From an uncultured Nitrospiraceae bacterium (GTDB lineage Bacteria > Nitrospirota > Thermodesulfovibrionia > Thermodesulfovibrionales > Dissulfurispiraceae), in NCBI GenBank assembly GCA_963727805.1, contig CAVSHF010000003.1, positions 1,920,001 to 1,984,000 on the forward strand: 64,000 nucleotides of DNA, read 5' to 3'. A program made the translations under genes and the position numbers. Shown one piece after another: positions 1-64,000 of this stretch (positions within the stretch are counted from its first letter, which is position 1; every line of letters begins with the position of its first letter). A model generated the notes under the pieces. That model had not been told where the DNA came from and made no database searches. It worked only from the letters and a program-made list of their open reading frames with translations.

Positions 1-25
1 AGTAAGTGCTGTATACTACAAACAA

Positions 26-1405
26 ATGCAGATTAAGACTCTACTATCTACCATCGAAACATTCTTCTCCCGCACTTTATGGGAGATCGAAGCCTCGAGT
101 CTGAAGAGGACGCGCCGTCTTGTTGTCTTAGCAGTCAGGCTAGGGTATAAACTTGCGGATGATTTTCGGCAGGGCGAATTCTCGGTACGCGCATCGAGCC
201 TCGTGTATACGACTCTGCTGACCTTTGTTCCGTTGCTGGCCATTGCATTCTCGGTGCTGAAAGCACTTGGCGCACATAATATGATCGCACCTCTGCTGCT
301 CAAATTCCTCGAGCCTATCGGCGAGAAGAGTACAGAGATTACCGCTACAATAGTCAATTATGTGGACAGAATCAATGTCACGGTGCTCGGTACTGTCGGC
401 CTGGCGATGCTCCTTTACACAGTCATCAGCACGATCCAGCAGATCGAGAATGCCTTCAACCACTTCTGGCAGATCACCCGGGCACGCAGTATGCTTCAGA
501 AGTTCCGCGACTATTTAAGCGTCCTTCTAGTGGGTCCAATTTTAATCGTAGCATCGCTCGGCATCACTACGACAATCATGAGCAACAAAGTGACACAAAA
601 GCTCAGTGAGTTCGAGCCATTCGGCACCGGCATCATCTATATCGGTGAAATCTTTCCATATCTGTTAACCATATCAGCCTTCACCCTGTTCTATTATCTG
701 CTCCCCAATACCAAGGTGCACCTCAGGTCTGCACTGGCTGGTGGGGCTTTTGCAGGCATCCTGTGGCAAGTTCTCAGCTGGGGATTTGCAAAATTCCTGG
801 TGTCTACTGCCCAATATTCGGCCATCTATTCAGGGTTTGCCATTATCTTGGTCTTCATGATCTGGCTATATTTCAACTGGCTTATCATGCTTGTCGGCGT
901 GAAGGTAGCTTTTTATCATCAGTTCCCGACCGCACTCGGAATGCGTCAAGATCGTGAAATATTCACGGAACGCTTCAAATATCGCATCGCGCTGACCGTG
1001 ATGTACCTGATAGGATTACACTACTATCACGACAGGCCGCGCTGGACCTCCAGAAGCCTTGTTCGCCACCTCGGGTTGCCGGTTGCTCCTGTGATGGAGG
1101 TTCTCCATGCGCTGGAGGACTGTAAAATCCTTCTTTTGATGAAGGAAGATATGACCTATCTGCCGGCCAGAGACATTGAGACCATAACGGTGCGCGAAGT
1201 GGTTCTTGCAGTCCAGCAACAGATAGTGGGCGATAAGGCGTTCAGCAATGATCCATGCGCCATGCCGGTTATCAGCCGCCTATTGGACCGACTTGACGAG
1301 AGTATCATGCAGGCCTTTTCCGAAGAGACGGTAAAAAGCCTCATATCTGCGCCGGACGCCGTCGCCTGTGAAGCAATGCTCGCTCGGCCCGTTTCCAAGA
1401 CCTGA
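26..1405 (+). CDS. YihY/virulence factor BrkB family membrane protein with C-terminal Rrf2-like winged-helix extension
   Basis: RASSLVYTTLLTFVPLLA, IENAFNHFW and YSAIYSGFA..WLYFNWLIMLVG motifs; multiple TM helices; C-terminal YLPARD..ITVREV. Confidence 0.9.
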   Translation: MQIKTLLSTIETFFSRTLWEIEASSLKRTRRLVVLAVRLGYKLADDFRQGEFSVRASSLVYTTLLTFVPLLAIAFSVLKALGAHNMIAPLLLKFLEPIGEKSTEITATIVNYVDRINVTVLGTVGLAMLLYTVISTIQQIENAFNHFWQITRARSMLQKFRDYLSVLLVGPILIVASLGITTTIMSNKVTQKLSEFEPFGTGIIYIGEIFPYLLTISAFTLFYYLLPNTKVHLRSALAGGAFAGILWQVLSWGFAKFLVSTAQYSAIYSGFAIILVFMIWLYFNWLIMLVGVKVAFYHQFPTALGMRQDREIFTERFKYRIALTVMYLIGLHYYHDRPRWTSRSLVRHLGLPVAPVMEVLHALEDCKILLLMKEDMTYLPARDIETITVREVVLAVQQQIVGDKAFSNDPCAMPVISRLLDRLDESIMQAFSEETVKSLISAPDAVACEAMLARPVSKT

Positions 1406-1844
1406 CATTTATCCGCTTCATGTACCTGTTCGTGCTAACATTCCTTAATGATTAGCAATCTGCAGCTTATATTTAATGCCCAATCCTTGATGCAGAGCCC
1501 CTGGATGTCAGAGTACCCCTTGGGATTGGGAGTTTCGATGTCAAGTTGACAACTCTCTCCCCTGAAACTCTCACCTGCACTAAAACATTTTATTATGTAT
1601 TTTCTATGGGAATCTAAGGAAGTTAAGGGCAACGTATTTAGCCAGATCATCTCGGTAACAAGCATAGTCGGCAACATCACGCCAGTGCGTGTCGCAGGTG
1701 CAGTTGATTATGTGATCATGTATCCATTGTGCGGATTTACTCTCGTAAATTTGTCATTGTAGCAAAATGTCATATGCAAGAATACGGGAGGCGGTTGACT
1801 AATCCCTCAGATGCTCTTATCCACGGACTTCCGTAAGGGTGTCC

Positions 1845-2570
1845 CTATTTTCGCCCACCAAAAACGGCAAACATGCCATGCTTGTAATAGCAGTCCACAT
1901 CCAAAAAACCAGCTCCTTTTAATACATTTAGTTGAGCTTCCAGTGTATCTGGCTTATTCATGCTGGAGGGAGACTTGTAACGTCGAATCACATCTTCGGG
2001 AGTATCATCTTTGATATCAATCCGCTCGATCATCCGCTTCATCCAGCGGGTCCAGAGATCAAAATACCATCCCTCCATAACCTCTGATGGAGCAAGGATT
2101 ACATCAATATTTACAAAATGCCCCTCAGTGCTTAAATGTTCATAAATATACTTGAATAATGCTGCCTTTTCCCTTAGCTCAAGATGATGAATTGCTAGTG
2201 AGGATACGATAAAATCGAACTCTCCTAACTCTATAATGCCCTCCAATATTTTTTGAAAACTCGCCTCTAAATAACGGACATTAGCAAATTTTGAAAGCTT
2301 TTCCTGCGCTTTTTCCAACATTGATTGCGAGCCATCGACCAACGTAGGGACTATAGTTTTATCTAGGAGAAGCAATTCTTGTGTTAACAAACCATCCCCG
2401 CATCCAAGGTCCAGAAGTCGATTGCCTTTTCTCCCACTGTAGAAGTAGCTGTAGAGAGAGGCCATGATGCCAATCATTCTCTGTCGGTCAACGATATAGA
2501 CATCAGCTTTCTCTAAATAGTTCTGCGAGAATACCTCATCTGACCATGCCGACTTCTCAAAGTTTCCCAT
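1845..2570 (-). CDS. Class I SAM-dependent methyltransferase (CmoA-like)
   Basis: LLDLGCGDG motif I, FDFIVSSLAIHHL; start moved to ATG at 2570, preceded by AGGAG. Confidence 0.85.
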   Translation of the reverse strand: MGNFEKSAWSDEVFSQNYLEKADVYIVDRQRMIGIMASLYSYFYSGRKGNRLLDLGCGDGLLTQELLLLDKTIVPTLVDGSQSMLEKAQEKLSKFANVRYLEASFQKILEGIIELGEFDFIVSSLAIHHLELREKAALFKYIYEHLSTEGHFVNIDVILAPSEVMEGWYFDLWTRWMKRMIERIDIKDDTPEDVIRRYKSPSSMNKPDTLEAQLNVLKGAGFLDVDCYYKHGMFAVFGGRK

Positions 2571-2809
2571 AGATCTCCTATAAGTATATCCAGCATCCAA
2601 AACACGACTTTCTCTTCATACTCAGCAGGCTTAGTCGTATCATACAGGCGTGTAGTACAGTAAGCAAGTTAGCACGAGTTTGTAGCTCTTCATAGTGCAA
2701 CTTTAATGTCTTTATGCGCATTGCTCTCTTAATACTCTCATACTGGATTAATTTACTGTTTTGAGAGAGACAGTCCTAAGTGCTACCCCTCTTGTAGTTA
2801 ATGTCATGT

Positions 2810-4003
2810 TCATTGTGTATTATTTTGCTCCTGATCAGAAAAATATCTCAGGGAATAGAGGATCTGCAGAATACTTAAAACTGTCAGAATCCCCAGGACC
2901 ATGATGCCGGAAATGAAGGACGCGAGGCCCCCCGCAGCCATGGTAAGTAAAGCTATCCCGTATTGCGGCAGAATGAACCGAAGTGCATCATCTGGCGGCT
3001 TGCCAGGGTATGAGGAGAGAAATATCGTATTCAGCGAAAGCATGCAAACTCCTGCAGAGGCGGTCAGAATCAAGGCCTCTTGGACAGGCATCATCTCATA
3101 AGGCCCCAGCACTATCACTCGTTTAATCCCAACGGCAATGGAAGCAATACCCATGGTCAGAGGTAAGTGTGAATAAAGCCATTGTTGGTATGCTCTGACG
3201 TGATCTCTTGTGGTCAACTGTCTAGTTCCTGCACCCTTGACTCCCTCGAAGTATCCCCACCAAAGAGTAAACGCGATGACTAGTCCCATGACACCGTCAA
3301 CACCCATGGCGAACGTCAATCGGTCCACCCGGATCCCCATAACGACACTGACGACGGCCTCGCCGATCACAATAATAGTAAAGAGGCCGAAACGCTCAGG
3401 GAGATGCATGAGATGGGGGGGGAACTTGGTATGGAGTTGTCCGGCAGTGAGAGGAGCAATAAAATCTACGACTATCGCAACGTACCAAAAAATGAAGCGG
3501 TGCTGCATTGGTATGAGAGCTGATACTACCCATAAAGTCGCAGCGATCCCGAAGCCCAACATATAACGGTTTATAAGAGGGCGAACATGCGGTATGTGTC
3601 TTGCAGCGCGAAAGTATTCAGCTACTAGCATGTATCGAACCGCTGCATACGACAGGGCGAAACCAACGGAGCTTTTGCCAAGTGCATCGGGCAGATGTAT
3701 GATGAGTGACCCTACAGCCACAATCTGTGCCATTGTGATGAGCCTGTGCCCAACGTCATCGGAATCAAAACGAGTCAAATAGAAAGTGTGGCCGACCCAC
3801 GCCCACCAGACCGGCACAAAGAGAATAGAGAAATGCAGCATTCCTATCAGCGAGTAGTCTTTATTGAGGTTTCCAGCCAACTGAGATATGGCCGCAACGA
3901 AGACAAGATCATAGAAGAGCTCTAGCCATGTCGCGTGCCTCTCCCTCTTCTCACCGGCTTCGGTCCTCAGCCTCGGAGGTCTGATAAGACCTTTTTTTAA
4001 CAT
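2810..4003 (-). CDS. ltrA: Low temperature requirement protein A family membrane protein
   Basis: ATWLELFYDLVFV and HLPERFGLFTIIVIGE signature motifs. Confidence 0.9.
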   Translation of the reverse strand: MLKKGLIRPPRLRTEAGEKRERHATWLELFYDLVFVAAISQLAGNLNKDYSLIGMLHFSILFVPVWWAWVGHTFYLTRFDSDDVGHRLITMAQIVAVGSLIIHLPDALGKSSVGFALSYAAVRYMLVAEYFRAARHIPHVRPLINRYMLGFGIAATLWVVSALIPMQHRFIFWYVAIVVDFIAPLTAGQLHTKFPPHLMHLPERFGLFTIIVIGEAVVSVVMGIRVDRLTFAMGVDGVMGLVIAFTLWWGYFEGVKGAGTRQLTTRDHVRAYQQWLYSHLPLTMGIASIAVGIKRVIVLGPYEMMPVQEALILTASAGVCMLSLNTIFLSSYPGKPPDDALRFILPQYGIALLTMAAGGLASFISGIMVLGILTVLSILQILYSLRYFSDQEQNNTQ

Positions 4004-4160
4004 TGGATGGGCATCATAGTTTTAAGGTGTTCAGAAGGCAAAACAATCACATGCCACTTGCCAGATTTTACCTGTGCAACATGTTTGTACTTTCATTGGG
4101 GCCTCTTTTAGGCTCATTCTTTTACTCGCTTACCAAGTTCTACCTTTTTATAAGGGAGTC

Positions 4161-5009
4161 CTAGCTGGTCTTGCTCGCAAGACTAATATGCATGTCAGTA
4201 AATATGACCGAACGCATAGATATTGAACCCAATGTTACCCTGTCTGCAAAAAAGATGATTTTATCTGCCTCATCCTGCAGCGAAAGGACATAGAGTAGTG
4301 GCAGATAATGTTCATTCGTTGGCACAGATAAGCGCGCTACCCCACCAAACTTCTGATAGTGGGCAAGTGAGTCGTGATCTCTTGACAAGATGAGTTGCTT
4401 CACTTTTTCATCAAACTCAAGTGCCCAGTCATAGGCAATGTCTTGCCAAGCCACCGTCATAAGATTATGAACAATATTTCCGCTACCAATAATTAGAACT
4501 CCCTTGTTTCTAAATGCCAGTAACTCCATCCCCAATTCATAATGATATTTTGGCTCTTTTTTGCTGTCGAGGCTGAGTTGAACGACCGGGATATCAGCAT
4601 GCGGAAACATCCGGGACAAGACCGACCAGGCACCATGATCAAGACCCCGGCTAAAATCCATTTCTGCTCGTACTTTGTGCAGAGTTTGTGCGGTGAGACG
4701 AGCTAACTCTGGTGACCCCTGAGCAGGGTACAGCATTTCGTAAAGTTTCTGAGGAAACCCGTAAAAATCATGAATGGTTTTAGGCTGTTTCACCGCTGTT
4801 ACTCGCGTACCATCTGTTACCCAATGCGCGGAGATGCACAGGATTGCTCTGGGCTTCGGGAGACATTGGCCCACTTCCGTCCATACCCTGCTAAACTCGT
4901 TATCATCAATAGCGTTTATAGGACTCCCATGCCCCACAAAAATGACTGGCATTCTGATTTCAGAATCATGAAGCTCGATTGCATTACCGAATAATTCATT
5001 AGAGGCCAT
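4161..5009 (-). CDS. ygiD: 4,5-DOPA extradiol dioxygenase (LigB family)
   Basis: FVGHGSP, CISAHW, TIHDFYGFP, GLDHGAW, GSGNIVHNL, PTNEHYLPLLY; GAGGAGG SD. Confidence 0.9.
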   Translation of the reverse strand: MASNELFGNAIELHDSEIRMPVIFVGHGSPINAIDDNEFSRVWTEVGQCLPKPRAILCISAHWVTDGTRVTAVKQPKTIHDFYGFPQKLYEMLYPAQGSPELARLTAQTLHKVRAEMDFSRGLDHGAWSVLSRMFPHADIPVVQLSLDSKKEPKYHYELGMELLAFRNKGVLIIGSGNIVHNLMTVAWQDIAYDWALEFDEKVKQLILSRDHDSLAHYQKFGGVARLSVPTNEHYLPLLYVLSLQDEADKIIFFADRVTLGSISMRSVIFTDMHISLASKTS

Positions 5010-5326
5010 CTAATTCATTCCTCCTCAAATAGATCCCTCAATCATGTACCGAAAATGTCCTCATCGGTTGCTGGAACCTAATGCAGAAGGGGATATTTCT
5101 GATGAAACGCCCCCTCCACATATAATATTTGAATTCTTCATTACATAAGGCACAAAGTTACTGCAATTACCCCAACGTGCCTATTTACTGCTTTCCTCCG
5201 TCGCTTTGTAAGATTCAGAGTATAGTCTTTTTGCGCATTCAGGACAGATAGTTTATGTTGTTTGCCCAAGCTCTTCTAATGAAATTTGATCCATCTGATC
5301 AGATCCTCCTAATCCTGCTACCCTGA

Positions 5327-7273
5327 CTACATTGATTGATCACTCTCGTAGCGGTCGTATTTTCTGCATGTATCCTTTTCGCATACAAGCACGCCGTCGA
5401 TGTCTTTTCTGACGACAAATTTGTACGGCCTAAAATCCTGCACGGCCTGTTCATAAAATTGCGATGTCTCGACCTTGTATATCCCCTTTTGAAAGGCGTG
5501 CAGACTGATCAGGTACGAATACGAGAGAGTTGGATACTCTTCCACGAGGGCAGCAAAGGCCTTGAGTGTCTTTTGTGCATAATCGATATAAGCCGTCTCT
5601 CCCGTTGCGGCAGCAATCAATAAAAGGACAGAGGACGCAATGCCGTTGGCGGACTGCACCGGTGAATCCTGAATATTTTTTACGCTAATCCCTAGATAGC
5701 CCTTTCCCCCACGTTCGGCGTCAAAGAAGCCCCAACCTTCACTGTCCCAGAAGAGCTCAATCGCTGCATCGACCAAATCTTTCGCACTTTGTAAATATTC
5801 CTCCTTCTGAGTCGTCTGATAGAGTTCAAGGAGCCCCCTTGCAAAGAACAGGTAATCTTCAAGGAATCCCGACACTCCTTCCCTATGAACTATACGTCCC
5901 CCTGCATAGTATTCAGTGAGAATACGCCTGGCAGCCTTTTCCGCCAAATCGACATACTCGCTGTTGCTAAATAAATTCCCTGCAATGCACAGGGCCTCGA
6001 TCATAAGGCCGTTCCAGTTTGTGTAAATAGTTTTGTCGATATAAGGCATCTCTCTCTTTTCTTCGCGGTACCGCAGCATTGTCTTCTTTGCAGATTGTAT
6101 TAAAGCCTCTATTTCCGGAACAGACCGGCGCATACTCTCAGCGATCTTCCCAGGCTCCCTGTCGATAAAAAGGACATTCTTTGAGGGATCATGGTGCACC
6201 TGTCCGATGGTCGAGATGCCGAAGTGCATTCTGATAGACTGAAGCTCGTCAGTAGAGAGGATGGTGGCCAACTCCTCTGAAGAGAAGGTATAGTACCCAC
6301 CTTCGTCAAGCACGCCAATGTCGGCATCCTGCGAGGCATAGAAGCCCCCCATGTCATCACATCCATAAATTTTATAATAGGTGACAATCCCATCAGCCGC
6401 GTCCTTATAACGTTCTCTACCAAAAACCCTATAGGCAATCGAATAAAGTTTCAGCAATTCAGCATTGTCATAGAGCATCTTCTCGAAATGGGGGACAAGC
6501 CATTTTTCGTCGGTCGAATAGCGGAAAAAACCACCCAGAAGGTGATCATGGATACCCCCTTTCGCCATACCGTCGAGGGCGATGATAATCCCCTCACTGA
6601 TTGATTCATCCCCCTTGAAGAAATGGCAGTTGATCAGAAATTCCAATGCCGAAGCATGATGGAATTTCGGGGCCTTGCCGAGCCCGCCATAATTCATGTC
6701 CATCGCAGAGAGAGTGACAGAAACTCCCCTTTCAATCAGCTCCGATCCGGTATCAGCCTTCACATCCATCGAAGCGGAAAGCACGCTATTCTGATAAAAC
6801 TCTTCAGCGACCTCCTCGATCCGTCCTCTCTCGATGCGGTAGAGTTCGGAGAGTTTATAAAGTAGCACCTTTAATCCCGGTTTCTCCCACCGAGCCTCCG
6901 GCGGAAAGTAGGTACCGCCATAAAAAAACTTACCCTCTGACGTTAAAAAAGCGGTGAGGGGCCAGCCGCCACTTCCGCTTGTCCGCAGGACTGCATCCTG
7001 ATAACGCCGATCGATATCTGGTCGTTCGTCGCGATCAACCTTTACCGGAACAAAGTGTTCGTTGATTACAGCTGCTATTTCTTCGTCCTCAAAACTTTCA
7101 TGGGCCATAACATGGCACCAATGGCACCACGTACCTCCGATCGAAAGAAGGATCGGACGGTCCAGCTCCTTTGCACGTGCAAAGGCCTCGTCACCCCATT
7201 CAAACCAGCCGACAGGCTGGTTTTGTGCTTTACGGAGATAAGGACTTTTCGCCCCCGCAAGTCTGTTCGGCAT
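5327..7273 (-). CDS. Thioredoxin domain-containing protein, YyaL/SSP411 (DUF255) family
   Basis: NRL...SPYL, WCHWCHVMAHESFED, KVDRDERPDID, GGWPLT, VPHFEKMLYDNA. Confidence 0.92.
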   Translation of the reverse strand: MPNRLAGAKSPYLRKAQNQPVGWFEWGDEAFARAKELDRPILLSIGGTWCHWCHVMAHESFEDEEIAAVINEHFVPVKVDRDERPDIDRRYQDAVLRTSGSGGWPLTAFLTSEGKFFYGGTYFPPEARWEKPGLKVLLYKLSELYRIERGRIEEVAEEFYQNSVLSASMDVKADTGSELIERGVSVTLSAMDMNYGGLGKAPKFHHASALEFLINCHFFKGDESISEGIIIALDGMAKGGIHDHLLGGFFRYSTDEKWLVPHFEKMLYDNAELLKLYSIAYRVFGRERYKDAADGIVTYYKIYGCDDMGGFYASQDADIGVLDEGGYYTFSSEELATILSTDELQSIRMHFGISTIGQVHHDPSKNVLFIDREPGKIAESMRRSVPEIEALIQSAKKTMLRYREEKREMPYIDKTIYTNWNGLMIEALCIAGNLFSNSEYVDLAEKAARRILTEYYAGGRIVHREGVSGFLEDYLFFARGLLELYQTTQKEEYLQSAKDLVDAAIELFWDSEGWGFFDAERGGKGYLGISVKNIQDSPVQSANGIASSVLLLIAAATGETAYIDYAQKTLKAFAALVEEYPTLSYSYLISLHAFQKGIYKVETSQFYEQAVQDFRPYKFVVRKDIDGVLVCEKDTCRKYDRYESDQSM

Positions 7274-7405
7274 GATACCTCCTGAGCGCTCAACACGGCA
7301 AAGTATTTTTAGAGTATACGTTAGATTATAAGTATGATCCGTGTCATATCAAAAGACCTTGTTATTTGATAAACTTTGTGTAAATAATTCGATTGAGAGG
7401 TTATC

Positions 7406-7981
7406 ATGGGAAGCAAGCTTGATTTCACCGATGAGGATTTGCGCGAAGCCCTGAAAGACATCGGCGCTTATGTCGACATAACCGAAGAAGATCTGAAGAA
7501 GATATATGCCCTTGCACTTAAACATGCCCAGCAGCGACTTGCAGCTTCTGTCCCGGTTACTGCTGTTATGACAAAAGAGGTCATCTCAGTGAAAATTAGT
7601 GATGATATCCCCCATGCAGTCAAACTCCTCTCGGAAAACAATGTAAGCGGCCTTCCCGTGACTGACGAGGGGGGGCATGTAGTCGGTGTTATCTCGGAGG
7701 CCGATGTCCTCGGTACAGTAGGGATGGTAAAAGAGCATAAGTTCAAGGATGTCATGAGGTGGCTACTCGGAGAACCCATGCAGGGTGGTAGAAAGGGCGA
7801 GAAAGTAGGTGACGTAATGTCAGCACCGCCGATTACGATCCTGCCGGAGTCAGCCCTCAGTGAAGCCGCACGGATACTGACAGAAAGGAGAATCAAGCGG
7901 CTTCCCGTAGTTGACAATAAAAATTCTCTTGTTGGCATTGTCTCACGGGCGGACATTGTACGGGCCGCGCAGGAACGATGA
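7406..7981 (+). CDS. CBS-pair domain protein with N-terminal helical extension
   Basis: Two CBS repeats (VSGLPV..VVGVISEAD; IKRLPVVD..LVGIVSRADI); GAGG SD. Confidence 0.88.
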   Translation: MGSKLDFTDEDLREALKDIGAYVDITEEDLKKIYALALKHAQQRLAASVPVTAVMTKEVISVKISDDIPHAVKLLSENNVSGLPVTDEGGHVVGVISEADVLGTVGMVKEHKFKDVMRWLLGEPMQGGRKGEKVGDVMSAPPITILPESALSEAARILTERRIKRLPVVDNKNSLVGIVSRADIVRAAQER

Positions 7982-8517
7982 ATAAACTCATTGCTAAAAT
8001 GAAAGGGGGTGCACAAATCCCTCCCCGGATGTCGATGCCGGAAATACTCTATTCGTTCGTCGGCAGCTTTGTAGGAATCGGGCTATGCAGCTATCTGTCA
8101 TACTTTTTTTTCGAGCCACGAGATCTAGTCCTGCTTATCGGATCGATGGGAGCTTCGGCCGTCCTCCTTTACGGTGCGATTAAAAGTCCTCTCGCCCAGC
8201 CGAGAAATCTCATCGGGGGACATGTAATATCAGGAATCGTTGGTGTTCTCAGCTTTCAGCTCTTTCAGGGTAATGTCGTATTAGCGTCGGCCGTTGCCGT
8301 CTCGCTGGCTATAACCGTAATGGCATTGACGAGAACGATTCATCCTCCCGGCGGCGCAACTGCTCTCATTGCTGTTATCGGCGGCGACAAGATTCACAGT
8401 CTCGGGTTTTTATACCCTTTCGTTCCCGCAGGCGCAGGAGCACTGGTGCTGCTTTTCGTTGCCCTTTTTACCAATAATATTGTACGAAGCAGGAAATACC
8501 CCGAATATTGGTTTTGA
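7978..8517 (+). CDS. HPP family membrane protein (putative transporter)
   Basis: GASAVLLYG..SPLAQPRNLIGGH and IHPPGGATAL; ATGA overlap with the CBS gene. Confidence 0.92.
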   Translation: MNKLIAKMKGGAQIPPRMSMPEILYSFVGSFVGIGLCSYLSYFFFEPRDLVLLIGSMGASAVLLYGAIKSPLAQPRNLIGGHVISGIVGVLSFQLFQGNVVLASAVAVSLAITVMALTRTIHPPGGATALIAVIGGDKIHSLGFLYPFVPAGAGALVLLFVALFTNNIVRSRKYPEYWF

Positions 8518-8881
8518 CAGGTCTTCCGGAGCTAACATGCCCCATCTGATAAGTGCTGTTCAGTTCCGGTTCTAACAAGAGATTTTTCTCTTGGTTCATT
8601 ACCAAACCAGTGTCGGATCATGTTTCTCGTTGCCTTCAGGACATGGCCGCGCTTGAAATCAGCTTCAGAATGATCGCCATAATCGCCGATCACAAGACTC
8701 AATACCCCATAGCCACTACTGTCACCCGGTATATTTTTTCAGGAAGTGCAAATGACAACATTCAACTCAATACTTACTTTGTCAAGAGTTTATTGAAGTT
8801 CCAATAAAAGGATTCGGATAGGTAGTCAATTAATGAACTTGCACTAGTGGAATTTGACAACGCTTATATAGTGTGATAGCA

Positions 8882-8901
8882 ATATATATATATATATATA
8901 T
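8882..8901. repeat. (AT)10 dinucleotide microsatellite
   Basis: atatatatatatatatatat, downstream of TTGACA (8854-8859) and upstream of ORF 8939. Confidence 0.95.
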
Positions 8902-8938
8902 TCGGATGAGCTGCTCAAATACATAAGGAGGCATTGAT

Positions 8939-9223
8939 ATGAAAGAGCATGGAGAAGTGCAACCCCTTAAGAAGTTGCCCAGAGTAGGACAAACTGTAAA
9001 AAGCAAAAAGTACGGCACTTTATGGAGAGTGATGGAAAAACGCGAGGTTTGGCAAAATCTGCCTGACAAGGACCCCGAAATAACTCCCCACTTGGTCCCC
9101 GCTATTTACATAGCTTACTGGCGCATTAAGGAGGGGGTCCTTCCTGGTGTGGGAAAGATGATGGGCTTTGCTTACACAGCCTATGACACCACATTTGACA
9201 CAAACTGGGAAATTATGGGGTAG
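8939..9223 (+). CDS. Hypothetical protein (94 aa)
   Basis: Strong SD (AAGGAGG) at suitable spacing; protein-like composition. Confidence 0.7.
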   Translation: MKEHGEVQPLKKLPRVGQTVKSKKYGTLWRVMEKREVWQNLPDKDPEITPHLVPAIYIAYWRIKEGVLPGVGKMMGFAYTAYDTTFDTNWEIMG

Positions 9224-9924
9224 GAAAGGAAGGCAAAAAAACGCAAAATAAAGCCCTTCACTCAAAACTCAAAGATTGAGCTGTGGACATCGGGAATCAG
9301 CAAAATTGACTTCCATTTACTTTAGAAACTGATACCCGATTTAGATCAGGGGATACTAGCAAGAAAGTCTCACATAAAGCACCATCCAAGGCAGGATATA
9401 AACCATGCAGCGGCAACAAGTGATGCCTTGCCGCTACATTCTAAACTGGAATCTGTACCGAAGCGTCATGGTGAGCTTCACGCCGATGGGCCGTGTCAAC
9501 GCTAGCTCAACCAATCTGCCGATAACGATCGCCTTGGCACCAATCTTCGTGAGCCAATCGACCGATGCGACAGAATTTCATCAGTAGGATCTCAAATACC
9601 TGAGGTTAATTGATGTTCTTACATCCGTTGATGGTGTCTGTGTACATGAGCTCAACAGAGTCTTTGAGTCCCGATAAGTTCTTAAACAGCGTCTCCGCAG
9701 CGTTTATATCCTGCTTTGCGCAGGATGAGGTGAATTGGATAGTCATTGCAGATTAAAAGATAGAGAAATAACTCAACGACATCCCGCAGGACGTTATGAC
9801 TCGCATCATCCGACGATAGGCGAGCTTGACAAATGACAATTACAAAAGTTGTGCATATTCTGGGTTATAAAGTGCACGGCAAGTTCATACCGAAAACAGA
9901 AGCCTCGATTCACTCTTAGAGGCA

Positions 9925-10152
9925 TTAGACATGGACAAGTTCTCTTTTAACACGGCGGCAATTTGACACCTGGCGGGCCAATGACAGGCTGCCATATTGT
10001 TTAAGCGGACACGTGATTGTCTCATCTATGCCGCTCCGAATCAGGCAGCACCACTTCTGCCCTGAAATCAGACCAGCATAGGCACATCGACTGCCTTTTT
10101 GGTCGCATTCCTCAACATCTCTGTCCTTAATGAATTCCATGACATTAAACAT
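9925..10152 (-). CDS. Small Cys-rich hypothetical protein
   Basis: GTGAGG SD-like site 7 nt before ATG; six Cys; no recognised family. Confidence 0.4.
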   Translation of the reverse strand: MFNVMEFIKDRDVEECDQKGSRCAYAGLISGQKWCCLIRSGIDETITCPLKQYGSLSLARQVSNCRRVKRELVHV

Positions 10153-10382
10153 GACATAGCCTCACTTTGTATAGCTGTTTCAAGCAGCCCAATTCTAGCT
10201 AATTTAGAGCTTATAGTATGTTATCGGTCTCTTTTGTAATTTCTGTAGTCATGCTGTGCAACTCTTTGATATATCAGGTAGTCGTTATCATATTCAGAGA
10301 AAGAAGTCCCCATAAGATAGACCTTACGATAAACGTGTATATTGCAAATCATAACATGTGATTGTAGACTTAGAATTACATC

Positions 10383-10928
10383 ATGGAAGACGGGATGAGA
10401 ACAATCAAGCAGCCAATGGAAAAGATGGATGCCTCGCTTCACCTCTTTTTGTTGTTTGGAATCATTTTCCTCTTATTCTCGATCAATTCTTGTTCTTCTC
10501 ATGCTCCAGAAGACAATACTCTTACTAAAGAAACGTCCGAGGGTGTTGAAGTAAATTCAGTCAAAATCAAGGGCGAGACGATATCCGTTGGTGAGAATGC
10601 CGACATTGTTTATGACCGCATTGGAACCGGAAGTCTTACCACTGCAACTAATGACCCTGCTAACCCAAACAGTTTCCTTAAATTTCATTCTTATATTTCA
10701 GAGGGTAAAACATATCGAATCTCCATATGCAAGACAGCGGATCTGGGATTCGATCACGTTTGTAAAATATCCATTCTAAAATTTAATACACAGTCAGAAG
10801 TCGAACGAAGCTTGGACACCAAGAACCGTCGACTCCGCGATAGATTAGGTGACAAAATTGACAATAGTAAAAGCGCTCCGAAGGTCTTCACAGATGAGGA
10901 CCTGCAAAAATACGGATCGAAAAAATGA
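10383..10928 (+). CDS. Hypothetical exported protein or lipoprotein
   Basis: Hydrophobic segment followed by INSC lipobox-like motif; C-terminal PKVFTDEDL motif; exact start uncertain. Confidence 0.6.
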   Translation: MEDGMRTIKQPMEKMDASLHLFLLFGIIFLLFSINSCSSHAPEDNTLTKETSEGVEVNSVKIKGETISVGENADIVYDRIGTGSLTTATNDPANPNSFLKFHSYISEGKTYRISICKTADLGFDHVCKISILKFNTQSEVERSLDTKNRRLRDRLGDKIDNSKSAPKVFTDEDLQKYGSKK

Positions 10929-10999
10929 AGAATCCTGCAGCAAGCGGAAGGAGACGGGCGTGCCTAGAATTTTATGTATGTGCGTGAAATTTTGTTTCT

Positions 11000-11761
11000 C
11001 TAATAATTTTCCAGATGATTTTTGTTCCAAACCATCTTGCACATTTCGTCACCTGCTTCATACCCTTCTCTGGCTAATTGTTTCGCTTTTAGAATATCTT
11101 TTGCGATCCCTAATCCAGATGCGTACATCATCGCGAGGCTACATTTCGCCTTAATATCGTTCTGCACAGCGGCGAGCTGAAACCATTTAAATGCTGCTTT
11201 GTCATCCTGCTCCACTCCCTGGCCATTCGCATACATCAACCCAAGATTATACTGAGCCGGTGCCAGCCCCTGTGCGGCAGCACGACGGAACCATTCGGCT
11301 GCCTTTTTATCATCTTGCTGCACCCCATGGCCGTTCCCGAACATAACGCCAAGATTATACTGGGCAGCAGAAAGTCCCTTTTCGGCAGCAACTTTATACC
11401 ATTTGACTGCTTCCTGGTCATCCTGTGCTACTCCCCAGCCTTCCTCATACATAATGCCGAGATTATACTGGGCAGCAGAAAGCCCCTTTTCAGCAGCAAC
11501 TTTATACCATTTGACAGCTTCTTTATAGTCCTTTATTACTCCTTGACCATTGGCATACATAAAGCCAAGTTTATACTGGGCACGCGCATTACCTTTTTGC
11601 GCCTCTTTAAGGAATATCTGGTAAGTAGCTGTATAATCCCCTTTGTTGTATGCTGCGACACCCTCTTCAAAATCCTCCGCAAATGACAATGAACAAGCGC
11701 AAACCACAACGCTTATCAATGAGCAAAATGACCATATCTTTATTTTCATCGTCTTCTCCAT
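11000..11761 (-). CDS. Secreted Sel1-repeat protein
   Basis: Signal peptide; repeated AQYNLG.MY..G.GV..D..EAVKWY..AA. Confidence 0.92.
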   Translation of the reverse strand: MEKTMKIKIWSFCSLISVVVCACSLSFAEDFEEGVAAYNKGDYTATYQIFLKEAQKGNARAQYKLGFMYANGQGVIKDYKEAVKWYKVAAEKGLSAAQYNLGIMYEEGWGVAQDDQEAVKWYKVAAEKGLSAAQYNLGVMFGNGHGVQQDDKKAAEWFRRAAAQGLAPAQYNLGLMYANGQGVEQDDKAAFKWFQLAAVQNDIKAKCSLAMMYASGLGIAKDILKAKQLAREGYEAGDEMCKMVWNKNHLENY

Positions 11762-11808
11762 TAATACTGCCGCGGAACAGTACAGATCGAATATTTTGGA
11801 GCGTACAG

Positions 11809-12195
11809 TTATTGTTCTTTGAGGTTCAATAGTTTCTCGACAGTATCAAGTAAGACAGAGAATTCTGAACTTCTGACCACATAAGCATCCGGTTTATAGC
11901 CCCAGGCAAAAAAGTCTTCCTTATGCTCCAAAATAGTATAAATTATGAACGGCAAATGAGGATAAAGCTCTTTACATGTGTTTAAAAAATCAATCCCATT
12001 AATTTCGGCTTGCATAAGACTGGAAATTACGAGATCTGCTCTATTTGAGGACAAATAATCAAGGGCTGTTTTTGCGGCAGGGAAATGGACTAATCTTATT
12101 TTGTCGCCGAATCTGGCATTTAATTCCCTGGAACAAGCCTGGTAAGCGCCATGCTCTCTTTCCACGCAAACAATGACACATGTTTCACCAGACAT
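11809..12195 (-). CDS. Single-domain receiver protein with degenerate active site (pseudo-receiver)
   Basis: Receiver fold pattern (DLVIS.L...NGIDFL; LPFIIYT; AYVV.SS); phosphoacceptor Asp replaced by Ser and conserved Lys by Arg; alternative start 12249. Confidence 0.7.
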   Translation of the reverse strand: MSGETCVIVCVEREHGAYQACSRELNARFGDKIRLVHFPAAKTALDYLSSNRADLVISSLMQAEINGIDFLNTCKELYPHLPFIIYTILEHKEDFFAWGYKPDAYVVRSSEFSVLLDTVEKLLNLKEQ

Positions 12196-12449
12196 GGCAT
12201 ATCTCACTCTGCTTTTTCCGCTGAAGTACTGGACTGATGCCTGGGTCATAAGGGGTCTGAGACAATAACTTGGAGAGCATATTTAAATATTATAACAACT
12301 TTATGCCATATATAGAATACTGTTAACTCGATATTTTGTTGACTCAACTACCACTGGTGGGTTCTGCTCCGCAAAAAATCATCTCTGATAAGATCGGGAA
12401 ACACTAGTTCTCAGCCCCAAAACTTTTGATTTTAGCCGTTGTACTGCAT

Positions 12450-13223
12450 TTATATCAGCAGCGTATTCTCGTTTATTATCTCCTTGGCGAGTTCAGCGTA
12501 AGCTTTTGCACCGGGCGAACTGGGTGCATAAAGTGCCGCCGGCTTTCCATGCCCCGGCGCCTCTGCAAGAGTAATATTCCTCGGTATAACGGTATCGTAG
12601 ACCTTCGATTTAAAGACCTTTCTTACCTCGTCCGAGATCTGCTTGGAAAGCGATATATGTCTGTTATACATTGTAAGAAGTATCCCCTCAAGATCGAGGC
12701 CCTCGTTAAAGCTGCCCCGTATGCGCCACAAAAGTTTGATCAGAAGGCTCAGACCCTCAAGGGCGAAGTACTCGCACTGGACCGGGATGAGGACAGAGTT
12801 CGATGCGACAAGTGCATTAAGGGTAAGGAGCCCGAAGGAAGGTGGACAGTCAATAAGGATATAGCTGAATTCCTTTTTCAAGGGTTCGATGACGTGTCTC
12901 AGCGTCATCTCACGCTCGCTCCTTTCGAGAAGGTCAATCTCGGCGCCAAAGAGGTCCATGGTGGCAGAAACAACAAAAAGTCCAGGGATTTCTGTTGTTA
13001 GGACCGCTTCATGAACAGGAATTCCTCCGGCATAGATATCATAGAGGCCATACTTCATTTGCTCTTTTTTAATGCCTATCCCGCTGGTGAGGTTGCCCTG
13101 CGGATCAGAGTCAATTATAAGGACCTTCTCTTTTTCAAGAGCGAGATATGTCGAAAGGTTGAGAGCGGTAGTCGTCTTGCCGACGCCGCCTTTCTGATTC
13201 GTTACCGCAATTATTTTGCTCAC
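12450..13223 (-). CDS. parA: ParA/Soj family ATPase (no parB in window)
   Basis: NQKGGVGKTT, IDSDPQGN, IDCPPS, IPVQCEYFALEGL, IPRNITLAEAP; GTG start overlaps the upstream TGA (GTGA). Confidence 0.9.
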   Translation of the reverse strand: MSKIIAVTNQKGGVGKTTTALNLSTYLALEKEKVLIIDSDPQGNLTSGIGIKKEQMKYGLYDIYAGGIPVHEAVLTTEIPGLFVVSATMDLFGAEIDLLERSEREMTLRHVIEPLKKEFSYILIDCPPSFGLLTLNALVASNSVLIPVQCEYFALEGLSLLIKLLWRIRGSFNEGLDLEGILLTMYNRHISLSKQISDEVRKVFKSKVYDTVIPRNITLAEAPGHGKPAALYAPSSPGAKAYAELAKEIINENTLLI

Positions 13224-14761
13224 GGCAGACTGTTCTGCAACCGATGAATATTGTACTTTTTTATCTTGTATCCAATCTGCCGGCACGAGAGCCCGAGTAG
13301 ACGAGCAGCCCTGGCCTGCACCCACCCGGTTTTTTTGAGCGCATCGAGTATTTTCGTCTTTTCGATATCCTCGATCGTTGACGGAAGCGCATCCTTGATC
13401 TGCACTCCGTAACGTGCTTTCATAGTTTGGTTCCTGATGGAAATCGGCAGTTCAGACTCGGTAATAGTGTTGCCTCTCGACATAACGACAATCCGCTCGA
13501 TGGTATTTTCGAGCTCTCTCACATTTCCCGGCCACTCATAGTTAAGCAGGATATCGAGGACATTTGGGGCAACGGTGACTGATTTCGCATTCTCCTCATT
13601 GAAACGCCGGAGAAAAAAATCGACGAGAATAGGGATGTCCTGCCTCCGTTCCATGAGCGGTGGCATCAAAATGGGAACGACATTCAGTCGATAATAGAGA
13701 TCCTCCCTGAATTTTCCACTTCGAACAAGCTCTTCAAGGTTTCTGCTCGTTGCCGCGATAAGACGTATATCGACCTTTATCGTCTTTTCTCCCCCGACCC
13801 TTTCGAATTCCTTTTCCTGGAGCACCCTGAGTATTTTAGGCTGGAGGGCGACCGGGAGGTCGCCGATCTCGTCGAGGAAGATCGTGCCACCGTCAGCAAG
13901 CTCGAAACGCCCTTTCCTCATTGCCATAGCGCCAGTAAAGGCACCTTTTTCGTGGCCGAAGAGCTCCGATTCGAGCAGTCCTTCCGGTATGGATGCACAG
14001 TTGAATTTAATAAAAGGCTCTTTCGACCGCGAGCTTATGTAATGAATCGCTTTGGCGACCAACTCTTTACCCGTACCGCTTTCGCCGAGCAGAAGTACAT
14101 TCGCTCGCGAAGGCGCCACTCGGTGGATCGACTCAAAGACCTCCTGCATTCGGTCCGATTGGCCGATGATGTTTTCGACTCTGTATTTACCTTTAAGCTG
14201 GAGCCTGAGGTTCTCCTTTTCCGCCTGAAATGCAGCGCGCTCCTTTTCGACCTCTTCGTAAAGCCTGATGGATTGGGCGAGAAGAGACGAAATTATCTTC
14301 AAAAGCCGGAGGTCCTCTTCGAAGGAGATCCCTTTGACAAAGAGACGGTCGACACTTAGAACACCGAGGATTTCGTTTTTGAATTTGATGGGGACGCAAA
14401 GAAAGGCGATATTTTCTTTTTTAATCATCTCTCTCGACCGCGTCCTGTTCAGGAAGAAAGGTTCCTCTCCGATGTTCGGGATAACAATAGGGGAGCCGTG
14501 CTTTGCGACCTGCCCGATAATGCCTTCTCCTATCCGATACCTACCTCTCTTGATCTCTTCCTCGGTCATACCGTACGCGGCGAGAATTGAAACCTCGGAA
14601 CCGTTACGGAGTGCGACGGTGCCGCGCTTCATATCGAGGTATTCCGACAAAACACGCATCACCCCCCTCAAGTTCGCCTTAAGATTCAATGAGGACCCAA
14701 GGAGTTTGCTGATTTCGTAGAGAGCAGTAATTTCGACCGTTTGTCCTGTGTTGCGTGTCAT
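13220..14761 (-). CDS. nifA: NifA-type sigma54-dependent transcriptional activator (GAF-AAA+-Fis HTH)
   Basis: N-terminal GAF (GEGIIGQVA, FLCVPI), GESGTGKE, ESELFGHEKGAFTGA, FREDLYYRLNV, WPGNVRELEN, AARLLG HTH; symbol reflects architecture only, no nif genes in window. Confidence 0.8.
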   Translation of the reverse strand: MTRNTGQTVEITALYEISKLLGSSLNLKANLRGVMRVLSEYLDMKRGTVALRNGSEVSILAAYGMTEEEIKRGRYRIGEGIIGQVAKHGSPIVIPNIGEEPFFLNRTRSREMIKKENIAFLCVPIKFKNEILGVLSVDRLFVKGISFEEDLRLLKIISSLLAQSIRLYEEVEKERAAFQAEKENLRLQLKGKYRVENIIGQSDRMQEVFESIHRVAPSRANVLLLGESGTGKELVAKAIHYISSRSKEPFIKFNCASIPEGLLESELFGHEKGAFTGAMAMRKGRFELADGGTIFLDEIGDLPVALQPKILRVLQEKEFERVGGEKTIKVDIRLIAATSRNLEELVRSGKFREDLYYRLNVVPILMPPLMERRQDIPILVDFFLRRFNEENAKSVTVAPNVLDILLNYEWPGNVRELENTIERIVVMSRGNTITESELPISIRNQTMKARYGVQIKDALPSTIEDIEKTKILDALKKTGWVQARAARLLGLSCRQIGYKIKKYNIHRLQNSLP

Positions 14762-14962
14762 GGCGATTATAGTTTAATGAAAAGTAACAATAATGTAAAG
14801 CCTGCTGACGTAATTGTAGGACTCACCGCATTCAACTGTGTCCCCGACCCCTGAAAGTCTTGACAAAGTCTTTGCAAGGATTGGATTTCTGATGTACCAT
14901 GAACTATACTTACGCGAGATTGTCTGGTAATTGATGGTATGCACTTTGTGAGAGGAGAAGTC

Positions 14963-15925
14963 ATGAAACATTTTTATGCTTTGCTTACCTTGTGCTACTT
15001 TTCGCTCTTAGTACTCGGTCAATGCCCCTCGTTTGCCGCAAACGAGGCAGTCCCCGGAAAGAAAGCCTCTCCGTCTGCCGCGCCCGTAATGCCTGCTAAG
15101 GCAGTCATGCACAATGATCAGGGCATTAGATTGTACGAAAAAGGTGATTTCGGCGCTGCGCTACTCGAATTCAATCGGGCGCTTGCAGAAGACCCCACAA
15201 ATGTAACTGTTTTAGTCAACCGCGGACTCACCTTTGCCAAGAGGGAGCAGTATAAAGGGGCAATCGAGAACTTCTATTATGCCCTGGATTTCGATAAAAA
15301 CAACGTGAGCGCCCTTAAGTATCTTGCCGCAGTCTACTTTCTGGCCGGAGAGTACGACAAGGCCATCAAGCTGTATGATAGGGTCACAACTTTGGATTCC
15401 TCCAGTTATGACGTTTATACGAAGCGCGGCATCGCCTATGCGGCGTTAGAGCGACACAATGCAGCCATTCAGGATTTCACCCGGACGCTGACTCTTACCT
15501 CAAAATATTTCCCGGCATACATCGGCCGCGGTCTCTCACTAACAACCAAAGGAAACTGTGCACAGGCTATTTCCGATTTCGACAATGCCGTCATGATGTC
15601 TCCCTACAACCCTTTCATCTATCTTGTGCGGTCGGAAGCCTACGCAAAATCTGGGGATTTTTCGAGCGCTCTTGTAGATCTGAATAAAACTTGTTCGCTT
15701 GGATATCTGACAGTATGCGAGTCTATCAGGCAGTCTAGGTTCGATATCGAGAATACTGAAGCATCGTTTGTCCTTCAGTATTCGTCGAAAAGAGGGGGAG
15801 AGGAACTCTATCTGTCGTCCCGCAAGAAGCTCGACTCCTTTTTCGCAACGACAGAGTCCACAGAGATGAAGAAGTTTTTTGATAACGACTTGCGCCCCTT
15901 ATCAATAGGGAGTGGCAATTACTGA
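14963..15925 (+). CDS. Secreted TPR-repeat protein
   Basis: Signal peptide; repeated TPR motifs (NRG..F, KRGIAY, GRGLS, AI.DF); GAGGAG SD before ATG 14963. Confidence 0.85.
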   Translation: MKHFYALLTLCYFSLLVLGQCPSFAANEAVPGKKASPSAAPVMPAKAVMHNDQGIRLYEKGDFGAALLEFNRALAEDPTNVTVLVNRGLTFAKREQYKGAIENFYYALDFDKNNVSALKYLAAVYFLAGEYDKAIKLYDRVTTLDSSSYDVYTKRGIAYAALERHNAAIQDFTRTLTLTSKYFPAYIGRGLSLTTKGNCAQAISDFDNAVMMSPYNPFIYLVRSEAYAKSGDFSSALVDLNKTCSLGYLTVCESIRQSRFDIENTEASFVLQYSSKRGGEELYLSSRKKLDSFFATTESTEMKKFFDNDLRPLSIGSGNY

Positions 15926-16270
15926 CGACCGAGACGGGAAAACATACTGCTTTGTGCAACCCCCAAGCGACTGCTTCAGGATTTCTCTCGGCAGTCCCAG
16001 CAAGACAATACACAAGAGCTTCTGCAAGTAGCTTTTGACATTTAATCCATCTTGAGTCGTGTCGGTATTGTATGCTGTTGGGACTCATGATTTGCGCGTA
16101 TTGTCTTGACTGGCAATCCCAGGGATAGCCAGCATGTCATAACGCGCCATTTTCAAATTGTTTTATTCAACCTTCCTTTATCTGTATAATTCAGGAGTGA
16201 TACCGGGTGCGAGTTTTCTGTTTCTCCTTGCAAAGTCTAAGCTGACCGGAAAACACTGAGGAACTATCAT

Positions 16271-17509
16271 ATGACGACGAAGTCCAGGGGAATAATTGGA
16301 GGTGGCATCTACACAACTATTGCTGCCACCAATCTCATCCCCGACACCAAGCTGCCATGCGACATATACTTCAGTAAGGGTGGCTTGATCACGTGCCTGT
16401 TTATGAAAGGAACGATCTTTTCCCACAAGGCACAGAATATTATCAGGAACAAATCAGGTCTTTACGTCAGGGCTGGGGACAAGGCATTGTTAAGGGAATA
16501 TATAGTCAGAGGCGGACAAGACCCCGCATCGGCTGAAACGCATAGTGAGACTAGAGTCCCCTTAGTTAATCTGCAAGACCTTTTTCAGATTGACCGCAAC
16601 GCGCTCGTGTCCCATTCTAAAATACCTTTTAATCTCTACCTCTTGAAACAGCAGGACGCAACGCTCCTCATCGAAGCCTCCCAAGAAAAGCCATCCCGTG
16701 TCGATGACCTGCTTCTTTCTGCACAAGGCGATTTACTCATCGTGAAATCTGACATGTCACTCTACCGAAATTACCTGAAGCAACACACGGTCAAGTTGAA
16801 CACAGTGTCGAAAAGGGTCGAATCTAAAGTAAAGGCAACCATCCTGAGGGAGAATTCCAAGTTGGTCATGCAGGAGATATTCGAAAACCCCAGAAATGAA
16901 GAGCTTATCAAGGCGTCCCAGGAGGAAGTCAATGGAGTTGTCGATGCTGTCATTAATGATAAAAACATTCTGTATGATCTTATCGAAATCAGGAATTACG
17001 ATTATTATACCTATACTCATTCGGTTAACGTGGCAGTGCTCGCCATAGGAGTTGGCATCAATACCGGCCTGTGCAGGGAAAACATCGAGCATCTTGGTAT
17101 CGGCGCCCTGCTGCACGACATCGGTAAAAGTTTAATCCCGACCGACATCGTGAATAAACCTGGCATGCTCGATGAGGCGGAATTTTCGATTATGAAGACT
17201 CACGTAACCGAAGGTGAAAAACTTCTGCGAGCACATGCTTCCGTGCAGTCCGAAGCATTTCCCGCATTACTTGAGCATCATGAAAAGCTGTCGGGTACCG
17301 GGTATCCTCGAGGACTGGCAGGAAGGGACATATCGCTGTTCGGAAGGATTGCATCGATTGTTGATGCCTATGATGCGCTCACAACCGGCAGGGCATACAG
17401 GGCTGCTTTCACGCCGTTTTATGCTCTTTCCGTGCTCACGCAGGAAACCCACGATTACGATCGAGACCTCCTCAGGACTCTTATCGAAATGCTTGGAAGG
17501 GTTCAATAG
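16271..17509 (+). CDS. HD-GYP domain cyclic-dinucleotide phosphodiesterase
   Basis: YTYTHSVNV, LLHDIGK, HHEKLSGTGYP, IVDAYDALT. Confidence 0.92.
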   Translation: MTTKSRGIIGGGIYTTIAATNLIPDTKLPCDIYFSKGGLITCLFMKGTIFSHKAQNIIRNKSGLYVRAGDKALLREYIVRGGQDPASAETHSETRVPLVNLQDLFQIDRNALVSHSKIPFNLYLLKQQDATLLIEASQEKPSRVDDLLLSAQGDLLIVKSDMSLYRNYLKQHTVKLNTVSKRVESKVKATILRENSKLVMQEIFENPRNEELIKASQEEVNGVVDAVINDKNILYDLIEIRNYDYYTYTHSVNVAVLAIGVGINTGLCRENIEHLGIGALLHDIGKSLIPTDIVNKPGMLDEAEFSIMKTHVTEGEKLLRAHASVQSEAFPALLEHHEKLSGTGYPRGLAGRDISLFGRIASIVDAYDALTTGRAYRAAFTPFYALSVLTQETHDYDRDLLRTLIEMLGRVQ

Positions 17510-17715
17510 AATACCGCGCATTGGTTCTCTGCTACGGCTCCAAGATCATTGCGTCAATTCCGCACCATTGGCCCGATACGTTAACTATTGAATATCACCA
17601 TTCGGTCCGGAGATCATTAGCCAAATACTACTAATAGGTTTTTTATAGTGCACTGATAAGCCGAGTGTATTATACTCGTCTGGATACCCAAGTTATCGTA
17701 GATAAATAATAATTT

Positions 17716-18597
17716 CTAATCAAGGAGCAATTCGATAAATAACTCCGCAAATTCCTCAAATAGAGTTTCTGTTGTATTCTCTTTTGTACGGGGAATATCC
17801 ATGATTAACTGCTCGTTAAGAGCCTTGCTCATTTCTACAAAGAGCCTGCTCACATCTGCGCTGAATCCCATGCCAATGAGGGCCTTTTCAGTGTCCTCAT
17901 ACGAAAATTGCACATACTTAAGGCCGGGTTTATTCACCTGCTTAGCAATGACCCCAGCGACCTCATTCAACGAGATATCCCTCTGACCCAGCAGATCCTT
18001 TACCGAGGTTCCCGTATAGTCCTTTTTCATCAGGCGCTCTACAGCAAATTTTGCAATATCCTTCGTGGCAATCATTGGGAACTTCAAATCGCCCCTTATC
18101 GCCGATCCCATAATGCCCATATTTTTAATCATATCTATGTTTGCCAACACGTTTTCCATAAAGTACGTTGGCCTTATATGCAGTATATTGACGCCGTTAA
18201 GTTTGTTCAGACGCACCTCCTGATCATGCAGGCCCTTGATAGGGCCGGTTCCGTCGGGCAGATGTGCTCCCTGACTACTCAGGTTAACAATGTATTTCAC
18301 GCCGGACTTCTCAATGGCTTCAGCCAGGGAAGCTCCAATTGCGTTCTGATAGGCCCTAAAGTCAGGAGCGTTATAGTTTGGCGGGATCATCGCAAAAACG
18401 GTATCGGCACCTGAAAATGCCTTTATCAGTGAGCTCGTATCGGCCAGAGAGATTGTTGAGACTTCCGCTCCTTTGTCAGCAAACTCCTCAAGCTTTTCGG
18501 CTGTCCTCGCTACACATCTCACTTTTTGTCCTTGCAACAGAAGACTAGCCGCAATCTTGCTACCTATATGACCTGATGCCCCGGTTATAACGATCAT
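17716..18597 (-). CDS. NmrA-like NAD(P)H-binding protein (atypical SDR)
   Basis: ITGASGHIG, RPTYFMEN, PMIATKDIA; AAGGAG SD. Confidence 0.88.
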   Translation of the reverse strand: MIVITGASGHIGSKIAASLLLQGQKVRCVARTAEKLEEFADKGAEVSTISLADTSSLIKAFSGADTVFAMIPPNYNAPDFRAYQNAIGASLAEAIEKSGVKYIVNLSSQGAHLPDGTGPIKGLHDQEVRLNKLNGVNILHIRPTYFMENVLANIDMIKNMGIMGSAIRGDLKFPMIATKDIAKFAVERLMKKDYTGTSVKDLLGQRDISLNEVAGVIAKQVNKPGLKYVQFSYEDTEKALIGMGFSADVSRLFVEMSKALNEQLIMDIPRTKENTTETLFEEFAELFIELLLD

Positions 18598-18859
18598 TAT
18601 TTGCTCCTTTTGAGTTTCTATACTTTAGCCATCTAAATCTTGGCTTGATTATTTTTAAATTTTATCGGCAATCTTGTTATTTGTCAAAAGTAAACGACAA
18701 AGTAAACGACTCTAGACCCTATCATCCTGCCATCAGGATTGTCAGACAACCTCTCACATGTAAATCAGACAAAGACCGATAGTTTGGCTGATAAAAGAGC
18801 ATTATGATATATACAACTGCATTCTCAAGGTAAATTCCTTTGTCAGCCGGAGGTGTAAA

Positions 18860-19150
18860 ATGACATGCCCGTGCTTTATTGCAGATTATGTTGGATTCTG
18901 CAATGCATCAGATGTTCTATATGTGCCTAGCATTAACGAATTAGAACAATTCTGTTTTACTCGCAGATTCGGTTCTTGCAAATTATTCGAAACCGATGGA
19001 TCGAAAAACGAAACAATCAACGGTAAATACAACAAGGCAAATATCGATCTTTGTCTAATAACTGGCCGTTATAAAGAAGGATCAAAGTCCCCGATAAATC
19101 CTCTAAGTAATGGCGGGGTACATCAAAAGTATCAGTCAGATATGTCATAG
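18860..19150 (+). CDS. Small Cys-motif hypothetical protein
   Basis: GGAGGT SD; CPC..C..YVPSINELEQFC..C pattern in N-terminal half. Confidence 0.55.
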   Translation: MTCPCFIADYVGFCNASDVLYVPSINELEQFCFTRRFGSCKLFETDGSKNETINGKYNKANIDLCLITGRYKEGSKSPINPLSNGGVHQKYQSDMS

Positions 19151-19581
19151 GGTTGACTGCTGACACCTGCCATGGCAAGATAACAGGATCACACAGCAGC
19201 CAGATTTCCCTCGGCTTTCTTGTTTTTGAAACATTTCTTCAGCATGCCTGAGTGTTATGAATTCTGCTACCATCGGACGGTCATATCCCATAGCAACAGT
19301 GGACAACAGTCGTAATTCGGGAGTTTGTGCGACGGTCAATTACCGCCAGGTGCTTGCCATTCGAGAAACTGTCCAGGACCTCGTTAATGTAGCCAGGACT
19401 TTTCCCCAAAATTAAATCAGTTATAAACCCCTATTTCTTAGATAAGAGTTGTGAATGAGATGCAGGGATAAATTCTATGAAATATCGCGCTACTGCAGGG
19501 GTCGCACATTGATCTGGGGTACCCGAGGCTTTATAAGCTGTATTATTCCCTTCAATCTCGTTTATAATTTATATTGATAGT

Positions 19582-20937
19582 ATGAAATTCGAAGAACTAG
19601 AAATACCTGATGAAGTTCATGATGGAATAAGAGCGGCCGGCTTTACAGAGTGTACGCCGGTCCAGGCCATGACCCTCCCCGCAGCCTTGCAAGGTAAAGA
19701 CATTGCTGCTCAGGCACAGACCGGCACCGGCAAGACAGCGGCATTTCTTATCGCAATTTTTTCGCGGATGCTTGCCATCCCTGCTTCGGGTCGTGTCTCA
19801 TCGCCGCGAGTGCTCATCATCGCACCCACTCGCGAACTCGTCGCCCAAATAGATGCTGAGGCCAGGATACTGAGTGGTTCTACCGGATTCCGGATCGTTC
19901 CGGTTTTCGGTGGCATCGACTATGTGAAGCAGAGGAACGATCTCGCACGGGGCGTTGACGTGCTCATCGGGACCCCAGGCCGTCTTATCGATTACCTCAA
20001 GCAGCGAGTGTACAGTCTGAAGAATACCCAGTTCCTCGTCATAGACGAAGCGGACCGCATGTTCGATATGGGGTTTGTCGCCGATCTCAGGTTTCTGCTG
20101 AGACGGATGTCGCCCTATGACCAGCGCCAGTCAATGCTTTTCTCTGCAACTCTTTCACACCGCGTTATGGAACTCTCTCACGAATTCATGAATATGCCCG
20201 AAAAGTTTGTCGTGACGCCTGAACAGATGACGGTTGAACTGACCGAACAACAGATTTATCATGTTGGCAAAAGCGAGAAAGTCGGCCTTTTACTCGGCAT
20301 GATCAGGCGCGAGCCGGAAGGCCGCTATCTCGTCTTCTGCAATATGAAAGTAACGGCCGAACGTCTGAAACGTTTTTTGGACGCAAACAGTGTTGCCGCT
20401 GCAGCCATCACCGGCGACCTTCCACAGCACCAACGCCTGAAGGTGCTCGCGGATTTCAAGGCAGGCCAGTTCCCAGTCCTCATTGCGACTGATGTGGCGA
20501 GCCGCGGACTACACATCGAGGGAGTGACGCATGTTATCAACTACGACCTCCCCCAGGACCCACAGGATTATGTGCATCGAATCGGGAGGACTGGTCGCGC
20601 CGGCGCCGGAGGTAGAGCTATAAGCCTCGCATGCGAGGACTACATTTTCTCTCTCCCTGATATCGAGGACTTCATCAAGCAGAAGATACCGATCATGCCA
20701 CTCACAGACGAAATGGTCGTCACCGATTACAAGAAAGTCTCTGCCGGTCCACGCAGAAAAGGAATGCCTTCCGGCCAGAGGGGCCAGAGACCTACTGACA
20801 GGCGATCGGAACGGAAAGGCTATCAGGGGAAAAATACGTCGTCCGCGACTGCACCGGACTCGAAACCTCAGCCAGATAGACCACGCCGACGCCGCAAGCC
20901 CAGTGGGGAAAAGCCCGGCACAGAGAGCGGAAAGTAA
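19582..20937 (+). CDS. rhlB: DEAD-box RNA helicase, RhlB-like
   Basis: AQTGTGKT, PTREL, DEADRMFDMGF, SAT, YVHRIGRTGRAG; basic disordered C-terminal tail. Confidence 0.88.
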   Translation: MKFEELEIPDEVHDGIRAAGFTECTPVQAMTLPAALQGKDIAAQAQTGTGKTAAFLIAIFSRMLAIPASGRVSSPRVLIIAPTRELVAQIDAEARILSGSTGFRIVPVFGGIDYVKQRNDLARGVDVLIGTPGRLIDYLKQRVYSLKNTQFLVIDEADRMFDMGFVADLRFLLRRMSPYDQRQSMLFSATLSHRVMELSHEFMNMPEKFVVTPEQMTVELTEQQIYHVGKSEKVGLLLGMIRREPEGRYLVFCNMKVTAERLKRFLDANSVAAAAITGDLPQHQRLKVLADFKAGQFPVLIATDVASRGLHIEGVTHVINYDLPQDPQDYVHRIGRTGRAGAGGRAISLACEDYIFSLPDIEDFIKQKIPIMPLTDEMVVTDYKKVSAGPRRKGMPSGQRGQRPTDRRSERKGYQGKNTSSATAPDSKPQPDRPRRRRKPSGEKPGTESGK

Positions 20938-20952
20938 GGGAGGCTACCCATC

Positions 20953-22605
20953 ATGTTACAGTCCTTAAATCCAACAAGAACTGAAAACTGGCGGAAACTG
21001 AGCGACAACTATAAGCAGATCAAGGGCCTGCATATGAAAGAGCTTTTCGCAAAAGACCCCGAGCGCTTTTCCAAATTCTCTCTGCGTTTCCAGGATATCC
21101 TTATCGATTATTCAAAAAACCGTATAACCGAAGAGACGATGCAACTGCTTCTTGGTATCACGCAAGACGTTAATCTCGCTGACTCGATAGAAAAGATGTT
21201 CACCGGAGACAAAATAAACACAACCGAAAACAGAGCGGTCCTCCATATAGCATTGAGAAACCGTGCAAATACGCCCATACTGGTCGACGGCAAGGATGTC
21301 ATGCCCGACGTCAATCGCGTGCTCGACAAGATGAAAGTTTTCTCGGAACGCCTTCATTCGGGAGAGTGGACGGGCTACAACAATCAAAGGATTACAGACA
21401 TCGTTAACATAGGCATCGGAGGCTCCGATCTCGGACCAGTGATGGTAACTGAGTGCCTCAAACCATATGCAAAAGATGGCATGCGCGTGCATTTTGTCTC
21501 GAACATTGACGGTACCCACATTACTGAAACTCTGAAACAACTGCATCCGGAAACGACTCTTTTCATGATAGCGTCAAAAACGTTCACTACTCAGGAGACG
21601 ATGACGAACGCATTTACAGCACGCAAATGGTTCCTCGATCACGCCGGTGATGATCGCCATATTGCAAAGCACTTTGTAGCAATCTCGACAAATGCCGAAA
21701 AAGTGAAGGCATTCGGCATCGATACGGAAAACATGTTCGAGTTCTGGGACTGGGTTGGCGGCCGGTATTCGCTTTGGTCTGCCATCGGACTCTCGATCGC
21801 CTGTTATATCGGCTTCGACAATTTCACTGAATTACTCCAGGGCAGCCACGAGATGGATATTCATTTCCGGAGCGAGGTGTTCGAACGGAATGTCCCGGTC
21901 ATCCTTGCGCTCATCGGTATCTGGTATACAAATTTTTTCGGTGCAGAGACTGAGGTGATCTTGCCATATGACCAATATATGCATCGCTTCCCTGCCTATT
22001 TTCAGCAGGGCAATATGGAGAGCAACGGTAAATCTATTGACCGGGCCGGGAGGCCTGTATCATATCAGACAGGGCCGATCATCTGGGGTGAGCCCGGCAC
22101 AAATGGACAACATGCGTTCTACCAGCTTATCCATCAGGGCACGAAGCTCGTACCTGCAGACTTTCTTGCCCCTGCAATCAGCCACAACCCCATAGGCGAG
22201 CATCATCCGATCTTGCTCTCGAACTTTTTCGCGCAGACCGAGGGGCTCATGATAGGCAAAGGTAAAGAAGAAGTCCTTTCCGATCTTTTCGAGGAGGGTA
22301 AAAACCGGGAAGAGATCAAGCGGCTTTGGCCATATCGCGCCTTCGAAGGAAACAAACCAACGAACTCGATTCTCTTCAAACAACTCACACCACGAACACT
22401 GGGAAGCCTTATTGCCATGTACGAACACAAGATATTTACACAGGGTGTCATATGGAATATATTCAGCTTCGATCAATGGGGCGTCGAACTTGGCAAACAG
22501 CTTGCAAAAAAAATAGTGCTGGAACTGAAACATGATCATTCGGTTTCGTCACACGATTCGTCTACTAACGGGCTGATCAACGCATACAAAGAATTGCGAC
22601 GCTGA
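20953..22605 (+). CDS. pgi: Glucose-6-phosphate isomerase
   Basis: [40 protein letters not shown]. Confidence 0.98.
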
Positions 22606-22752
22606 ATAATTTTATAGCGCGGCAAGCATTTATATAGTTGTTATAAGCCAGTGTTTAAGAGTGTGTAATTATCCGAAACATCAATTCGACCCGTCCAAGG
22701 CACCAAAGCTGCCTCAAAAATGCGATAACCCAAAGGGAGGTTTTTTCTACAT

Positions 22753-24435
22753 ATGAGCAATGAGCCGAACAAAATAATCTACTCCATGGTGGGGGTGGGG
22801 AAATACTACGACAAGAAACCGGTGCTGAAGGACATCTACCTGTCCTATTTTTACGGAGCCAAAATCGGGGTCCTCGGACTGAACGGATCGGGAAAGAGCT
22901 CACTCCTTCGCATCCTCGCTGGAGTCGACAAAGATTTCGTCGGTGAGACAGTATTGTCACCGGGGCATACGGTCGGGTTCCTTCAACAGGAGCCGAAACT
23001 CGATGAGACTAAAATGGTGCGGGAGATTGTGGAAGAGGGAGTCCAGGAAGTGGTGGATGCTCTTAACGAATATAACAAGATCAACGAGAAGTTCGCAGAA
23101 CCGATGTCTGACGACGAGATGAACAGGCTAATAGAACGCCAGGGAGTGGTCCAGGAAAAACTCGAAGCACTGGATGCATGGACCTTGGACTCGCGGCTCG
23201 AGATGGCGATGGACGCCCTTCGTTGCCCTGCCGGCGATACGCCAGTAAAGGTCCTTTCTGGCGGTGAAAAGAGGCGCGTGGCGCTCTGCCGGCTCTTGCT
23301 CCAGAATCCTGATATCCTTCTGCTCGACGAGCCAACAAACCATCTCGACGCCGAGTCGGTCGCTTGGCTTGAGCACCATCTGCAAAGTTACGCAGGAACG
23401 GTGATCGCAGTCACCCATGACCGTTATTTTCTCGACAATGTTGCTGGATGGATCCTCGAACTCGATCGCGGACAGGGCATCCCCTGGAAGGGGAACTATT
23501 CCTCATGGCTCGAACAGAAAAAGAACCGACTTCAGCAGGAAGAGAAGACCGAGAGCGAACGCCAGAAGACCCTCCAGCGCGAGCTGGAGTGGATCAGCAT
23601 GTCGCCGAGGGCGCGTCACGCAAAGTCCAAGGCCCGCATAAAATCCTACGAACAGCTTCTCTCTCAAGAAGCCGAGAGACGCTCAAAAGACCTCGAAATA
23701 TATATCCCGCCAGGACCTCGCCTTGGGGATGTGGTTATCGAGGCAACGGGGGTGAGCAAGTCTTACGGTGATCGCATTCTTTTCGAGGACATGACCTTTT
23801 CGCTTCCGCCCGGCGGGATCGTCGGCGTCATCGGCCCGAACGGTGCAGGTAAGACGACCCTCTTTCGGATGATCACCGGCCAGGAAACACCGGACGTGGG
23901 AACAATAAGAGAAGGCGAGACAGTAAAGCTCGCGTATGTCGACCAGAGCCGCGATGTTCTCGATCCCGAAAAGACCGTATGGGAAACGATTTCGGGCGGT
24001 GAGGACATGATTGCCCTCGGCAAGAGAGAAGTGAATTCACGCGCCTATGTCGCCAGGTTCAATTTCTCTGGATCCGATCAGCAGAAGAAGCTCGGAATGC
24101 TCTCTGGCGGTGAGCGCAATCGTGTTCATCTTGCACGCATGTTGAAGGAGGGAGCGAATGTGCTTCTCCTCGATGAGCCGACCAATGACCTCGACGTGAA
24201 TACCATGCGTGCGCTCGAAGAAGCACTCGAAAACTTTGCCGGCTGTGCGGTGGTAATTAGCCATGACCGCTGGTTTCTTGACCGTATAGCCACACATATG
24301 CTCGCATTCGAGGGTGACAGCAAGGTTTATTGGTACGATGGAAACTACTCGGAATATGAAGCCGACAAAAAAGCTCGCCTCGGCGCCGACGCAGAGCAGC
24401 CTCACAGGATTAAGTATCGTCAGCTCACGAGGTAA
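22753..24435 (+). CDS. ettA: Energy-dependent translational throttle protein EttA (ABC-F)
   Basis: [15 protein letters not shown], two LSGGE/DEPTN cassettes, IPPGPRLG, C-terminal PHRIKYR. Confidence 0.96.
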
Positions 24436-24502
24436 CACGACTAATTACCGAGCGTGTATGACTCAATTCCGCCTCGAGCAGTTGGCGGATCGGCCGCAAT
24501 GA

Positions 24503-24534
24503 AAAAGGGCAGATGCCTTAGCATCTGCCCTTTT
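24503..24534. terminator. Bidirectional rho-independent terminator
   Basis: aaaagggcagatgc-ctta-gcatctgccctttt, perfect 14-bp stem with A/T tails between convergent genes. Confidence 0.9.
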
Positions 24535-24559
24535 ATCTGTGAAAACAAGAATTCAAAAA

Positions 24560-24904
24560 CTATTTCGTTGCGGGTTCAGCCTTCTTCTCGGCTGCTTCCT
24601 TCTTGTCGCCAGCCTTCTTCTCGGCTGCTTCCTTCTTCTCACCAGCCTTCTTGGCTGCTGCCTTCTTTTCGGCCTTTGCCTTCTTGGCTGCTGCCTTCTT
24701 TTCAGCTGCTGCCTTCTTGTCGGCTGCCTTCTTTTCGGCTGCTGCCTTCTTGTCGGCTGCTGCCTGATCGTCAGCTGCCTTCTTGTCGGTTGCCTTCTGT
24801 TCTACCGTTGGAGCCTTCGTGTCCATAGCCTTGTCGGCTGCGAAAACTGCGGTTACGGAAAGAGCGAACAGCAAACATACCATCAGTGCTATTACTTTCT
24901 TCAT
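24560..24904 (-). CDS. Secreted low-complexity Ala/Lys/Glu/Asp-rich protein (Asr- or histone H1-like repeats)
   Basis: Signal peptide MKKVIALMVCLLFALSVTAVFA; (D/E)KKAAA repeats; GGGAGGTG SD; own promoter and terminator. Confidence 0.85.
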   Translation of the reverse strand: MKKVIALMVCLLFALSVTAVFAADKAMDTKAPTVEQKATDKKAADDQAAADKKAAAEKKAADKKAAAEKKAAAKKAKAEKKAAAKKAGEKKEAAEKKAGDKKEAAEKKAEPATK

Positions 24905-24956
24905 TCAATTCACCTCCCTTTATTTGTGGTTTAATACATCAATTGTTGATAATATT

Positions 24957-24972
24957 AGCAACTTACGTGCCA
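24957..24972 (-). promoter_or_regulatory. Sigma54 (-24/-12) promoter
   Basis: Minus strand TGGCACGTAAGTTGCT matches TGGCAC-N5-TTGC, about 50 nt upstream of ATG 24904. Confidence 0.85.
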
Positions 24973-25039
24973 TACCCCATAAAGGTCAAAATAGATTATT
25001 TAATAAAGATAATTCTCAAGCACAGAGCAAAAGGAAGAC

Positions 25040-25079
25040 CCTCTTTTGGGGAGGAATATCCTCTTTTGGGGATATTCCC
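25040..25079. repeat. 13-bp direct repeat (cctcttttgggga x2, 20-bp period) overlapping a ggaatatcc...ggatattcc inverted repeat
   Basis: Copies at 25040-25052 and 25060-25072; candidate enhancer site and/or thioredoxin terminator. Confidence 0.7.
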
Positions 25080-25104
25080 ATTAAACGCTGAAGACACAAC
25101 AGCT

Positions 25105-25446
25105 CTATTTGCCGAGTCGCTTGTTAATCAGGTCCTTTAGAGCGTCTTTTGACTGCCCGCCAACTGTTCGATCTGCTTCTTTGCCATCGAGATAAATAAT
25201 AACCGTGGGCGTGCCGCTAACCTTGCATTGAACGGCAACTGACGTCTGTTCATCACAATTCAGCTTTGCAAATCGCGCCTTACCCGCCATCTCTGCCGCC
25301 ACTTCTTCGTAGATCGGGGAAAATATTTTGCAATGTCCGCACCACGGCGCCCAAAAATAGACGAGCATAATCCCGCCGATCTTCTCCACTTCGGACATCC
25401 ATGTATCGGCCTTTAGTTCAACGATAATATTAGCCATGGGAACCAT
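25105..25446 (-). CDS. trxA: Thioredoxin
   Basis: FWAPWCGHC active site, cis-Pro GTPT; start may be 25437. Confidence 0.88.
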   Translation of the reverse strand: MVPMANIIVELKADTWMSEVEKIGGIMLVYFWAPWCGHCKIFSPIYEEVAAEMAGKARFAKLNCDEQTSVAVQCKVSGTPTVIIYLDGKEADRTVGGQSKDALKDLINKRLGK

Positions 25447-25656
25447 CCTCTTTGATAATTATTTATACCTTTTTTCCATTGCCATTGATAACAGAATGCA
25501 GAGTAAAATATATTACACCAAGAAAGAATGCTGCATCAAGCTATTGGGAGTTACAAGTTCAATTGGAGCAGACGACATGCCGCATGTCTATTTAAATTGT
25601 ATGTACCCTTCCTGTTCGCTGTACGGTTTCTTAGGAACAACCGAACTGACACAGTG

Positions 25657-25665
25657 TGTTATAAT
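25657..25665 (+). promoter_or_regulatory. Extended -10 promoter (TGnTATAAT), probably giving a leaderless transcript
   Basis: TGTTATAAT ends 6 nt before ATG 25672; no SD present. Confidence 0.65.
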
Positions 25666-25671
25666 TATTTC

Positions 25672-26040
25672 ATGAGGAAGATTATCATAATCCTGCTATT
25701 ATTCCCCACAGTCGCACTGGCGCAACCGACAATAATATTTGACACTGAAACCCATGATTTCGGGATAGTACGGGGTGACGAACCTCTCAAACATACCTTT
25801 GAGGTCTGGAATAAGGGGACAGAAGACCTGATTATTAAGAGGCTTGACGCACCCTGAGGATGTACTGCCGCAATGGCTAGTTCGAGTCAGATCAAACCCG
25901 GAGAAATAGGAAGCATAACTGTAACGGTGAATGTGCAACAGTACATCGGCAAGGTTACAAAGGAGATTGCGGTCTATAGTAATGACCCAGGAAAGCCGCG
26001 GGTGAACCTGCTGCTCAAGGCTGAAATTAGGAGCAATTGA
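25672..26040 (+). CDS. Secreted DUF1573-domain protein, probable selenoprotein (in-frame TGA at 25855-25857)
   Basis: MRKIIIILLLFPTVALAQPTIIFDTETHDFG..HTFEVWNKGTEDLII..AP-U-GCTAA..IKPGEIG.ITVTV..GKVTKEIAVYSNDP..VNLLLKAEI; TGA sits at the first Cys of the family CGCT motif and family similarity continues in frame after it. Confidence 0.85.
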
Positions 26041-26234
26041 TTCCCCTCAAACAGATAGCCACATCCGGACCATGCCGGAGCATATATTAGCCCAGATGAT
26101 TTTAGATAATGTTGTTTTATAGAGATTTTGTGAATAATTTCGGGGATGGCAATCTACCCAGCGAGGTTATATTTATATATCGAACATTTGATCCAGTCGA
26201 CATGTACGCACACGAAATAAAGAATACTGCAGTA

Positions 26235-26513
26235 CTACCTGATAATCCTGAGCCCCGCTTTATTATCCCCAACCCAGACCACTTTTGCCTCTACAGCGGG
26301 ACGAATAATGTTCACTGTGTTCCCCATACTAAGCCGTGCACTCGTAGCGATGCCAAAGCCGCTTTCGCTCATATCGACTATTTTGCAGCTCCATGTGTTT
26401 CCCCTTAGATCTGCAAATTCCGTCACTACCGCGCAGTCGAGTCTCGGCCGGCGTCTTTTTTCGCAATAAGTGTCCTCCTGTGGCTTCTTGAAAAAACGAT
26501 CCCACACTCCCAT
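26235..26513 (-). CDS. Stand-alone PilZ domain protein (c-di-GMP receptor)
   Basis: RRRPR (RxxxR) and DMSESG (D/NxSxxG) motifs; VVW..AGL. Confidence 0.85.
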   Translation of the reverse strand: MGVWDRFFKKPQEDTYCEKRRRPRLDCAVVTEFADLRGNTWSCKIVDMSESGFGIATSARLSMGNTVNIIRPAVEAKVVWVGDNKAGLRIIR

Positions 26514-27252
26514 ATTGATATATTAGCATATTTTGCGCCTGAAATAAATAATAATTCATATTATTGATACACTTATTCATTCTTTCCTGAAGCCTGCTAA
26601 TAGTAAAAATAATCGACATACAGTCTTTTAAATACCGCCAGAGGTAGTAAATAAAATTAAATAAACACACTAATTTGTTTCTAGCTAGTAGCTTTATGGT
26701 ACTGAAAAACTACATATTGTGTAAACAAAATCTAGGACATCAATGAAGTGATTATATTTAATAATCAATAACATAACCCCATCGATCAGCAGTAATTCAT
26801 GTTTTATTTCTGTGATGGTTGTCACCAATTCTTAATATTGTCTACTTCGATGCTAATTTTATAGCAGATAACAACAAATTACTGGTATACTAATAAAAAA
26901 TGGGCTATCATAAATTAAGGTTATTGTGGGGATTTTAATTATTTTGAGTATTGGCGAGCATGTTAATAAAAGCACATACAGAAACTCCAGGATAAGCCGT
27001 CCATTTGGCTGTTCGCTTTCATCCGCTAAAGTGATAGCTATATTTATCGATAATTACCTTAGAGACTTCTGAAATCTAAGTATGGTCCGGATAGGAATAT
27101 TTCCTCATTTCTCCCCTATATCGGATTTCGACGCTGATGTGCCATTTATGATTTGCAACACTTGGACCTTCTCGGTTATCACTACTGTAACTGAGAGGGC
27201 GGAGCAGTATTCTTTAATCAATGTGTACGCCTCGTAAGGAGTTGTAGCTATA

Positions 27253-27425
27253 GTGAAGGCCCTAGTCATCATAAGCGGTTTTTTGTTGATATTCTCCTGT
27301 GCAGGCAGCGAAAAAAGATGAACTGCTCTCCAAAAGAGCTTGAACTCATACGTGAACACAATCTGTCTGGCGCTGTCGTTCTTTTTAAGAACGCCATTAA
27401 TGAACTTAACCATGCGAAAATGTAA
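27253..27425 (+). pseudogene. prsT: 5' remnant of a PrsT-like PEP-CTERM-system TPR lipoprotein gene (two frameshifts, truncated)
   Basis: Removing one A from each A-run (27311-27316, 27332-27335) gives VKALVIISGFLLIFSCAGSEKDELLSKELELIREHNLSGAVVLFKNAINE..., a lipobox plus first-TPR pattern; lies directly before the sugar transferase. Confidence 0.6.
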
Positions 27426-27433
27426 ATAACGAG

Positions 27434-28801
27434 ATGGCACAAAAAATTGCCTTATTGGTTTTGGGAGACGTTTTGATATCGATCCTGGCGCTTTGTGTCG
27501 TTTTCCAATATATCGCATCCCAATTTGAGAGTGCCAGGGGGATGCCATTTCCAGGAATCCTGGAGAGTATTGTTTTTGTCTCCGTAACACTTTTTTCCTC
27601 ATATTTCCTAGAGCTGTACAGTCGGAAAAAAGTCTTTAGATTTAATTTGAAAGAGATGCCTGCCATTATCCTTCTTGCCATTGCAGTTTCCTTCTTTGTA
27701 TTGACGTCTATTTTCTTTATGTTCCCTTCCATAGCACTCGGACGACGCGCATTGCTCCTGTCCCTAGGCATCTACGGGCTATTGCAGTGCGCATGGCACA
27801 TCTCATATAAATCCTTTCTAAATCTGTCGGGAATGAAGCAAAAGGTCCTTATACTCGGGATTGGCGACCTCGCGAGAAAGATGGAACAGATCATGTTCTT
27901 GCATAAGACACAGTATGCCTTTGCCGGATACTATGACTTGTCATCGCAAATTTTACAGGATAGCACGTCCCCATTAGAGGCCACATGCGGAAGTCTTGTG
28001 GAGACCGCTAAAAGAGAGAAGATAGATAAGCTTGTGGTAGCCGTTACGGAACGAAGGGGAGTATTACCTCTCAAGGAACTCCTGAACTGTAAGTTTGCCG
28101 GTGTTGATATTGTCGATGCGCCATCTTTTTATGAAGAGGTCATGGGTAAAATGCTTCTGGAAAGCATTGCACCGGGCTGGTTCATATTCGCAGATGGGTT
28201 CAAACTGAATCAAACAATAAAATTCTTCAAGCGGCTCTCCGACATCTTTTTGGCCTCTGTCGGCCTCATACTCACTGCCCCTTTGTTTCCACTTGTTGCA
28301 CTGCTGATCAAGATCGATTCTAAAGGTCCTGTCTTTTACCGTCAGTTGCGGGTTGGAGAGGGGGAAATTAATTTTATGCTCATTAAATTCAGAACGATGA
28401 AGCAAAACGCGGAAACGCAAAGCGGTGCTGTCTGGGCCCAAAAGCATGACACGAGGGTAACTAGAATAGGGAGCATCCTCAGAAAGGTGCGCTTGGATGA
28501 ACTTCCGCAGTTTATTAATGTGTTGAAAGGTGAAATGAGTTTCATCGGTCCGCGCCCGGAAAGGCCTGAGTTTGTTGAAAAGCTTCAACGAACGATACCA
28601 TATTACATCCATAGGCATTTCGTTAAACCTGGCATTACCGGTTGGGCCCAAATAAAGTATAGGTATGGCGCCTCCGAGGAGGATTCTCTCGAAAAACTCC
28701 GTTATGATTTATACTATATTAAGAATCTCTCACTGTTGCTGGATACGTCGATCACAATAGATACGATTAAAGTCGTTCTCTTCGGAAAAGGAGCGCGATA
28801 A
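27434..28801 (+). CDS. Priming polyprenyl glycosylphosphotransferase, PEP-CTERM/XrtA-system type (TIGR03013-like)
   Basis: N-terminal TMs, ERRGVLP..ELL.CK, KFRTM, RLDELPQ..NVLKGEMSFIGPRPERP, KPGITGWAQ. Confidence 0.92.
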   Translation: MAQKIALLVLGDVLISILALCVVFQYIASQFESARGMPFPGILESIVFVSVTLFSSYFLELYSRKKVFRFNLKEMPAIILLAIAVSFFVLTSIFFMFPSIALGRRALLLSLGIYGLLQCAWHISYKSFLNLSGMKQKVLILGIGDLARKMEQIMFLHKTQYAFAGYYDLSSQILQDSTSPLEATCGSLVETAKREKIDKLVVAVTERRGVLPLKELLNCKFAGVDIVDAPSFYEEVMGKMLLESIAPGWFIFADGFKLNQTIKFFKRLSDIFLASVGLILTAPLFPLVALLIKIDSKGPVFYRQLRVGEGEINFMLIKFRTMKQNAETQSGAVWAQKHDTRVTRIGSILRKVRLDELPQFINVLKGEMSFIGPRPERPEFVEKLQRTIPYYIHRHFVKPGITGWAQIKYRYGASEEDSLEKLRYDLYYIKNLSLLLDTSITIDTIKVVLFGKGAR

Positions 28802-28810
28802 GGAGGAAAA

Positions 28811-29641
28811 GTGAAAACACGGCTTTTGTTGACAATGATAATTCTGCTTGGATTGCTTGGCACAGCCTATGGTGAAAGCTATGTGATAGGGCCAGAAGAT
28901 ATGCTTCAGATCAACGTCTGGGGCAATTCTGAATTGAGTGTCAGCATCCCTGTCAGGCCGGACGGCATGATCTCAGTACCCTTGGTTGGCGATGTGAAGG
29001 CAGACGGTCTTACGCCTGACCAGCTTAAGGAGTTTCTGGAGAAGGAGTATATGAAGTTCATCAAGGCCCCTAACGTAAGCGTCGTGGTAACTGCTATAAA
29101 CAGCTTCAAAGTCTATATCGTAGGCGGTGGAATATCAACCGGCGACAAAGGCGGCGGAGTATCATCGGGTATGATAACCCTCCGGAGAAGCACCACACTC
29201 CTGCAGCTCCTAGCCCAGATCGGGTCTCTCCAGGATGCTGATCTGAAAAGTGCCTATCTTTTGAGGGCTGGGAAGAAAATGCCGGTCAACTTTATGAAGC
29301 TGATCGAAAATGGTGATGTAACGCAGGACATCGATCTCAAGCGAGATGATGTCGTTTTCATTCCGCCCGATCTTGAAAACCGCATCAAGGTGGTCGGCGC
29401 AGTAAAGACCCCGGGGATGTTCCATTATATAAAGGGCATGACCGCTCTTGATGCTGTATTGAGCGCCGGAGGGTTCACAGAATTCGCTAGCCAGAATAGT
29501 GTCATAATCATCAGGCAGGAAGGCAGTGAAGTCAAGCATATCGCAGTAAAATTAAAGGACGTCATTAAAGGCGGCGATATGAGTCAGAACGTTCCACTAA
29601 AGCCCGGAGACATGGTAAACGTTAAATCGGGTATATTTTGA
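28811..29641 (+). CDS. Polysaccharide biosynthesis/export protein (Wza-like, SLBB repeats)
   Basis: YVIGPED.LQINVW, VRPDGMISVPLVGDV, two SLBB domains; AGGAGG SD, GTG start. Confidence 0.9.
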   Translation: MKTRLLLTMIILLGLLGTAYGESYVIGPEDMLQINVWGNSELSVSIPVRPDGMISVPLVGDVKADGLTPDQLKEFLEKEYMKFIKAPNVSVVVTAINSFKVYIVGGGISTGDKGGGVSSGMITLRRSTTLLQLLAQIGSLQDADLKSAYLLRAGKKMPVNFMKLIENGDVTQDIDLKRDDVVFIPPDLENRIKVVGAVKTPGMFHYIKGMTALDAVLSAGGFTEFASQNSVIIIRQEGSEVKHIAVKLKDVIKGGDMSQNVPLKPGDMVNVKSGIF

Positions 29642-29660
29642 TAGATTGTGAGGGGGAGTC

Positions 29661-31232
29661 ATGTCGGAAAGTAGCCTGAATACTTTTGATATAAAGCGTT
29701 ATTGGGGACTCATCTTGCAGCGGAGATATCTGGCCCTATCAGTAGCCTTGACGGTTTTGTCCCTGTGCACGCTGGCCAGTTTTATTTTGCCCAAAGTCTA
29801 TGAAGCGACTTCTACGATTTTTATTCAAAGAAGCACGCTCATCAATCCTCTCATCAAGGGAATTGGGGTTACGAGCAATTCGGAGGAGGGACTCAGGACA
29901 CTTAGGGACAGCATAACCAGCAGAAACATAATCAGCCGAGTGATTGAAAAGCTCAATCTGGACGCAGGTGACGTAAAATCGCAAAAGCACGAAGGGCTTG
30001 TCAGCGCCATAAAGAATAATATTTCGATTACTGTTAAAGGTGGGGGGGGCAGTCAAGGAGCTGATCTCTTCATAATATCGTACCGCGGGTCCGATCCGAA
30101 GAAAGTCAGGGACATCGTTAACACACTTGTGGAAGAGTATATCGCCGAAGCTCTTGGCTACAGAAGGTCCGATGCCTCCGGGGCCTTTGAATTTGTCCAA
30201 AACCAACTTGCTGAGTATAAGACCAAGCTTGAGGAATCAGATAAGGATATCCGGGCATTCAGAGAGAGGAATCCGGACATAGTGCCGCAGACCGAAGGTG
30301 CGGTTCTTACGCGGATGGAGGCCTTTCAGACCCAGAAGATCGATGCGGATATCAAGGTCCAGGAGTTAATGCGCAGGAGGGACAACCTGAAAAAGCAATT
30401 AACTGGAGAGAAGGAACTCACTGTTGCTTTTGTGACCCGTGAGGGATCGCCCGAAGCTCGCCTATCCTATCTGAACAGTCAGCTAGTCCTTCTGACAACC
30501 AAATATACGGACCAGCATCCCGAGATACGTAAAACAAAAGCAGAGATAGAAGAGCTAAAGAAACAGATATCACATGCTAAATCAGCCCCTGCCGATACCG
30601 GGAGTTCTGAAACATCAACCCTCAACCCTATATACCAGCAATTAAAAGAGGACCTTGCGAGAACCGATGCGGAAATTGATTCACTTAAGGCCCGTTCCTC
30701 TGAACTGTTGCACCAACAGCAACAGGCCAAAAGTGTCTTGGGTGGCATGCCGAAGGAACAGGAAGAATGGACTAAGCTTCAAAGGGACAGAACTGTCTAT
30801 CAACATATCTACGACGATTTGCTGAATAAGGTCGAGACTGCTCGTGTCTCCAAAGATCTGGAGTTCACTGACAAGGCCACTACATTCAAAGTCGTCGACC
30901 CCGCAGTGCTGCCCGTTTTTCCTGTCCAGCCCGATAGGATCAAGTTCATACTAGTTGGAATATTTCTGGGTATCGCTGCCGGTGTAGGGACCGTCCTCAG
31001 CATAGATTATCTAAATCATTCCTTTAAGGACGAGGATTCCATCGAAAAGAGTCTCAACTTACCCGTACTCGTGGCAATACCCTCGGTGGTTATTGAAGGG
31101 GATACCATGGCGGTGAGGCAGCTCGATAAAAAGGTGATGATTGCCGCATCCGTATATTTAGGCATTATCCTTTTGCTGCTAGTGAAAGAAGTGTTGTACA
31201 AATATGTTGGCGTCACAATTATCGGTCTTTAG
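29661..31232 (+). CDS. Polysaccharide chain-length determinant (GumC/Wzc N-part, XrtA-system type)
   Basis: Two TMs flanking coiled coil, YTDQHPEI, FKVVDPAVLP. Confidence 0.9.
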   Translation: MSESSLNTFDIKRYWGLILQRRYLALSVALTVLSLCTLASFILPKVYEATSTIFIQRSTLINPLIKGIGVTSNSEEGLRTLRDSITSRNIISRVIEKLNLDAGDVKSQKHEGLVSAIKNNISITVKGGGGSQGADLFIISYRGSDPKKVRDIVNTLVEEYIAEALGYRRSDASGAFEFVQNQLAEYKTKLEESDKDIRAFRERNPDIVPQTEGAVLTRMEAFQTQKIDADIKVQELMRRRDNLKKQLTGEKELTVAFVTREGSPEARLSYLNSQLVLLTTKYTDQHPEIRKTKAEIEELKKQISHAKSAPADTGSSETSTLNPIYQQLKEDLARTDAEIDSLKARSSELLHQQQQAKSVLGGMPKEQEEWTKLQRDRTVYQHIYDDLLNKVETARVSKDLEFTDKATTFKVVDPAVLPVFPVQPDRIKFILVGIFLGIAAGVGTVLSIDYLNHSFKDEDSIEKSLNLPVLVAIPSVVIEGDTMAVRQLDKKVMIAASVYLGIILLLLVKEVLYKYVGVTIIGL

Positions 31233-31243
31233 GGAGGCAAGAA

Positions 31244-32122
31244 TTGAGCAGAATCGAAAAGGCTCTGGAAAAAGCAATCCAGATGAGGCAATCAACCAAG
31301 ACTTCTTATCCTGAACGGGAAAATAATGTTGAATTAAAAGGACCATCCTCACTGCCGGAATTTCAAATCAGGGAAATCATGATTGATCCATCCACGGTAG
31401 ATCGGCATGTGGTATGTATTACAGACCCGCATTCTGCCGCCTCCGAACAGTACCGTAAGCTAAGGGCGCGCATACTCGCAGCCACAAAGCAGGATTTTCA
31501 CAATACCATTATGGTGACTAGTGCCGATGTTGGAGAAGGAAAGTCAATAACCTCGATAAATTTTGCCGTTGCCCTAGCACAGGAAATGGATCACACTGTT
31601 CTGCTGGTCGATGCCGATTTAAGGAAACCTTCGATCCATAGATATCTCGGTATAAAAGCGGATCGCGGCTTAAGCGACTATCTATCTGGGAAGGTGGACC
31701 TGTCAGACGTTCTTATACATACAGGGATCGGCAAACTGGTGCTTCTGCCGGCGGGCACGCCATCCCGGAACCCGGCTGAGCTCCTCTCTTCCAATCGTAT
31801 GAAGGACCTTGTGCAGGAGATGAAACACCGTTATAGCGACCGGTATATTATCTTTGATACATCGCCCGTGCTTGTATCAGCCGATGCGATCTCGATGAGC
31901 AGTCATGTCGACGGAGTTCTTTTTGTCATTTATGCGGCAAAGACTCCAGAGCATACAGTTAAAAAGGCGATCGGGCTGCTTCAAAGCGCCACCATTCTGG
32001 GCGTTGTTTACAATAACGTGCCGGACTATCTGGGTAAAAATCTTAATCCGTATAACTATTATCGGTACCGTCAGGATCCCGATAACCCGACAAAAACAAA
32101 CCACAAGGACGATAAACACTAA
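31244..32122 (+). CDS. BY-kinase tyrosine autokinase (CpsD/CapB, XrtA-associated)
   Basis: MSRIEKALEKA, EQYRKLR, GEGKS, LVDADLRKPS, C-terminal Tyr cluster PYNYYRY. Confidence 0.92.
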   Translation: MSRIEKALEKAIQMRQSTKTSYPERENNVELKGPSSLPEFQIREIMIDPSTVDRHVVCITDPHSAASEQYRKLRARILAATKQDFHNTIMVTSADVGEGKSITSINFAVALAQEMDHTVLLVDADLRKPSIHRYLGIKADRGLSDYLSGKVDLSDVLIHTGIGKLVLLPAGTPSRNPAELLSSNRMKDLVQEMKHRYSDRYIIFDTSPVLVSADAISMSSHVDGVLFVIYAAKTPEHTVKKAIGLLQSATILGVVYNNVPDYLGKNLNPYNYYRYRQDPDNPTKTNHKDDKH

Positions 32123-32125
32123 CCA

Positions 32126-33295
32126 ATGTACACATCCTTTTTTGGTCTAACCTGCAATCCCTTTCACCTTACGCCCGATCCCGAGTTTCTTTTTCTCAGC
32201 AGGGATCATAAGAAGGCGCTGACTTTCCTAAATTATGGCATATCTTCAAACACGGGATTCATCCTTGTTACTGGAGAAGTGGGGACCGGTAAGACCACTC
32301 TCATCAGAAAGATCTTACAAGGATTACAAAAAGATATTAAAGTGGCCCGCGTTAATAATACACTAGTGAACTCTGAGCAGCTCATATCTATGATCAATGA
32401 CGATTTCGGGATCGAGACAAACGGCAAGGACAAGACCAGAATGCTCAGAGACCTCTCCGATTTTATTATCAACCAATATGCGCAGGGATTGAGAACAGCC
32501 CTCATTATCGATGAGGCCCAAAATCTCTCCTCAGAACTGCTTGAAGAAATCAGGCTCCTTTCAAATCTCGAAACCGACAAATCAAAGTTACTCCAGATTA
32601 TTTTGCTGGGACAGCCGGAATTGAAAAAAACCCTCGCCGTACCTGAACTAAGACAACTCAGGCAGCGAATCAGTATCAGCTGCCATATCAGTCCCCTCAA
32701 CAGGACAGAATCGGAGGAGTATGTTTTACATCGCCTCGAAATTGCCGGCAATAGGAAGGCAGTCAGTTTCCTTGACGGCGCCTTCGATGCCCTTCATTCT
32801 GCTACGCGGGGCATTCCGCGACTCATCAACATTTTTTGTGATTTCCTGCTTTTAGCTGCCTTTACCGAGGGAACGAAGGACATATCCGTGGACATGGTAA
32901 CAGAAATAGCGGCAGATCTCGATTCCGAAAAAAACTACTGGAGCGACACCCGGATGGAAGTAGAAAAAGACAGCGGAGTGAATGTCCTGCAGCCCGTTCT
33001 CAGGAGGCTCGACAATATCGAATCAGCCATGCGCAGGCATAATGGTTCAAACGTTAATGTCGAGGAAATTGCCACGAAAGTGGCCAATTTGGAGGACATA
33101 GTTGCGACTATTGAAAAATCCAGGTCCGAGCCTCGGGGACCAGTTTCTCCCGGCGACAACAGTTTAGTACAGAACATTCTGAGTGAGATCGGAGACCTTA
33201 AAAGGAAACTTGTCGAGATTGAACATAAGCAGCTGTTGACCCTTGAGCCTCAAATCCCCAAAAGGAAGTATTTCTGGTCGAAAATATTCAATTAA
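32126..33295 (+). CDS. ExeA-like AAA ATPase, PEP-CTERM locus type
   Basis: MYTSFFGL..PF.LTPDP, GEVGTGKTT, IIDEAQNL, LLGQPEL, GIPRLINIFCD. Confidence 0.92.
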   Translation: MYTSFFGLTCNPFHLTPDPEFLFLSRDHKKALTFLNYGISSNTGFILVTGEVGTGKTTLIRKILQGLQKDIKVARVNNTLVNSEQLISMINDDFGIETNGKDKTRMLRDLSDFIINQYAQGLRTALIIDEAQNLSSELLEEIRLLSNLETDKSKLLQIILLGQPELKKTLAVPELRQLRQRISISCHISPLNRTESEEYVLHRLEIAGNRKAVSFLDGAFDALHSATRGIPRLINIFCDFLLLAAFTEGTKDISVDMVTEIAADLDSEKNYWSDTRMEVEKDSGVNVLQPVLRRLDNIESAMRRHNGSNVNVEEIATKVANLEDIVATIEKSRSEPRGPVSPGDNSLVQNILSEIGDLKRKLVEIEHKQLLTLEPQIPKRKYFWSKIFN

Positions 33296-33310
33296 GCCCA
33301 CTGATAGTCC

Positions 33311-33547
33311 ATGTGCGGGATAGCAGGAATAGTTAACATAGGACGTAATGCTGAAGTCGCCAGTTTGCTGCTCGACAAGTTGATAGCGGCTGTACAAGAT
33401 TGCGAACCTGACGGTTTCGGCCTTGATAAAGACAACAACATCTGCTTTATACCATGTCAGCCACCGAGGTCATCATACGTCTCTTATGGAAATCACAGGA
33501 CAGAATACCGGAAATTTCTTAGCGGACAGTTTGCATTTGCAATTTAG
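33311..33547 (+). pseudogene. Degraded N-terminal fragment of an asparagine synthase-like amidotransferase
   Basis: MCGIAGI start, eroded PDGFG, then GQFAFAI-TAG where the family has GxFAFAIW; rest absent. Confidence 0.7.
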
Positions 33548-33594
33548 GAAAAAAAATGACAACAATATACCGGATCAGCCCTCTCTTTTAACTC

Positions 33595-34443
33595 ATGTTT
33601 AACGCCCTTACTATAGATGTGGAAGACTATTATATGGTATCCGCCTTTGCAGACCGGATATCCTTTGATGACTGGAGCGGCTACGAAAGCCGTGTCGAGA
33701 GGAATACACATAGAATTCTCGGCCTCTTGAATGAGCACGACGCCAAAGGCACTTTTTTCGTTCTTGGCTGGATAGCGGAACGATTTCCTGCACTGATCAG
33801 AGAGATTCATTCCCAGGGTCATGAGATTGCCAGTCACGGTTATAATCATCGGCTCGTGTACGGTCTCTCGCCTCAAGAATTCAGAGAAGATCTGAGACTA
33901 TCGAGAGATATTCTTCAAGACATTACTGGGGTGCCTGTGCTGGGGTATCGGGCTGCAAGCTATTCGATCGTCAAGCGGAGTATCTGGGCTCTCGACATCC
34001 TGATAGAAGAGGGCTTCGTCTATGACTCGAGCATATTTCCGGTCTATCACGACCGCTACGGTATGCCTGGAGCGAAGCGCCACCCGCATGTTGTCACAAG
34101 GCCGGTTGGTTCAATCATCGAATTCCCCCCCGCTACTCTGAAGGTCGGAAAGTCAGTCTTCCCGGTAGCTGGCGGAGGGTATCTGAGATTGCTCCCTATG
34201 TCTTTAACACGGCATGCTATGCGTCGGCTAAATGAACACGAAAAACAGATAGCGGTCGTTTATCTGCATCCTTGGGAGATAGATCCTAATCAGCCGCGCA
34301 TTGAAGGTAAGTTACTGTCTCGACTCAGGCATTATGTCAATCTTGATTCCACCTTTATGAAACTCGACACGTTGCTTACTGATTTTAAATTCGAGTCGCT
34401 GAGAACTCTAATGAAGCGCCACAGCCCTCAATTTATATTTTAG
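33595..34443 (+). CDS. Polysaccharide deacetylase, PEP-CTERM/XrtA locus type (DUF3473)
   Basis: NALTIDVEDY, TFFVLGWIAER, HEIASHG, GGGYLRL, YLHPWEID. Confidence 0.92.
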   Translation: MFNALTIDVEDYYMVSAFADRISFDDWSGYESRVERNTHRILGLLNEHDAKGTFFVLGWIAERFPALIREIHSQGHEIASHGYNHRLVYGLSPQEFREDLRLSRDILQDITGVPVLGYRAASYSIVKRSIWALDILIEEGFVYDSSIFPVYHDRYGMPGAKRHPHVVTRPVGSIIEFPPATLKVGKSVFPVAGGGYLRLLPMSLTRHAMRRLNEHEKQIAVVYLHPWEIDPNQPRIEGKLLSRLRHYVNLDSTFMKLDTLLTDFKFESLRTLMKRHSPQFIF

Positions 34444-34538
34444 ACAATGAGATGCTCTGTAGCAATGATACCCAGTTGTTTAGTTGAATAATATTGCTGA
34501 AGAGCAACCAATTGATGAAAAAAAGGAGGATTAGCCCG

Positions 34539-35576
34539 ATGATAAATAAGATTAATACACAGCTTTCACATGCGCCAAAAAAATGGCTTATTACCGGAGT
34601 GGCAGGATTTATCGGCTCGAATCTTCTAGAACAGCTACTCAGACTCGGTCAAACCGTCGTCGGTCTCGACAATTTTTCTACCGGTAAGATGCAGAATCTT
34701 CTTGATGTAAAAGAGCTGGTTGAGTCAGACGCGTGGGACAGTTTTTCACTTCTAGAAGGTGACATACGGAACGTCGATACTTGTAAGAATGCTTGCATTG
34801 GCGTCGATTATATTCTTCATCAAGCCGCATTGGGAAGCGTCCCACGATCGATAGAGGATCCTCAAACGACTCATCAATCAAACATCGATGGTTTCCTCAA
34901 TATGATTATTGCCGCCCGTGATGCACACGTTGATCGCTTTGTTTATGCAGCTTCTTCATCCACATATGGGGACAATCCGGTTCTGCCTAAAAGAGAGAAC
35001 TCAATCGGCAAGCCGCTTTCACCTTATGCCGTGACAAAATATGTGAATGAGCTTTATGCCGATGTCTTTGCCCGACTATATAATATGAAGTGTATTGGCT
35101 TGCGATACTTCAATGTATTCGGACGCCGGCAAGATCCCATGGGCGCCTACGCTGCTGTTATCCCGAAGTGGATCGTCCAACTGCTCGACCGCGAGATTCC
35201 GCTCATCAACGGTGATGGGGAGACGAGCCGGGATTTCTGCTACATTGATAACGTAATCCAGGCAAACATACTTTCAGCAACAACAGAACGGGAAGAGGCA
35301 CTTAATCAGGTCTATAATATTGCAGTCGGGGAAAGGACTACTCTGAACGAACTCTTTTTCATGATCAGGAGATTAATGTCAGCTTACGATGATGGGGTGA
35401 AAGAGATAATGCCTCAATACGGTCTCGAAAGAAGTGGTGACGTCAGACATTCCCTGGCCGATATCAAAAAAGCTACGGAACTCCTTGGATACGATCCCGT
35501 TTACTCGGTACAAGAAGGAATGCAGAAAACTGTAGAGTGGTTTTATAAAATGAGATATTCCTGTACAAATACATAA
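34539..35576 (+). CDS. UDP-GlcNAc(A) 4-epimerase, WbpP/TviC type
   Basis: [51 protein letters not shown] before ATG 34539. Confidence 0.9.
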
Positions 35577-35630
35577 AGCCCGTTGCACGCCTCCACTTAG
35601 TTTGAGCCCGGGGTGGATTAGCAGATAAAG

Positions 35631-36785
35631 ATGGCCCGTCCCTCGATGGAAATACTTTTCTTTTTATCACTACTGGCAGTCCTATATGTTTATGCGGGAT
35701 ATCCAATGATGATCTACTGTCTTTCTCTGCTGAGGAGAAAGACAGTGTTATGTGGAAACTATGAGCCATCTGTTACAATCTTGATCGCAGCCTACAATGA
35801 AGAACGTTGGATTGATGAGACGATTCGCAACAAATTGGCACTCGACTATCCGCTTCAAAAACTGGAAATCATCGTAGTTTCTGATGGGTCAACGGATGAA
35901 ACTGACATGATTGTAAAGCGTTACCTGAACCAGCACGTCAGGTTGATCAGACAGGAACCTCGTGCAGGGAAGACAGCCGCACTCAATAGTGCAGTGAAAG
36001 AGGCAAAAAGTGAGATATTGGTCTTTGCTGATGCGAATTCGCTTTATGAACGGGATGCCTTGCGTAAGCTGATGCGGAACTTTGCAGATGCCTCTGTGGG
36101 GTATGTGACAGGGAAAATGGTATATACATATTCAGATGGAACTCTTGTGGGTGACGGGTGCTCAGCCTATATGAAGTACGAAAACCTACTTCGCTTCTAT
36201 GAGACGAGGATTCATTCAGTGGTAGGGGTTGACGGAGGTGTCGACGCAATACTTAGAAAGCTGTACCGTACTATGAGGCCTGATCAACTCCCGGACTTTG
36301 TACTGCCGCTCCGTATAGTGGAACAGGGATACAGGGTAGTGTACGAGCCAGAGGCAGTTCTTAGGGAAGCTACTTTAAAAGCAGGAGCAGATGAGTACCG
36401 AATGCGTGTCAGAGTATCATTGAGAGCCCTCTGGGCGCTTTGGGATATGAGGCACTTATTGAACGTGAGAAAATATGGCATATTTTCCTGGCAATTGCTG
36501 TCGCATAAGGTGCTACGGTATCTGGCAATTCTATTTCTGATCGGGCTATTCATATCAAACATCTGGCTGTGCAGCGACAGCGCAGGCTATACCGCAGTCA
36601 TGGTTGTTCAGACGATATTTTACTCTATGGCTCTTTTGGCTGCACTTACTCAGGAACTGACATGTAAGATAAAATTATTGTATGTTCCATACTATTTTAC
36701 CTTGATCAATTTGGCTGCCGGACATGCTTTGGTGAAATTTTTGCTCGGAGAAAAACAGGTTATATGGACGCCCAGAAAGGGATAA
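35631..36785 (+). CDS. Glycosyltransferase family 2 with TM helices
   Basis: IAAYNEE, VSDGSTD, FADAN, C-terminal TMs. Confidence 0.9.
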   Translation: MARPSMEILFFLSLLAVLYVYAGYPMMIYCLSLLRRKTVLCGNYEPSVTILIAAYNEERWIDETIRNKLALDYPLQKLEIIVVSDGSTDETDMIVKRYLNQHVRLIRQEPRAGKTAALNSAVKEAKSEILVFADANSLYERDALRKLMRNFADASVGYVTGKMVYTYSDGTLVGDGCSAYMKYENLLRFYETRIHSVVGVDGGVDAILRKLYRTMRPDQLPDFVLPLRIVEQGYRVVYEPEAVLREATLKAGADEYRMRVRVSLRALWALWDMRHLLNVRKYGIFSWQLLSHKVLRYLAILFLIGLFISNIWLCSDSAGYTAVMVVQTIFYSMALLAALTQELTCKIKLLYVPYYFTLINLAAGHALVKFLLGEKQVIWTPRKG

Positions 36786-36795
36786 GAATTCTCCC

Positions 36796-37986
36796 ATGAC
36801 AAGAATTCTGCACGTCATTGATAGCGGCGGGATGTACGGCGCGGAGGTCATGCTCCTGAACCTTGTTGCCGAGCAGCTACGACAGGGCATGGAGCCGGTT
36901 ATCGCAAGTATCGGTGACCCCCGTTGTGGAGAAAAACCATTGGAGACGGAGGCCCGACGTCGCGGCCTGAGGGTTGAGACCTTTCGCATGCGTCCCGGTC
37001 CCAATATTGTAGGAGTTTGCAAGGTTCTGCGATTCGCCCGGCGCATTGGGTCAGATATCCTCCACTCTCACGGCTACAAGGGGAATATACTCTTCGGAAT
37101 GATGCCGAAAAAGCTCCGCCGGATTCCCATAGTCGCCACGCTTCACGGCTGGACCTGGACCGGTGGATGGGACAGGATGCGGATCTACGAATGGCTAGAC
37201 CGCCTGAGCCTTCGTTTCATCGACCGAGTGGTGGTCGTCAACCGGGCGATGAGTGAAATGGTGAAGTTCAAAGGGTTTCATGTGGTGAACAACGGCATCC
37301 CCATTGACGCGGGTGACCTTTCGGAAATACCTGAAGAAGAGCAGTGTCAGGAACACCTGGGAATCGAGGCCTTTTGCCGGGGAGGCTTCACCATCGGCGC
37401 CATCGGACGCCTCTCCCCGGAAAAGGGCTTTCAAATTCTCCTTGACGCGGTAAAAGAAGTGGCGGAGATAAACCCGAAGGTCCGGCTGGTGATCCTTGGT
37501 GATGGTGATGAACGGGGCGTCCTGGAGGCGCGGATAAAGAGCCTGGGGATTGAACAGCGAGTGCTGATGCCGGGTTATGTGGCGAACGCAGCAGGACGTT
37601 TCTTACCCCTCTTCCGGGCATTCGTACTCTCCTCTCTGACCGAGGGGCTTCCTATCGTCATCCTTGAGGCGATGCAAGCTGGGGTGCCGATCGTAGCCAC
37701 CAGGGTCGGCGGGGTTCCCGATGTACTGGAGAATGGAAAGGCTGGTATTCTGGTAGACGCTCGTTCCTCAAAGAAGCTGGCAGAAGGGATACGGATTCTA
37801 ATGTCCGATACTACATCTGCAAAGCGAATGACTGATATTGCAATGGACTTGGTTAAAACGAAATATTCAGCCGCAGTAATGGGTCAAAAGTATAGAGAAA
37901 TATATGAGGATTTGGTGAGAATTCATAGAGCCGGGAAGGGAAATAACGGAGTCAAAATTGGAAATAAAAGTTTTATTAGTAGGTGA
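36796..37986 (+). CDS. Glycosyltransferase family 4
   Basis: IGRLSPEKG, SLTEGLPIVILEAM, ATRVGG. Confidence 0.92.
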   Translation: MTRILHVIDSGGMYGAEVMLLNLVAEQLRQGMEPVIASIGDPRCGEKPLETEARRRGLRVETFRMRPGPNIVGVCKVLRFARRIGSDILHSHGYKGNILFGMMPKKLRRIPIVATLHGWTWTGGWDRMRIYEWLDRLSLRFIDRVVVVNRAMSEMVKFKGFHVVNNGIPIDAGDLSEIPEEEQCQEHLGIEAFCRGGFTIGAIGRLSPEKGFQILLDAVKEVAEINPKVRLVILGDGDERGVLEARIKSLGIEQRVLMPGYVANAAGRFLPLFRAFVLSSLTEGLPIVILEAMQAGVPIVATRVGGVPDVLENGKAGILVDARSSKKLAEGIRILMSDTTSAKRMTDIAMDLVKTKYSAAVMGQKYREIYEDLVRIHRAGKGNNGVKIGNKSFISR

Positions 37987-39277
37987 TAACAGTACAAACC
38001 CGAATTGGGGTGGAAGAGGCGCCAGTTTGGCTCTGCTCCAGATGCTAGATGAAAGGTTTCAGATATCAGGTACCGTCCCCGGCAGCGCTTTTCAGCTTGC
38101 AAGCGCCGGTTTTGGCTATGTCAAAACCTTTTTCCCGAAGAAATACAACTGGCTTTTCCTCAATTTAGTAGTTAACCGACACAGGAGAAAGCTATATGAC
38201 TGGTACGTGAGATTCGAGGAGCTCTGCGGGGCAAAGGATTTCATTGCCCACGACCCTGCCGAAACTGCAGAAAATATCCTCCGCTACAAAAGCAGGTATT
38301 GGGAAATCCGGGAGCTATTCGACAAGGTCGATAATGCAGATCTTATCCTGATTCATGGAGAAGGTGACATTGTTTTCACCACGCCACCGAAAAGGGAGGC
38401 TCTATTCCTGCTAGGCATGGCGGAATTGGGGCTGCGTTTAGACAAAAAGGTGGTCTTTGCGAACGGGTTGCTTTCTGATTGCCAAGCCACTGGGCGTAAT
38501 GTTAAGACACTGGAATTTGCACGAACGACACTGACACGATGCAATGCCGTTATAGTCAGGGATTACGAGTCTTTTGAGTATGTTAAGACTGAGATGCCTG
38601 AGGCGTCAAGCGCCTTGGTTCCCGATTCGCTATTCACATGGTATCCTATAATTGAAAAATTCGGGGATAGTATTCCCGCAAATGGTGACTTTATCCTCCC
38701 CTTTCCAGAAAAAAGGAGTAATTTGGGAAAACTTGATTTCTCCAAGCCATATATGTGTATAGGTGGAAGCGCCGTGGCAGCCAAGGACAAGAACAAGTCA
38801 GCAGAGTATTTCAAAAGATTAGTCGCAGTGATCCGGGAACTTGGCTATTCGGTCTACCTCACCGAAAACTGCGGTGGTGATTCGTTCTTGGAGGAGGTTG
38901 CGGCAACTGAAGGGGTGGGACTCGTTCCTGTCTATACATCAGTGTTCATGGCAGGTGCAATACTTGCAAATGCCAGACTGTTCATCTCCGGCAGGTACCA
39001 CCCTGCGATCCTCGCATCCTTGGGTGGCACACCTTGTATTTTTCTTGGTTCGAGCGGACACAAGATGCACAGCCTGCAAAAGATCCTCGAATACGAATAT
39101 ATCCGGGAATTTCCAGTTTTCCCACGCACCGAAGACATTCACGAAATCAAGGAACTGGCTAAGACATACATTGACCGAGGTGAACCTATGCGGGAAAGGA
39201 TTAAGGCGGTAGCAAAGAAGCGGTACGAAGAGGCTATCAGACTGCCTGATATGATTCTTGGCCAGCCCTTAAACTAG
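37958..39277 (+). CDS. Polysaccharide pyruvyl transferase family protein
   Basis: NWGGR, HGEGD, VRDYES, VPDS, SGRYHPAILA; TTG start with GGAG. Confidence 0.75.
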   Translation: MEIKVLLVGDNSTNPNWGGRGASLALLQMLDERFQISGTVPGSAFQLASAGFGYVKTFFPKKYNWLFLNLVVNRHRRKLYDWYVRFEELCGAKDFIAHDPAETAENILRYKSRYWEIRELFDKVDNADLILIHGEGDIVFTTPPKREALFLLGMAELGLRLDKKVVFANGLLSDCQATGRNVKTLEFARTTLTRCNAVIVRDYESFEYVKTEMPEASSALVPDSLFTWYPIIEKFGDSIPANGDFILPFPEKRSNLGKLDFSKPYMCIGGSAVAAKDKNKSAEYFKRLVAVIRELGYSVYLTENCGGDSFLEEVAATEGVGLVPVYTSVFMAGAILANARLFISGRYHPAILASLGGTPCIFLGSSGHKMHSLQKILEYEYIREFPVFPRTEDIHEIKELAKTYIDRGEPMRERIKAVAKKRYEEAIRLPDMILGQPLN

Positions 39278-39349
39278 TGTCGAGATGATTCTACCGCGAC
39301 ATCAGGGCTAAGTAAATACCCCTAATATATACAGAGAATACGGACAACA

Positions 39350-40360
39350 ATGAACCTAAAAAACAGAAAAATTCTTGTTACCGGGGCCGATGGGTTTATC
39401 GGCTCCCACCTAATCGAAGAGCTAGTCCGCCGTGGTTACGATACCCGCGCGTTCGTTATGTACAATTCGTTCAATACCTGGGGGTGGCTCGACCATGCCG
39501 AACCTGAAGTGCGCAAGTCTCTCGACGTATTTGCCGGTGACATCCGCGATCCCCACGGTGTAAAACAAGCCATGAAGGGGTGCGACGCGGTTCTTCACTT
39601 GGCAGCGCTTATAGCCATTCCCTATTCGTACCATTCACCTGACACCTACGTAGACACAAACATCAAGGGCACCCTTAACGTTGTCCAGGCCGCCAGGGAA
39701 CTTGGAGTGGAAAAAGTGGTTCACACGTCCACTAGCGAGGTATACGGAACCGCACGTTTTGTCCCTATTACCGAGGAGCACCCCTTGCAGGGGCAGTCAC
39801 CTTATTCAGCATCAAAGATCGGCGCCGATCAGATTGCCATGTCCTTTTATTCCTCTTTCGATACCCCAGTCGCGATAATTCGCCCTTTCAATACGTACGG
39901 ACCAAGGCAGTCGGCACGAGCTTTTATTCCCACGGTTATAACCCAGATTGCAGCCCGAGCCCATACTCTCAAACTGGGAGCCCTTCATCCGACTCGCGAC
40001 CTCAACTATGTGGCAGACACCGTTGCCGGATTCATTGCGGTGACGGAGAGCGATAACTCTATCGGTGAAGTGATAAACATAGGCAGCAACTATGAAATAT
40101 CCATGGGAGAGACCGCTTCCATTATAGCCGATATTATGGGTGTCGATATTGAGATCATAACCGATCCGGAACGTCTAAGGCCCGGCAAGAGCGAGGTTGA
40201 ACGGCTCTGGGCCGACACTTCAAAGGCCCAAAGACTCCTGAACCACATGCCGAATTATGCCGGACGGGACGGATTGCGGAGAGGCCTGACAGACACCGTT
40301 GAATGGTTCCTGAGCAATGAGAATCTCAAGGCGTACAAGTCTCATATCTATAACATATGA
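39350..40360 (+). CDS. legB: NDP-GlcNAc 4,6-dehydratase (LegB/LgaA type)
   Basis: VTGADGFIGSHL, YNSFN.WGWLD, LAALIAIPYSY, QGQSPYSASK, SEVERL. Confidence 0.88.
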   Translation: MNLKNRKILVTGADGFIGSHLIEELVRRGYDTRAFVMYNSFNTWGWLDHAEPEVRKSLDVFAGDIRDPHGVKQAMKGCDAVLHLAALIAIPYSYHSPDTYVDTNIKGTLNVVQAARELGVEKVVHTSTSEVYGTARFVPITEEHPLQGQSPYSASKIGADQIAMSFYSSFDTPVAIIRPFNTYGPRQSARAFIPTVITQIAARAHTLKLGALHPTRDLNYVADTVAGFIAVTESDNSIGEVINIGSNYEISMGETASIIADIMGVDIEIITDPERLRPGKSEVERLWADTSKAQRLLNHMPNYAGRDGLRRGLTDTVEWFLSNENLKAYKSHIYNI

Positions 40361-40379
40361 AAACCGCCAAGGTGATCCG

Positions 40380-41534
40380 ATGATACCGCTGTCAGTGCCC
40401 ACGCTTAGAGGGAATGAATGGAAATATGTCAAGGAATGCCTGGATACTGAATGGGTATCCTCTGCCGGTCAGTATGTCGACAGGTTCGAGACGGACTTTT
40501 GTACATTTACTGGGGCAAGCCACGCAGTTGCCTGCGTAAACGGGACAGCTGCGCTTCATGTGGCGCTCCGGCTTGTTGGGGTGCAACCGGGGGACGAGGT
40601 AATCGTTCCGACGCTTACGTTTATTGCCACCGTGAATGCAGTGAATTACATGGCTGCGGAACCGGTTTTCATGGACTGTGACGAATACTACAACATTGAT
40701 GTCCTCAAGACGGCTGAGTTTCTTGATCGAGAGACCGATTTCAAAAACGGAAACACCTGGAGCAGAAAAACAGGAAAGCGGATAGCCGCAATTATACCTG
40801 TTCATGTTTTCGGCAATGCTGTCAAGATGCATGAACTGATCTCACTCTGCGGCGAGCGCAACATCAAGGTGGTCGAGGACGCGACCGAGAGTCTTGGCAC
40901 CTTTTACTCCTCTGGCGATCTGAAGGGGAAACATGCCGGAACTGTGGGCGACATCGGTTGCTTCTCGTTCAACGGAAACAAGATCATCACCACCGGTGGT
41001 GGCGGAATGATCGTCACCAACGTTGTAGAGTACGCCGAAAGGGCCAAATATCTGACCACTCAGGCAAAAGACGACGAGGTAAGATATATTCACAACGAGG
41101 TGGGCTATAACTTTCGTCTGACTAATATCCAAGCGGCAATCGGCGTGGCCCAAATGGAGCTTCTTCCGGAATTCCTGCGCGCGAAGCATAACAACTATAT
41201 TGCCTACAAGAAGAAGATCGAACGGATCGACGGGCTCACCCTGGCGGAAAGCCCCCCATACGCCCGTAATAATTACTGGATGTACCCGCTGCAGATCGAC
41301 CGGGAAGTCTACGGCAAAGACCGCGAGGAGTTGATGGAATACTTGAAGGGGGAAGGGATACAGACCCGCCCTGTTTGGCATCTTAACCACTTGCAGGTTC
41401 CTTACAGCAAGTGCCGAAGTTATCACATAGAGAAGGCCCTTCACTTGCTTGAGGTGACACTGAGTGTTCCGTGCAGCGCAAACTTAAAAATGAGCGAAAT
41501 CGAGTACGTAACTGAAAGGCTGCGTCGTGGTTAG
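40380..41534 (+). CDS. legC: PLP-dependent sugar aminotransferase (LegC/LgaB type)
   Basis: IPLSVP.L.GNEWKYVKECLDT.WVSS, SFNGNKIITTGGGG, YLTTQAK. Confidence 0.88.
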   Translation: MIPLSVPTLRGNEWKYVKECLDTEWVSSAGQYVDRFETDFCTFTGASHAVACVNGTAALHVALRLVGVQPGDEVIVPTLTFIATVNAVNYMAAEPVFMDCDEYYNIDVLKTAEFLDRETDFKNGNTWSRKTGKRIAAIIPVHVFGNAVKMHELISLCGERNIKVVEDATESLGTFYSSGDLKGKHAGTVGDIGCFSFNGNKIITTGGGGMIVTNVVEYAERAKYLTTQAKDDEVRYIHNEVGYNFRLTNIQAAIGVAQMELLPEFLRAKHNNYIAYKKKIERIDGLTLAESPPYARNNYWMYPLQIDREVYGKDREELMEYLKGEGIQTRPVWHLNHLQVPYSKCRSYHIEKALHLLEVTLSVPCSANLKMSEIEYVTERLRRG

Positions 41535-42156
41535 AATCGTCGTCATTGGTGGTGGAGGCCACGCCAAGGTGGTTATAAGCATGCTGAAAAAATCCGGCTA
41601 TGACATTGCAGGATATACTGACCGCGGGGACCGGGGTGTTATTCTTGGGATCCCGTATCTCGGCGACGACAGCATCCTTTCGGATTTCAGTGGAAATTAT
41701 CCAGACTGTGTGGCGGTTATCGGCATAGGGAAGATCGACTCATCGCGACTGAGGCTTGCCCTGCAAGACAAAATCGCAACAATTGGCTTCGATTTCCCGG
41801 TTATTGTCTCGCCCCATGCGGTTATCAACGAGACCGTGTCCATCGGTGCAGGCACGGTTGTCTTTGACGGTGTGGTGGTCAACAGCGGTACGGAGATGGG
41901 CAGGGCTTGCATCCTCAACACCAACAGCACTATCGATCATGACTGCCGGCTGGGCGACAACGTCCATATCGCGCCGGGGGTAACTCTCAGCGGTGCTGTG
42001 AACATCGGTCATAACACCATGATCGGAACTGGAGCCACGGTCATCCATTCCGTTTCTATTATTGAGGAGTGCCTGGTTGGTGCTGGCTCGACGGTAGTTA
42101 AGGACATCACCGTACCCGGGACGTATGTGGGATCTCCGGCGAAGAGGATCAGGTGA
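41527..42156 (+). CDS. neuD: NeuD/PglD-family hexapeptide-repeat sugar acetyltransferase
   Basis: IGGGGHAKV, IDHDC, HIAPG, G.PAK; left-handed beta-helix repeats. Confidence 0.85.
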   Translation: MVRIVVIGGGGHAKVVISMLKKSGYDIAGYTDRGDRGVILGIPYLGDDSILSDFSGNYPDCVAVIGIGKIDSSRLRLALQDKIATIGFDFPVIVSPHAVINETVSIGAGTVVFDGVVVNSGTEMGRACILNTNSTIDHDCRLGDNVHIAPGVTLSGAVNIGHNTMIGTGATVIHSVSIIEECLVGAGSTVVKDITVPGTYVGSPAKRIR

Positions 42157-43172
42157 GCAACAAAAAGAGAGCTTACATTATTGCCGAAGCCGGGGTGAAT
42201 CATAACGGATCACTGGACATTGCCAGAGGCCTCGTTGACGCCGCCAAATTGTGCGGAGCTGATGCCGTCAAGTTCCAGACTTTCAGGACTGAAAGACTCG
42301 TCACTAGAGACGCTGAAAAGGCTCAATACCAGAAACGTACCAGTTCGGGTGGTAATTCGCAGTTCGATATGCTCAAGAAACTCGAACTTAGTGAAGACAA
42401 TTTCAGGGTACTCTTCGATCACTGTAACAAGATCGGAATCGAGTTCCTATCAAGCCCCTTCGACGAAGAGAGCGCGGATCTGCTCGACTCTCTTGGAATG
42501 GCTACCTTTAAAATACCATCCGGTGAGATCACAAACCATCCGTTTCTGAAGCATGTAGCCCAGCGAGGGAAGCCAGTAATCTTGTCAACAGGCATGTCTA
42601 CACTGGGCGAGGTTGAGGAGGCCGTTGGGATTTTCAACGCCTGTGGAACGCCCCATCTCACGCTGTTGCACTGCGTCACCGAGTACCCCGCCCCCTATGG
42701 GGAGACTAACCTGAAAGCGATGATCACCCTGCGAACTGCCTTCGGGCTAGATATAGGGTATTCTGATCACACTCCCGGTATCGAGATTCCGCTGGCGGCA
42801 GTCGCCCTCGGGGCCAAGGTCATTGAAAAGCACTTCACTCTGGATAACGAAATGGATGGTCCTGACCACAGGGCGTCGCTTAATCCGGCCGACTTCGGGC
42901 GAATGGTCCTGGCGATACGGAACGTGGAGCAGGCCATGGGGGATGGGATTAAAAGGCCGGCACGTTGTGAGTTGCAAAATATCGGCATCGCCCGAAAAAG
43001 CATTGTAGCCGCCGAGACGATCAAGAAGGGTGGGATTATCTCACTTGACAAGCTGTCGATCAAACGACCGGGATACGGTATCCAGCCGAAGGACATCGAC
43101 AAACTGATCGGGCTGAGGTCAAACAGGACGATTTCAAAGGATGAAGTTTTGACATGGGATGATCTCGCATGA
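42153..43172 (+). CDS. neuB: Nonulosonic acid synthase (NeuB/LegI)
   Basis: IIAEAGVNHNG, KIPSGEITN, GYSDHT, IEKHFTLD, GPDH, C-terminal SAF domain KRPG. Confidence 0.95.
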   Translation: MSNKKRAYIIAEAGVNHNGSLDIARGLVDAAKLCGADAVKFQTFRTERLVTRDAEKAQYQKRTSSGGNSQFDMLKKLELSEDNFRVLFDHCNKIGIEFLSSPFDEESADLLDSLGMATFKIPSGEITNHPFLKHVAQRGKPVILSTGMSTLGEVEEAVGIFNACGTPHLTLLHCVTEYPAPYGETNLKAMITLRTAFGLDIGYSDHTPGIEIPLAAVALGAKVIEKHFTLDNEMDGPDHRASLNPADFGRMVLAIRNVEQAMGDGIKRPARCELQNIGIARKSIVAAETIKKGGIISLDKLSIKRPGYGIQPKDIDKLIGLRSNRTISKDEVLTWDDLA

Positions 43173-44341
43173 AAAATAGAAAGATCTGCGTTGTCACCAC
43201 GACCCGGGCCGATTACGGGCTGCTTTACTGGCTCATGAAAGAGATCGACGAGGATCCCGAGCTCGAATTGAGTCTCATCGCAACAGGGATGCATCTGTCG
43301 TCCGAATTCGGTATGACTGTGAGAGAAATCGAGAAAGACGGTTTTCATATCGACAGGCGAATCGAGATGCTGCTTTCTTCAAACAGTGAGAGCGGTATCG
43401 TCAAGTCAATGGGGGTGGCTATGATCTCCTTCGCTGACGCACTGAAGGAGATTGGGCCTGACATCATTGTTCTTTTGGGAGACCGTTTCGAGATCGTTCC
43501 AGTTGCCCTAGCATCGGTTGTATTCAAGATTCCCGTGGCCCATATTCATGGGGGCGAGACCAGTCAAGGGGCCATTGACGAGGCCTTCAGGCATGCCGTG
43601 ACCAAGATGGCGAGTATTCATTTTCCGGCAACCGAAACTTATCGAAACAGAATTCTCCAAATGGGAGAGCGGCCCGATCTTACTTTCAATTTAGGGGCTC
43701 CTGGACTTGACTCCATCTACAGACTGCCCTTGTTTGATAAAAGTGAGCTGCAAGAGTCGCTCCAGTTCCGACTGGACGGGACTGTGGCCTTGGTAACCTT
43801 TCATCCAGTGACCACCGAGTCTGGAACCGCCGTGGCGCAGGTTGAAAATCTGCTGATGGCGATCGAAGATGCTGGCATCAGGGCGCTCTTCACCAAAGCC
43901 AACGCCGATGCGGACGGCAGCATCATCAACAGACGACTTGCTGAGTTCTGCCAGAACAGCCCAGATAATTTCAAACTCTTCGACAGCTTGGGACAAACGA
44001 GGTACCTGAGCTGCATGAAAAACCTAGATCTGATGCTCGGAAACTCTTCGAGTGGCCTGATCGAAGCGCCATCTTTCAGATTGCCCGTCGTCAACATAGG
44101 CGATCGTCAGAAGGGAAGAATGCGGGCCGCCAACGTGATCGATGTCGGCAACTCGGTCGCTGAGATCAAAGGCGGGATAGCCAGGGCAATTTCGATAGAT
44201 TTCAGAAAATCGATTGAAAACATGGTAAACCCCAATGACACATTCCAGGACGGGAAAACGTCCAGGCGGATAAAGGAACAACTGAAGATAATTGAAATCT
44301 CGGAACTGCTGCTCAAAAAAGAGTTTCGGGATATTCTATGA
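43169..44341 (+). CDS. neuC: Hydrolysing NDP-sugar 2-epimerase (NeuC/LegG)
   Basis: TRADYGLL, LGDRFE, HIHGGE, GNSSSG, GDRQKGR. Confidence 0.93.
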   Translation: MKNRKICVVTTTRADYGLLYWLMKEIDEDPELELSLIATGMHLSSEFGMTVREIEKDGFHIDRRIEMLLSSNSESGIVKSMGVAMISFADALKEIGPDIIVLLGDRFEIVPVALASVVFKIPVAHIHGGETSQGAIDEAFRHAVTKMASIHFPATETYRNRILQMGERPDLTFNLGAPGLDSIYRLPLFDKSELQESLQFRLDGTVALVTFHPVTTESGTAVAQVENLLMAIEDAGIRALFTKANADADGSIINRRLAEFCQNSPDNFKLFDSLGQTRYLSCMKNLDLMLGNSSSGLIEAPSFRLPVVNIGDRQKGRMRAANVIDVGNSVAEIKGGIARAISIDFRKSIENMVNPNDTFQDGKTSRRIKEQLKIIEISELLLKKEFRDIL

Positions 44342-44351
44342 GAGGCCCATT

Positions 44352-45422
44352 ATGATCAATACCCTGACGATTAAGCATGGCTCACGAATCAAGGATGCCT
44401 TGAAACAGCTTGAGGAAACTGAACGGAAGACCCTGTTTGTCGTCAATGACGAAGGACGATTAATCGGCACCTTGACTGATGGCGATATTCGTCGTTGGAT
44501 ACTGGCGGAAGGGAGCCTCGATGGGGTAGTTGAGAAAGTCTGCAATAGGTCACCTCGCGTAGCTAGTGTTGATTATGATGCGGAGCAGGTAAGAAAAGAG
44601 ATGCTTGAGAATAAGATCGGATGCATTCCGATTGTAAATGCTGATAGAGAAATCGTCGATGTCCTTTTCTGGGAAAATCTCTTCGGTGAAGGAGTGTCTC
44701 GAAAGCAGGTTAAGCCAATTGAGTTGCCTGTCGTCATAATGGCAGGCGGGAAAGGGACAAGGCTCGACCCGTTCACAAAGATTCTGCCGAAACCGTTGAT
44801 ACCGCTTGGAGACAAAACAGTCATCGAGATCATCATCGACTCCTTCGTGGAGTGCGGTGTAGGAAAATTCTATATCTCCGTCAACTACAAGTCGAAAATC
44901 ATCAAATCGTACTTTGAGGAACTCGATCCAGCGTATGTGATCGAATATATATGTGAGGAAAAGCCGTTGGGCACGGCCGGGAGCCTCAGATATCTCTGCG
45001 GCAAGATCGACACCTCCCTCATAATCACCAACTGCGACGTCATCATTAAGGCCGATTATCATGATATTGTCGAACAACATCTCTCCAGCGGCAATGATAT
45101 CACGCTGGTAGCTTCCCTAAAAAATTACAGTATACCCTACGGCGTCTGTGAGATAGAAAACGGTGGAACCTTAAGCAGAATTAGGGAAAAGCCAGAATAC
45201 AACTTTCTAGTGAATACGGGTCTGTACGTGATCAAGCACGAGACACTGGAACTGATTCCCGAAAATGAGTTCTTCCATATTACGCATCTCATCGAAAAGG
45301 TAAAGGAGGCGGGGGGCAAGATCGGCGTCTATCCCATCAGTGATAAGTCGTGGATAGATACTGGTGAGTGGGCAGAATACAAAAATGCACTAAGTCAGAT
45401 CAATTCTACTTTGAATTCATAA
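44352..45422 (+). CDS. CBS-domain nucleotidyltransferase (PtmE/LgaF type)
   Basis: GTLTDGDIRR CBS pair; MAGGKGTRL.P.T..LPKPL; PLGTAGSL; W.D.G. Confidence 0.88.
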   Translation: MINTLTIKHGSRIKDALKQLEETERKTLFVVNDEGRLIGTLTDGDIRRWILAEGSLDGVVEKVCNRSPRVASVDYDAEQVRKEMLENKIGCIPIVNADREIVDVLFWENLFGEGVSRKQVKPIELPVVIMAGGKGTRLDPFTKILPKPLIPLGDKTVIEIIIDSFVECGVGKFYISVNYKSKIIKSYFEELDPAYVIEYICEEKPLGTAGSLRYLCGKIDTSLIITNCDVIIKADYHDIVEQHLSSGNDITLVASLKNYSIPYGVCEIENGGTLSRIREKPEYNFLVNTGLYVIKHETLELIPENEFFHITHLIEKVKEAGGKIGVYPISDKSWIDTGEWAEYKNALSQINSTLNS

Positions 45423-45445
45423 ACTGCATAAATAGGAATTGCCAA

Positions 45446-46159
45446 ATGCTAAGTGAAAAGAGAATAATCGCGGTGATACCGGCGCGCGGCGGGAGTAAAA
45501 CCGTTCCAGGAAAAAATATTAAGTTTCTGGATGGCAAACCGCTCATTGCGTGGTCCATTGAAGTGGCCCGGAGTGTTGTTGAGATAGATCGGGTTATCGT
45601 GTCGACCGATGATACTGCGATCAAGTCAGTCGCCCTGCAGTATGGCGCCGAGGTTTATGCTCGCCCCGAACATCTCGCAACTGACGAAGCTTTAGTCATC
45701 GATGCACTCCGCGAACTGATCACAAGACTCAGGATAGAAGGGGAGCAGGCAGAGATCATGGTACTGCTTGAGCCGACGTGCCCTTTGCGCACCGCCGGGG
45801 ATATAAGGGACTGTCTTGAGCTAATTGTCGGAGAGGGAACAGATTCGGTTGCAACTTTCAAGAAAGCCGATCTCAACCCGAACCGTGCCTGGAAAATCAT
45901 CGATGGGACACCTGAGGTTTTCATCCCTGGTGCTGTCCCCTGGATACCCCGCCAGAAACTGCCTGAAGCATATCAGCTGAATGGAGCCGTGTATGCCTTC
46001 ATTATCAATCGGCTACAGCCTGACAGTCCGTCGCTGCTGGTTGGAAAACTGGGTGCTGTTATCATGCCCTCGGAACGCTCTGTTGACATCGACGATGAAT
46101 TGGATTTCGAGATTGTTGAGACAATTATCAGAAGAAATAAGAACCGGAGGCAGTCATGA
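45446..46159 (+). CDS. neuA: Acylneuraminate cytidylyltransferase (CMP-nonulosonate synthetase)
   Basis: [37 protein letters not shown]. Confidence 0.93.
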
Positions 46160-46956
46160 GGAAAAGTGTCTTTGATCTCCTGTCCCTCAAGAACCGGACC
46201 GCCCTAGTCACCGGTGGGGCCGGCTATTTAGGGAGCGAGATGAGTTATACATTGGCGGAGCTTGGGGCGAACGTCATTATCGCCAGCCGTGACCTGAAGA
46301 AATGTCAGAAGCTGTGCGAAGAAATAGTCGAGAACGTGGGTAATGGGATTAAGACGCTTGCGATTGAACTCGATCTTCTAGACAAACAGTCAATTATCCG
46401 ATGCTTTGAAGAAATCCACAAACATTTTGATGCAATAGATATCCTGATCAACAATGCTTGGTCGGGCAACAAGAATAGTTGGGAATCAATTGACGATAAG
46501 GATTGGGACTACGACATCAATATGAGCTTGAACTCGAATTTCAGGATTACCAAAATTGCATTCCCTGATCTCGTGAAGACGAAAGGCGTTATTCTCAATA
46601 TCGCCTCGATGTACGGCCATGTAGGTCCGGACTATAGAATATACGACGGCAAGCAATTTACGAACCCACCGAGTTACGGCGCAGCGAAGGCGGGCGTGAT
46701 CCAGTTTACAAAGTACTTAGCGAGCTTTCTTTCTCCACATCAGATCAGGGTGAATGCCCTTAGCCCCGGTGCCTTTCCCCACAAGGAAACCCAGCAGCAC
46801 AAGGATTTTATGGAGCGACTCGGTGCCAAGAACCCCATGAACCGGATCGGCTACCCCCATGAACTGAAGGGGGCCGTGGCTCTGCTCTGCTCCGATGCCG
46901 GCAGCTACATTACCGGCCAGAACATCTGTGTTGATGGTGGGTGGGCTGCATGGTAA
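46156..46956 (+). CDS. SDR family oxidoreductase (PtmA-like)
   Basis: [26 protein letters not shown]. Confidence 0.88.
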
Positions 46957-47873
46957 TAAAATTGGGGATAATAGGCATCAGTGAGGGTAATGGCCACCCT
47001 TTTTCGTTTTCCACGATAATTAACGGTTACTCGGAGGAAGGACTCGCCACTTCGGGGTGGCCGGGTATCCATGACTACGTTAGACGCCGAGACCCCTCCG
47101 AATTCGGCTTCGAGGGGTTACAGGTAACCCACGCGTGGACCCAGGATCCCGACGTAACAAGGAAGCTGTGCAAGGCCTGTATGATTCCAAACCCAGTCAC
47201 AAAGCCGGAAGAAATGATTGGTATCGTCGACGCAGTGATAATCGCACGGGACGACTACGAGAGTCACTTCCGCATGGCAATCCCTTTTCTGAAAGCTGGC
47301 ATGCATGTTTTCGTCGACAAGCCCCTATCTATCGATGTCGATGAGCTCGGACAATTGCGGCAGTACCTGGAGAGCGGAAAGCTCATGTCCTGTTCTGGGA
47401 TGCGCTACGCCCGTGAACTGGACGAGGCCCGTTCCTCGTTGTCGGAATACGGCGAGATCAGACTTATCCGCGGGGCAATCCTTAATTCCTGGGAACAATA
47501 TGGTGTGCACTTAGTGGATGCAATTCTCAACACAGTCCGTACCCAACCGATATCTGTAGTTGCCCTCGCAGCGCCACATGCATCGTTTGCAGTCGCGATG
47601 GATGATGGATCTCTGGTCCAACTTGATGCATTGGGAGACGTATCCAGGTGTTTCAGGGTCGATATCTTCGGGACCAGGAAGATCACATCCCATGAGATAA
47701 CCGACAACTTCTCCATGTTCCGCAGGCTTTTGTGGCACTTTATCCACTCCATTAAAACTGGTGCGCCTGCCATCGACCCGCAGCAAACCCTGACCTCCAT
47801 GCGTCTTCTCATGGCCGGCAGATTAGCCCAATCCGAAGGGAGGAAGATATTCTTAAATGAAATACATATATAA
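46950..47873 (+). CDS. Gfo/Idh/MocA family oxidoreductase
   Basis: KLGIIG, GNGHP, H....FL.AG.HVFVDKP, YGVH. Confidence 0.8.
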
Positions 47874-48681
47874 GAACATGTTCGATTTGAGTGGCAAGAC
47901 AGCGATCGTTACCGGTGGTCTGGGTATCCTCGGCCGCCGGTTTTGTCAGGGGCTGGCCGAATTTGGAGCCAATGTGGCAGTAGTCGACCTGGACGGGGAA
48001 AAAGCCTCCGAGTATGCCCGGGACTTGGCAAAGCAGTTCGGAGTAGGCGCTGAAGGGATTGCCTGCAACGTCTCCGATCCACTTTCTGCGGGGGCCATGG
48101 TGCAGAAAGTGGTGGAGAGGTTCGGCAAGGTGCATATTCTACATAACAATGCTGCTTCCAAGTCTTCTAACCTGAACGCTTTCTTTGCTCCATTCGAGGA
48201 ATACTCTATAGAAGAGTGGCGTAAGGTCATGGCGGTGAACATCGACGGTATGTTTCTGGTTGCACAAGCAGTCGGCGCGCAGATGATTAAACAGAAATCG
48301 GGGGGCAGTATCATCCAGACTTCTTCTATTTATGGCCTTTACGCTTCGGACAAGCGGATCTACGAGGGATCTTTCTACATGGGAATGCAGATTAGCAATC
48401 CGGCCGTCTATTCGGCTTCCAAGGCAGCTGTCGTTGGCCTTACAAAATATCTGGCCGCCTATTGGGCAGACAAAGGGATACGGGTCAACACCCTAGTCCC
48501 TGCCGGCGTTGAAAGCGGACAAAATGAAACCTTTAAAGAGCGCTATTCCGCACGAGTTCCCTTTGGCCGTATGGCACAGGGTGAAGAGATGGTTGGCGCT
48601 TTGATATACCTTGCTTCAGATGCATCCAGCTATGTGACCGGACAGGATATCGTGATCGACGGCGGTTTGAGCGCTTGGTAA
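47857..48681 (+). CDS. SDR family oxidoreductase (PtmA-like)
   Basis: TGGLGILG, HNNAA, SSIYG, YSASK, IDGG. Confidence 0.88.
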   Translation: MKYIYKNMFDLSGKTAIVTGGLGILGRRFCQGLAEFGANVAVVDLDGEKASEYARDLAKQFGVGAEGIACNVSDPLSAGAMVQKVVERFGKVHILHNNAASKSSNLNAFFAPFEEYSIEEWRKVMAVNIDGMFLVAQAVGAQMIKQKSGGSIIQTSSIYGLYASDKRIYEGSFYMGMQISNPAVYSASKAAVVGLTKYLAAYWADKGIRVNTLVPAGVESGQNETFKERYSARVPFGRMAQGEEMVGALIYLASDASSYVTGQDIVIDGGLSAW

Positions 48682-48903
48682 GATTTGCTGCACCACTTTA
48701 ACGATTTAGAAAGCTCGTGGGGCTGATAATTACCCAATGTTTGAGAAAATAAAACAAAAATATGACCTTCTAATTTCATCGCCGGGTGAGTATGCATTAC
48801 GCGATATCGCAAGCAATCTTAAATTTCGGTTTATTTGCGAAGCTAGAGATTTATTCAGTTCTTATCAATTATTGTCTATATAGATTACAGGAGGTATCCA
48901 AAC

Positions 48904-50697
48904 ATGTCTCGATGGTATCTAACTTCAAGCGAAGATTCATCTATCAACGCTGAATCGGTTTGTGATAAAGCCGGCCTGCGCTCGTCTGGGCATATTTCTG
49001 ACCCCAATTGTCATGCACAAGCCTATATGAAACGCGTCGTTGATGTACCCACTTTTGTTAAATGTGGCGAGAACGATTGGATATGTTCCGCAGGAACAAT
49101 TATCTATAACGGAAGACTCGGCCCTGAAGCATTTCTAGATATGTATTCAGATTTTGTTAAGAGCGGAATCCACGGTGTTCGCTCGCGTGCAATCGGGCAC
49201 TATGCCCTAGCCATCAGGCATAACAATAATGTGACGGTCTTTACAGATCCACAGGGCGCAATAACTTTGTATTACATCAATACCGGTTCGTTCTGGTTTG
49301 TCTCTAATTCACTTGACCTATGTGCCCATGTGTTACCCGTCCGTAGGATTGATCCAATCAAATTAGCTATGACCGCCTTACAAACCTGCACACCAGGAGA
49401 AGATACTTTCTACGCCGGTATTAAGAGACTGTTTGGTACCCAAGTGATAGATATCAACATTAAAGATGGAAAGTTTAGAGTTGACAACATACCAAATATG
49501 GATTCTGCCAAGGCACACAATTATTCATCTCTAGCTGATGCAATTGATCATTACAAATCTGAAGTTAGGGCTGTCTTCCGAGAGTTGGCTGGGGTTGGAT
49601 CGATAGGACTTTTTGGAACGGGGGGACTTGATTCAAGGACTGTCCTAGCTGCATTATTGGATCAGAAAGTGACCCCGCAGATTATGTACGGAGTTGGAAA
49701 CAGCAGACTGACTGACGGCCACCCAACTGATATCAGTGTTGCAAAAAATATCGCTAAAACCTTCAATCTTCCGTTTCAGCAGTTGGATTGGTCAGGAGAA
49801 CAACCATATACGCAAGAAACTTTGCAGGAACTGTTTAAAATGTACGGGTTCCAGTACGAAATATACGGAGCGTCTCAACAATTCTTGCGGAGTATAGGTG
49901 GTGGTATTTCACCTTATCCGAATCTTATCCTCGGTGGAAGTGGTCCTGTATTTACAAACAGGAAGCCATGGCAGTTAGAACAAACAAATTTTTCATTTGA
50001 TGACCTCATCGAGTATGCTATGCCCCTTGATGTTAAGCGTTCGGATTTTCTTTTGAGAGAACCCTACAAATCCTCTTTCAGTCAGGAGGTGAGAATAGGG
50101 TTGCTCCGTGGTCAGATAGACTATCCTGAGACTGGAGCATCCCTGAAAACGTTCGTAAGAGCCTTTCTTTTTCTCTACTTGCGCCCTGAGGCGAGATTCC
50201 TCAACTTTGCTAATGAGTTTTGCCATTACATAAGCCCATTCCTAATGAAGAGGTTGCATGATCCTCTAATTGACGTTCCGTTTGAGTATAGAGCGAAGGA
50301 TAAATTCCAGGTGGGGCTTATTCACGCCCTGACGCCTGACCTGCTGGATCTACCCGTATGCTCCGGTCATAGGAATGCGAGATTTAATCGTGACACATTC
50401 GAGATGATGTTTGTTGAAGAGCAAACACTCCTGGGTCGTCTTGCTAGTGCACTTTTGCCATCCAGTTGCATAGAGCCTGCAAGACAATTTTACCATCGTA
50501 TAAAGCATGCGAAAAGGGAGGAAGTCTTAAAAATACCTGATAGAGATATGCAGATTATTCAGACTTACGGACGACAGGCTATGACTGATCCTATTGCCAA
50601 CGGGTGGTTTAGCTCTGCGTCTAATTTGCACATAAAGTCAGCGGAGCGAATCGCGCACTACCTAGTCGGAGTGAATAGCCTGGGTTATTCAGAGTAG
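48904..50697 (+). CDS. Divergent asparagine-synthetase-like ATP-dependent amidoligase
   Basis: Ntn-like N-part (GTIIYNG, GHYAL, FTDPQG..LYY, TFY.GIKRL) without Cys1; PP-loop variant TGGLDSR; SPFL. Confidence 0.65.
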   Translation: MSRWYLTSSEDSSINAESVCDKAGLRSSGHISDPNCHAQAYMKRVVDVPTFVKCGENDWICSAGTIIYNGRLGPEAFLDMYSDFVKSGIHGVRSRAIGHYALAIRHNNNVTVFTDPQGAITLYYINTGSFWFVSNSLDLCAHVLPVRRIDPIKLAMTALQTCTPGEDTFYAGIKRLFGTQVIDINIKDGKFRVDNIPNMDSAKAHNYSSLADAIDHYKSEVRAVFRELAGVGSIGLFGTGGLDSRTVLAALLDQKVTPQIMYGVGNSRLTDGHPTDISVAKNIAKTFNLPFQQLDWSGEQPYTQETLQELFKMYGFQYEIYGASQQFLRSIGGGISPYPNLILGGSGPVFTNRKPWQLEQTNFSFDDLIEYAMPLDVKRSDFLLREPYKSSFSQEVRIGLLRGQIDYPETGASLKTFVRAFLFLYLRPEARFLNFANEFCHYISPFLMKRLHDPLIDVPFEYRAKDKFQVGLIHALTPDLLDLPVCSGHRNARFNRDTFEMMFVEEQTLLGRLASALLPSSCIEPARQFYHRIKHAKREEVLKIPDRDMQIIQTYGRQAMTDPIANGWFSSASNLHIKSAERIAHYLVGVNSLGYSE

Positions 50698-50702
50698 CAA
50701 AC

Positions 50703-51806
50703 ATGAATCATCGTTTGCTGTCGCTTGATGCTTTTCGTGGCGTCATAATCATCTGTATGGTGTTGGTCAATTGTCCGGGTGACGAATGGTTAAGATATTC
50801 GATACTGACCCATGCCGTTTGGGACGGCTGGACTATCTCTGATTTGGTTGCCCCTGGCTTTCTCTGGCTTATGGGAGTATCCCTGCCTTTTGCATTGCAC
50901 CGAAGGATGGCGCTTCCCGGAAAGAGCCAGGATATTTTCATTTATATCTTACGCCGGTCCCTCATTATTTTTCTGGTTGGGATGGCATTGAATTTTTTAT
51001 TAATTTATGACTCTCCTAATAAATGGTCAATCATCGCGTTTACGGGTATTCTTCAGCGGATTGGGATTTCCTATTTGATTGCAGCAATGCTATTTGTTAC
51101 CACAGGTATACGGGGACACATGATCTGGATTATTGCTGGGCCTCTGCTTTACTGGGTGTTAGCAATCTCCATATCGGTACCGGGGTTTGGGACAGGCAGA
51201 TTCGATCCTGAAGGTAATGTTGCTTCCTATATTGATTTTCTGCTTCTCGGTCTCCATGGGGACAACTATCATTCCATTCTGAGTCTTCTTACAACAACTG
51301 CAACGGTTTCTTTGGGAGTTCTCACAGGCTCTCTGCTTAAATTGGAATTATCATCTCAAAAAAAATTACTATGGTTGGTTCTATTCGCTATTGTATTATC
51401 CCTGCTGGGAATTCTCGCAGAAAGGTGGGTTCCTATTAACCGTCGACTCTGGACACCGAGCTTTGTTCTGCTGACAGCAGGAATATTAGATATAACTTTC
51501 TGCGTTTTTTATGTGTTTATCGATATGTTAGACTACAAAAAGTGGGCGATTCCCCTTGTTGTATTCGGCTTGAATCCACTATTCATTTTCTCTTTTTCAG
51601 AAATAGGTAGAATACTGGCTAATAAGAAAGGCTTTTTGCTGAGTGGCGGACACTGGATATCGCTCTGGGATTACGCTTATACAATGTTTTTTCTGAGGAT
51701 AGCTAATCCGCTTAATGCATCATTGTTGTTCTCTGTCACTTATGTCTGTATTTTTTTAATGATTGGGTATGTTATGTATTTTAAGCACTGGATTGTGAAA
51801 ATCTAG
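50703..51806 (+). CDS. HGSNAT/NagX-like membrane acyltransferase
   Basis: RLLSLDAFRG..MVLVN, HA.WDG.T..DLV.PGFL, GILQRI, DPEG, PINRRLWTPSF. Confidence 0.88.
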   Translation: MNHRLLSLDAFRGVIIICMVLVNCPGDEWLRYSILTHAVWDGWTISDLVAPGFLWLMGVSLPFALHRRMALPGKSQDIFIYILRRSLIIFLVGMALNFLLIYDSPNKWSIIAFTGILQRIGISYLIAAMLFVTTGIRGHMIWIIAGPLLYWVLAISISVPGFGTGRFDPEGNVASYIDFLLLGLHGDNYHSILSLLTTTATVSLGVLTGSLLKLELSSQKKLLWLVLFAIVLSLLGILAERWVPINRRLWTPSFVLLTAGILDITFCVFYVFIDMLDYKKWAIPLVVFGLNPLFIFSFSEIGRILANKKGFLLSGGHWISLWDYAYTMFFLRIANPLNASLLFSVTYVCIFLMIGYVMYFKHWIVKI

Positions 51807-51982
51807 TATTTTGAAACTGAGGAAGTTGCCAAGAAACCATATTTATAAGGCGTACTATCCACGCATATCAATTTAGGAATAAACTCTCCGTCATTGGCCT
51901 AATAAAATCTCTTGCTTTGTCGGCGGACAATAACTCACATGACCTTTAATCTCTATTCACACTTCCATAGCCATGCCAAAGG

Positions 51983-52972
51983 ATGCCTATGTCTAAAAAA
52001 GTAACAATTGTCATGTATCATTTTATACGGAACCTGAAAAAATCACGCTATCCAGATATCAAGGGTCTGGATCTGTATGAGTTTATTGAGCAGATAAAGT
52101 ACATTCAATCCTTTTATACTGTCATATCCATGGAAGAGCTTATAGCCGCCTCAAGCCCTGATGGAGATCCTTTGCCACCCAACGCGCTTTTGCTAACCTT
52201 TGATGATGGATATATAGATCATTTTATCAATGTATTTCCGTTGCTTGAGAAATATGGCATCCAAGGCTCATTTTTCCCTTCTGCAAAGACTATTACGGAA
52301 TGTCGCGTCCTCGACGTAAACAAGATCCATTTCATTCTCGCAACCGTGGAGGATAAGACACAAATTATCCGAACAATTTTCACCGATATCAAAGAGAACC
52401 AATCCGAGTACGCTCTTGAACAACCCGAATCCTACTATAAGAGACTGGCGCTTCCAGGCCGGTACGATACAGCGGAAGTCGTGTTTATCAAGAGAATACT
52501 TCAGAAAGGCCTCCCGGAAGAGCTCAGGGCAAGAATAGTGAACAAGCTGTTTGCGAAGTTCGTTACCCGTGACGAGGCGGCCTTTGCCACGGAATTGTAT
52601 ATGAGCGTGGAGCAGCTAGAGTGCATGCTGATAAACGGCATGTTCATCGGAAGCCACGGCTTCGGCCACTACTGGCTAGACACCCTCCCGAAGGAGACGC
52701 AGGAAAGGGAGATCGATCTTTCGCTGGAATTCCTAGACAGAATAGGATGTAACCTCGAAAATTGGGTCATGTGCTACCCATATGGTGGGTACAATGACTC
52801 TCTTCTGTCACTTCTGCAAATAAAAGGATGCAGGATCGGTTTGTCAGTAAATGTCGGGATCGCCGATCTGACGGTCGAAAACCCCTTGACTTTATCGCGA
52901 CTCGACACAAACGACCTGCCGAAGTGGGGGGAAGCTGAACCCAACGAATGGACCAGAAAGGTTATAGTCTGA
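51983..52972 (+). CDS. Polysaccharide deacetylase family protein (CE4)
   Basis: VMYH, LTFDDGY.DH, IGSHG..HYWL, CYPYG, RLDTND. Confidence 0.88.
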   Translation: MPMSKKVTIVMYHFIRNLKKSRYPDIKGLDLYEFIEQIKYIQSFYTVISMEELIAASSPDGDPLPPNALLLTFDDGYIDHFINVFPLLEKYGIQGSFFPSAKTITECRVLDVNKIHFILATVEDKTQIIRTIFTDIKENQSEYALEQPESYYKRLALPGRYDTAEVVFIKRILQKGLPEELRARIVNKLFAKFVTRDEAAFATELYMSVEQLECMLINGMFIGSHGFGHYWLDTLPKETQEREIDLSLEFLDRIGCNLENWVMCYPYGGYNDSLLSLLQIKGCRIGLSVNVGIADLTVENPLTLSRLDTNDLPKWGEAEPNEWTRKVIV

Positions 52973-53018
52973 CAGAAATGACGCCGGCATTATCAGATTC
53001 AACGAAGGAACTGAAAAC

Positions 53019-54305
53019 GTGAACTTAATGATGAAGATGCTGGAGGATCTGACGCCGCTCAACAGAGTGATCTGCTCTAGCGACTATGACAAAACCATCG
53101 ACTACCTGCAGGGTATACTCCCCTTCAAGGTCATCGAATACTCGTCGCGTTCCGAACACAACGGCTGGGTGATACCGCCGAAGTGGGAAGTGAAGGAGGC
53201 GAAATTAATCAAGGATGGCAAAACCATCTATGACGGCCGGTGGCACCCGCTTGCTGTAATCGCCCTGTCCGCGAGTTTTTGCGGCAAGGTCGGCCTCGAT
53301 GAATTGAAGCGGCACCTCTATTATGACCACCGCTATGAAGACTCACTGACGTTCCATTTCCGGCAGCAGTTCAGAAGTTGGAATCGCGACTGGGGTTTCT
53401 GTGTACCCAAGACCTTCTATGACAGCCTAACGGAGGGCGAATACGAAGTCATTATCGAATCCGTCGAAAGTGAAGGTGTTTTGAAGATGCTCGAATACAC
53501 CCACCGGGGGACGCTAAATGAGTGTATCGCCATCTGCGCCAACCTTGATCACCCCGGCGTCGCTAACGACGGTCTATCGGGCGTCGTCGTCGGCATCGAG
53601 TTGATGAGGAGGCTCTCCGGAAAGACAACCAAATACACGTATAAACTTGTTCTCGCACAAGGGATCATCGGCTCGGAGTACTATCTCGGCAAAGGGAATA
53701 TCGAGGAGCGGGACAAAATCCTCGAATGCATTTGCCTCTGGATGCTCGGCTCACGCACAGGGCTCGCGCTACAAGAATCGCGTGGCGCGTGCTCCAACAT
53801 CGAGCACGCAATTGCCCGGACCATGGATGATCGGGGGATATCGTTCCGGCGCGGCGAGTTCCAGAGCATTATTATTAATGATGAGTATATCTGGGAGGCC
53901 TATGGTATCCCGACCTGCTCTTTGTCGCGCGTTCCATACCCGGAGTATCACTCTTCAAAGGATAACATTTCGATAATAAGCGATGAATGCCTTGAGGAAG
54001 CGGTGAGTGTGCTCGAAGGTGCAGTGGAACTACTTGAGTTAACTGCACTTGTTTATAAGAAATTCGAAGGGAACATCTGCCTGTCCAATCCCCGCTACGA
54101 TCTTTACATAGACCCAGGGCAGGTGTCGTTTGGAGATCACCCGAGCGATCAGAGAAAAAAATTGAGACTACTCATGGACCTTATTCCAACCCTGCTACGG
54201 CCGGTGAGCACTAGTAGATTGGCGGATATTGTAGGATTGGATCAACAAGTGGTTTCAGAGTATTTGAATAAATGGGCCGAAAAAGGCCTCCTGGAAATAC
54301 GATGA
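53019..54305 (+). CDS. DUF4910/DUF2172 aminopeptidase-like protein with C-terminal winged helix
   Basis: W.IPPKWEV, RDWGFC, DHPG.ANDGLSG, YPEYHSSKD. Confidence 0.8.
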   Translation: MNLMMKMLEDLTPLNRVICSSDYDKTIDYLQGILPFKVIEYSSRSEHNGWVIPPKWEVKEAKLIKDGKTIYDGRWHPLAVIALSASFCGKVGLDELKRHLYYDHRYEDSLTFHFRQQFRSWNRDWGFCVPKTFYDSLTEGEYEVIIESVESEGVLKMLEYTHRGTLNECIAICANLDHPGVANDGLSGVVVGIELMRRLSGKTTKYTYKLVLAQGIIGSEYYLGKGNIEERDKILECICLWMLGSRTGLALQESRGACSNIEHAIARTMDDRGISFRRGEFQSIIINDEYIWEAYGIPTCSLSRVPYPEYHSSKDNISIISDECLEEAVSVLEGAVELLELTALVYKKFEGNICLSNPRYDLYIDPGQVSFGDHPSDQRKKLRLLMDLIPTLLRPVSTSRLADIVGLDQQVVSEYLNKWAEKGLLEIR

Positions 54306-55399
54306 ACAGTGTAATAATAGTGGAGACCCCCCTTCAGCTGCTTAATGCCATAGAGGCGAGCTTCTCACTCAATCTGAGCAATATAACCCTGGTGATAGTT
54401 ACTTCCCCGCCATTTCCCAAGGAAGTCTTCAGTCCTATCTTAGCTTTTGCGAAATGGAAGCAGATTGAATTCCTCTATGTAGTTCATAACTATTCCCCTT
54501 TGAAGCTGAGTTTCCTGGGGAGGGCTGTTTCTGAGCAGTTGAATGAATATGTAAAGGAATGCAGACAGGCTGCAAAAAGGCGAAGGTTCGACCGCCTGGC
54601 AAAAAGACTTGTCAATGTGGACACCCTGGTGCTTGGCAGTTATCTTTCAGGATATATGCGCCACCTTGCCAATAAGTTGCGTCCGCGCAAACTTTATCTA
54701 GTTGACGACGGGACAGATACCCTGAGGGTCAGCAACCTGCGGAGAGAACAAGCCGTTCCTGAAGGAATTCAGCAGTTACCCTATTGGAGAAAATTAAAAA
54801 ACCTCATCCGCACTTCATTTGTTGATTGGGATACGCGGCAGGCGGATTCTGCAACCTTCTTCACTTCTTACAAGTTAACACTAATTCCGGAAGATACGCT
54901 TATAAGGAATGATCACTCCTTTTTGAAGAGCATGCTGAACCATTCAGGTGTCCTAAGCGAGGTTTATTTCCTTGGCCAGCCTCTAGTTGAAGATGGTTAC
55001 CTGCAGAGGGAAGATTATCTCGCCTATATTTCGAGGATAAGCCAGTACTACCGAAGTCGCACGCTAATCTATGTAACCCACAAGAGGGAGAGCCAACAAA
55101 TGATCGACGCAGTTAGAAACATGGGGTTGCAAGTAAGGACGTTCAACCTCCCCATTGAACTGCAGATATTGCAGGGAGGCATTCCTTCGGAGTTGGCGTC
55201 ATTCTTTTGCAGTGCCCTCGACAACTGTTTTTTAATTTTTGGCGACAACCTCAGCATCAAGGCATTTAGAATCCAGCCAAAGCATTTGAATCCGGGGTGT
55301 GAGTTTGTTCAAGATATTTATGATCATTTCAGCAGAAACGTAGGACCAAACTTTAATATCGTCCCTTTGCAAGGAAATACGGCGGGGCCATGGGACTAA
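54302..55399 (+). CDS. Putative nonulosonic acid (sialyl-type) transferase
   Basis: TPLQLLNAIE, VDDGT (D/E-D/E-G), FLGQP, HKRE (HP-motif position), FFCSAL; adjacent to the NulO pathway. Confidence 0.65.
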   Translation: MNSVIIVETPLQLLNAIEASFSLNLSNITLVIVTSPPFPKEVFSPILAFAKWKQIEFLYVVHNYSPLKLSFLGRAVSEQLNEYVKECRQAAKRRRFDRLAKRLVNVDTLVLGSYLSGYMRHLANKLRPRKLYLVDDGTDTLRVSNLRREQAVPEGIQQLPYWRKLKNLIRTSFVDWDTRQADSATFFTSYKLTLIPEDTLIRNDHSFLKSMLNHSGVLSEVYFLGQPLVEDGYLQREDYLAYISRISQYYRSRTLIYVTHKRESQQMIDAVRNMGLQVRTFNLPIELQILQGGIPSELASFFCSALDNCFLIFGDNLSIKAFRIQPKHLNPGCEFVQDIYDHFSRNVGPNFNIVPLQGNTAGPWD

Positions 55400-56961
55400 A
55401 CAGGGAAATATTTAAACATACCAGCATTTATAGCTTTGCCACTATTTTAGGGCGGCTCATTAGCTTTATCATGCTTCCGTTCTATGCCCATATCTTCCAG
55501 ACTGAAGGGTATGGGGTAATCGGCATGATCGATGCCAGTCTGGGGATTTTGGGGGTTTTATTTGCCAGCGGGTTCCATGTTGCCATCCTGAAAATCTTCC
55601 ATGAAGAAGACGAACAAAACAAAAAGCTAGTAATCAGCACTGCAATCCGCCTCATATGGGGTCTCAGTCTAGCCGCCGTCGTAGTCCCAATGATTTTTAG
55701 TACCCAATTGAGTAGAATCTTTCTTGGGAGCGAAAAATACAGCCTGTTGCTGCTGCTTTCCCTTATTACGTTCGTGATTGATGTAAGTGGACAAAGCGCA
55801 AGTACTTTTTTGATCATCAAGCAGAAGTCGATCTTTTATACCGTTGTGGGTCTGATCCGGCTCTTAATCGGTATCGCAATGAATATCTGGCTCGTGCTGA
55901 TATTGAACGTTGGTCTCATCGGAGTATTCATTACATCCCTGCTAATGGCTGTCGTTGCTTCGTCGCTATTCCACTATGCAGCGTTCAGGGAACACGGATT
56001 TACTTACGACAAAGCCATTGCCAAAAAACTTTTGCAATTCCAATTGCCTCTTATGCCCGGTGAGATCGTTTCCTTTGCTTCTCGACAGACCGAACGTTTT
56101 ATCGTCAGATTTATTGTTGGCATCAGTGGTGTAGGTATTTTGGAGATGGCCTACAAATTCCCTCCCCTGATTATACTGTTCATTACTGCCCCATTCATGC
56201 GTGCGTGGCGTACGAAGTCCATGGAAATTGCGGAACAGGAAGATGCTCCGTTAGTCATTGGGAAGATGTTCACGAAATATTTCTTCGTAATTGTCCTCGT
56301 AGGGCTTCTCCTTGCACTCACAATTCAGGATATTTTGAAAATAATGACTCCTCCTCAGTTCTGGGAAGCCGTAGGGATAGCACACGTCGAAATCATTACT
56401 ACCATAATTTTTGCTGCAAATGCTTTTCTGATCTTTGGTCTTTATTACAAGAAAAAAACAACCTATATTTCCACAATAAAGACAACAGTCATGCTTGTTA
56501 AGATACTTATTTCGGTAATACTAATACACTTTTTTAGGCTGAAAGGTGCTGCATACTCGGCGCTTATGGCAGAAACGGTGATGTTACTGTTTATTACTTT
56601 CAAATCACAGCAATGCTATCCCATAAAGATGGAAATACTTAAGTTATCGTTAATAACAGGCTACGGGATAAGCATATACTGTTTGGTTCATTATATTAAC
56701 CAAACTGATTATTATGCAGCTCTGACATCAAGCAATAACTTTCACGATTTGATAAGAGTACTTTTAGACTGGCCACTGTTTCAGCGGCCCGTACTTCTGA
56801 AGCTTGAAGGTATACTGACAAGCAAGATTGGAAATATCATATCCCTGCTGTTCAACTTCCTGTCTGGCTTGGCGTTTCTGTTATTAATGCTCTATTTTCG
56901 TTTCACCAAAAATACCGACGGTTTGCAAAATACCAAGTTGGTCAACAATGAGGTTTCATGA
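55390..56961 (+). CDS. wzx: Wzx oligosaccharide flippase
   Basis: IFKHTSIYS..LGRLISFIMLPFY, many TM helices, GAAYSAL. Confidence 0.85.
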   Translation: MGLNREIFKHTSIYSFATILGRLISFIMLPFYAHIFQTEGYGVIGMIDASLGILGVLFASGFHVAILKIFHEEDEQNKKLVISTAIRLIWGLSLAAVVVPMIFSTQLSRIFLGSEKYSLLLLLSLITFVIDVSGQSASTFLIIKQKSIFYTVVGLIRLLIGIAMNIWLVLILNVGLIGVFITSLLMAVVASSLFHYAAFREHGFTYDKAIAKKLLQFQLPLMPGEIVSFASRQTERFIVRFIVGISGVGILEMAYKFPPLIILFITAPFMRAWRTKSMEIAEQEDAPLVIGKMFTKYFFVIVLVGLLLALTIQDILKIMTPPQFWEAVGIAHVEIITTIIFAANAFLIFGLYYKKKTTYISTIKTTVMLVKILISVILIHFFRLKGAAYSALMAETVMLLFITFKSQQCYPIKMEILKLSLITGYGISIYCLVHYINQTDYYAALTSSNNFHDLIRVLLDWPLFQRPVLLKLEGILTSKIGNIISLLFNFLSGLAFLLLMLYFRFTKNTDGLQNTKLVNNEVS

Positions 56962-57054
56962 TCCCGCGAGCCTATAAAAAGATGGGGTGGTGATGTCTTG
57001 AAAAAAATCAAGGAGAAACCTACAGTTCACCATGAACTGTTCTAGGGCAACTAC

Positions 57055-58914
57055 ATGTGCGGTTTAATAGGCCTTTTTTTCAAAAAACAGTTATCGACCC
57101 AAGAATCTGATAGAGTCAGAAGATCATGTGGAGAGATGCTTGATACTCTGGCATTCAGAGGTCCTGACGAAAAGAGTCTCGTGCAGATGGGATCCGTTTT
57201 CCTGGGACATACACGTCTCAGTATCATTGACCTGGTTTCGGGTAGCCAGCCGATATTTAACGAAGATAAGTCGGTAGCTGTGGTTTTGAATGGCGAGATA
57301 TACAATTTCAGGACCCTTCGCGATGATTTGATAAAAAAAGGGCATCAATTTTCAAGCAAGAGTGATACGGAAGTTATAGTTCATTTGTACGAGGACGAGG
57401 GTGAGAACGTCTTTGCCCGATTGACCGGAATGTTTTCTATTGTCATTTATGATCATGCGAGAAAATTGCTGCTGGCGGCACGGGACAGGATAGGCGAAAA
57501 GCCTTTGATCTATCAGGACGACGGTGATAAATTCCTTGCAGCATCAGAGCTTAAAGCCCTTCTGAAGTTTTCCGGAGGCCGGAATGAACTTGATTCCGAT
57601 GCATTGTCTCTCTACTTAAACTGTATGTACGTCCCGGCGCCATTGACAATATTCAGGAATTTCAAAAAACTGCTGCCAGGACACTACATAAAGGTGACCG
57701 GCGATACAACTGAAATAAGAAAATACTGGTCGCCGGAACTGGAGGTAAGACGGGACTGGAAGGAAAGTGAAATCATTGATGGATTCAGGACAATATTCTC
57801 AAAGGCTGTTGAAGACCGAATTGTATCGGATGTGCCGATTGGCGTGTTCCTTTCTGGGGGGATGGATTCAAGCGCTGTAACCGCTGTTATGGCCCAATGC
57901 TGCCCAGGCAGAATAAAAACATTTTCGCTTGGCTTTGCCGAGGAAATTGATGAAAGACCGTATGCAAAATTAGTGGCGGACCGCTACCGGACAGACCATA
58001 CGGAAATACTTATCGAGGACAAGGTTGAAGACGTTTTCGCAGAGATAATCGGCTATTTTGATGAGCCGTTTGGTGATTCCTCTGCTATCCCAACATATCT
58101 TGTCTCCCGTGAAGCAAGAAAACATGTCAAAGTCATCCTGACAGGCGACGGTGGAGATGAACTGTTCGCCGGATATGATTCTTATAACGATCAAAAGTAT
58201 CAACTAAGTGGAAGAATCAGTACAAGATTGCTGAGAGAAGTAAGCAACCTGTTCAATCTTAATAACAACGGCATATTTGATATGTTGTATCCTCGGTTAA
58301 GGAGTAATAGTGCTCGCGAGCACTGGCTAGGCGTTCGCAGCGTTTTTAGTGACAGGGAAATTGCTGGACTTTTCAATAATCACCCAGTTCGAACATCAGG
58401 ATATTTTGAGAAGAACCAATGGCTGAATGTCAAAAATTCTGACGCATTATCGATTGCGTTTGCCCATGATCTGAACTTTTACTTGCCAGACGATCTCTTA
58501 AAAAAGGTCGACATGGCCTCAATGCGTGCAAGTCTCGAATGTCGGGCACCATTTCTGGATCATGCTTTAATAGAATTTTGCATGAAGATCCCCCCTCAGA
58601 TGAAGCTTAAAAATAACAACATGAAGTATTTGTTGAAAAATGCCTTCAAGAATGACCTTCCCGAGGAGATATTAAATAGACCCAAGCACGGGTTCGGTGC
58701 TCCAGTGGAAAACTGGCTAAAAAAACCCCTTCGGCAGATGACATTTGATTATCTTGCTCCTGGGTGTAAAATTGAATCCTTAATCAACAGGATTGCGATT
58801 GATTCTATAATTGAATCGGTATATAAATTGAAAAAATGTGAAGATTACAGAGTGCCGTTTAAACTTTGGTTAATTCTGATTTTGGAAGCATGGATGCGGA
58901 ATTATTGCTATTAG
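57055..58914 (+). CDS. asnB: Asparagine synthase (glutamine-hydrolysing) family amidotransferase
   Basis: MCG start, RGPD, RLSIID, NGEIYN, LSGGMDSS, GDGGDELFAGY, KVD.ASM..SLE.RAPFLD. Confidence 0.93.
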   Translation: MCGLIGLFFKKQLSTQESDRVRRSCGEMLDTLAFRGPDEKSLVQMGSVFLGHTRLSIIDLVSGSQPIFNEDKSVAVVLNGEIYNFRTLRDDLIKKGHQFSSKSDTEVIVHLYEDEGENVFARLTGMFSIVIYDHARKLLLAARDRIGEKPLIYQDDGDKFLAASELKALLKFSGGRNELDSDALSLYLNCMYVPAPLTIFRNFKKLLPGHYIKVTGDTTEIRKYWSPELEVRRDWKESEIIDGFRTIFSKAVEDRIVSDVPIGVFLSGGMDSSAVTAVMAQCCPGRIKTFSLGFAEEIDERPYAKLVADRYRTDHTEILIEDKVEDVFAEIIGYFDEPFGDSSAIPTYLVSREARKHVKVILTGDGGDELFAGYDSYNDQKYQLSGRISTRLLREVSNLFNLNNNGIFDMLYPRLRSNSAREHWLGVRSVFSDREIAGLFNNHPVRTSGYFEKNQWLNVKNSDALSIAFAHDLNFYLPDDLLKKVDMASMRASLECRAPFLDHALIEFCMKIPPQMKLKNNNMKYLLKNAFKNDLPEEILNRPKHGFGAPVENWLKKPLRQMTFDYLAPGCKIESLINRIAIDSIIESVYKLKKCEDYRVPFKLWLILILEAWMRNYCY

Positions 58915-58930
58915 GAATATTGATGAGTTT

Positions 58931-59833
58931 ATGAGTGATCAAGCCAAAAAAGTAAGTGTAGTTATTACATGTTATAACTATGGGAAATACTTGGAGCACT
59001 GTTTAAATAGCGTATTGGCTCAAACATATTTAAATCATGAAATTATAGTGGTCGATGATGGTTCCACTGACAATACACCCGAAGTGATGGAATCGTTCAA
59101 ACACTTACCAAACCTAATATACTTGCGACAAAGAAATTCAGGACAAGCTAATGCAAAAAATGTGGGTATAATTAATTCTTCTGGTGAATTTGTGGCTTTT
59201 TTGGATGCCGATGATATGTGGTGTGCAGACAAACTGGATAAACAGATGCAATGCTTCGAAAATACGGACGTAGGAGTTGTCTATTGCCGGGCAAAATATC
59301 TGGACGAAGACAACAATGTCTTTTCATATGATATGACGAGCCCTTATCTTCAGCCGCAGCGAGGCATTGTTACTGAATGGTTATTTTTCGATAATTTTGT
59401 CCAGTTTTCTTCAACTGTTGTTCGAAGGGAATGTTTTGAAAGATTTGGGCTGTTTGATGAGAGTCTGAAAATGGGCATTGACTGGGATTTGTGGTTGAGG
59501 ATTTCAACTTCCTACAAGTTTGATTATGTAGATGATCGGCTTTTTTATTACCGGATGGGTCATTCAGGGCAGATGTCAAGAAATGTTGAGGAAAGGCAGC
59601 GCTGTTCTGACCGTATCATGGAGAATTTCATTGACAAGTACCCAGGAGTTCTTTCACCCTCTACTATAAAGAAGGCGTATGCAATTACGTATTACTCTCG
59701 CGGAGAGTATTATCGCAACATCGACCTGCACAAATCTTATAAATATTTTGTTGATGCCATTAAGAGAAATCCAGTTGAAATTGGTGCCTACAAAGGGCTT
59801 ATAAAAAACATATTGCATCGCCTAATAAAGTAG
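58931..59833 (+). CDS. Glycosyltransferase family 2
   Basis: VSVVITCYN, VVDDGSTD, FLDADD, DWDLWLR. Confidence 0.92.
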   Translation: MSDQAKKVSVVITCYNYGKYLEHCLNSVLAQTYLNHEIIVVDDGSTDNTPEVMESFKHLPNLIYLRQRNSGQANAKNVGIINSSGEFVAFLDADDMWCADKLDKQMQCFENTDVGVVYCRAKYLDEDNNVFSYDMTSPYLQPQRGIVTEWLFFDNFVQFSSTVVRRECFERFGLFDESLKMGIDWDLWLRISTSYKFDYVDDRLFYYRMGHSGQMSRNVEERQRCSDRIMENFIDKYPGVLSPSTIKKAYAITYYSRGEYYRNIDLHKSYKYFVDAIKRNPVEIGAYKGLIKNILHRLIK

Positions 59834-59860
59834 CCATTAAATGGCTAGTATTTGTACCTT

Positions 59861-60436
59861 ATGGAATGGAACGATTACATATTCTATGTAAAATCTGATC
59901 TTTTCAGATACTGCGGCAAGAGAGATTTTACATCATTCATTAAGTCGTATTTTTTCATTCCAGGATTCAAGTATTCATTTTTCATGCGAAGTGCTAAATA
60001 CCTTAAAACACGGGGCTTATTGTTTTTCCCAGTTTATATTTTGACTCGACTTATTCTGAATCATTACCAGTTCAAATACGGGATAAGCATTCCATACAAT
60101 ACCGAAATAGGGCCGGGTCTTTACATAGGGCATTTTGGTGGAATTATCGTGAATTCAGAAGTAATAATCGGTCAAAACTGTAACATCAATCAAGAAGTAA
60201 CCATTGGGGCTACTTATGGCGGAAAGTACCCAGGAACGGCGATAATCATGAACAACGTATATTTCGGACCGGGCTGCAAGATCATAGGTGGGATCACGAT
60301 AGGAAACCATACCGCTGTCGGAGCCAACTGTGTTGTTACCAAGCCGATTCCCGATTATAGCGTCGTCGTTGGAATCCCCGGCGAAGTAGTATCAAGCAAT
60401 GGTTCCGGCGAATATGTTGTTAACACTGTGAATTGA
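59861..60436 (+). CDS. Serine O-acetyltransferase-like hexapeptide acetyltransferase
   Basis: IGPGLYIGHFGGI, GANCVVTK, VVGIPG. Confidence 0.85.
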   Translation: MEWNDYIFYVKSDLFRYCGKRDFTSFIKSYFFIPGFKYSFFMRSAKYLKTRGLLFFPVYILTRLILNHYQFKYGISIPYNTEIGPGLYIGHFGGIIVNSEVIIGQNCNINQEVTIGATYGGKYPGTAIIMNNVYFGPGCKIIGGITIGNHTAVGANCVVTKPIPDYSVVVGIPGEVVSSNGSGEYVVNTVN

Positions 60437-60479
60437 ACAGAGATATGATAATTACCCTCATTCATTGATTCGAGTATTT

Positions 60480-61628
60480 ATGTCTATGAAAAAAATACGC
60501 ATTGCATATCTCATTGATACTATCAGTTCCGATAAAGCCGGTACTGAGAAGCAACTTCTCAATATAATCAAGCGCTTGGACCGGGATATATTCGAGGTTT
60601 CGCTTATTTGCCTTAGCCAATCCCCATGGATGTTGCAGAACCGTTTGCCGTGCGAAGTGGTCACGCTAGGGTATTGCGGGTTCTTGAAGCCAGGTTTTCT
60701 AACTGTGCTTTGGCGTTATCTGCAAGTACTCAAAAATGGTCGTTTCGATGTGGTGCAAACTTTTTTCGAGGAGGCAATATTTGTTGCTTTCATGGGGAAA
60801 ATAATGAGTAGCACCAAGCAGCCGTTAATCGTAAGTTGCAGGGACCTGGGGTTGGGTGTCGACGAACCAGGCTACCATCGGCTTTATAAAAAAATCAAGC
60901 CATTAATTCTGAAATCAGTCGACGGCGTCTTAACAAATGCAATCGCCATCAAGTCTGCTATGACCGAACAGGATAATGTCCCGCCGGGGAAAATTCATGT
61001 AATCGGCAATGGACTAGATTTGCCGTCGCCCCCCAAGGAAACCCCACCCCTGTTCAAAGAAAATATTGCAGATATATGGATAGGGATAGCCGCCAACCTG
61101 AAACCGGTGAAGAGGATTGATGTTTTTTTACGGGCACTGGCGCAGCTCAAGGCAAGTGGAACTGGTGAGAGAGTTAGAGCCGTTATCCTTGGTGAAGGCC
61201 GTTTGAGATCGGAGCTAGCTCAGCTTGCCTTGGATCTTGGTGTAGCCAATATGGTGCATTTCATGGGGGCAATCGATAATGTGAACGACTACCTGCAATG
61301 TATTGATATAGGGGTTCTATGCTCGGATAAAGAGGGCCTGCCCAACGCCATCCTGGAATATATGGCCTGCGGCCTACCTGTGGCAGCGACTGCTGTAGGT
61401 GGGGTAGGTGAGCTTATTGATGATGATAATGGCATTAGCGTTCCAGCCGGTGATTACGTGGCCCTGGGGAATGCTCTGGCAATCCTTGTTTCTTCGGCCT
61501 CCCTCCGAAAAGAGTTGGGAGAAAAGTCCCGTGAGAAAGTCCGAAATTACTCAACCTGGGACATAATTATGCCTCAATGGGAAAGATATTATTGTTCAAT
61601 AACCGGTATAGGAGCCTCTCCATGTTAG
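60480..61628 (+). CDS. Glycosyltransferase family 4
   Basis: GTEKQL, ANLKPVKR, EGLPNAILEYMACGLP. Confidence 0.92.
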   Translation: MSMKKIRIAYLIDTISSDKAGTEKQLLNIIKRLDRDIFEVSLICLSQSPWMLQNRLPCEVVTLGYCGFLKPGFLTVLWRYLQVLKNGRFDVVQTFFEEAIFVAFMGKIMSSTKQPLIVSCRDLGLGVDEPGYHRLYKKIKPLILKSVDGVLTNAIAIKSAMTEQDNVPPGKIHVIGNGLDLPSPPKETPPLFKENIADIWIGIAANLKPVKRIDVFLRALAQLKASGTGERVRAVILGEGRLRSELAQLALDLGVANMVHFMGAIDNVNDYLQCIDIGVLCSDKEGLPNAILEYMACGLPVAATAVGGVGELIDDDNGISVPAGDYVALGNALAILVSSASLRKELGEKSREKVRNYSTWDIIMPQWERYYCSITGIGASPC

Positions 61629-62983
61629 ATGGCTATTGGTTTTCCCCATTTCGCCGACTGGTATTTGAACCACTTATTTCTTTAAAGAACGGCAGCCCAC
61701 TGCGGAGATACTGGAAAGATCTGGAAAAGACGCAATATTTGCCAAAAGCCGTTCTAATGGAAAGGCAATGGCAGAGGCTGGAAAATCTAATCCGGTTTGC
61801 ATGGGAGAACAATGCATTTTATCGTGCGCGATTTGAGATAGCAGGGATTACACCCGATATGGTGCAATCACCTGAAGATATGCAAAAGATCCCAGTACTG
61901 ACTAAACAGGAAATTCGGCAAAATACTCCACAAATGATTAGTCGTGGTTATGTATTGCCGGATTTACTTCAATTCAAGACCGGCGGCTCAACCGGTAAAG
62001 CCCTTGATATATATATCACTGAAGATTGCAGCGAATTGCGCAACGCCTGCGCCAGACGTCATGACAGATGGACAGGATGGGAAGTCGGTGAGCCCATAGC
62101 GGCGGTGTGGGGTAACCCTTATCTGCCTTCAAGCATCAAGGAAAAATTGAAGAACTGGCTTCTCACACCGTTCATCTATCTGGATACGATGAGTGTCACT
62201 GAAAAGTCTGTCAGGAATTTTGCGGTTGAATGGGAAAGAGTCCACCCTACGCTGCTTTTCGGGCATGCCCACTCACTCTACCTGCTGGCGCAATATGTCC
62301 GTGATTTAAACATAACCAACATCAAGCCTCGGGGAATTTTGTCCACATCGATGATGCTTATGCCCCAGGAGAGAAAAGTTATTGAGGAGGTTTTCTGCAC
62401 GAAAGTAAACGATCGATACGGGTGTGAAGAGGTAAGTCTTATTGCCTCAGAGTGTGAAAAGCATGAAGGTATGCATCTGAACATAGAGCATCTCTATGTT
62501 GAGTTTTTAAAGGAAGAAGGCGGCTACGCCGCTCCGGGCGAACCAGGGAAAATTGTTGTAACCGATTTAATGAACAAAGCCATGCCGTTTATCCGGTACC
62601 AAGTTGAAGACGTTGGTGTGCCTTCTGAAAGGACGTGCTCATGCGGCAGAGGACTTCCCCTAATGGAAACAGTTACCGGCAGGGTGGCTGACTTCCTGAT
62701 AAAATCAGACGGTTCTAAAGTAGCTGGAGTGTCATTAATAGAGAACACTCTTACAAAGATCCCCGGTATTGATCAGATGCAAATTGTCCAGGACAGGATC
62801 GACTTGATCACGCTGCTCGTTGTTCCGGGTGGAGATTTCACAGACTTTTCTCAGATCCAGTTGCAAAATTATTTCGAAAGCTTATTCGGCAAGACGGTCA
62901 CAGTCGAAATTGACTTAGTGAGTTTTATCGCACCTGAACCATCCGGGAAGTATCGTTTTTCGATATGCAGAATCTCCAATTGA
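61622..62983 (+). CDS. Phenylacetate-CoA ligase family adenylate-forming protein (CapK-like)
   Basis: TGGSTG, RYGCEE, TDL.N.AMP.IRY..ED, CSCGRG, GR, SGKYRF; AGGAG SD before ATG 61622. Confidence 0.88.
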   Translation: MLDGYWFSPFRRLVFEPLISLKNGSPLRRYWKDLEKTQYLPKAVLMERQWQRLENLIRFAWENNAFYRARFEIAGITPDMVQSPEDMQKIPVLTKQEIRQNTPQMISRGYVLPDLLQFKTGGSTGKALDIYITEDCSELRNACARRHDRWTGWEVGEPIAAVWGNPYLPSSIKEKLKNWLLTPFIYLDTMSVTEKSVRNFAVEWERVHPTLLFGHAHSLYLLAQYVRDLNITNIKPRGILSTSMMLMPQERKVIEEVFCTKVNDRYGCEEVSLIASECEKHEGMHLNIEHLYVEFLKEEGGYAAPGEPGKIVVTDLMNKAMPFIRYQVEDVGVPSERTCSCGRGLPLMETVTGRVADFLIKSDGSKVAGVSLIENTLTKIPGIDQMQIVQDRIDLITLLVVPGGDFTDFSQIQLQNYFESLFGKTVTVEIDLVSFIAPEPSGKYRFSICRISN

Positions 62984-63004
62984 AATGACCAGACTATTGA
63001 TACC

Positions 63005-64000
63005 ATGAATGACGTGAAGCTAAGTGAAAAGTATTCGGTAGACTATCCCAAAATTAGCATTATATGGCTGCTACTGTTCTGTGGTTATGTTATAGAGTGG
63101 TATTTGCAGCTTGGAGATAGAATACCAGTATTAGGAGAAATAAGGTTTGAGTTTATTTATGCTCTCTTTTTAATCGTTATCGCTTTCCTTTTCACCCCTA
63201 AAATAGATAGTGATTGTCCATTAAATTTTTATATTATATTATATTTTATTGTACTAGTGGTGCAGATTCCATTTTCTTATGATTTTAACACTTCATGGGA
63301 TGTATTTATTGACAGAATTATCAAATTTGCCTTCTTGGCTTTTTTTATCGCCGCATTTGTAAGAAGTCCGACACATTTGAAATATTTTCTAGCAGCTTTT
63401 TTACTGGCATGCCTAAAAATGGGCCAAGAAGGATTGGAAGGCCGAATTTCAGGTGCCCTCATATGGGAAAATCAAGGAGTAATGAGATTGCATGGAGCGA
63501 CACCAAATTACGCTCATCCAAATTCTTTCTCTGGCATGGCACTGGGTACTTTGCCATTTATCTATTATCTTTGGCCTCTGAGTAACAAATATATTCGGTT
63601 CACGCTTTTACTGATTGCACTGCTATCGCTCAATATTATACTGTATACTGGATCGAGGACTGGATACGTAGGTTTACTTGGCTTGCTTGTGTATATGTAT
63701 ATAAATACAAAAGCTAAAAGGAAACTCGTCATATATTCAATTCTTGTGGCACTCATAGCTTTGCCGTTCATCCCAGCTGATTATGCCGGAAGATTTGACA
63801 GTATATTTACTGGAAAGGAGAAAGAGGGCCACTCAGAAGAGACAAGAATCCAGATAATAGAAGACGCTTGGCAAATATTCATACAGAATCCTCTCGGCCT
63901 GGGGGTGTCTGCTTTTCCAAAAAAAAGAATGGATACCTTCGGCAGAAATCAGGATACTCATAATTTATATCTGCAGATCGCAACGAATCTGGGGGTCCAG
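63005..64000 (+). CDS. O-antigen ligase/Wzy polymerase family protein (partial, runs off window end; absent from ORF track)
   Basis: Open frame from ATG 63005: many TMs, HPNSF, TGSRTG, R..I...AW.IF..NPLGLG, THNLYLQI..NLG. Confidence 0.88.
   Translation, partial: MNDVKLSEKYSVDYPKISIIWLLLFCGYVIEWYLQLGDRIPVLGEIRFEFIYALFLIVIAFLFTPKIDSDCPLNFYIILYFIVLVVQIPFSYDFNTSWDVFIDRIIKFAFLAFFIAAFVRSPTHLKYFLAAFLLACLKMGQEGLEGRISGALIWENQGVMRLHGATPNYAHPNSFSGMALGTLPFIYYLWPLSNKYIRFTLLLIALLSLNIILYTGSRTGYVGLLGLLVYMYINTKAKRKLVIYSILVALIALPFIPADYAGRFDSIFTGKEKEGHSEETRIQIIEDAWQIFIQNPLGLGVSAFPKKRMDTFGRNQDTHNLYLQIATNLGVQ

Follow-up and report, generated by a model that had tools for sequence, protein, structure and literature searches.

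At positions 25672 to 26040 of the window (the whole 64,000-nt stretch of DNA analyzed here) lies a gene for a DUF1573 (PF07610) protein that is predicted to be exported and whose reading frame passes through a TGA. The initial annotation had taken it for a hidden, probable selenoprotein gene, and the frame runs as proposed there: from ATG 25672 through TGA 25855-25857, which is codon 62 in the context A-P-U-G-C-T-A-A-M, to TGA 26038-26040, for a product of 122 aa. The features, in order of position, are as follows.

25657..25665, + strand: extended -10 promoter-like box TG-n-TATAAT, separated from the ATG by 6 nt, recognized from sequence
25672..26040, + strand: predicted DUF1573 selenoprotein gene, 122 aa, read through TGA 25855
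25672..25722, + strand: predicted cleavable signal peptide, residues 1-17, from sequence and hydropathy
25735..26025, + strand: DUF1573/PapD-like (ASH-type) Ig β-sandwich, residues 22-118, from PF07610, AlphaFold2 and the match to 2qsv
25855..25857, + strand: in-frame TGA, predicted Sec62, from the Sec machinery, TGA/Cys interchange and selA tracking
25861..25863, + strand: Cys64 of the U-G-C motif, from the sequence; U-G-C occurs in 53/62 TGA-form domains
25874..25889, + strand: candidate bacterial SECIS hairpin with a 5-pair stem, a 6-nt loop (25879-25884) and G at loop position 2
26038..26040, + strand: true stop TGA; in relatives a TAA, TAG or TGA closes the frame at or near this point

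Reading frame, start and signal peptide

The PF07610 match spans the TGA, covering residues 22-118 with an E value of 5.9e-25 and a score of 87.6 bits (cut-off 26.1), and an alignment of 43 relatives places the TGA in the column where the Cys forms have the first Cys of CGC, upholding the earlier proposal for its place in the DUF1573 motif. Third codon positions carry most of the divergence in both halves of the gene in all seven relatives compared (7/7), and amino acid identity to these relatives is 52-70% over the part that precedes the TGA and 51-70% over the part that follows. Because the third-position divergence and the identity are both kept on either side of the TGA, the read-through frame is not a chance occurrence; as judged from these alignments, the 3' half of the gene is intact and under purifying selection.

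A translation table 11 call starts at ATG 25528 and stops at the TGA, yielding a 109-aa product identical to database protein P0051. Standard callers had been expected to split or truncate the gene, and the database entries for this gene and its relatives are indeed separate halves, which our reading would correct. We prefer ATG 25672 over ATG 25528 as the start because a signal-peptide-like stretch follows it, because relatives start at a similar position (61-68 codons 5' of the TGA in most loci) and because ATG 25528 is altered in contigs of sequencing run X3. The public sequencing runs each cover less than half of the stretch, and only their contigs were compared: one X3 contig bridges the TGA, no change at 25855-25857 appears among 40 of the 87 rows of differences, and an RNA run contains two matching contigs, both of which begin 3' of the TGA and carry no information on expression.

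Upstream of ATG 25672 there is no Shine-Dalgarno sequence, and the mRNA is likely leaderless, as suggested by the extended -10-like box. Such a box lies 4-8 nt before the candidate start in 17/53 UGC loci versus 86/1970 long open reading frames of the source genome, where a shifted control finds it in 34 of the 1970, with the proviso that the relatives are not independent; the plain -10 pattern occurs in 38/53 UGC loci, a raw count without a background. The signal peptide proposed earlier is predicted here from the sequence, in which MRK precedes a hydrophobic run (Kyte-Doolittle 9-mer peak of 3.4) and A-L-A stands before Q-P.

Selenocysteine and the SECIS hairpin

The source genome (G000; 3.89 Mb, 100% complete) has Sec machinery: the search for selA, selB, selC and selD that the initial annotation had called for returned selA, selB and two selD genes above curated cut-offs, together with a tRNA-Sec, which is the only tRNA with a UCA anticodon among the 47 found. 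Both selD genes are full length and each has an in-frame TGA (C3:482960-483883 and C5:157506-158420), and a paralogue of our gene at C5:538504-538872 (L025), 58.5% identical, has a TGA at the same codon. A match to the gene was found in 19/41 near relatives and 131/301 genomes of the phylum. The loci examined comprise the best-scoring ones plus 40 picked by hand and are not a random sample; the phylum domains scoring at least 45 bits to the profile number 91, a count that excludes 7 second Ig domains that score low and lack the motif, as well as 4 weak Ig matches and 2 duplicate loci. At the motif column, 62 of these 91 have TGA and 29 have Cys, the interchange that the proposed tabulation was meant to reveal, and Bacteroidota domains have Cys in 16/16. 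The same TGA is found across the 62 domains down to 22% identity, as part of U-G-C in 53, U-x-x-C in 6 and other motifs in 3; the second Cys is absent in two, L021 (U-G-A) and the second domain of L107. A selA gene is present in 44/47 TGA-form genomes versus 6/32 no-stop genomes, counts in which kin are not independent and in which 27 of the 32 no-stop genomes have a directly read Cys. Four genomes of family f19 (G041, G050, G067 and G082) have selA yet a Cys-form domain, and genome G003 encodes two U-G-C DUF1573 copies and a distant U-A-C form. No relatives of the gene were found in viral contigs; a plasmid search returned 8 matching records, all from Bacteroidota, and a scan of named genomes with a single protein gave 10 matches, all Bacteroidota Cys forms.

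Downstream of the TGA, the consensus fold of 39 aligned TGA forms is a hairpin whose loop begins 21 nt after the UGA. Over its 7-pair structure, the two sides pair in 87% of cells and have both changed in 25, a level attained by 0/500 shuffles and by none of six slid controls, all of which are lower, although these covariation figures are inflated by relatedness and by the structure having been derived from the same sequences. A cleaner control is the comparison between forms: all five stem pairs can form in 45/53 TGA forms versus 0/28 Cys forms. The first loop codon is AGT in 48/53 TGA forms. The published bSECIS model, as given in the accessible portion of its description, has a loop of 3-9 nt, a stem of 4-16 bp, G in the first two loop positions and a spacing of 16-37 nt from the UGA (PMC13188914), and our hairpin, with a loop of 6, a stem of 5, G at loop position 2 and a spacing of 21, fits this geometry. 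The stem of this particular copy is weak, of the weakest kind observed, with a G-U at pair 22-33 that is the sole such case among the 39. Its hairpin alone folds at -2.8 kcal/mol, lies outside the minimum-energy fold and has a z score of +1.0, and its 60-nt region folds at -8.4 into another structure, with the family consensus at -7.24; the published free-energy limit is -7.5 kcal/mol, for a region that may differ from those folded here. Folding the SECIS region of this copy by itself gave no signal over shuffles, so the SECIS signal comes solely from the alignment. The paralogue L025 has a stronger SECIS stem and its own -10 box by the start codon.

Taken with the Sec machinery, the interchange of TGA and Cys and the tracking of selA, a covarying SECIS confined to TGA forms argues that TGA 25855-25857 is almost certainly read as selenocysteine, as first proposed. 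The recoded Cys that the initial annotation offered as a second option fares poorly, as does the broader idea that a changed code or a suppressor tRNA has UGA read as Cys or Trp: nothing beyond the Cys correspondence at the motif column speaks for such decoding, whereas the only UCA tRNA among the 47 is tRNA-Sec, the gene itself ends at a TGA, the TGA form tracks selA and the SECIS is absent from Cys forms, leaving it a very slight chance. An origin by nonsense mutation, pseudogene formation or assembly error could draw on the 3/47 TGA-form genomes without a selA match (G265, G159 and G181), and especially on G181, 86% complete, in which none of selA, selB, selD and tRNA-Sec was found. However, selB, selD and tRNA-Sec are found in G265 and a selD with a TGA in G159, and G204, a 99%-complete congener of these two, has selA; moreover, the same TGA recurs in 62 domains, and the database protein P0044, which comes from a different assembly and is 95% identical, stops at this very residue. 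Since both the TGA and the 3' half are conserved, this explanation is refuted, and we assign it next to no probability. A subtler alternative grants that the family consists of true selenoproteins but holds that this copy is poorly read through and yields mostly a truncated 61-residue product, with the C5 paralogue doing the work. The replacement of G-C by G-U at pair 22-33 (1/39), a mismatch at 19-36 and a hairpin outside the minimum-energy fold would fit poor read-through, as would the X3 contigs with C at 25887, some of which may represent the paralogue. Five stem positions nevertheless remain pairable, the loop G and the 21-nt spacing are kept, and the 3' half is maintained under purifying selection, all of which make poor read-through improbable.

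Family membership and fold

The initial annotation left it undecided whether this family was already catalogued as selenoproteins. It is: OS_HP2, first predicted as a new family in Olavius algarvensis symbionts in 2007 (PMC1976440, Table 2, consulted in part), corresponds to pfam07610 with the motif UxC (PMC2398784, likewise), and DUF1573 with exactly the UGC motif is listed as a predicted selenoprotein in the accessible sections of PMC9312934 and PMC13188914, which there cite the family only to the 2007 computational paper. Our gene thus adds a member to a family already catalogued as predicted selenoproteins and founds no new family; it shares with OS_HP2 the Pfam domain, the U-G-C motif, a single Sec and a bacterial SECIS downstream of the UGA, and its likeness to the listed members (CAB1076174.1 and MDJ0815992.1) was judged by domain and motif. 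It differs from OS_HP2 as described in those parts of the papers, which report neither an export signal nor a leaderless start and are silent on fusion to heme, linkage to DsbA and the UxxC variant; U-x-x-C is likewise not among the motifs in the published lists, as far as those sections go. The curated NCBIfam model NF041425 (OS_HP2_seleno) scores our protein at 79.6 bits against a 100-bit cut-off, which none of the phylum genomes reached (0/61). Scores below the cut-off put this branch beyond the reach of the curated model, which misses the whole of a lineage that is common in the phylum, with matches in the 131/301 genomes noted above. Cys-form DUF1573 domains (C-G-C), found in Bacteroidota and in lineages of the phylum that lack sel genes, have the same fold and motif position at 26-46% identity but differ in having Cys for TGA, in lacking the SECIS and in being often tandem or fused. 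No function for DUF1573 was found in the literature searched, from which subscription papers were mostly absent and whose supplements may hold more members.

AlphaFold2 models the mature chain, with Cys in place of Sec, as an eight-strand β-sandwich with a pLDDT of 96, and the motif lies in the loop joining strands 36-42 and 48-52. The best solved structural match is 2qsv, a Porphyromonas gingivalis protein of unknown function (Z of 15.0, rmsd of 1.4, 100 residues aligned), which has the same fold, although Cys is missing from the motif position of the domain that aligns; ASH/PapD-like domains of HYDIN, VesB, OCRL and CEP192 follow with Z scores of 10-12.6. Identity to 2qsv and to these domains is 11-23%, and the shared fold shows no function: the solved neighbors are non-redox interaction domains, none of which points to one.

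A predicted periplasmic thiol-redox role

Gene context around the free-standing gene is uninformative. Among 43 loci there is no conserved operon and no neighbor that marks a partner; uvrA, PCMT, rhodanese and fumarase genes recur only within subgroups, and the thioredoxin (25105-25446) and PilZ genes that adjoin our gene are not beside it in the other loci. Fused relatives are more telling. A module with two CxxCH motifs and a cytochrome c match is fused to 32/91 domains (10 TGA, 22 Cys), and a DsbA-like gene with a CxHC motif lies directly upstream in 14/22 Cys-form diheme loci (L044, L049, L052, L065-L069, L073, L077-L079, L081 and L082). In the other Cys diheme loci, a DsbA-like domain is fused in frame (L075), a DsbA-like gene directly follows (L071), contig ends cut off two loci and four have none. 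The linkage spans three families and may represent a single inherited one; at the TGA-form diheme loci, no DsbA-like gene was found within the 1.5-2 kb fetched (0/10). The diheme module has no match in the source genome.

The diheme fusion and the DsbA-like neighbor in relatives lead us to favor a thiol-redox relay in which hemes would act as the sink. We posit that SelB bound to the hairpin brings Sec-tRNA to the UGA, a step that we hardly doubt, and that the 17-residue signal peptide very probably exports the chain and is then cleaved off to leave 105 residues. The mature protein is predicted to fold as a PapD-like β-sandwich that presents U62 and C64 in a loop between two strands. There, the pair would probably cycle between selenol/thiol and selenenylsulfide, exchanging electrons with periplasmic DsbA- or thioredoxin-like proteins; in relatives with a fused heme module, the electrons would then pass to c-type hemes, and the free-standing form of the source genome would need a separate partner. 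Arguing against the relay are the lack of a diheme match in the source genome, the variable neighbors of the free-standing gene, the 0/10 TGA-form diheme loci with a DsbA-like gene, the two domains devoid of the second Cys, the SCO1/SenC fusions of U-x-x-C variants and the non-redox nature of the solved structural neighbors. Most predicted selenoproteins are considered likely to be redox-functional in the accessible portions of two surveys (PMC9312934, PMC13188914). On balance, an exported Ig-fold protein whose Sec-Gly-Cys loop serves as a periplasmic thiol-redox relay is our preferred reading of the sequence.

A rather less likely interpretation accepts the selenocysteine but has the U-G-C loop bind a soft metal, most likely Cu(I), so that the protein would be a periplasmic metal carrier or chaperone. 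Copper is suggested by U-x-x-C variants fused to SCO1/SenC in L104 and L105, and metal handling more generally by the Cys forms of one family, which adjoin a PF03773 permease (L083, with similar N-termini in L084, L085, L087 and L088). These contexts belong to more distant subgroups, however, whereas in the subgroups nearest to our gene the domain stands alone or is joined to a heme module, and neither copy in the source genome is flanked by a metal-handling gene. The thiol-redox relay remains the reading that we favor. The U-x-x-C variants (L022 and L103-L107) lie at the C terminus of larger exported proteins whose N termini resemble SCO1/SenC or a carboxypeptidase-regulatory domain, and their SECIS is displaced by 3 nt; L107 has two TGA-bearing domains in a single frame.

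How the fused relatives might operate invites a bolder proposal. DsbB and VKOR are the oxidants of DsbA, and we speculate, with considerable reserve, that (U/C)-G-C DUF1573 provides the active site of a DsbA oxidant that is soluble, works without quinone and passes electrons to c-type hemes, fused to it in many relatives and acting in trans here; it would constitute a third route to disulfides in the periplasm beside DsbB and VKOR, with Sec as an upgrade in Sec-using lineages. The likeness would extend only to the role proposed for relatives with fused hemes, namely to accept electrons from a DsbA-like protein via a Cys/Sec pair: there is no homology, and DsbB and VKOR combine a membrane helix bundle with quinone, unlike a soluble Ig domain with hemes. 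Neither DsbB nor VKOR has a match in the source genome, and among 61 phylum genomes DsbB is matched in 2 and VKOR in 10. A phylum-wide replacement of DsbB/VKOR by DUF1573 was rejected because these 61 genomes display no complementary distribution; family f22 has DUF1573 in 7/7 and weak VKOR matches in 7/7, and family f27 has none of DUF1573, DsbB and VKOR. The pairing of a diheme fusion with a DsbA-like neighbor makes a thiol-to-heme hypothesis directly testable.

Several further observations concern the source genome, its relatives and the window. In G003, the distant two-domain DUF1573 gene with U-A-C (L029) lies between a rhodanese gene, a multiheme cytochrome gene and a split UGSC-family gene, in a selenoprotein-rich cluster. 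In the source genome, C3 at about 1807900-1808500 (- strand) holds what is presumably a DsbA-like gene whose frame contains a TGA (U-P-H-C), with a hairpin downstream; the gene comes after what we take to be a formate-dehydrogenase-like operon and directly before a presumed cytochrome c peroxidase-like gene. Genes for secreted, Lys/Ala-rich low-complexity proteins with alike N termini lie near both DUF1573 paralogues, at 24560-24904 (- strand) of the window and at C5:537926-538291, and L007 has an antisense trace of one; their presence by both paralogues possibly reflects a shared ancient duplication. Downstream, the window contains at 27434-36785 a large cluster that we take to be an ordinary one for polysaccharide export and synthesis, with a sugar transferase, an export protein, a chain-length determinant, an ATPase and a deacetylase.
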